Made by a program: the position numbers and the translations under genes | From: Verrucomicrobiota bacterium | GTDB taxonomy: Bacteria; Verrucomicrobiota; Verrucomicrobiia; Limisphaerales; CANJXF01 | Length of the DNA stretch: 23,065 nucleotides | Reading direction: 5' to 3' | Assembly (NCBI GenBank): GCA_038214755.1 | Contig: JBBQRQ010000081.1 | Coordinates: 1 to 23,065 of the forward strand | Shown: positions 1 to 23,065 of the stretch, piece after piece | How positions within the stretch are numbered: position 1 is the first letter of the stretch | Layout of the letters: each line of letters starts with the position of its first letter | The notes under the pieces: generated by a model | The model's input: only the letters and a program-made list of their open reading frames with translations | The model's database searches: none | What the model was told of the DNA's origin: nothing

Positions 1-334
1 AGAAGAAGGAGCGCAGCGCAGCATCAACCTCCAGATCGAATCCGCGAGCTATGGCGTGCCGCGCGGTCCGACGGGCCGCCGCGTCCTGATCGAAGGCGCG
101 CGGCGAGCCGCGATGGAGATTGCGGGAGAACTGGTCGAGGAGCAGCAACAGGGCGAGCGCTCCCTCCGGCGCTTCCACCCAGGCGTCGAGCCGCCCCGCC
201 GCGGCATCGGCGTGCAGCGCCGCGAAGCGCGCCTGGATGTCGCGATCGAAATCGGCGTCCTTGGAGAACTATTTCGCCGGCCCGGCGGCGCCCCAGAAGC
301 CGAGCACTTCGGCGGGATCGGCGGGCGCCGTCAC
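1..334 (-). pseudogene. DUF924 family protein, runs off window edge, with in-frame TAG at codon 22
   Basis: Manual translation from GTG at 334: MTAPADPAEVLGFWGAAGPAK*FSKDADFDRDIQARFAALHADAAAGRLDAWVEAPEGALALLLLLDQFSRNLHRGSPRAFDQD...RSFF. The LDQFSRN motif is typical of DUF924. TAG at 269-271 replaces the W of the conserved KWF. Not in the ORF track. Confidence 0.8.
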
Positions 335-417
335 AGCTTGACCTTTCCCTCACAGATTCTGCCGTAGAGGTCATCGTCGAGCGGCGCGTAGCATTGCCGG
401 GCAGGATCGAGGAAGTA
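331..417 (-). CDS. C-terminal fragment of a FATP-type long-chain acyl-CoA synthetase (5' part missing)
   Basis: Manual translation YFLDPARQCYAPLDDDLYGRICEGKVKL* resembles the FATP C-terminus. Its TGA overlaps the DUF924 GTG (GTGA coupling). Confidence 0.55.
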   Translation of the reverse strand, partial: YFLDPARQCYAPLDDDLYGRICEGKVKL

Positions 418-418
418 G

Positions 419-859
419 CAAACTGGGAATTCCAGCGCGTGGAGAAAAGGAATCGAGTTGGTAGCCAGCCGAAAAATTACGGATAAATTATCCACGTCGA
501 TCCAACTGGACTACGGTCACGAAGATGCCAACGCGGCTTTGCCTCGAAGTGGAGATGCGAAATGGTATGCGGGCGGTTTCTGGCTGGCCTACGACTTTTG
601 TGAAAAAGCGGGAATTGCGTTCCGCGCCGATTACCTCAAGGACAAAGATGGCGCGCGCACCTCAGGCTCTCCGTTCACCGCGCCCTTTCCCGCGAACACG
701 GGACAGGATTTGTCGAGCTTGACGCTAACGCTAAATTTAAAACCGATCAAAGATTTGCAAGTGCGACCGGAGATTCGATGGGATCATTCGAGCGGTGCGT
801 TGTTCGGTGGACGTTCCAGCCAGGTGACAGCGGGAATTGGCGTTGCCTATTTATTTTAA
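419..859 (+). CDS. 5'-truncated outer-membrane beta-barrel porin (OmpL-like/BBP2), C-terminal part only
   Basis: Frame is open from 419 (QTGNSSAWRKGIELVASRK...). It has amphipathic beta-strands, an RPEIRWDH motif shared with the neighbouring porin (RLEVRWDH) and a terminal YLF. No signal peptide. Confidence 0.75.
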   Translation, partial: QTGNSSAWRKGIELVASRKITDKLSTSIQLDYGHEDANAALPRSGDAKWYAGGFWLAYDFCEKAGIAFRADYLKDKDGARTSGSPFTAPFPANTGQDLSSLTLTLNLKPIKDLQVRPEIRWDHSSGALFGGRSSQVTAGIGVAYLF

Positions 860-872
860 CCGTTTGGTACGT

Positions 873-906
873 AAAAAACCCCTTCCGATTTTCTCGGAAG
901 GGGTTT
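873..906. terminator. Probable bidirectional intrinsic terminator between convergent porin genes
   Basis: AAACCCCTTCCGA-ttttc-TCGGAAGGGGTTT perfect 13-bp stem, with an A6 run on the left (U-tract for the minus strand). Confidence 0.85.
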
Positions 907-922
907 GAGGGTTCTAATTAAA

Positions 923-2107
923 TTAGAATTTGTAGATCAAGTTGGCGGCGATCATGAATTCGTTCTTGACGATGGGAGCGAACGTCGGAGCAACACCGCG
1001 AAACAGATTGCCTCCGTTGGCCGCGTGATCCCAACGCACTTCCAACCGACTAATGACGTTCTGCCATAAGTCGTATTGGACCGTTCCAGTCAACGCGAAG
1101 ATCTTGGGATCACTCGTTCCCGCTGGAAGGAAGGCGTTTGGCACCTGAGCTTTGGCATATTCAGCGCGAACATGAAGGCTCAATTTTTCCGTCGCTTGGA
1201 ATGAAGTATAGAGCGCAAACGCGGCGGCGTAGCCGACACCGGCTCCGGCAGGACCGAAGTTGGATTGGTGATCATACGCCGCACCGAACTTCAAACCAGC
1301 CACCGGTGTCGCAATGGTCGCGCCCAAGTAATAACTGGTTTGGTCATCCTTAGCATTGGCGCCGAAGCCATCGACGATTCCGGCATACAGAGCGGAACCA
1401 GCCAACGCGCCCATACTTTCAGGAGCCGTAATGGTAATGGAACCCATGTAGGTCTTGGCGGATTCTGCTCGAGGGGAGCGAGCATTGATGCCATTCCCTA
1501 CTCCACTTGTATTCGCCACGCCAGCGGAAACGCCAATCATATCAGTGATCTGATACGAAGCGAGAACACCGGTGTGCTCTCTCGGAGTGATGGTGTAGCC
1601 GTAGGATCGGGTATAGTTCGGATTACGATATCCAACGAACGATTCATATCCGACCACGCTGTCGAACACGCCGACCTTGAGGTCGAGGCCATTGCCGACT
1701 GGAGCGCGCAAGGCGATGTAGGCTTGTTTAATACTGAAGTCGCTTGTGCCAGCGCTCTTGGTTGAGGGGTAATAGCCAGTGGCATCCGGTCCAAACAGCA
1801 ATTCAGCTTTGTAACCGGCCGACCAAGTTCCTTCATCCAGCGGTTTTTCCAACGTCAGGTTAACGACATTGAGATTAAATCCGTCCTGTTTTCCAGCGCC
1901 CAGTCCATAGAATGCAACGGGCGGGGCATTATTTGCATTCCCCGTTCCCGGGTTCCAAACTGCCGATACATCAACGTAACCGCTGATGATGGTTGACGAG
2001 AGCGCAGTCATTAATGGGACTGCTTTCTCTTCCGCTGCCTGTGCGACCGATGCGAGACTTACCAGTCCGACGGCCGACAATCCTAACGTCCATTTATTGA
2101 TCTTCAT
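923..2107 (-). CDS. Outer-membrane beta-barrel porin (OmpL-like, BBP2 family)
   Basis: 394 aa. Sec signal peptide ending AQA, ISGYVD, QAY, GYES...NPNYTRSY and HTG motifs, C-terminal YKF. Confidence 0.85.
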   Translation of the reverse strand: MKINKWTLGLSAVGLVSLASVAQAAEEKAVPLMTALSSTIISGYVDVSAVWNPGTGNANNAPPVAFYGLGAGKQDGFNLNVVNLTLEKPLDEGTWSAGYKAELLFGPDATGYYPSTKSAGTSDFSIKQAYIALRAPVGNGLDLKVGVFDSVVGYESFVGYRNPNYTRSYGYTITPREHTGVLASYQITDMIGVSAGVANTSGVGNGINARSPRAESAKTYMGSITITAPESMGALAGSALYAGIVDGFGANAKDDQTSYYLGATIATPVAGLKFGAAYDHQSNFGPAGAGVGYAAAFALYTSFQATEKLSLHVRAEYAKAQVPNAFLPAGTSDPKIFALTGTVQYDLWQNVISRLEVRWDHAANGGNLFRGVAPTFAPIVKNEFMIAANLIYKF

Positions 2108-2201
2108 TTATTTTAGTTCCTCCGATTTTGTTTTTCGTTTTTATGCGTTTTATTTGGATGAAAACAGTTCATCCGCGCACCAAAACGGTGCATTGCGGCG
2201 G

Positions 2202-2231
2202 ACAATAGGACAAAGGCGACTTCTTTGACAA
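2202..2231 (-). promoter_or_regulatory. Putative sigma70 promoter of porin gene
   Basis: Minus strand TTGTCA-N18-TATTGT, about 95 bp upstream of the ATG. Confidence 0.45.
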
Positions 2232-2319
2232 CAAGTTTTTTCACAGTTTTTCCCTCAATAGATATAAGCAACAGTCTGGAAGTGGACGGAGTTGGAAAAT
2301 TTCTAGCCTTACGATCAAG

Positions 2320-2621
2320 GTAGCCGCCGACGTGAGGCGGAGGATTGGGGACATCTTCGTCGGGAACGGGCGCATCTCAGTTTCTGGCAAATCGAGTCCC
2401 CCCTCTCATTAGCACCCGGCTTCAGCCGGGTGAACCGGAACAGATTGCACCCTCAACCGCTTCAGCGGTTTCCCGCCTGGGGCAAACCGCTGAAGCGGTT
2501 GAACTCCCCTCGCGACCTTAACACCCGGCTGAAGCCGGGTGCTAATGAGATTAGGAACGAGCATTGCAAGAAACTGAGAGGCATCCGTCCGGAAAATCCG
2601 CCTCCTCACGTCGGCGGCTAC
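2320..2621. repeat. Inverted pair of GTAG-type REP-like units (family A), interrupted by MITE copy 1
   Basis: GTAGCCGCCGACGTGAGGCGGAGGATT (2320-2346) and AATCCGCCTCCTCACGTCGGCGGCTAC (2595-2621). Confidence 0.85.
2368..2586. mobile_element. MITE copy 1 (219 bp, decayed ends)
   Basis: Ends GGGCGCATCTCAGTTTCTGGCAA / TTGCAAGAAACTGAGAGGCATCC. Flanks GTCGGGAAC / GTCCGGAAA (7/9 identical). Body nearly identical to 6082-6289. Confidence 0.85.
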
Positions 2622-2645
2622 GAGCAGTCGCGTTTCCCAACAGCG

Positions 2646-3578
2646 CTAAAAAGTTTCCGGAACGCCTTCGCGAAGAATTCTCAAATGATGGGTCATTTCC
2701 TGGGCGTGACAAAGCTCGGCCAGCCAGCGAGGCGGCTCGTCCATATCTTCAAACGAAAGCCGAAACGCGCCATAATGCATCGGCACCAGCCATTTTGCTT
2801 TCAAGTCGCGAAATGCTTTGATCGCCTGATCCGGCCCCATATGGACATGCCGAAACGAATCGGGGTAATAAGCGCCAATCGGCAACAGCGCGATGTCCGG
2901 CGGACATTTCCGGCCAATTTCTTTGAACCCATGAAAATAGGCGCTGTCGCCGGCGTGATAAATCCGCCGGCCCTGGTGCTCCAAAATAAATCCACCATAC
3001 CCGCGATGCGCATCGTGCAGTGTCCGCGCGCCCCAATGCTTGCTCGGCGTCAGAGTCACTTTCCAATCTTCGTGCGTGAAACTTTCCCACCATTGCAATT
3101 CAATGATCCGGCCGAATCCGAGATTTTTAGCCAGACTGCCGACGCCCCACGGCATGATGGCGATTTTCGGCGAAGGCATTCTGCGCAACGTCGGTTTGTG
3201 AAAATGATCGAAGTGCGCGTGGCTCAACAAAAGCAAATCAATCGGCGGCAAACTTTCGATTTTTAAACCGGCGCGCTTGACCCGCTTCAAAAGAAAAAGC
3301 CAGTTGGCGAAATTCGGGTCCACCAAAACATTGAGGTCGGTAAATTGCGCGAGAAAAGAAGCGTGGCCGATCCAAGTCAGCGCGATCTCGCCTTTGCTCA
3401 ACTTGGGAAACTTCGGCACGCTGTGTTCACCGGAGCGCGGAGTGAGCAACGCTTTCCAAACCATTTCGTAAAAAAAAGTTCCCGGATTGAAATGTTTGCT
3501 CGGAGTTAATTCTTTGAAGGAGGTGGGTATTTTTTTTCGCGAACGGATGGACGGTTTTCTCACCTGCGCTGGTTTCAT
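2646..3578 (-). CDS. MBL-fold metallo-hydrolase (RomA/NAPE-PLD-like)
   Basis: WIGHAS, LVDP, SHAHFDH (HxHxDH), YHAGDS, LPIGAY and PMHYG motifs. Confidence 0.9.
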   Translation of the reverse strand: MKPAQVRKPSIRSRKKIPTSFKELTPSKHFNPGTFFYEMVWKALLTPRSGEHSVPKFPKLSKGEIALTWIGHASFLAQFTDLNVLVDPNFANWLFLLKRVKRAGLKIESLPPIDLLLLSHAHFDHFHKPTLRRMPSPKIAIMPWGVGSLAKNLGFGRIIELQWWESFTHEDWKVTLTPSKHWGARTLHDAHRGYGGFILEHQGRRIYHAGDSAYFHGFKEIGRKCPPDIALLPIGAYYPDSFRHVHMGPDQAIKAFRDLKAKWLVPMHYGAFRLSFEDMDEPPRWLAELCHAQEMTHHLRILREGVPETF

Positions 3579-3649
3579 TGAAATTAGGAATACAACCTTG
3601 AGAGCAAAAATACAAACCCACGACTTATCGCTGCAAAAAGAAAAACTTC

Positions 3650-4033
3650 CTAAACGACAAATTCGACAAAAGACGGAAAGCGTTTGGCAAACGGTTCGTC
3701 CAGCGTTGCGATTTTAATCCGATGATTTTTAGCCAGCATTGCGAGGTAAGCATCAGTCGTTTGCCGATGACCCTGAGACAAATTGGAAATTTCCGTCGCA
3801 GAAATATCGCATGGGATTAACCGCGAACGGAATTTTGAAACAAAATCTTGCAGCGCCTTGTCGGCCTCTGCGCCGCTCGCGCCCAATTGCATCCAGACCC
3901 GCACGAGATTCAATTCGGTCAGCGGACAAGTGACAACTTTCTCGTAACTCCGGAAAAACTTGTCCGCCACGGAGGACTGACCATGACCTTCCCAGGTAAA
4001 AGCAATCAGAAGATTTCCATCCGGCAAAATCAT
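3650..4033 (-). CDS. vapC: PIN-domain toxin (VapC family)
   Basis: ILPDGNLLIA N-terminus, conserved E (LTE), TTDAYL and ATLD motifs. Overlaps the upstream small gene (ATGA). Confidence 0.85.
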   Translation of the reverse strand: MILPDGNLLIAFTWEGHGQSSVADKFFRSYEKVVTCPLTELNLVRVWMQLGASGAEADKALQDFVSKFRSRLIPCDISATEISNLSQGHRQTTDAYLAMLAKNHRIKIATLDEPFAKRFPSFVEFVV

Positions 4034-4257
4034 AGATCGTCTTCAATCATGCATCGCACATCATCATTGGTAATTTTTGCGCCGCCAACGAAAACAAGCC
4101 GGCCGTCTTGTCGCACCAGTCGCGGTTTTGGCGTAGCCGACGTCTTTACCCGCCGCAACAAGACGGTGTCTTCGCTCTGCGGTTCAATCTTCAACACATC
4201 GCCCGGGTGGAAGGATTTAATCACCGCGCGATATTGATCATCTAAGGTCGTTGTCAT
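4030..4257 (-). CDS. Putative AbrB/MazE-like antitoxin (VapB)
   Basis: 75 aa, TTLDDQYRAVI...PGDVLKIE swapped-hairpin-like pattern, translationally coupled to the PIN gene. Confidence 0.65.
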   Translation of the reverse strand: MTTTLDDQYRAVIKSFHPGDVLKIEPQSEDTVLLRRVKTSATPKPRLVRQDGRLVFVGGAKITNDDVRCMIEDDL

Positions 4258-4316
4258 AGTGCGACACTCCCACGCCAGTCTGGTTTTCGCAAGGACTCCC
4301 GCGCTTTGAGAAATTC

Positions 4317-4377
4317 ACCACAGATGTACAGAGAAAATCCTTGAGGTCTGATCTCTGTGCCTCCGTGCCTCTGTGGT
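4317..4377. repeat. Inverted repeat built from 9-nt units
   Basis: ACCACAGATGTACAGAGA (4317-4334) versus TCTCTGTGCCTCCGTGCCTCTGTGGT (4352-4377). The left arm lacks about one unit. Confidence 0.7.
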
Positions 4378-4418
4378 TTTAATTTGGAAATTATCCCAGA
4401 TTTCTTTTAACTCGCCTC

Positions 4419-5042
4419 GTGTCCAAATTGATTCAACAACTGGAAACTTTCCTGCGCAAAAAACCTTCGCTCGGAAAAAATGTTTACATCGCGCGCGGCG
4501 CGATCGTTCTCGGCGACGTGACATTGGGCGACAATTCCAGCGTTTGGTACAACGCCGTTTTGCGCGGTGACATCAATCGAATCGTCGTCGGCGAAGGCAG
4601 CAACATTCAAGACAATGCCGTCCTGCATTTGGCGGATGATTTTCCGTGCGTCCTCGGAAAATTTGTGACAGTCGGCCACTCCGCCATTGTCCACGCCTGC
4701 GTCATCGGCGACGAATGTTTGATCGGAATGGGCGCGACGATTTTGGACGGCGCGGAAATTGGCGAACAATGCTTGATCGGCGCAAAAGCGTTGGTCACGC
4801 AAGGAACGAAAATTCCGCCCGGCTCGCTCGTCCTCGGTGCGCCCGCGAAAATTGTTCGAGCCTTGTCCCTCGAAGAACGTGCTGGTTTAAAATATTGGGC
4901 GACAAAATATGTCGAGAACGCGGCGTATTGTTTAGAGCACAAAATCAACGTTTCCGAAGCACTTTCCGCAGATGGACAAATTGCCAAGAGTTTTAAACTA
5001 TTGACGAATGAAACTTGGCGCGGCTACAAAACCAGCAGTTAA
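4419..5042 (+). CDS. Gamma carbonic anhydrase family / hexapeptide-repeat protein (YrdA/PaaY-like)
   Basis: LGDV, VLRGD, SNIQDNAVLH, TVGHSAIVHAC and GAPAK motifs. GTG start. Confidence 0.92.
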   Translation: MSKLIQQLETFLRKKPSLGKNVYIARGAIVLGDVTLGDNSSVWYNAVLRGDINRIVVGEGSNIQDNAVLHLADDFPCVLGKFVTVGHSAIVHACVIGDECLIGMGATILDGAEIGEQCLIGAKALVTQGTKIPPGSLVLGAPAKIVRALSLEERAGLKYWATKYVENAAYCLEHKINVSEALSADGQIAKSFKLLTNETWRGYKTSS

Positions 5043-5061
5043 TAAAAAGAGAATTTCTCCC

Positions 5062-5205
5062 GTGAAAAAATCACCGCCTGAACCCGAATCAACGGGCACT
5101 CGCATCGGGGAAAAAGTTCGCGCCAAAGCTAACGGTTATTCAGAGGCCAGGCGGCAAGAACTTTTGCATCGCGGCAGGGAATTGGCGGGAACGCCGATCT
5201 CCTGA
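5062..5205 (+). CDS. Small hypothetical protein, 3' end apparently supplied by a REP-like element
   Basis: GTG start, MKKSPPEPESTGTRIGEKVRAKANGYSEARRQELLHRGRELAGTPIS. The last codons and stop lie inside the repeat starting at 5188. Confidence 0.4.
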   Translation: MKKSPPEPESTGTRIGEKVRAKANGYSEARRQELLHRGRELAGTPIS

Positions 5206-5266
5206 TCGGCTCAGGACAACAGAAATCAAGAATCCCATTTCGAGCCGATCGGGAGATCGGCGTTCC
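5188..5266. repeat. Inverted REP-like pair (family B, GGAACGCCGATCTCC)
   Basis: GGAACGCCGATCTCCTGATCGGCTC / GAGCCGATCGGGAGATCGGCGTTCC, 24/25 complementary. Second copy at 8799-8873. Confidence 0.85.
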
Positions 5267-5326
5267 TGTCCGCCGCGAAGAATTGTCACCGAGTTTTTTC
5301 AGAAGAAAGATCAGCGCCTATCTTAA

Positions 5327-6031
5327 ATGCAAAATCCCATCATCGTTGCTTTGGATGTTCCAAATGTTGAAACCGCGTTGTCACTCGCGGAACAACTGGC
5401 GCCCGTCGTGGGCGCATTTAAAATCGGCAGCGAACTTTTCACCAGTGCTGGCCCGGACATCGTGAAAAAAATTCGCGCAATCGGCGCGGCGGTTTTCCTC
5501 GATTTAAAATTTCACGACATTCCGAACACCGTCGCCAAAGCCATCGCCGCTGCCGTTCGCCTCGACGTGCAGATGCTCACCATTCACAGCAGCGGCGGAA
5601 CGGAAATGATGCGCGCCGCCGAAAAATCCTCCCACGAAACAGCGCGCGAACTCGGACAGCCTCCGCCGCTCATTTTGGGCGTCACCGTCTTGACCAGCTT
5701 CGACAGCAATGACCTGAGCGAAGTGGGCGTGAAAACAAATGTCGGCCAACAGGTCGAACGCCTGGCGAACCTGGCGGTCTCCGCCGGATTGCGCGGCCTG
5801 GTTTGTTCGCCACTTGAAATCGCCAGCCTCCGACAATTTTTATCTCCCGACATTCAACTCGTTACTCCCGGCATTCGCACGACCGGGGAACGATCTGACG
5901 ATCAGAAGCGGACACTTTCTCCGAAGGAAGCGATCGCTGCCGGAGCGAACTGGCTGGTGATTGGCCGACCGATTTGTGGCGCAGAAAATCCCCGCGCTGC
6001 CGCCGAAAAAATTTTAGCCTCGTTGAGTTGA
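5327..6031 (+). CDS. pyrF: Orotidine-5'-phosphate decarboxylase
   Basis: IVALD, FLDLKFHDIPNTV, VTVLTS, VTPGIR, DDQKR and VIGR motifs. Confidence 0.98.
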   Translation: MQNPIIVALDVPNVETALSLAEQLAPVVGAFKIGSELFTSAGPDIVKKIRAIGAAVFLDLKFHDIPNTVAKAIAAAVRLDVQMLTIHSSGGTEMMRAAEKSSHETARELGQPPPLILGVTVLTSFDSNDLSEVGVKTNVGQQVERLANLAVSAGLRGLVCSPLEIASLRQFLSPDIQLVTPGIRTTGERSDDQKRTLSPKEAIAAGANWLVIGRPICGAENPRAAAEKILASLS

Positions 6032-6081
6032 AAAGTGGGATTCGTCGCGGCGATCGACAGAAGCCAGGCAGGGCGCGTCAC

Positions 6082-6289
6082 GGGCGCATCTCAGTTTCTT
6101 GCAACTCTCATTAGCACCCGGCTTCAGCCGGGTGAACAGAAACAGATTGCGACCCTCAACCGCTTCAGCGGTTTCCCGCATGAGGCAAACCGCTGAAGCG
6201 GTTGAACTCGCCTCACGACCTCAACACCCGGCTGAAGCCGGGTGCTAATGAGATTCGGAACGAACATTGCAAGAAACTGAGATGCGCCC
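6082..6289. mobile_element. MITE copy 2 (208 bp), perfect 23-bp TIRs and 9-bp target-site duplication
   Basis: GGGCGCATCTCAGTTTCTTGCAA (6082-6104) / TTGCAAGAAACTGAGATGCGCCC (6267-6289). GCGCGTCAC directly repeated at 6073-6081 and 6290-6298. Internal nested inverted pairs 6106-6134/6225-6253 and 6156-6174/6187-6205. Confidence 0.92.
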
Positions 6290-6351
6290 GCGCGTCACCC
6301 CGTGCGCGCCGATTGGTTGACAAGATTTTTCTGCCGGTTAATTCTCCTGCC

Positions 6352-6891
6352 ATGAAAACAATTGTTCTGCTGGCCGTCGTATTTTTTTCCATGTCTCTTT
6401 TTGCCGAATCGATTAACGAAATCCCGGTCAAAGACATCAACGGAAAAAAAACTTCATTGGATGCTTACAAAGGAAAAGTCCTGCTGGTTGTCAACGTCGC
6501 CTCCAAGTGCGGCCTGACTCCGCAATACAAAGCGCTCGAACAAACTCATCAGAAATACCAGGCGCAAGGATTCACCGTGCTCGGTTTTCCCTGCAACCAA
6601 TTTGGCGGACAGGAGCCGGGAACCAACGAAGAGATCAAACAATTTTGTTCGGGCAAATACAATGTGACTTTTCCGCTCTTCGACAAAATTGACGTGAACG
6701 GGAAAAATCGCGCGCCGCTCTACGTCGCGCTGGCTGGAAAAGAATCGCCCTACCCCGGAGACATCAAATGGAATTTCGGAAAATTTTTAATCGGTCGGGA
6801 CGGAAAAATTCTCAAACGTTTCGAGCCAAAAACTCCGCCTGATGCGCCTGAAGTAATTGCCGCGATTGAGAGCGCGCTCGCTGCAAAATAG
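6352..6891 (+). CDS. Glutathione peroxidase (Cys type) with signal peptide
   Basis: VNVASKCGLT, LGFPCNQFGGQEPG and IKWNFGKFLI motifs. Start re-called to ATG 6352 because the longer ORF begins within the MITE. Confidence 0.95.
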   Translation: MKTIVLLAVVFFSMSLFAESINEIPVKDINGKKTSLDAYKGKVLLVVNVASKCGLTPQYKALEQTHQKYQAQGFTVLGFPCNQFGGQEPGTNEEIKQFCSGKYNVTFPLFDKIDVNGKNRAPLYVALAGKESPYPGDIKWNFGKFLIGRDGKILKRFEPKTPPDAPEVIAAIESALAAK

Positions 6892-6988
6892 GTTTAAATT
6901 TCTCCCTCGGACGCAAAAAGAGAAGGCGCACTTCCAATGCAGAAAGGTAGTTCCTTGGATTCTTCCGCGACCTGGTTGTGGCTGACCC

Positions 6989-7939
6989 ATGAAAAAAAGA
7001 CCTTTGCCCACCGACTTCCACGTCTTGATCGGAATGGTCGCCGTGTTGGTAATTCCATTTGCCCTGACCCTGATGACGATCACCAAACCGCGCGTGCTGA
7101 TTACCGACCTCGCGGCCAATCCCAGTCGGTACGGCTACACTTGGAGCCTCTCACTCTTTATCGTGCCCGTCGTTGTGCTGGCGAGTTGGGTGTCATTGCG
7201 CAAGCCAAACCCAATTCAGAAAAAAGCTTTTTGGATTACCGCCGCGTTGATCAGCGGAGCGGGAATCTTCCTGGACGTTTTTTTCGGATTGAGTTTTTTC
7301 ACCTTCATTAATCACGAGGCGACCCTTGGCATCAACTTTTGGGGCTACGATTTTAGTCAAGGCTGGCAAAAAATAATTCCAATCGAAGAGGTCGGGTTTT
7401 ATGTTTTCGGCGCGCTCGCCGTTTTGCTCGCCTATATCTGGGGCGACGAATTTTGGTTCGGCGCTTACAATCTCGATGACGCCCCGCGCAAAAACAATCG
7501 CGTGCGAGATTTGTTTTGCTTTCATCCGGGCTCGGCCATTTTTGGAGTTGTCATTTTCGCGCTGGGATGGTTCTACAAAAAGTTTGGCGCGCACCAATGG
7601 CACGAAGGTTTTCCGGGCTACTTTTTATTTCTCACCGCCGTGGCCATCACGCCGAGCATTTTATTTTTCCCCGTCGCCAATCGCTACATCAACTGGCGCG
7701 CCTTCAGCTTGGCATTTATTTTCATCCTGTTGGTCAGCCTTTTTTGGGAGACGGTGATTGCCGTGCCGTATCAATGGTGGGGCTTTCAACCGCGACACAT
7801 GCTCGGGTTATTGATCAATGGTTTTTCCAGCCTGCCCGTGGAGGAGCCTCTCCTCTGGATGGCGGTTACCTGGGCCACCATCATTGTTTACGAAACCATT
7901 TACACATTGCTCTTCCTGGAAAAAGCGCCAGTCCACTGA
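6989..7939 (+). CDS. Polytopic membrane protein with two lycopene-cyclase-like (CrtYc/Yd-type) repeats
   Basis: Many hydrophobic helices, with two PxEE motifs (IPIEEVGFY, LPVEEPLLW) each preceded by a D/E-containing helix. Confidence 0.55.
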   Translation: MKKRPLPTDFHVLIGMVAVLVIPFALTLMTITKPRVLITDLAANPSRYGYTWSLSLFIVPVVVLASWVSLRKPNPIQKKAFWITAALISGAGIFLDVFFGLSFFTFINHEATLGINFWGYDFSQGWQKIIPIEEVGFYVFGALAVLLAYIWGDEFWFGAYNLDDAPRKNNRVRDLFCFHPGSAIFGVVIFALGWFYKKFGAHQWHEGFPGYFLFLTAVAITPSILFFPVANRYINWRAFSLAFIFILLVSLFWETVIAVPYQWWGFQPRHMLGLLINGFSSLPVEEPLLWMAVTWATIIVYETIYTLLFLEKAPVH

Positions 7940-7945
7940 CGAACT

Positions 7946-8212
7946 ATGAAAACCAACAAACTTGCTCCCATTCATCCCGGCGAAATTCTCCGCGAAGAAT
8001 TTATGAAGCCGCGCGACCTCTCGCAAAATGCGCTGGCCCGCGCGTTGAACGTCCCGCCGCGCCGCATCAATGAAATCGTCCTGGAAAAACGCGGCATTAC
8101 GGCGGATACGGCCTTGCGGCTGGCACGCTTCTTTGGCGTGAGCGCAGAAATCTGGACAGGTTTGCAGGCGGACTACGATTTGCGGCTGGCCCGCCATGAA
8201 ATGCAAAAGTAG
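7946..8212 (+). CDS. higA: HigA family antitoxin (XRE HTH), orphan, possibly prematurely terminated
   Basis: PIHPGEILREEF, RRINEI, ITADTALRLARFFG and WTGLQADYDL motifs. Confidence 0.92.
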   Translation: MKTNKLAPIHPGEILREEFMKPRDLSQNALARALNVPPRRINEIVLEKRGITADTALRLARFFGVSAEIWTGLQADYDLRLARHEMQK

Positions 8213-8339
8213 ATTGAGCGCGACGTTGAACCGCTGGCCGCGTTGCAATCGGCAATGGCGTGACGCGGTTTGACGCTCTTGCTGAAGAAGCCAAAAGTCA
8301 CGCGCGCCAAACACGCGGATGAAATGATTTAAATGTCCG

Positions 8340-8421
8340 CCGCAAAAGAACGCAGAGAACGCAAAAACCGTAGCGGCAGGCATCCTGCCTGCCGTAGAGC
8401 CGTGGCTTCCAGCCCGGCGGA
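8340..8421. repeat. Cluster of short repeats: three 9-nt units followed by a GTAG-type REP-like hairpin
   Basis: CGCAAAAGA ACGCAGAGA ACGCAAAAA (8341-8367), then GTAGCGGCAGGCATCCTGCCTGCCG (from 8370, stem CGGCAGGC/GCCTGCCG). Confidence 0.65.
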
Positions 8422-8564
8422 AAAAAGGCTCACATAAACTCGAACCGCTTCAAACTTCCGCACGCAACCAATGACACACTTTTGCTTTTGCTTTTCGTAA
8501 TCGATCACTAACAATTCAATCGGCTCGTGCGCTGTTCAACTACTACCCCAGACGCGTCGGTCGC

Positions 8565-8640
8565 GCCCCCTTAGCTCAAATGGATAGAGCAGCGGTTTCC
8601 TAAACCGTTGATCCCGGTTCAATTCCGGGAGGGGGTACCA
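8565..8640 (+). tRNA. tRNA-Arg (anticodon CCT)
   Basis: Acceptor GCCCCCT/AGGGGGT, D arm GCTC/GAGC, anticodon arm GCGGT-TTCCTAA-ACCGT, T arm with GGTTCAATTCC, encoded CCA. 76 nt. Confidence 0.97.
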
Positions 8641-8798
8641 TCTTCGGAAAAAGCTGTTCGGTAGCCTTATTTTTTTGACGCTATCATGAATCTTCAGGCT
8701 GGCGGAACGACTTTGAGTAACACGTCATTCCAGCGATTCACCATCGGTACCACCGGCACGAATCAGTTCTATCGCGCGCGCGGAAATTAAAATCGGCG

Positions 8799-8873
8799 CA
8801 GGAACGCCGATCTCCAGTTCGGCTCGTCGCAGTCCAGGAACGTCACGAGCCGATTGGGAAATCGGCGTTCCTG
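8799..8873. repeat. Inverted REP-like pair (family B), second copy
   Basis: CAGGAACGCCGATCTCCAGTTCGGCTCGT / ACGAGCCGATTGGGAAATCGGCGTTCCTG. Confidence 0.85.
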
Positions 8874-8944
8874 TTCGTAAATCCGTTTTGACCATCCAGA
8901 GAAAGATATTTGTGTCCCGCAAAATTTTTTGCCAATCTCGGCTC

Positions 8945-10099
8945 ATGCCCAATTCTCTTTCACGCCGCGACGCCATCAAAGGTGGGGTTGCCGCCGCCGC
9001 GCTCGCGTTTTCGCACTTTCCAGTTTCTGCTTTCGGTTTCGAGGAAACTGACCGTGGCGAAACGCTCATTCCATTTCTGGATCGTCTGCCCGCCAATCCC
9101 AATCGCGCGATGATTGATTGGGAAAAGCTCACGCACTGGTTGACGCCAAACGAAGATTTATTTTCCGTCAGTCATTACGGCGCGGCGAAAGTGGATTTGA
9201 ACGATTGGCGTCTCGAAATTTCCGGGCTGGTAAAAAAACCAAAAACTTTTTCACTCGACGAAATTAAATCGCGACGCCGAAAAGAAATCATCGCAACGCT
9301 GGAATGTTCCGGCAACGGTTCATCGCCCACTTTCATGGGAGCGGTCGGCAATGCGCGCTGGACCGGCACACCGCTCGGGCCGCTCTTGCGTGAATGCGGT
9401 CTGCGCAAAGAAGCGATGGAGGTCGTGTTCTTCGGCGGGGACGAGAAGACCGAGAAAATCAAAGAGCAGGATTACCTGCAAAATTTTGCGCGCAGCCTCT
9501 CCGTGCCCGATGCGTTGCAGGACAAAATTCTTTTGGCTTACGAAATGAACGGGCAGCCGCTGGCTCCCGGGCACGGCTTTCCGTTGCGGCTGATTGTGCC
9601 GGGATGGTACGGCGTGGCCTGGGTCAAATGGTTGAAACGAATCGAACTGCACGACCGTCGTTTCATGGGGCGATTCATGGCGCGCGATTACGTGACGATT
9701 CGCGGTGAAGCCAGACCCGATTGCACCGTCTGGCGCGAAACGAGTGTGACGCGACTGAATGTCAAATCCCTCGTCGCGCGCGTCGTGCGAAAAACGGACG
9801 GGTCGTTGCGCATCAGCGGAGCGGCGTGGACGGATGGAACGCCGCTACGCAAAGTGGAATTGAAAATCGACGACGGCGCGTGGCTCGCCACAAAACTGGA
9901 TCGAAAGCATCAGGCGAAATTTGGTTGGACGTTCTGGAGTTACGATTGGAAAAATCCGGCCACAGGCGAGCACGCTCTGGTTTCGCGCGCCGTCGATGAA
10001 AATGGAACCACCCAACCTGCGGCCGACGATCCGTTGATCGCGTTGAAAAAAACTTACTACGAAGCCAACCAGCAATTCCCGCGAAGAATTCGGGTGTGA
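8945..10099 (+). CDS. Sulfite oxidase family molybdoenzyme, Tat-exported
   Basis: SRRDAIK twin-arginine signal, ECSGN (Mo-Cys), NARWTG, AYEMNG...HGFPLRLIVPGWYG and VKWL motifs, C-terminal dimerisation domain (SRAVD). Start re-called to ATG 8945. Confidence 0.92.
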   Translation: MPNSLSRRDAIKGGVAAAALAFSHFPVSAFGFEETDRGETLIPFLDRLPANPNRAMIDWEKLTHWLTPNEDLFSVSHYGAAKVDLNDWRLEISGLVKKPKTFSLDEIKSRRRKEIIATLECSGNGSSPTFMGAVGNARWTGTPLGPLLRECGLRKEAMEVVFFGGDEKTEKIKEQDYLQNFARSLSVPDALQDKILLAYEMNGQPLAPGHGFPLRLIVPGWYGVAWVKWLKRIELHDRRFMGRFMARDYVTIRGEARPDCTVWRETSVTRLNVKSLVARVVRKTDGSLRISGAAWTDGTPLRKVELKIDDGAWLATKLDRKHQAKFGWTFWSYDWKNPATGEHALVSRAVDENGTTQPAADDPLIALKKTYYEANQQFPRRIRV

Positions 10100-10111
10100 G
10101 GCGCTTCGCGG

Positions 10112-10139
10112 TTGACATCAATCTCTCTGCGAATAATTT
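10112..10139 (+). promoter_or_regulatory. Putative sigma70 promoter of TA pair
   Basis: TTGACA-N16-TAATTT upstream of the antitoxin ATG at 10183. Confidence 0.45.
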
Positions 10140-10182
10140 GCTCCACTTCGATTGAAGGAAAGTTGGCGCACAGTTGACCGTC

Positions 10183-10380
10183 ATGACGAAAGCACTCGAA
10201 AAAGCATTTGAACAAGCCGCAAAACTTCCGACCCAGGATCAGAATGTCTTTGCCAATTTTCTCCTCGAAGAACTGACCTTTCGGGCTGCCGTTCAGGAAG
10301 GAATCGAAGCCGCTGATCGAGGTGACGTGGTGCCTTTGGAAGAAGTGAAAAAGATGATTCCCAAATGGGCTTCAAAATAG
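10183..10380 (+). CDS. Putative antitoxin
   Basis: 65 aa, acidic, EGIEAADRGDVVPLEEV motif, overlaps the downstream RelE/ParE gene. Confidence 0.7.
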   Translation: MTKALEKAFEQAAKLPTQDQNVFANFLLEELTFRAAVQEGIEAADRGDVVPLEEVKKMIPKWASK

Positions 10381-10667
10381 ATTTCACGAAGCCCGCCATT
10401 GTCGATCTCGGCGAACTCGTTGAATTCATTAGCCGAGACAACCCCTCTGCCGCCGAACAAACCGGTTACGCCATCATCGAGAAAGCCGAAAAGTTAAACA
10501 ACTTTCCGTTTCTGGGCCGCGTCGTGCCAGAGTTTAAAATCGAAACCATTCGCGAAATTATTTATCGACCGTATCGAATTGTTTATCGAGTGCGGGAAGA
10601 ACAGAAGATGATCGAAATTTTGAGGGTCTGGCACGCGGCGCGAGGGACACCGAGAATTTTTGAATGA
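10365..10667 (+). CDS. RelE/ParE family toxin
   Basis: FTKPAIVDL...ISRDNPSAA, FPFLGRVVPE, REII, YRIVYR and EILRVWHAAR motifs. Confidence 0.9.
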   Translation: MGFKIDFTKPAIVDLGELVEFISRDNPSAAEQTGYAIIEKAEKLNNFPFLGRVVPEFKIETIREIIYRPYRIVYRVREEQKMIEILRVWHAARGTPRIFE

Positions 10668-10669
10668 CC

Positions 10670-11140
10670 TCAACGATTCTCGGCTTTTCCAATCGAGGAT
10701 AACCACAGCGAACTTTCTGCTGGCGGCATCTCAGCAAACGTGATCTGCACATTATAAGTCTGACCTCGGACGAGCAACTCACTTAATCTTTCATTTCGGT
10801 TGGTGCGGTTCCACGTCAAGATGTAGCCGGTCAATCCTTCGTGAGTCAGCCAATTGCATGGTGTAACATCACGCGAATCAATCGGAATACGTGCAACAGC
10901 ATTCGTGCTTTGCCGCACGATTATTTCCCCACGAAACTCTGGAAGTTTGTCGGTCGATGGCATTCCGAGAACAATTTGATATGGCGGCCAATTCGAACAC
11001 GTCATCTGAAATCGCAACTCGTTTGTGGTGCAGTCAGCCAACTTTTGTTGTTTAGAAACGTCGGTGCAGAAGCAACCAACGGACAGAATAACTCCGACGA
11101 ATGCTGCCAAAGAAACTGTGAAGGAACATATTTGCTTCAT
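10670..11140 (-). CDS. Hypothetical exported protein / possible lipoprotein
   Basis: 156 aa, hydrophobic N-terminus ending LSVGC. Abuts the upstream gene. Confidence 0.6.
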   Translation of the reverse strand: MKQICSFTVSLAAFVGVILSVGCFCTDVSKQQKLADCTTNELRFQMTCSNWPPYQIVLGMPSTDKLPEFRGEIIVRQSTNAVARIPIDSRDVTPCNWLTHEGLTGYILTWNRTNRNERLSELLVRGQTYNVQITFAEMPPAESSLWLSSIGKAENR

Positions 11141-11617
11141 CTAGTTTTCCACCCGTTCAATGCGCAAAACTTGCGGGCCTTCCCAGCGCGCTTTGCGACA
11201 TTCCAAAGCGAACTTGTTCCAGTCGTATTTCCAATCGCCGGGGATGCGCGCGAACAAACTGCAGTGGGTCGGCACGCCTTCGTGCGCGCGCAACGTCACG
11301 CCGCGTCCGTAAACCAAAACAAGTTCCGCGACTGGTTTTTTCGCGCCGGCCGCGCCGGTGCCCGGGTCGTAGAAATAAAGCAGTTCGCCGGGCAGTGGCA
11401 GTTGCACGCGATTTTCTTCCCGGAGCGGCTGCGGATTTTCCAGCATCGCAAAAACTTCAAAGCCGGAATACATGCCGTGAATGACTCTGGTTTCGATGGG
11501 GAGAATTTTCCAAACATGTTCGCAAACGGCGGGCGCTTCGTCGTCGAGCATCTCGGCGAGAACGGATTCTCCGCTGGCAACAAAGGTCAAACGAATCTGG
11601 CGGCGTTTTGGATTCAT
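11141..11617 (-). CDS. DUF3830 family (cyclophilin-like fold) protein
   Basis: AEMLDDEAPAVC..VW..LP, HGMYSGFE, EN...PLPGELLY pattern. Confidence 0.75.
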   Translation of the reverse strand: MNPKRRQIRLTFVASGESVLAEMLDDEAPAVCEHVWKILPIETRVIHGMYSGFEVFAMLENPQPLREENRVQLPLPGELLYFYDPGTGAAGAKKPVAELVLVYGRGVTLRAHEGVPTHCSLFARIPGDWKYDWNKFALECRKARWEGPQVLRIERVEN

Positions 11618-12147
11618 AAGGATTTGAAAACGGGGTAAAGCAGCAGGGTCAGCGCGACAATGTCGAGGCCGATGAACATTTCGTAAATGACAAACTGCCA
11701 GAGCGCAATCGTTCCATCGGCGCGAACGGATTTTTGCACCCAGGCCTCCAAATCTTTTTTGATTTCAGCGACGACTTCGGGCGCGAGCCGCCACGGGAAG
11801 GCAAAATCGATTTCTGTGCCGGAAAATTTCGTGGCGTAAAACCCAAGCTCATCTTCGATCAACGACTTTTTGGCGAGCATTTGTAGATAATAAATTCGAT
11901 TTCGTTTTAGGATGTGACGCGCCACGACGGCAACGGACAGCGCCGCCAAAAGAAAAATCAACGAAAAAACTTTCGTGTAACGCGATGAACCAATTGCCGA
12001 CAAAAAGAGAACCAGATTCAACCAGAGATAAAATTGAAAACGCTTTGCCACCTCATCGCTGAGATGGCGCAAGTGGGCCAGGGACTCGCGCCAAATCTCC
12101 AGTTTTGTCGGATCGGTTTTTGCCAAATCGGGTTCTTGCATAATCAC
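11614..12147 (-). CDS. Hypothetical membrane protein
   Basis: 177 aa, about three hydrophobic segments, 4-bp overlaps with both neighbours. Confidence 0.65.
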   Translation of the reverse strand: MIMQEPDLAKTDPTKLEIWRESLAHLRHLSDEVAKRFQFYLWLNLVLFLSAIGSSRYTKVFSLIFLLAALSVAVVARHILKRNRIYYLQMLAKKSLIEDELGFYATKFSGTEIDFAFPWRLAPEVVAEIKKDLEAWVQKSVRADGTIALWQFVIYEMFIGLDIVALTLLLYPVFKSL

Positions 12148-12893
12148 ATCGCTGTCCAGCCGCCATCGACCGCGAGAACGGCGCCGGTGATGTAGGAGGA
12201 TTCATCAGAGGCGAGAAAAAGTGCGGCGCTCGCAACCTCACGCGGTTCACCAACGCGGCCCAAAAAAGTTTTGCTGATTTGTCGCGTGTGAAGTTCCGAG
12301 CCGGGTTCAGGCGAGATGCGCGTGCGGATTGCGCCGGGACAAATGGCGTTGGCGCGAATATTTTGCGCACCGTAATCGTAAGCGACGCTGCGAGTGAATC
12401 CTATCAAACCATGTTTGACGGTGGTGTAAGCAGCGGAGTTGCGACCGCCAACTAATCCTTGAACGGAACTGATATTAATGATGCTTCCACTTTTTTGCGG
12501 AGCCATGAATTTCAAAACTTCGCGAGTGAAAAATTGCGTTCCCATCAACGACACGCGAAAACATTTTTCCCATTCCTCATCGGGCGCGTCGCTGGAATTA
12601 TTCCATTTGGCGATGTAAGCGGCGTTATTGCACAAAATGTCGATGCGCCCGTTTTTCTCTGAAGCGCGTTTGACGGCGGCAGCAACTTCTTCGGCGGATG
12701 AAACATCGCAACGAACAAAAGTCGCGTCGCCACCTTTTTTGCGAATGGCCAACGCAGTGTTTTCTCCGGCGGTTTCGTCGAGGTCGGCGATGAAAACGCT
12801 CGCGCCTTCTTCGGCAAAAATTTTTGCGATGCTTTGTCCAATGCCATGCGCGGCTCCGGTGACGATGCCGATTTTATTTTTCAGTCGTGGCAT
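12144..12893 (-). CDS. Short-chain dehydrogenase/reductase (SDR)
   Basis: TGAAHGIG, NNAA, INISS, YTTVK, ICPG and VDGG motifs. Confidence 0.95.
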   Translation of the reverse strand: MPRLKNKIGIVTGAAHGIGQSIAKIFAEEGASVFIADLDETAGENTALAIRKKGGDATFVRCDVSSAEEVAAAVKRASEKNGRIDILCNNAAYIAKWNNSSDAPDEEWEKCFRVSLMGTQFFTREVLKFMAPQKSGSIINISSVQGLVGGRNSAAYTTVKHGLIGFTRSVAYDYGAQNIRANAICPGAIRTRISPEPGSELHTRQISKTFLGRVGEPREVASAALFLASDESSYITGAVLAVDGGWTAM

Positions 12894-12895
12894 TC

Positions 12896-13240
12896 TCAGT
12901 CCAAAAGGAGTGCTTTGAAACCCGCTTCTTTGAAATGTTTATCTTTTGACAAAGCCTCACTTAAGCCAAGTTCACGCATCACAACAAAACTCACACAATC
13001 AGTGAATGAATAGGGGTGGCCAGCATGGCGGAAAAAGAATTCTGTCGTTTTTGCAAAACGGTTTTTATCAGTCCATTCAATTTGAATTGCCTCGGATACG
13101 TTCAATTTATCGAAAAAAACTTTTAACAAATGTCCGTGTCCTTTCGCTTTAATCAACGTTGCCGTTTCATCGAGAACATAATCGGTGGTGACCAGCAATG
13201 CATAGAAGCCGCTGGTATCAACAAAAGTCTCACGCGCCAT
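12896..13240 (-). CDS. vapC: PIN-domain toxin (VapC family), apparently internally deleted
   Basis: FVDTSGFYAL, TTDYVLDET, SFTDCVSF and DKHF..AGF motifs. Only 114 aa. Confidence 0.85.
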   Translation of the reverse strand: MARETFVDTSGFYALLVTTDYVLDETATLIKAKGHGHLLKVFFDKLNVSEAIQIEWTDKNRFAKTTEFFFRHAGHPYSFTDCVSFVVMRELGLSEALSKDKHFKEAGFKALLLD

Positions 13241-13472
13241 AGACGAGCTTGTCCATCTCTTCGTTCGTCAAAGAATTTCCACCCTTGGCCGCGAGGTCGG
13301 TCAAAGAATAAAATGGATCTGCGGAAGTTTTTTTGTTCTGCGTTTGAGAAATCGGCTCAAGTCGCACCGCGGGTTTGCCGCGATATTTGATCACAACCGC
13401 TTCACCTTGCGCCACGCTTCGAATAATAAATTCTGTATGTTGTTTTAAGTCGAGCAAGGTGATGGATTTCAT
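13230..13472 (-). CDS. Phd/YefM family antitoxin
   Basis: ITLLDLKQH..II..V..GE.V.I..RGKPAVRLEP pattern. Overlaps vapC. Confidence 0.85.
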   Translation of the reverse strand: MKSITLLDLKQHTEFIIRSVAQGEAVVIKYRGKPAVRLEPISQTQNKKTSADPFYSLTDLAAKGGNSLTNEEMDKLVYGA

Positions 13473-13574
13473 GGCTTTAGTTTAACTTCCACGGATAACG
13501 CCGCAACTGGTTTTCTTTCCGTTTTGGGCACCGCCGTGCGCGCCACCGGTGAGATTTTCCTGAATAGACAAAAG

Positions 13575-13600
13575 ATCCGCCTCCTCACGTCGGCGGCTAC
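13575..13600 (-). repeat. GTAG-type REP-like unit (family A), solo copy
   Basis: ATCCGCCTCCTCACGTCGGCGGCTAC, identical to 2596-2621, lying 17 bp after the serine hydrolase stop. Confidence 0.85.
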
Positions 13601-13617
13601 AACTTATCAAATCCTTC

Positions 13618-14997
13618 CTAGCGAATTTTTTTGGCTTCCTGATCCACTCCATTTTGATGCAGGACAAGCGCACGCGTTTCGGTTTTGTTGGTGAGAAATG
13701 TCAGTTGCGCATCGACTACCTTGTAAAAAAATTCCGTTTCTGACTCGGGAAAAACTTCCAAGCTTTGTTGTCCCGTCAATTGGGCGAACAGGCGCTTTTC
13801 GTCGCGGGCGATGGTGAAAAAAATCTCCGGCGCCAATTCATATTTGCCGACGTATTTGTCGTAAATATCAAAATTAATTTTGGCCAGAGCGTGGGACGCG
13901 TCGTTTTTGGGCCCAGGCAATTTGAAATTGGAATTGAGTAAATGCCGGCCAATGAAATCGATGTCGTTCGCCGAATTTGCCAAGACGACTACGCCACGAT
14001 GTTTTTCTTTATCGAGTCCGACAAACGAGTGATAGCCCCCGGTCGCGCCATTGTGAAACAGAAATTCCGAGCCGAAAATTTTATGCACGTGCCAGCCCAG
14101 GCCAATCTCCATTTTTGGATTTCCAGCAGGCCGTTGCGCAATGTGGGTTTTCGCCATCGTTTTTGAAAGCGGTGAATCGTTCAGCCCCAAATTGGCGGCG
14201 AGATATTTCAGCATATCGTTGGCGGTGGAACGTAACGCGCCGGCGCCAGCGAAGGTTGGCAGGTCCCAGTTATGCACCGAATTTCCCTTTTTGTCGTGGC
14301 CGACGGCGAGACGTTTTTTCATTCCGGACGTGAGAATAATCCGCGTGCTGTTCATTTTGAGCGGATCGCAAATTTCTTTAACGACAAGCGCCTCGTAGTT
14401 GGTGCCTGCTTTCAAAGAGAGAATGTGACCGAGCAAACCAACGCCGAGATTGGAATATTCATATTTGGAGCCGATCTCGCGCCGCAACTTATGCTCGGAA
14501 ATAAAATCATACATCTGTTGAACCGAGTAATCGGCGTAAGGATTCGTCCTGTCGCTCGGCGCAAAATTATCCGGCATTCGCGGTAATCCGGAAGTGTGGG
14601 TCGCGAGATCGCGCAACGTGATTTGTTTTCCGTTTCGCGAAGAGAGAGTGACGGATTTCGGCAGAAACTTTTGCGCTGGATCATCGAGACTTAACTCGCC
14701 GCGCCCAACCATTTTTTCGAGCAAGCAGGCGGTGAAGGTTTTCGTCACCGAACCGATTTCAAACACGGTCTCGCCATTCACGTCGCGGGTGGAATCGTGC
14801 TCGGGTTTTCCGTAGCTGATAACTTTGCGGCCGCTTTCGTCAATGACTCCGACCACAATGCCCGGCGCGAGTTTCTGCTTCTCCACGGCGTTCTGGAGAA
14901 TTTTTTGGATTTCAGATTCGGCCGGAATTGCTTCCGCGAAAATGCGTCCGGTTTGCCAAAGGAACAGAAGCAAACTGATCGCGATTCTTTTTCTCAT
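13618..14997 (-). CDS. Serine hydrolase (class C beta-lactamase/AmpH-like) with C-terminal DUF3471-like domain
   Basis: Signal peptide, FEIGSVTK (SxxK), LATHTSGL, YSN and HNG motifs, then YVGKY...LFAQLTGQ...ESETEFF. Confidence 0.9.
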   Translation of the reverse strand: MRKRIAISLLLFLWQTGRIFAEAIPAESEIQKILQNAVEKQKLAPGIVVGVIDESGRKVISYGKPEHDSTRDVNGETVFEIGSVTKTFTACLLEKMVGRGELSLDDPAQKFLPKSVTLSSRNGKQITLRDLATHTSGLPRMPDNFAPSDRTNPYADYSVQQMYDFISEHKLRREIGSKYEYSNLGVGLLGHILSLKAGTNYEALVVKEICDPLKMNSTRIILTSGMKKRLAVGHDKKGNSVHNWDLPTFAGAGALRSTANDMLKYLAANLGLNDSPLSKTMAKTHIAQRPAGNPKMEIGLGWHVHKIFGSEFLFHNGATGGYHSFVGLDKEKHRGVVVLANSANDIDFIGRHLLNSNFKLPGPKNDASHALAKINFDIYDKYVGKYELAPEIFFTIARDEKRLFAQLTGQQSLEVFPESETEFFYKVVDAQLTFLTNKTETRALVLHQNGVDQEAKKIR

Positions 14998-15004
14998 GAT
15001 AATT

Positions 15005-15880
15005 TCAAAGTGGTGTTGGGCGGGGCTTTAATATTTTTTTTGATTGCTGATTGGCGAGGGGCTGGCCTTTGATTCCGACGCGGGCGCGAGTGATCGTGGT
15101 TCGCGCCAGGTTCGCAAAAAAAAGTTCGTCAAAATCTTTTCCGCCAAAAGCCATATTGGTCGGGCTGCCGAGGAGAATGGCGTTGCGATCCCAGGCGAAC
15201 AAAGTTTTTTCGCGCGAGGGGGTGATGCGCCAGATTTCGTCGGAGGCATAACAACAGACATAAAGGTTTCCTTCAGCGTCCATCGTGAGGCCATCGGGAA
15301 AGCGTCCGCATTCGGTAGCGTAAATTTCAGGATGGCTGACGGAACCATCACTGCGAATTTCAAAGCGGAAAACGGAATCAGTGTTGCTCTCCACCATGAA
15401 CAAGTTTTTTTCATTCGCGCTCAACGCAAGTCCATTGGCGTAACCCAGTGGGCCAACGAGAATTTCGCCTTTACCATCGGGTGTGAAACGGAGCAGAAAG
15501 CCGTTGTTCTTTTTCCAGTTGCCGGAATCGGTGATGTAATAATTCCCAGCGGAATCAAACACGCCATAGTTCGGGCAAATGATTTTCTGTTCGCCAATGT
15601 GGGTTGCGAAGATTTCAAATTCTCCACTCGGTTGGACGCGGACAATTCCGAGCGCGGGATTGCCGACAAACAATTCGTCGTTCGGCGAAAAGGCGAGGCC
15701 GGCGCAGAAACCGCCGAGCGTGGTGACGAGTTGAACTTTTCCATGTGGCGGGATGCGATAAATTTGTCCCGCTTCGCCGCCCGCCCAAAGATCGCCATGT
15801 CGATCAAAGGCGAGGCATTCGGGATGATCGAGGCCATTGGCAAAAATGGCGAATCGTTCGATGGGAATTTCCGGGATCAT
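15005..15880 (-). CDS. SMP-30/gluconolactonase family beta-propeller
   Basis: HPEC, CPNY, YANGLA, FPDGLTMD and PTNMAFGG motifs. Start ATG 15880 or TTG 15889. Confidence 0.9.
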   Translation of the reverse strand: MIPEIPIERFAIFANGLDHPECLAFDRHGDLWAGGEAGQIYRIPPHGKVQLVTTLGGFCAGLAFSPNDELFVGNPALGIVRVQPSGEFEIFATHIGEQKIICPNYGVFDSAGNYYITDSGNWKKNNGFLLRFTPDGKGEILVGPLGYANGLALSANEKNLFMVESNTDSVFRFEIRSDGSVSHPEIYATECGRFPDGLTMDAEGNLYVCCYASDEIWRITPSREKTLFAWDRNAILLGSPTNMAFGGKDFDELFFANLARTTITRARVGIKGQPLANQQSKKILKPRPTPL

Positions 15881-16004
15881 GGATGGCAACTCTACGACAC
15901 ATCTATGGAGTAAATTTCCGGCCCTTCAAGCCTGAGTTTTGCGCGCGAAAAATTAGAGAAATCACCAGCGAAATCAACAGGGTTGACGCAACTGATTTTA
16001 CGGT

Positions 16005-16053
16005 TCTCATTAAACACTGCGGCCTTGGCGCTAGACCCGCGGTGTTAATGAGA
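16005..16053. repeat. Short inverted repeat related to the MITE-internal palindrome
   Basis: TCTCATTAAACACTGCGG / CCGCGGTGTTAATGAGA, compare TCTCATTAGCACCCGG / CCGGGTGCTAATGAGA inside the MITE. Confidence 0.65.
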
Positions 16054-16240
16054 GAATGCGCCTGACAGAATTAGAGGCGTCGCCCGGAGCGGGAACATTG
16101 CTGGGATAGGAATTCGATTTAATAAACGAGACTTAGACGGTTTTTGTCCAGGACGGAGCCGCACAGTTGCGCTTAATCAGTTTTCTGTGCGGGGGCCAAT
16201 TTATATAATGGATCGGTGTAGAAATATCGTCAGGTGAGCC

Positions 16241-16927
16241 ATGTCGTTGAACCCAAAAATTATCGAATTGCGCCAGCTTTTGTCTGAGCGATTCCCCGGC
16301 GCGCGCTTCTCGGCGGACGCTGCGGCAAGACTCCACGCAGTTTGGCCGACGGGCATCGCGCAAATCGACGAGTTGCTGCAAGGTGGTCTGCCCAAAAGCG
16401 GAATCATCGAGGTGGTCAATGGCAGAAAAAATTCAGGGAGCGCGCTGTTTATTTCGGCCTTACTAAAAAAAGGCGCGTCGGAAAATCAAATCATCACGCT
16501 GATCGACGGGCAGGATTCGTTCGATCCGGGCGCATTTGAAAAAGAAACGTTGTCACGCTTGCTCTGGGTGCGTTGCAAAAATGCCGAGCAAGCGATGAAA
16601 GCCGTGGATTTGATTTTGCGCGACCGAAACTTGCCCTTGGTTTTGCTCGATCTGGCGCTGAATCCCCTGAAGCAACTTCGTAAAATCCCGTCATCCACGT
16701 GGTATCGACTGCAGCGAATTGCTGAATCGAGTTCCACCATTTTTGTCGCGGTCACACCGCAGGCGATGGTGGGTTGCGCGCAGGTGCGTCTTAATTTGCA
16801 CAGTCGTTTTACTTTGGAAGATTCGGACACGAGGCAAGATGAACTCCTCGATAAATTAAGAATTGAGCTGGCGCAATATCGCTTGCACCTCGGCGATGTT
16901 CTTGAAGAAAAAGCGGAGGCGGGCTGA
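16241..16927 (+). CDS. imuA: ImuA-like RecA-fold accessory protein
   Basis: PTGIAQIDELLQGGLPK, degenerate Walker A (GRKNSGS), IDGQDSFDP, RLLWVR and RLQR motifs. TGATG coupling to imuB. TATAAT at 16204-16209. Confidence 0.85.
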   Translation: MSLNPKIIELRQLLSERFPGARFSADAAARLHAVWPTGIAQIDELLQGGLPKSGIIEVVNGRKNSGSALFISALLKKGASENQIITLIDGQDSFDPGAFEKETLSRLLWVRCKNAEQAMKAVDLILRDRNLPLVLLDLALNPLKQLRKIPSSTWYRLQRIAESSSTIFVAVTPQAMVGCAQVRLNLHSRFTLEDSDTRQDELLDKLRIELAQYRLHLGDVLEEKAEAG

Positions 16928-18471
16928 TGTTTGCTGTCGTTTATATTCCAAATTTTTTTCTGCAAGCGGCGCTGCGGCACGAACCGGAATGGCTTTTGCG
17001 ACCCGTCGCTCTGCTCAACGAAGAAACGAAATTAATTTGTCAGGTAACTTGCATGGCACGAGAAGCCGGCGTTGGCGAAGGACAGACTTCCACGCAAGCG
17101 TTGGCGCGATGTTCGAACGTTTTTATTCGCCCGCGTTCCGTCGCGCAGGAAATTTCCGCCACGGAAGTTTTGCTGGAATGCGCTTATTCATTTTCCCCAA
17201 ACATCGAAGCCACCGCGCCCGGGATTTGCACGCTGGACTTAAAAGGATTGGCTATCGTGCTGCCGACATTCTGTCGGCGGAATGGGACGCACGATCGTCT
17301 TCGCGATGCAGTTGAATGCGTCGTTCTTTCTGCCGACAGAATGTCGGCAGCACTTTGGGCTGAAAAAATTATCACGCAACTCGCCGCCCTCAATTTGCGC
17401 GCACAAGTCGGCCTCGCGGAAAATCCTGACCTCGCGTTGCACGCCGCTAAAGTGGCGCAGCCATTTTTCCTGGTCGAAAATTCCAGCGAATTTATTTCGT
17501 CGCTGCCAATTGAAAGCATTGAGCCACCGTCCGAAATTCTCGACATCCTTCGCCGCTGGGGCATTCGCACTCTGGGCGAATTCACCGCGTTGCAAAAAGA
17601 AAAACTGGTGGAACGTCTCGGCGCGGAATCGCTTGATTTATTTGATCGCGCCATGGCCACCACCATTCGTCCGCTCAATCTGGTTCGTCCCAGGGAAATT
17701 TTTGAAGAATCCATCGAGTTTGAAAATGAAATCGAAACGCTCCAGCCGCTCCTTTTTATTTTGCGGCGTTTCATCGAACAACTGTCGCGGCGCCTTGAAT
17801 TTTTTTATTTCGTCGCGCAGGAAATCCAACTGCGGCTGACGCTCAGTTCCGGCGAAAATCTGGAACGCAGTTTTCGCGTTCCGTCTCCGACGCGCAATAT
17901 CGAGACGCTCTTCCGCATGTTGCAAACGCATCTTGAAACGGTCCAAACCGATTCGTCGATTGTGGCGCTGCATCTCGCCGCCCGGCCAGCGAAGCCCGAA
18001 CATTTTCAATTCGGTTTGTTTGAAACCGCGTTGCGCGATCCGAATCAATTTTACGAAACACTCGCGCAACTCGCCTCGCTGCTCGGCTCGGAGCGCGTCG
18101 GCACGCCCGTGTTGGAAGATACTTTTCGGCCGGACGCCTTTCGCATGGAGCCGGTCAATTTTGAGTCCGAGGGGAAATTTACAATAGGTAATTTGAACGC
18201 GGAAAATTCAGCGGGCTTGTCATTGCGAAGATTCCGTCCTTCGTTGCCAGCCGTGGTGGAGTTGCGTGAAAATCAGCCGGCGCTTTTGCGCAGCGAAATT
18301 TTTTCCGGGCCCATTGCCAAAGCACGCGGGCCGTTCCGTTGCTCTGGAAATTGGTGGGAGCAAAATAAACTTTGGAATCGTGACGAGTGGGACATTGAAA
18401 CGAGCAACGGCGATCTGTTTCGCGTCTTTACGCAAAACGGAGAATGGTTTGTGGAAGGAGCCTATGATTAA
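16927..18471 (+). CDS. imuB: ImuB, catalytically inactive Y-family polymerase homologue
   Basis: Y-family scaffold without catalytic acidic residues (AREAGV..G...QALARC, FSPNIE, WGIRTLGEF), clamp-binding-like QFGLF, C-terminal GPFR.SGNWW..RDEW domain. Confidence 0.9.
   Translation: MFAVVYIPNFFLQAALRHEPEWLLRPVALLNEETKLICQVTCMAREAGVGEGQTSTQALARCSNVFIRPRSVAQEISATEVLLECAYSFSPNIEATAPGICTLDLKGLAIVLPTFCRRNGTHDRLRDAVECVVLSADRMSAALWAEKIITQLAALNLRAQVGLAENPDLALHAAKVAQPFFLVENSSEFISSLPIESIEPPSEILDILRRWGIRTLGEFTALQKEKLVERLGAESLDLFDRAMATTIRPLNLVRPREIFEESIEFENEIETLQPLLFILRRFIEQLSRRLEFFYFVAQEIQLRLTLSSGENLERSFRVPSPTRNIETLFRMLQTHLETVQTDSSIVALHLAARPAKPEHFQFGLFETALRDPNQFYETLAQLASLLGSERVGTPVLEDTFRPDAFRMEPVNFESEGKFTIGNLNAENSAGLSLRRFRPSLPAVVELRENQPALLRSEIFSGPIAKARGPFRCSGNWWEQNKLWNRDEWDIETSNGDLFRVFTQNGEWFVEGAYD
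17257..17353. repeat. REP-like inverted pair in frame within imuB
   Basis: GTGCTGCCGACATTCTGTCGGCGGAA / TTCTGCCGACAGAATGTCGGCAGCAC, 25/26 complementary. Each arm is itself a hairpin. Confidence 0.9.
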
Positions 18472-18599
18472 ACACCAACATCCAAGCTCCAAGCTCCAGA
18501 GAAATTCCAATAACCAAACTTCAAATGTGAGGTCACGCGGTGTTTTGAAGTTTGAAATTTGGAGCTTCTCTGGTGTTTGGATGTTGGTGTTTGGAATTT
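18470..18599. repeat. Heptamer-periodic inverted repeat filling the imuB-dnaE2 spacer
   Basis: Two 56-nt arms (18470-18525, 18544-18599) of AANNNCC-type units around a central AGAGAA, imperfectly complementary. Confidence 0.85.
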
Positions 18600-18606
18600 T
18601 TTTCCT

Positions 18607-21600
18607 ATGAGCTACGTCGAACTCCATGCCCGAAGCGCGTTTAGTTTTCTGCGCGGCTCGTCTCATCCCGAACAACTCGCTGAAGTCGCCGCGCAATTAA
18701 ATTTGCCAGCGATGGCCATTTGCGACCGCAATGGTGTTTACGGCGCGCCAAGATTTTTCAACAAGGCGAAGGAAATTGGTTTGCGCCCCATTGTCGGCGC
18801 GGAGTTGACGATGGAAGACGATTCCGTTTTGCCGGTGCTGGTTGAAAACCGCGCGGGCTATCAGAATCTTTGCCGGCTTCTCACCCACGCTCACCTGCGG
18901 AGCGAAAAAGGAAAAAGCAAAGTGGGCTGGGATGAATTGCCGGAGTTTGTTCAAGGGTTAGTCGCGCTAACGGGTGATGAAGAAGGGCCGCTCGTGAAAG
19001 CGATTTGTAGGAGACGAGGTGACGAGTCTCATTTCAAAAATAATCAGAATCTCCTCACGTCGATTCCTACAATTTTGGAGCGCCTCGTTCAAACGTTCGG
19101 GAACAAAAACGTTTTTGTCGAAATCCAACGACACCACATTCGCGGCGAGGAACGCATCAATAAATCTCTCGTGGAACTTGCGGCGCAATTTCGTCTTCCG
19201 TTGCTGGCAACGAACGGCGTTCTTCATGCCACCCCCGCTGGAAGACAGGCGCTCGACGTTTTCACCTGCGCTCGAAATCACACCCACCTCGATGCCGCTG
19301 GCAGATTACTCGCGCAAAACAGCGAGCGCTTTTTAAAAAACGAAAAGCAGATGCGCGAACTGTTCCGCGATTTGCCGGAAGCGATTGAAAATACTTCGCC
19401 CCTCGCCGAGCGTCTTCAATTCTCTCTCGATAATCTTGGCTATGAATTTCCGAAATACTCCGTCCCGCCCGGACACGATGCGAATTCCTTTTTACGCGAA
19501 CGAACTTTGGCGGGGGCGAGAAAGCGATATGCCGGCGAAATCCCCGCGAAAGTTTTTCAGCAGGTGAACCACGAACTCGCGCTCATTCAAAAACTGGGCG
19601 TTGCCGGATATTTTTTAATCGTCTGGGACATGGTCGAGTTTTGCGCGCAGGAAAACATCATGGCGCAAGGTCGCGGCAGCGCGGCGAATAGCTCAGTCTG
19701 TTTTTGCCTCGGCATCACGAACGTTGATCCGCTGAAGTTTCACACACTGTTCGAACGGTTTCTCAGCGAAGGAAGAAAAAATAATTGGCCGGACATCGAC
19801 ATCGATTTGCCGAGCGGCGACCGGCGCGAGCGCGTCATTCAGGAAGTTTACAAACGTTACGGCAAAAATAGTGGGGCAGGCTGCCAGCCTGCCAGTGATA
19901 AAAACAACACCGCAGGCTGGCTAGCAGCCTGCCCCACTATTTGTGGTGCGGCCATGACCGCCAATGTCATTTGTTATCGCGGACGCAGCGCCGCTCGTGA
20001 AATTGGCAAAGCTCTAAATATTTCCACCGACGTGCTCGACCGTTTCTCAAATCTTTTTGCCAATGGAGATTTTCCGCACACGCTGGATTTCGTCGCGCAA
20101 ATGGAAAAGGCTGGTTTGCCTTCACAACATCCACGCGCTCTCGCCTTCGCCACTCTCTACCAACAAATTGCCGGAGAATATTTGCCGCGACATCTCGGCC
20201 AGCACTCCGGCGGAATGATTATTTGCCAGGACCAACTCAGCTCAATTGTTCCACTTGAGAATGCTTCGATGCCTGGCCGCGTCGTCGCGCAATGGGATAA
20301 AGATGACTGCGAAGAACTCGGCATTATCAAAGTGGATTTTCTCGGACTCGGCATGATGTCCGTCATTCAAGACAGCGTTGAACTCACGCGAGAGTTGGGA
20401 CGACCGCTCGATCTGGCTAATCTTCCGCCGGACGATCCGAAAACTTTTGAGATGATTCGCGCCGCGGACACCATTGGCGTTTTTCAAATCGAAAGCCGCG
20501 CGCAAATGGCGACGTTGCCGCGGATGAAACCGAAAACTTTTTATGATCTGTGTATTGAAGTCGCGATCATTCGCCCCGGACCGATCCAGGGAAACTTGAT
20601 GCATCCGTATCTGGCGCGCCGCGCGGGAAAAGAGCCGATCACTTATTACGATAAAAATTTAGAGCCGATTCTTAAGCCGGTTTTGGAGCGGACGTTGGGC
20701 GTGCCGCTCTTCCAGGAACAAATGCTGGAAATCGCCATGGTGCTGACCGATTTCACCGGCTCGGAAGCGGAAGAATTACGACGCGCGTTGAGCTTTCATC
20801 GTTCGCACGAAAAAATGCAACGCGTGGAAAAAAAACTTCGCGCGGCCATGCAGCGCAAAGGTCATTCCGAAGAAATCATCGAGCAAATTGTGGGCGCGAT
20901 CAGTTCGTTTGCGCTCTACGGTTTTCCCGAATCGCACGCCATCAGCTTCGCGCATCTGGCCTACGCGACGGCCTATTTGAAAGCGCACCGCGCACCGGAA
21001 TTTTACGCCAGTCTGCTGAACAATCAGCCGATGGGATTTTATTCGTCAGCAACGATTGTCAAAGATGGCAAGCGTCATGGGTTAAAATTTCGTCCCGTCT
21101 GCGCCGGCGAATCTGAATGGCTCTGCACAATTGCAAAAGACGATTCCATTCGCCTCGGCTTTTGCGTGGTGCAAGGACTTCGGCAGGATCGCGCCAATCA
21201 AATGTTGGAGGAGCGGGCCAAACAAAATTTTGATTCGATTCGAGATTTCAAATTGCGAAATCAATTCAACAAAGAGGAATTACGAACCCTCGCGGAAATC
21301 GGCGCGTTGAATGGTCTGGGCGCGCATCGTCGCGAGGCGCTGTGGGAAGTAGAACGCGAAATTCCGCAGGATGATTTGTTTTCGTGGCGTGGCAGAGACG
21401 CGTTCCACCGCGTTTCTGATCAAAACGAAAAATGGGACACGGTGGAACGTGTCCCTACCGAGTCAGACGAAAACTGTCCGCTGCTCCCGATGAATCCGGC
21501 CGAGCGACTTCGCGCGGATTACAATGGAACAAATTTAACTACCGGCGCGCATCCCATGGCTTTGCTCCGCAAAAATTTGGAATCACAAAACATCTGGCGC

Positions 21601-21909
21601 GCCTGCGATCTGCCCAAAGCGACACCGGGCCAAACCGTTCGCATCGCCGGAAATGTGATTTGCCGGCAGCGACCCGGCACGGCCAAGGGTTTTGTTTTCA
21701 TCACGCTCGAAGACGAAACCGGCATGAGCAACGCGATTGTTGCTCCAAAACTTTTTGAAAAGCTACGACTGGTGATTACGCAGGAGTCTTTTCTCTTGAT
21801 CGAGGGGCGACTACAGAATTCCGAGAACGTGATTTTGATTCAGGCGCGACACATCGAACGGTTATCTCACGAACATTTAGCGGGAAGTTCCTCTTACGAT
21901 TTTCATTAA
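18607..21909 (+). CDS. dnaE2: Error-prone DNA polymerase III alpha subunit
   Basis: YVELHARSAFSFL (PHP), GRGSAANS, FERF, PDIDID, HLGQHSGG, KVDFLGL, FQIESRAQ, YGFPESHA, RQRPGTAKG (OB) and C-terminal SYDFH. Start re-called to ATG 18607. Confidence 0.97.
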   Translation: MSYVELHARSAFSFLRGSSHPEQLAEVAAQLNLPAMAICDRNGVYGAPRFFNKAKEIGLRPIVGAELTMEDDSVLPVLVENRAGYQNLCRLLTHAHLRSEKGKSKVGWDELPEFVQGLVALTGDEEGPLVKAICRRRGDESHFKNNQNLLTSIPTILERLVQTFGNKNVFVEIQRHHIRGEERINKSLVELAAQFRLPLLATNGVLHATPAGRQALDVFTCARNHTHLDAAGRLLAQNSERFLKNEKQMRELFRDLPEAIENTSPLAERLQFSLDNLGYEFPKYSVPPGHDANSFLRERTLAGARKRYAGEIPAKVFQQVNHELALIQKLGVAGYFLIVWDMVEFCAQENIMAQGRGSAANSSVCFCLGITNVDPLKFHTLFERFLSEGRKNNWPDIDIDLPSGDRRERVIQEVYKRYGKNSGAGCQPASDKNNTAGWLAACPTICGAAMTANVICYRGRSAAREIGKALNISTDVLDRFSNLFANGDFPHTLDFVAQMEKAGLPSQHPRALAFATLYQQIAGEYLPRHLGQHSGGMIICQDQLSSIVPLENASMPGRVVAQWDKDDCEELGIIKVDFLGLGMMSVIQDSVELTRELGRPLDLANLPPDDPKTFEMIRAADTIGVFQIESRAQMATLPRMKPKTFYDLCIEVAIIRPGPIQGNLMHPYLARRAGKEPITYYDKNLEPILKPVLERTLGVPLFQEQMLEIAMVLTDFTGSEAEELRRALSFHRSHEKMQRVEKKLRAAMQRKGHSEEIIEQIVGAISSFALYGFPESHAISFAHLAYATAYLKAHRAPEFYASLLNNQPMGFYSSATIVKDGKRHGLKFRPVCAGESEWLCTIAKDDSIRLGFCVVQGLRQDRANQMLEERAKQNFDSIRDFKLRNQFNKEELRTLAEIGALNGLGAHRREALWEVEREIPQDDLFSWRGRDAFHRVSDQNEKWDTVERVPTESDENCPLLPMNPAERLRADYNGTNLTTGAHPMALLRKNLESQNIWRACDLPKATPGQTVRIAGNVICRQRPGTAKGFVFITLEDETGMSNAIVAPKLFEKLRLVITQESFLLIEGRLQNSENVILIQARHIERLSHEHLAGSSSYDFH
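19005..19072. repeat. GTAG-type REP-like pair in frame within dnaE2 PHP domain
   Basis: TTGTAGGAGACGAGGTGACGAGTCTC ... GAATCTCCTCACGTCGATTCCTACAA, a degenerate inverted pair sharing CTCCTCACGTCG with family A. Confidence 0.75.
19866..19942. repeat. REP-like pair in frame within dnaE2 catalytic region
   Basis: AAATAGTGGGGCAGGCTGCCAGCCTGC / GCAGGCTGGCTAGCAGCCTGCCCCACTATTT, perfect apart from 4 extra nt in the right arm. Confidence 0.92.
21391..21459. repeat. REP-like pair in frame within dnaE2 linker before the OB domain
   Basis: GGCAGAGACGCGTTCCACCGCGTTTC / GGGACACGGTGGAACGTGTCCCTACC, 20/26 complementary. Exactly 69 nt. Confidence 0.85.
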
Positions 21910-22799
21910 TCTTCAACTATCTGGAAATCGGGATGCTTCGGTTTGAAGACTTTGTTGATATATTCCCCAACAGAATCAGCGGCTAACAATTCCTTGTATT
22001 CGGCGGATTCAACTTTCGCGTATCGGTAAATCTCCCGGGCAAAGTCGATATCCAAGAATTCTCTTCCCGGATGATAACGAACTCTCTTAACCGCGGTGGA
22101 TTCAACCCGAACCCATTTCGGTTGTTTTGGTCGGTCCCCAATCACCTTCGCGACTTTTTTCAGGTCGGCGATAAAGCGTTTCATTTCGAGACGCCGCGAT
22201 TTGTCATCGGGCGCGCGTAAGATGGATGAAGGGTGCACAGTGGCAGTCACGTGTTGAGCGAGCGGCGAATTAAGAAATTCTCCACGTTGCTGGCTCACGC
22301 GAAAATTTTTTCCCAACAACGCCTGCGCCGCAGTTGCACCGAGGCAAACCACCACTTTCGGTTTCAACAAATCCAGTTCTGCATCCAGCCACGGACGGCA
22401 CGCCGCGATCTCGCGCGCGTTTGGTTTCTTGTGAATGCGCCGTTTTCCTTTCGGTTCCCATTTGAAATGTTTGACCGCGTTCGTCACGTAAACTTCGTCG
22501 CGATTGATGCCCGCTTCCCCCAGCGCCTTGTCCAAAAGTTTTCCCGCTGGACCGACGAACGGTTTTCCCGCGAGATCTTCGTCGTTGCCCGGTTGTTCGC
22601 CGACAAAAACAACTTTCGCGTGCTTTGATCCTTCGCCAAAAACAGTCTGCGTTCCCGATTTCCAGAGCGGACAAGCGGTGCAACCTTTCGCGGCCTTCTG
22701 AAGTTTTTCCAGGGTCGGCGAAGGTGGAATGAAGGCGGCGGCAGTTTGAAAATTTCCCGGGCATTGGCGGACACTTGGTTTTTCCTCCCGCAGTTCCAT
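21906..22799 (-). CDS. udgX: UdgX family uracil-DNA binding protein (family 4 UDG fold) with C-terminal KTSC-like domain
   Basis: CTAC (Fe-S), GEQPG, PFVGPAG, TNAVKHFK, KRRIH (22431-22445), LGATA and HPS motifs, then VESTAVKRVRY...LDIDF...YRY..V...Y..LL.ADSVGEYIN. Start re-called to ATG 22799. Confidence 0.9.
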   Translation of the reverse strand: MELREEKPSVRQCPGNFQTAAAFIPPSPTLEKLQKAAKGCTACPLWKSGTQTVFGEGSKHAKVVFVGEQPGNDEDLAGKPFVGPAGKLLDKALGEAGINRDEVYVTNAVKHFKWEPKGKRRIHKKPNAREIAACRPWLDAELDLLKPKVVVCLGATAAQALLGKNFRVSQQRGEFLNSPLAQHVTATVHPSSILRAPDDKSRRLEMKRFIADLKKVAKVIGDRPKQPKWVRVESTAVKRVRYHPGREFLDIDFAREIYRYAKVESAEYKELLAADSVGEYINKVFKPKHPDFQIVED

Positions 22800-22911
22800 G
22801 GCCGCAAAATAACACCGAGCCGGAATGCTAAAATGGGGTTCTCCCTGAATTTGGCGCGCAACTGTGCCGCCCCTGGTTAGGCCGGAACTATTCAGTGGAA
22901 AACATTGCTCG

Positions 22912-22941
22912 CCCCTCACCCCGGCCCTCTCCCCCGAGGAG
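22912..22941. repeat. REP-like CCCTCACCCCGGCCCTCTCCC unit, cut by IS110 insertion
   Basis: CCCCTCACCCCGGCCCTCTCCCCCGAGGAG. The hairpin-closing arm (expected GGAGAGGG) stops after GGAG. Confidence 0.75.
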
Positions 22942-23065
22942 CAACGGTGTTCAAAAGCAAAGGAAATTAAGCGGGTTGGATTTTGGTTTTTTGGCAATGG
23001 AGGGCGTGTTCTTTGAGGAGGCGATTCATTTGGAGGAGGAGTTTGCGCATGACCGCAGTGAGGGC
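22940..23065 (-). mobile_element. Right end of IS110-family insertion sequence (partial)
   Basis: Recombinase C-terminus followed by a short non-coding end TTTCCTTTGCTTTTGAACACCGTTGCT, finishing in CT, directly abutting the REP-like unit. Confidence 0.75.
22967..23065 (-). CDS. IS110 family recombinase/transposase, C-terminal fragment
   Basis: Manual translation ALTAVMRKLLLQMNRLLKEHALHCQKTKIQPA*. ALxAxMRKLL is the characteristic IS110 C-terminal motif. Not in the ORF track. Confidence 0.8.
   Translation of the reverse strand, partial: ALTAVMRKLLLQMNRLLKEHALHCQKTKIQPA

Follow-up and report, generated by a model that had tools for sequence, protein, structure and literature searches.

The imuB and dnaE2 genes of the window (the whole stretch of 23,065 nucleotides that was analysed) carry hairpin repeats arranged as four in-frame inverted pairs, which lie inside open frames, belong to four multi-copy families and are REP/REPIN-type insertions of multi-copy inverted dimers. 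They are read, at a probability of about 0.68, as selfish REPINs that were spread by RAYT transposases and kept in frame in loops tolerating 12-28 extra residues. Under this reading the repeats would be mobilised by RAYT (Y1/HUH) transposases, copies would persist where they land in permissive loops and the extra residues would be translated as disordered loops, most of the copies landing in genes being presumably purged by selection; DnaE2 and ImuB would be favoured along with other large DNA-handling enzymes, a broader group that is probably of low abundance, and the hairpins would not be retained for a mutasome-specific job. Unrelated families occupy these same few loops in other species. 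The core of the present polymerase is conserved in full, and in-gene repeat DNA decays regardless of codon position.

Operon, repeat elements and transposases

The make-up of an ImuA-ImuB-DnaE2 mutasome was found in one operon, with RecA-like, Y-family-like and C-family genes and with the catalytic aspartates of DnaE2 (Table 1). Orthologues of imuB were present in 13 retrieved loci, and the homologues of dnaE2 are annotated as error-prone DNA polymerase. All 431 of the 431 highly conserved DnaE2 columns were retained (median of the best 120 of 8000 homologues, 99.3%), by which dnaE2 as a pseudogene or under relaxed selection was ruled out. No interior repeat element was found in imuA by the genome-wide element census, and no PolA was identified in the 97%-complete assembly.

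Table 1. Genes and repeat elements of the operon (positions in the window)
Feature	Position	Strand	Description
imuA	16241..16927	+	RecA-like, 228 aa, ORF; weak RecA Pfam match below cut-off
imuB	16927..18471	+	Y-family polymerase-like, 514 aa; IMS domain
Family A REPIN	17257..17353		GTGC-tagged arms, tags outward; ImuB aa 111-143, variable IMS-domain loop
Fifth hairpin, heptamer-repeat type	18470..18599		z -7.7; absent from the original prediction
dnaE2 (ImuC)	18607..21909	+	Error-prone C-family polymerase, 1100 aa, intact; five Pfam domains
Family B REPIN	19005..19072		GTAG-tagged, decayed; DnaE2 aa 133-156, PHP-domain loop
Family C REPIN	19866..19942		GTGG-tagged; DnaE2 aa 421-446; exact 75-bp / 25-aa insertion
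Family D REPIN	21391..21459		GTAG-tagged, one tag mutated; DnaE2 aa 929-951, linker joining HhH and OB domains

The original prediction of four in-frame inverted pairs was confirmed by the open reading frames and by RNA folds (z = -10.1, -5.2, -9.6 and -5.5, with 0 of 200 shuffles as stable in each). Its four distinct families were recovered as separate genome-wide profiles with 70, 212, 114 and 11 dispersed units for families A, B, C and D, respectively, the units being stem-loops of 23-25 nt, as in REPs, with the tags GTGC, GTAG, GTGG and GTAG. Inverted two-unit elements with a spacer were the commonest class in the genome (746 of 1799 elements), and the 26-nt arms of the family A element were 96% complementary. 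GTGG variants of GTAG-type REPs are known from the available part of PMC3733652, and the GTGC tag of family A is a further variant beyond GTGG. The elements are extragenic genome-wide except for 12% in gene interiors, the interior share being 20-25% in families B and C, 20 of 44 elements in family A and 4 of 8 in family D.

That the segments are insertions was borne out by the alignment with orthologues which had been proposed with the prediction. The segment at 19866 is 38 aa long versus 13 aa in 14 of 14 relatives (the unpublished G009 included), a clean 75-bp gain placed between a helix and a strand, ~20 residues past the catalytic DIDID motif. The three remaining sites are length-variable loops anyway, with net gains over the shortest congener forms of ~+23-28 aa in imuB (43 aa versus 15-20 aa in congeners), ~+12 aa at 19005 and ~+17 aa at 21391. 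The 19005 element belongs to a subfamily of a repeat with intergenic copies elsewhere in the window (2320, 2597 and 13576); it is shared with G003 and G009 and is an internally deleted remnant in G007. Other repeat families fill the same imuB and dnaE2 loops in relatives.

A classical DDE-type MITE was rejected, no clear direct repeat being found between the filled and the empty 19866 site, which was the sole site clean enough for a target-site duplication to be judged. Inteins and self-splicing introns have conserved ends and a core, splicing domain or ribozyme, that takes up 100 or more residues or bases; they were ruled out by size and structure, the inserts being simple stems of 68-97 bp.

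The search for RAYT genes flanked by each family, also proposed with the prediction, succeeded for three of the four. Among 30 RAYT loci, a RAYT-like Y1/HUH gene was flanked, here or in a congener, by family A in G006 (gene truncated by the contig end), by family C in G000 and by family D in G007; family B was found at none of these 30 loci. The RAYTs that are probably cognate to families A and C are read in frame as parts of PriA, of a DinG-like helicase and of a UDPGP-domain protein. As judged from these sequences, the elements were likely spread by RAYT (Y1/HUH) transposases.

Genome-wide census and gene bias

With 121 repeat profiles, for which the reversed genome as control gave 29 matches in all, 203 of 1644 hairpin-type elements were gene-interior (refined count, 197 elements in 157 genes). 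The hosts include DnaE1, ValRS, IleRS, AlaRS, PheS, SucA, aconitase, GcvP, SMC, MutS, PriA and UvrA, together with the repair proteins and helicases Mfd, RecG, RecQ, RecJ and DinG, and essential and metabolic genes are among the 95 host genes annotated. The proposed mutasome specificity was thus contradicted, such inserts being carried by 157 genes with that of the replicative DnaE1 included. No insert was found by the census in RpoB, RpoC, EF-G, IF2, SecA, ClpC, Lon, RecA, RecN, RuvB or UvrC. The other long genes of the window, from which comparable insertions had been reported missing, were indeed without interior element; this is barely informative because all of them are <=460 aa, a size class of which just 0.7-3.6% carry an element genome-wide.

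Elements were found in 12 of 32 DNA-handling genes versus 4.4 expected from length, and in 10 of 22 helicases versus 3.2 expected. In 95 related loci, 27 strong hairpins were counted in 334 kb of imuB/dnaE2 versus 2 in 191 kb of neighbours, a ~8-fold density, the neighbour genes being shorter. Three elements were found in 7 of 176 genes of 2.7-4.5 kb, dnaE2 included. The tolerated-in-a-sink reading of the original prediction fits both this count and the imuB/dnaE2 richness. The length-controlled excess in helicase and repair genes is real in this genome; the excess in DNA-handling genes and that in imuB/dnaE2 are described, not predicted, by tolerance, and inserts are carried also by the abundant enzymes SucA, aconitase and GcvP, both points against it.

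The in-gene density of elements was ~4% of the intergenic one, whereas frame and stop codons by themselves would predict ~15%, and purging of most in-gene copies by selection is inferred. Deviation of the intragenic units from the family consensus was 5.8, 5.3 and 5.4% at codon positions 1, 2 and 3, respectively (P 0.77), and in this codon-position comparison no selection on the inserted peptides was seen. Intragenic units were not nearer to the consensus than other units (P 0.37). The intragenic fraction by family ranged from 0 to 53%, with no clear link to open frames.

Reuse of DnaE2 loops and alternative explanations

Among the best 120 of 8000 homologues, DnaE2 inserts were confined to four slots; the 19005 slot was longer by at least 12 aa in 48 of the 120 and the 21391 slot was lengthened in 48, and the turn at 19866 had 2 residues in 117 and was filled in 3, on three separate branches of a quick tree (67 of the 120 homologues, SH-aLRT only). 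The first two residues, derived from a GTGG-type tag, are identical in all three gains. By regex across loci, which was used for the lengths of the 19866 and imuB sites only, the 19866 site had 2 residues in 66 of 67 and 12 in one. No RAYT cassette was found within DnaE2 by HUH-type motif or Y1 Pfam label in the best 120 of 8000 homologues. The DnaE2 model had a pLDDT of 82.8, with loops of low confidence for the three inserts (pLDDT <50 at 142-146, 421-444 and 927-954 for the 19005, 19866 and 21391 inserts, respectively) and with helix 405-419 and strand 448-456 kept around the 19866 insert; the low pLDDT of the inserts is partly built in because they are missing from most alignment rows.

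Three gains near the active site, at what is usually a 2-residue turn, suggest targeting besides tolerance. An insertion bias, by which RAYTs would act at short target motifs on single-stranded DNA, abundant during damage and in genes then transcribed, so that repair genes would be struck more often rather than just tolerating more, seems unlikely as the main cause. Consistent with it are the excess of helicase and repair genes (UvrA, Mfd, RecG, RecQ, RecJ, DinG, PriA and MutS occupied), the repeated gain at the dnaE2 junction with the same two tag residues first, and the single-stranded intermediates via which IS200/IS605-type Y1 enzymes work, as the available part of a preprint describes (bioRxiv 10.1101/279083); against it, RecA, RecN, RuvB and UvrC are empty, tRNA ligases and metabolic enzymes are occupied too, and upstream of imuA no match (<=2 mismatches) was found to the verrucomicrobial LexA box motif.

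A domesticated brake is rather improbable. The mRNA hairpins or added loops would here lower or retune the mutasome output and be retained for that, the parts being the 26-bp imuB stem, the three dnaE2 stems and the fifth hairpin, which puts 135 bp between imuB and dnaE2, stops 7 nt upstream of the dnaE2 ATG and would uncouple dnaE2 from imuB. The folds are highly stable, hairpins are enriched in imuB/dnaE2 across related loci, the two genes overlap or are <=12 nt apart in 9 of 12 relatives measured and hairpin-split here and in G002, and altered activity of repair proteins was speculated on in the available part of Di Nocera 2013 (PMC3733652). Any given insert is, however, missing from most orthologues (best 120 of 8000), families, positions and lengths vary among species, decay is under way in the copies at 19005 and 21391, one congener having lost most of the former, and a codon-position signal is absent.

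Little probability is given to a steering of REPIN traffic into the DNA-damage machinery, where it would act as a heritable mutation-rate dial. RAYTs in PriA and DinG would be carried to stalled forks and single-stranded DNA and would seed hairpins into fixed slots in DnaE2, ImuB and repair helicases, among them the turn close to the DnaE2 active site that gained an insert on three independent occasions, and the mutasome activity of a lineage would depend on the mRNA stems or loops.

RNA-level removal or DNA excision as a switch that restores the short protein is highly improbable: the architecture of long stems with closely joined ends agrees with it, whereas frame is kept by all four elements, which would be unneeded if they were removed, copies inside genes are no younger than those between genes, one DNA run (X1, maybe the source of the genome) assembles without any difference through the three dnaE2 elements, and the sole joint across the 19866 element has a depth of ~4 with three other letters between, a contig that ends there differing at 29 of ~249 letters, so that it is likely another organism's. 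RNA-level removal, translational control and excisable switches, all offered with the original prediction, were found without support. An assembly artefact is unlikely, X1 contigs crossing the three dnaE2 elements and meeting inside the imuB element, with the limit that X1 may be the source data.

Relation to known systems

The present elements agree with the REPIN-RAYT systems reportedly described by Bertels and Rainey in 2011 (PMC3116915 and PMC3337134) and Bertels in 2017 (PMC5581495) in the inverted tagged hairpin pairs with a spacer, the many copies, the several families per genome and the flanking Y1 genes; here, unlike there, up to half of the copies of some families are intragenic, GTGC and GTGG occur as tag variants, and for families A and C the likely RAYTs are themselves in frame inside host proteins.

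The closest known match is GTAG-17/18/19 of Opitutus terrae: in the available part of Di Nocera, De Gregorio and Rocco (2013; PMC3733652), in-frame GTAG REP dimers are described in dnaE2 of this species, three alphaproteobacteria having CGTC repeats in the same gene, so the premise of the original prediction that in-frame inserts are Rickettsia RPEs only did not hold. The dnaE2 sites given are aa 934-971 of Oter_4053 and aa 128-157 in R. palustris, and S. wittichi and E. litoralis have dnaE2 sites as well; by residue number, not by alignment, the 21391 and 19005 slots match two of the sites listed. Other targets in that part are both uvrA genes, helicases and metabolic enzymes, inserts in genes of the same class lie mostly at differing sites, and neutral-loop and mutator readings are both offered. 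As here, the in-frame REP dimers of that part, which code for 20-30 residues, lie in the genome of a verrucomicrobial species (O. terrae, 70 rows). Different here are one dnaE2 with three inserts from three families, an imuB with a fourth ('imuB' has no match in the four supplements of PMC3733652) and one insert near the catalytic motif. Added to it are the length-controlled test of repair-gene bias and the slot reuse over the best 120 of 8000 homologues.

The case is a dense example of a published, little-followed phenomenon. The four-slot map gives the places where DnaE2 tolerates insertions, and the natural filled and empty alleles make testable the 2013 question of why REPs cluster in replication and repair genes and with what effect on mutation rate; should mutasome tuning by the inserts prove true, bacterial evolvability would be under the control of selfish repeats.

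As for Rickettsia elements, RPE-4 and RPE-6 are CGTC-tagged and have no dedicated transposase according to the available part of PMC3733652, and this type was ruled out, in a comparison by description, by the GTAG-type tags and the associated RAYT-like genes. Shared with RPEs as that source describes them are palindromic repeats in frame in conserved genes, dnaE among them, and the present elements are likewise in-frame insertions into conserved, intact genes.

The imuA-imuB-dnaE2 operon and its four elements

The window is located at the end of contig C81 in a 5.1-Mb genome (G000), and the homologues of its DnaE2 carry the taxon label Verrucomicrobiota. The positions predicted for four elements within imuB and dnaE2 were confirmed with the frames open, each element consisting of two tagged hairpin units of 23-25 nt in inverted orientation, the tags facing outward, and their folding (z -5.2 to -10.1) was far better than that of shuffles. 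Their assignment to distinct families was also borne out, as the arms fall in four separate genome-wide profiles (families A, B, C and D) of 70, 212, 114 and 11 units, respectively.

Coordinates of the features (nt in the window unless a contig is named; aa in the window DnaE2; slot counts from the best 120 of 8000 homologues)
Feature	Position	Remark
Intergenic repeat cluster	2320-2621	three to four families, nested one inside another
Intergenic repeat cluster	6080-6290	as preceding
Single hairpin	16003-16058	z -4.8; imuA starts about 180 bp downstream; similar to one of the window's intergenic repeat families
imuA	16241-16927	open frame; expected domain present
imuB	16927-18471	open frame; expected domain present
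Family A element (imuB)	17257-17353	
Fifth hairpin, heptamer-repeat	18470-18599	splits imuB from dnaE2
dnaE2	18607-21909	open frame; expected domains present
Family B element (dnaE2)	19005-19072	
Family C element (dnaE2)	19866-19942	
Family D element (dnaE2)	21391-21459	
Uracil-DNA-glycosylase-family protein fused to KTSC domain	21906-22799 (-)	convergent with dnaE2; overlaps its stop
DnaE2 slot	aa 124-160	lengthened in 48/120 (main interval)
DnaE2 slot	aa 419-447	lengthened in 3/120
DnaE2 slot	aa 843-849	14 and 5 of 120 (two adjacent intervals)
DnaE2 slot	aa 925-958	lengthened in 48/120
UvrA	G000:C9:63620-66811	six inserts, hairpin and 7-base classes both
ValRS (L069), 1393 aa	G000:C56:8071-12252	two LPD3 (polyvalent-protein) domain stretches besides repeat inserts
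Replicative DnaE1	G000:C163:3-3062	long repeat-derived insert starting about aa 337
Complete in-frame RAYT-like Y1 domain, flanking REPs (L097)	G000:C88:17590-20586	
As preceding (L061)	G000:C64:9580-12468	
As preceding (L068)	G000:C33:13409-17728	

ImuB and DnaE2 were aligned to orthologues from the operon region of 15 relatives, and the elements were identified as insertions. The family C site has 38 aa in the window vs 13 aa in 14/14 relatives, a clean and exact 75-bp gain. The other three elements lie in variable-length loops, often occupied by other repeat families in relatives. Family A is located in another ImuB loop in G003 and G007, unrelated hairpins occupy dnaE2 slots in G051, G057, G058 and G040, and the family B element at 19005 is common to the window, G003 and G009, with only a remnant in G007. 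The unpublished G009 was counted among the 14 relatives, the two sharers of this element and the 12 imuB-dnaE2 junctions, and none of the conclusions rests solely on it.

Among the best 120 of 8000 homologues, gains of at least 12 aa inside DnaE2 were confined to four places, counted at the protein level, and many of the peptides look repeat-derived as judged from protein rather than DNA. The three inserts at aa 419-447 share identical first two residues, derive from at least two families and sit on three separate branches, the starred branches forcing three changes (quick tree, 67 rows). Against the same 120 homologues, 431/431 highly conserved columns were intact in the window DnaE2, as were the catalytic motifs. 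In an AlphaFold model (pLDDT 82.8, pTM 0.79), its three inserts are predicted as low-confidence loops between intact helices and strands, the low confidence being partly due to an alignment without inserts. The best explanation, ranked ahead of three rivals with a probability of about 0.68, is that REPIN insertions would be tolerated in permissive loops of an otherwise intact mutasome.

Distribution of inserts in the genome

The census was based on our own gene calls (4061 genes) and 121 repeat profiles, with the reversed genome as the control (29 hits). Short repeats made up 3.5% of the genome (1799 elements), and 203 of 1644 hairpin-type elements were gene-interior. Without four heptamer-type profiles, 197 elements were located in 157 genes (one in 126, two in 22 and three in 9), and annotation was made for 95 of these hosts. 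Besides dnaE2, three elements were carried by the genes for a DUF7133 protein, an amylo-glucosidase, a UDPGP-domain protein, a xanthine-dehydrogenase-like enzyme, an FtsX permease, UvrA, a DinG-like helicase and a pseudouridine synthase-methyltransferase; inserts were also present in those for ValRS, IleRS, AlaRS, PheS, PriA, SMC, MutS, RecQ, RecG, SucA, aconitase, PurL, IspG and DnaE1. The mutasome specificity put forward in the original prediction is therefore refuted, since tRNA ligases, metabolic enzymes and the replicative polymerase are also hosts. A second genome-wide class of in-frame inserts, tandem 7-base units, comprised 72 gene-interior elements. DNA polymerase I (PF00476) gave no match in the 97% complete assembly and may be unassembled.

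Element density was about 0.06 per kb within genes vs about 1.5 per kb outside. With one insertion in three expected to keep the frame and 46% of frames free of stop codons, an in-gene survival of about 15% was predicted vs roughly 4% observed, which suggests further loss at the protein level, provided that targeting is even.

Elements were clustered by gene, 9-11 genes having three vs 0.6 predicted under a uniform rate. DNA-/RNA-handling enzymes (Pfam-defined set, dnaE2 left out) were hit in 12/32 genes vs 4.4 length-expected (P 0.0006, an optimistic value because the families were chosen after the annotations had been seen), helicase-family genes in 10/22 vs 3.2, and topoisomerases, MutS and DnaE1 together in 2/10 vs 1.2; two hits were left out for want of a usable gene call, and the hypothesis was already in print. 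No element was found in RpoB, RpoC, EF-G, IF2, SecA, ClpC, Lon, RecA, RecN or UvrC, located in G000 by sequence motifs. A family-blind scan for strict inverted repeats in 95 related loci, which missed 2 of the window's 4 elements, counted 22 across 263 kb of dnaE2 and 5 across 70 kb of imuB, vs 2 across 191 kb of neighbouring genes and none across 17 kb of imuA; this 8-fold imuB/dnaE2 excess is overstated because the neighbours are shorter, the loci are kin and the rate is length-dependent (in G000 it climbs with gene length, from 0.024 per kb to 0.073 per kb). A bias towards DNA-/RNA-handling genes beyond the mutasome remains in G000; biased insertion as the principal explanation of the operon's inserts is considered unlikely. 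The intragenic share ranged from 0 to 53% by family, with A-D at the high end, and these unexplained differences point to family-specific targeting or peptide tolerance.

Selection, translation and removal

Less probable still is a brake maintained by selection. Departures from consensus in intragenic units at codon positions 1, 2 and 3 were 148/2575, 135/2538 and 134/2484, respectively (P 0.77), and divergence from consensus was equal in intragenic and intergenic units, so neither measure gave a sign of peptide-level function in G000. Translation of dnaE2 would be influenced most probably by the fifth hairpin, at a junction where the two genes overlap or are at most 12 nt apart in 9/12 relatives; a similar, shorter hairpin is present there in G002. 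Removal or excision is very improbable. In the one DNA run used, perhaps from the source sample, the dnaE2 elements were assembled through unchanged and no precise excision was seen at the level of contigs, in which rare variants are dropped.

Earlier descriptions and RAYTs

Di Nocera et al. (2013, PMC3733652) describe REP dimers inserted in frame in dnaE2 of four species and in many genes of O. terrae (70 rows in the supplement), remark on an excess of replication/repair genes among the targets and put forward both neutral-loop and mutator explanations. The window is thus a dense new example of a described phenomenon; the original prediction was real and correctly described but largely known already. 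Inserts in imuB, reuse of DnaE2 slots, a length-controlled test and in-frame RAYTs in host genes were not found in that paper, as far as searched, or in the other literature searched.

Y1_Tnp matches numbered 17 in G000, several bracketed by REP pairs. The expected flanking of RAYT-type transposases by each family held for three: in PriA of G006, a RAYT N-terminus that is read in frame and truncated where the contig stops has a family A pair before it, two RAYT domains in frame inside a DinG-like helicase and a UDPGP-domain protein of G000 are flanked by family C-type units, and ten family D units encircle a free RAYT gene in G007. For family B, no RAYT was found among 30 RAYT loci. We infer that the elements are mobilised by RAYTs. 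The RAYTs inside PriA, the DinG-like helicase and the UDPGP-domain protein, which host the three complete domains in the table, are probably more novel than the mutasome inserts. The RAYT-bearing PriA query was matched over its full length in G003, G005 and G002; PriA is without the insert in G001 and G007 and carries a different RAYT in G008 and G006.

What the first reader, a model, noticed from the sequence alone, without database searches (positions are those of the whole stretch)
22912..23065. IS110 bridge-recombinase element inserted at a CT core inside a REP hairpin
Seen (minus strand): ...ALTAVMRKLL...QPA*, then a 27-nt end containing TTGCTT, followed 13 nt later by CT, then CCTCGGGGGAGAGGGCCGGGGTGAGGGG. 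Restoring CCCT before the CT gives a hairpin CCCTCTCC-TCGGG-GGAGAGGG. Established: IS621-like IS110 elements use a CT core, target REP sequences, carry a -35 box in the right end, and express a bridge RNA from the circle junction. Inference: an IS110 whose bridge RNA (left end, outside the window) is programmed against this repeat family, predicting a target like CCCT-CT-CCTCGGG.
Basis: partly seen in the sequence, partly recalled or inferred. Interest (0 to 1): 0.72.

Follow-up and report, generated by a model that had tools for sequence, protein, structure and literature searches.

The report
IS110 bridge-RNA element in repeat hairpin
The window ends inside an ordinary but complete-looking IS110-type jumping gene that uses its own guide RNA to insert at one exact spot in a hairpin repeat scattered about 150 times over this bacterium's genome.

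Summary
The window is a whole contig that stops 124 bases inside an insertion sequence (IS). Contig C98 of the same assembly overlaps the last 141 bases exactly and carries the rest, giving a 1,233-nt element plus a CT core. It encodes a 319-aa IS110-family recombinase with D13, E55, D97, D100 and S236 aligned to the IS621 catalytic residues. It has a 25-nt right end and a 248-nt left end.

Four right junctions and three left junctions were found. Together they reconstruct the target CCCT-CT-CCTCG(G) inside the hairpin CCCTCTCC-TCGGR-GGAGAGGG, which has 153 copies in the assembly.

The left end folds into a conserved RNA; 22 of 50 pairs show compensatory changes across 12 related elements. Its loops hold CCCUCU (same letters as the left target), CGAGGAG (complement of the right target), ACCGUUG (left donor) and CAAG (right donor).

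In 9 of 9 related elements the right-target guide matches its own flank over 7-8 bases, across seven different flank sequences. A -35 TTGCTT in the right end and a -10 TATGTT in the left end lie 17 nt apart once the ends are joined.

This is a new member of a known kind. Circles, RNA expression, and which left flank belongs to this window's copy remain untested.

The parts
22881..22941 (.). Outer arm of a REP-like repeat. It is one of two inverted arms of about 60 nt in a composite unit of about 200-260 nt. The insertion cuts it at its inner end.
   Evidence: Bases 22881-22941 match dozens of places in the assembly at 80-89% identity, mostly as inverted pairs. There are 46 head-to-head pairs with inner spacers of about 67 or about 125 nt.
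22925..22941 (-). The retained part of the target hairpin: stem arm CCCTCTCC (22925-22932, + strand), loop CCCGA (22933-22937) and GGAG (22938-22941). The closing AGGG lies on the other side of the IS.
   Evidence: Read directly. Intact copies CCCTCTCC-CCCGA-GGAGAGGG / CCCTCTCC-TCGGG-GGAGAGGG number 70 in the genome, and the TCGGA-loop variant 45.
22940..22941 (-). Core dinucleotide CT (AG on the + strand). It is present at both junctions of the element and once in the intact target.
   Evidence: Right junctions read ...CCGTTG-CT-CCTCGG in 4 of 4. Left junctions read CCCT-CT-TGTATG in 3 of 3.
22935..22941 (-). Right target (RT) CTCCTCG. It is complementary to the right target guide CGAGGAG of the bridge RNA (L001 1114-1120).
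   Evidence: There are 7 contiguous matches. In 9 of 9 related elements the cognate guide matches its own flank over 7-8 nt.
22942..22966 (-). Right end (RE) of the IS, 25 nt non-coding, read on the minus strand from the stop codon to ...AACACCGTTG.
   Evidence: Identical at the four contig ends C81, C109, C30 and C14. The motif ACACCGTTG-CT is conserved in the relatives.
22942..22948 (-). Left donor (LD) ACCGTTG. The left donor guide ACCGUUG of the bridge RNA (L001 1073-1079) has the same letters.
22955..22960 (-). -35-like hexamer TTGCTT. It is half of a promoter that is complete only when RE and LE are joined in a circle.
   Evidence: It lies 13 nt before the core. With the core and 2 nt of LE this gives a 17-nt spacer to TATGTT. 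TTGnnn, 17 nt and a -10-like hexamer (TATnTT in 6 of 8; TATGTC in L010, CATGTT in L013) stand in the same positions in 8 of 8 elements examined.
22967..23065 (-). 3' end of the IS110 recombinase gene: the last 32 codons plus the stop at 22967-22969. The gene continues on contig C98 (L001 46-1002, 319 aa).
21906..22799 (-). Neighbouring host gene (UDG domain plus KTSC domain). Its start codon lies 142 nt beyond the IS right end and it has the same orientation as the recombinase gene. Context only.
   Evidence: Pfam PF03167 (131.9 bits) and PF13619 (46.6 bits).

Best explanation
The window ends in the right end of an IS110-group, IS621-like insertion sequence of 1,233 nt plus a CT core. At least four near-identical copies exist in this Verrucomicrobiota genome.

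**Shown from sequence**
- The element encodes a 319-aa DEDD/Ser recombinase.
- Its 248-nt left end encodes a structured RNA with the architecture of a bridge RNA.
  - The target-binding loop carries CCCUCU, the same letters as the left target plus core, so it can pair with the bottom strand. It also carries CGAGGAG, the complement of core plus right target.
  - The donor-binding loop carries ACCGUUG, the same letters as the last 7 nt of the right end. It also carries GCAAG, which is complementary to the core plus the first bases of the left end.
- Every copy recovered sits at CCCT-CT-CCTCG, in one arm of a hairpin repeat, always in the same orientation relative to the repeat's GGGGTGAGG tail.

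**Inferred from the IS621 mechanism**
- The element excises as a circle.
- Joining RE to LE creates a sigma-70 promoter (TTGCTT, 17 nt, TATGTT) that transcribes the bridge RNA and the recombinase.
- The RNA then pairs one loop with the circle junction and the other with the repeat. The recombinase exchanges strands at CT.
- About 130 unoccupied sites with the same 11-mer remain available in the genome.
For: **Protein**
- Pfam PF01548 scores 64.1 bits and PF02371 47.2 bits. NCBIfam NF033542 scores 182.5 bits against a cut-off of 140.
- The best solved relatives are ISCro4 9t56 (E 1.5e-26) and IS621 8wt6 (E 2.1e-25).
- D13, E55, D97, D100 and S236-G237 align with IS621 D11, E60, D102, D105 and S241-G242. 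This rests on the alignment and the residue roles in passages of PMC11208158.

**Junctions**
- There are 4 right and 3 left junctions with different outer flanks. All are at CCCT-CT-CCTCGG.

**RNA**
- The left end's minimum free energy is -123.3 kcal/mol, z = -6.35, and 0 of 200 shuffles fold as well.
- On 12 aligned left ends, 96% of cells are paired and 22 of 50 pairs show compensatory changes. None of 500 shuffles reaches this, and slid controls give 40-48% paired.

**Guides**
- The right-target guide matches its own flank over 7-8 contiguous nt in 9 of 9 elements, across seven distinct flank sequences. The non-cognate mean is 3.1, which includes the shared 2-nt core.
- The left-target guide matches 5-7 of 7 positions in 10 of 11 rows.
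- In this element the ordered arrangement LTG, RTG, LDG, RDG was tested against 5,000 dinucleotide-preserving shuffles of the LE. None showed both loops, 1 showed a TBL-like pair and 21 a DBL-like pair.
- RNAalifold itself paired the core plus LE start with the RDG columns (helix 16-21 with 245-250, 97% paired).

**Promoter**
- TTGnnn, a 17-nt spacer and a -10-like hexamer stand in the same positions in 8 of 8 elements; the -10 reads TATnTT in 6 of 8.

**Copy identity**
- No variant letters were seen inside the IS in run X1. IS contigs have depth 47-86 against 22-25 for the flanks.
Against: - No circle junction, no RNA data and no experiment are available. Only assembled contigs of public runs could be laid, and these cannot show rare forms.
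- The IS is collapsed in the assembly. The 17-nt flank at the start of C98 is identical to both C81 and C30, so the left flank of this window's own copy is unknown. Only 3 left junctions were found for 4 right junctions.
- The left target guide has G where all 3 left flanks have T, so LTG pairing is only 6 nt.
- The left donor guide reads A at the first core position, where C would be needed. This holds here and in 6 relatives.
- One relative, L010, matches its left flank at only 3 of 7 positions because its junction is degenerate.
- No Rfam family reaches its threshold on the left end.
Confidence: 0.9

Rival explanations
1. The copies are inert relics. On this reading the element was once an IS110, no longer moves, and its shared junctions were inherited.
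For: No circle or RNA evidence was found. The LTG has one mismatch to its flank and the LDG one mismatch at the core. One left junction is missing. Only 1 of 8 other genomes of the genus holds a close copy at 77% identity.
Against: The reading frame is intact with all five catalytic residues. The four right ends are identical over 124-127 nt, while the adjoining repeat arms differ by about 5% and the outer flanks are unrelated. No variant letters were found inside the IS in run X1. Promoter halves and guides are intact.
Confidence: 0.07
2. The IS and its flanking repeat were spread together by duplication of a larger composite unit, not by site-specific insertion into pre-existing repeats.
For: All four right flanks share about 60 nt of similar sequence next to the IS. 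The repeats themselves form composite units.
Against: The shared 60 nt is simply the repeat arm, which occurs about 150 times without any IS. The arms next to the IS are no more alike (94-96%) than is usual within the repeat family, whereas the IS is identical. Relatives of the IS sit in quite different repeats, and their guides have changed to match.
Confidence: 0.02
3. Site choice is made by the protein recognising the hairpin, and the complementarity of the left-end RNA is incidental.
For: All targets in the clade are hairpin repeats. A 2026 preprint reports that a target stem-loop adds specificity for ISPpu10 (abstract only).
Against: The guide loops change in step with the flanks while the scaffold stays constant: 9 of 9 cognate matches of 7-8 nt over seven flank sequences. 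Chance arrangement of both loops occurred in 0 of 5,000 shuffles. A structural contribution may exist alongside RNA guidance, but it cannot replace it.
Confidence: 0.01

Closest known systems
IS621 of Escherichia coli (IS110 group; bridge RNA; PDB 8wt6)
   Same: - It has the same two protein domains and the same aligned catalytic residues D, E, D, D and S.
- It has a CT core, a short RE and a long LE.
- The RNA runs 5' stem-loop, then target-binding loop (stem, LTG, stem-loop, RTG), then donor-binding loop (stem, LDG, stem-loop, RDG). This follows passages of PMC11208158 and PMC11208160.
- The promoter is split across the circle junction.
- It inserts into REP-type palindromes (PMC11208160).
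   Different: - The protein similarity is distant (E 2.1e-25).
- The 11-bp target is split differently. Here it is 4 + CT + 5, that is LTG 6 nt and RTG 7 nt including the core. In IS621 it is 7 + CT + 2, that is LTG 9 nt and RTG 4 nt.
- There are two 5' stem-loops rather than one.
- The host phylum and the repeat family are different.
ISCro4 (best-scoring solved structure, PDB 9t56)
   Same: It is the best sequence match among solved structures (E 1.5e-26, query residues 9-299 aligned).
   Different: Only the depositors' molecule name was seen. No paper on it was read, so ends, RNA and target could not be compared.
ISPpu9 / ISPpu10 of Pseudomonas putida (IS110 family, REP or stem-loop targets)
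   Same: These are multi-copy IS110 elements inserted at one position in a repeated intergenic palindrome. Sources: PMC12288879 (search listing only) and preprint 10.64898/2026.03.19.712850 (abstract and outline only).
   Different: The host, the repeat and the guide sequences all differ. Whether the hairpin itself contributes to recognition here is untested.

Membership tests
IS110 family, IS110 group (bridge recombinase elements) | [quoted passage not shown] | tested here: met
   64.1 bits against a cut-off of 29, residues 11-144. D13, E55, D97 and D100 align to IS621 D11, E60, D102 and D105.
IS110 family, IS110 group (bridge recombinase elements) | C-terminal Tnp domain (PF02371) with the conserved catalytic serine | tested here: met
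   47.2 bits against a cut-off of 21.3, residues 192-275. S236-G237 align to IS621 S241-G242.
IS110 family, IS110 group (bridge recombinase elements) | Whole-protein match to the curated equivalog model | tested here: met
   NF033542 'IS110 family RNA-guided transposase', 182.5 bits against a cut-off of 140. It gives a single match in the genome.
IS110 family, IS110 group (bridge recombinase elements) | No terminal inverted repeats; a short core (CT) shared by both junctions and the target | tested here: met
   CT is present at 4 of 4 right and 3 of 3 left junctions, and once in intact hairpins.
IS110 family, IS110 group (bridge recombinase elements) | Long LE and short RE (the IS1111 group has the reverse, with the RNA in the RE) | tested here: met
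   LE is 248 nt and RE is 25 nt. The criterion comes from PMC11208160.
IS110 family, IS110 group (bridge recombinase elements) | Structured LE RNA with two internal loops complementary to target and donor | tested here: met
   Structure: 22 of 50 pairs are compensatory and 0 of 500 shuffles reach this. Guides. There are exceptions: one LTG mismatch, one LDG core mismatch, and the junction of L010.
IS110 family, IS110 group (bridge recombinase elements) | Sigma-70 promoter reconstituted across the RE-LE junction | tested here: met
   This holds at the sequence level only. TTGCTT, 17 nt and TATGTT are conserved in position in 8 of 8 elements. Activity was not tested.
IS110 family, IS110 group (bridge recombinase elements) | Circular intermediate and expressed bridge RNA | not testable with these tools
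   Only contigs of two DNA runs were available and no RNA holder was listed.
REP (repetitive extragenic palindromic) elements | Short imperfect palindrome in high copy number, often in inverted pairs | tested here: met
   There are 153 hairpins, 144 of them with the GGGTGAGG tail, and 46 head-to-head pairs. Whether all are extragenic was not tested.
REP (repetitive extragenic palindromic) elements | Association with a cognate RAYT (Y1 transposase) flanked by the repeats | tested here: not met
   Sixteen Y1_Tnp matches pass the cut-off. Only 2 have this hairpin within 1.5 kb, and on one side only.
Rfam families (any) | Score at or above the family's gathering threshold | tested here: not met
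   The best hits on L001 are proV at 21.7 bits against 88.5 and whalefall-1 at 21.4 against 37.

The most novel reading that the evidence does not exclude
This clade of Verrucomicrobiota IS110 elements is a natural reprogramming series on one constant RNA scaffold, with seven right-target specificities among nine elements.

The element in this window may have arisen from a sister that inserts into the tail-proximal arm of the same palindromic repeat (GCCCT-CT-CCCCN, as in L009, L010, L011 and L013). One or two base changes in the right target guide (GGGGAG to GAGGAG) would move it to the symmetry-related site on the other arm and invert its orientation.

Its left target guide still carries the G that fits the sister's site but mismatches its own flank. 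That G would be a fossil of the switch.
Probability: 0.35. Interest if true: 0.4.

Novelty: new member of a known kind. Interest (0 to 1): 0.3.

Why it matters
The find is modest. It adds a well-resolved bridge-RNA element from a phylum not mentioned in the founding paper; 'Verrucomicrobi' occurs 0 times in the main text of PMC11208160.

The set of relatives gives a compact natural series in which guide loops and insertion sites change together. That series could serve as a test bed for three things:
- target rules, here a 4+2+5 split rather than 7+2+2;
- the role of hairpin targets;
- minimal left ends, since one relative lacks both 5' stem-loops.

For genome annotation, it explains why this contig and at least six others break where they do.

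Tried and rejected
- **Rfam scan.** I scanned L001 at a permissive threshold. Nothing came near any gathering score, so no curated RNA family covers this left end.
- **Public reads.** One run search returned 4 runs, of which 2 hold the stretch or part of it. No RNA holder was listed. Only Logan contigs were available, so no circle junction, RNA ends or empty-site reads could be seen. One contig joint (1257 to 1376, side 26 nt) was left uninterpreted.
- **Pairing the window's right flank with a left flank by synteny.** The UDG gene is only about 72% identical in same-genus genomes. None of 79 ORFs from five relatives' loci matched the three left flanks. The pairing is unresolved.
- **RAYT link for the repeat.** It was not supported.
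- **Rows left out.**
  - Of the 16 related loci, 11 were aligned with this element's left end to give the 12 rows of A1.
  - L007 was dropped because its left end is cut by a contig end, L017 and L018 because they carry the same element sequence as L015, and L020 and L021 because their genes are partial.
  - In the RT-RTG test, L012 was dropped because its right end lies beyond the contig end, and L016 and L022 because they carry the same RNA as L015.
  - L019 was left out of the LT-LTG test because I could not find its left boundary.
- **Handshake guides.** I compared the two bases after RTG and RDG with donor and target position 7, by eye only. They fit in some relatives and not in this element, so I make no claim.
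- **Hybrid promoter.** The idea that the RE -35 drives the neighbouring UDG gene was rejected by eye. No -10-like hexamer lies 17 nt downstream in the flank.

Full report
**1. What is in the window**

The window is the whole of contig C81 of a 175-contig, 5.1-Mb assembly. On the minus strand, 22967-23065 encodes ...ALTAVMRKLLLQMNRLLKEHALHCQKTKIQPA followed by a stop. After the stop come 25 non-coding bases (22966 down to 22942) that end in ...TTGCTT-TTGAACACCGTTG. Next is CT (22941-22940), and then CCTCGGGGGAGAGGGCCGGGGTGAGGGG.

**2. Recovering the element**

A BLAST of the last 185 bases against the assembly gave two kinds of match.

- Bases 22881-22941 belong to a repeat found in dozens of places, usually as inverted pairs.
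- Bases from 22942 on recur only at contig ends: C109, C30 and C14, plus C98.

C98 overlaps window 22925-23065 exactly (141 nt) and continues through the rest of the element. I made L001 from C98:1-1600.

The element runs from L001:18 (which equals window 22942) to L001:1250, a length of 1,233 nt, with CT at both junctions.

- The four right junctions are identical inside the IS. Each abuts CT-CCTCGG(G/A)GGAGA(G/T)GG..., with unrelated sequence beyond the roughly 60-nt repeat arm.
- The three left junctions (C98, C33, C8) read (T)CCCT-CT-TGTATGTTT, with unrelated sequence upstream.

Joined together, the flanks rebuild TCCCTCTCC-TCGGR-GGAGAGGG. The intact hairpin occurs 153 times (306 strand hits), 70 with loop TCGGG and 45 with TCGGA. 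The 11-mer CCCTCTCCTCG occurs 133 times.

The body of the IS is present only once in the assembly, because the copies were collapsed. The first 17 bases of C98 fit both C81 and C30. It therefore cannot be said which left flank belongs to the copy in this window. An attempt to decide by synteny with same-genus genomes failed.

**3. The protein**

L001:46-1002 (minus strand) gives a 319-aa protein.

- It carries PF01548 (DEDD_Tnp_IS110) and PF02371 (Transposase_20).
- It passes the NCBIfam equivalog NF033542, 'IS110 family RNA-guided transposase', at 182.5 bits against a cut-off of 140.
- Its only solved relatives are ISCro4 and IS621.

In the IS621 alignment, D13, E55, D97, D100 and S236-G237 stand opposite chain residues 13, 62, 104, 107 and 243-244. 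With the chain's two extra N-terminal residues, these are IS621 D11, E60, D102, D105 and S241-G242. Passages of PMC11208158 describe those residues as the composite active site.

**4. The left-end RNA**

The 248-nt left end folds far better than shuffles: -123.3 kcal/mol, z = -6.35.

Sixteen related loci were found, all in MAGs labelled Verrucomicrobiota or relatives apart from odd labels, at 43-88% protein identity. Eleven of their left ends were aligned with this one (A1).

The scaffold is strongly conserved and the consensus structure is supported.

| Measure | Result |
|---|---|
| Cells paired | 96% |
| Pairs with compensatory changes | 22 of 50 |
| Shuffles reaching this | 0 of 500 |
| Cells paired when partners are slid | 40-48% |

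The layout is as follows:

- one weakly and one strongly conserved 5' stem-loop;
- a stem, a loop strand, a stem-loop and a loop strand (the target-binding loop);
- the same pattern again (the donor-binding loop).

This is the order described for the IS621 bridge RNA in passages of PMC11208158.

**5. Guides**

[quoted passage not shown] The loops read as follows.

| Guide | Sequence | L001 coordinates | Pairs with |
|---|---|---|---|
| LTG | CCCUCU | 1140-1145 | left target CCCT plus core CT |
| RTG | CGAGGAG | 1114-1120 | complement of CT-CCTCG |
| LDG | ACCGUUG | 1073-1079 | last 7 nt of the right end |
| RDG | GCAAG | 1028-1032 | CT-TG, plus a G-T wobble |

This ordered arrangement was tested against 5,000 dinucleotide-preserving shuffles of the left end. 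None had both loops, 1 had a target-like pair and 21 had a donor-like pair.

The relatives give stronger evidence.

- Each RTG matches its own right flank over 7-8 contiguous bases in 9 of 9 elements. The flanks involved are CCTCG, TCGGAA, CCCCCA, CCCCG, CCCCA(A), GCCGT(A) and GGGCTA.
- Non-cognate pairs average 3.1 matches, 2 of which are the shared core. High non-cognate values occur only between elements with nearly the same guide.
- LTG against left flank gives 6, 6, 7, 3, 5, 7, 6, 6, 6, 5 and 7 matches out of 7.

Four results run against a perfect fit.

- The LTG here has G where all three flanks have T.
- The LDG has A opposite the first core base, here and in six relatives.
- L010 has a degenerate left junction, with GG in place of CTTG.
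- The left boundary of L019 could not be found.

**6. Promoter**

The right end holds TTGCTT 13 nt before the core. The left end holds TATGTT from its third base. Joined through CT, the spacer is 17 nt.

TTGnnn, 17 nt and a -10-like hexamer stand in the same positions in 8 of 8 elements examined; the hexamer reads TATnTT in 6 of 8, with TATGTC in L010 and CATGTT in L013. This matches the circle-junction promoter described for IS621 (PMC11208160). In the integrated state, the hexamer 17 nt upstream of TATGTT is a poor -35. That last point is judged by eye only.

**7. The target repeat**

The hairpin carries a GGGGTGAGG tail and about 35 further conserved bases. Of 144 oriented copies, 46 pairs stand head to head with inner spacers of about 67 or about 125 nt. 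These form composite units of roughly 200-260 nt. The family also occurs in other genomes of the genus.

It is REP-like in form. However, only 2 of the 16 Y1-transposase matches over the cut-off have it nearby. Earlier notes of this scan describe RAYTs in this genome with their own GTAG-tagged repeats, and I did not test that claim. I therefore call it a REP-like hairpin repeat, not a proven RAYT-type REP.

**8. Activity**

In run X1 no variant letters were reported inside the IS. IS contigs have depth 47-86 against 22-25 for single flanks. This is consistent with several near-identical copies, though contig depth is a crude measure.

Only 1 of 8 other genomes of the genus holds a close relative, at 77% identity. 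Both points fit recent spread. Circles and RNA could not be examined.

**9. Comparison and verdict**

The element meets every sequence-level criterion of the IS110 group that I could test.

- **Same as IS621:** it works from the same parts as IS621.
- **Different from IS621:** the 11-bp target is divided 4+CT+5 rather than 7+CT+2. There are two 5' stem-loops. The host phylum and the repeat family are different.

REP targeting by IS110 elements is long known. I saw Choi 2003 and Tobes & Pareja 2006 only as entries in the reference list of PMC11208160.

The finding is correct and nicely complete, but ordinary: a new member of a known kind.

The boldest reading still open concerns sister elements that insert into the opposite, symmetry-related arm of the same kind of palindrome. 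They differ from this one mainly by one or two bases of the RTG (GGGGAG against GAGGAG). The mismatched G in this element's LTG fits their site, which would make it a trace of a natural retargeting event.

Noticed in passing
L011:1024-1203 (relative, MAG of Verrucomicrobiia): This relative's left end lacks both 5' stem-loops and is about 88 nt shorter. It goes from TGTATGT straight into the target-binding loop. It still has an open recombinase gene with residues 1-305 matched, and it sits in a hairpin repeat with matching guides. It looks like a natural minimal bridge-RNA left end.
   Followed up: partly
L010:941-960: The left junction reads ...AACCCT-GG-TATGTC in place of ...CCCT-CT-TGTATG. 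The core and the first bases of the left end are damaged, so this copy is probably immobile. It explains the one poor LT-LTG score.
   Followed up: partly
L012 and L020 (contigs of a MAG labelled Klebsiella pneumoniae): These loci hold copies 66-88% identical to this Verrucomicrobiota IS. L012 is flanked upstream by GGGGAGAGGGCCGGGGTGAGGGG-type repeats. The bin label looks wrong, or the bin is contaminated.
   Followed up: no
L014-L018, L022 (relatives): These elements insert into a different hairpin repeat that begins with a CCCGTAGCGCAG-type sequence, such as ...GCAGACTTCCAGT-CT-GCCGTTTCGCAGG. Five copies lie in one 5.8-Mb chromosome. Some occupied sites are followed within 150 nt by unoccupied copies of the same repeat.
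   Followed up: partly
L001:1380-1415 (intact hairpin copy next to the IS on C98): The hairpin plus its GGGGTGAGG tail gives a weak match to Rfam whalefall-1 RNA (RF01762), at 21.4 bits against a gathering score of 37 and E 0.012. It is not a member, but the resemblance suggests that motif might itself be a REP-like repeat.
   Followed up: no
window 21906-22799 (minus) and 18559-21909 (plus): The host genes next to the IS are a uracil-DNA glycosylase fused to a C-terminal KTSC domain and a 1,116-aa DNA polymerase III alpha-type protein. Their 3' ends converge and overlap by 4 bases (21906-21909).
   Followed up: partly
G000:C14:1262-2705: There is a run of at least ten copies of the hairpin repeat with a period of about 255 nt, right next to one of the IS insertion sites.
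   Followed up: no
RE/LE ends of this element and of L008: A 4-nt sub-terminal inverted repeat flanks the donor site. It reads AACA...TGTT here and AATA...TATT in L008, which is a compensatory change. This was seen by eye only.
   Followed up: no
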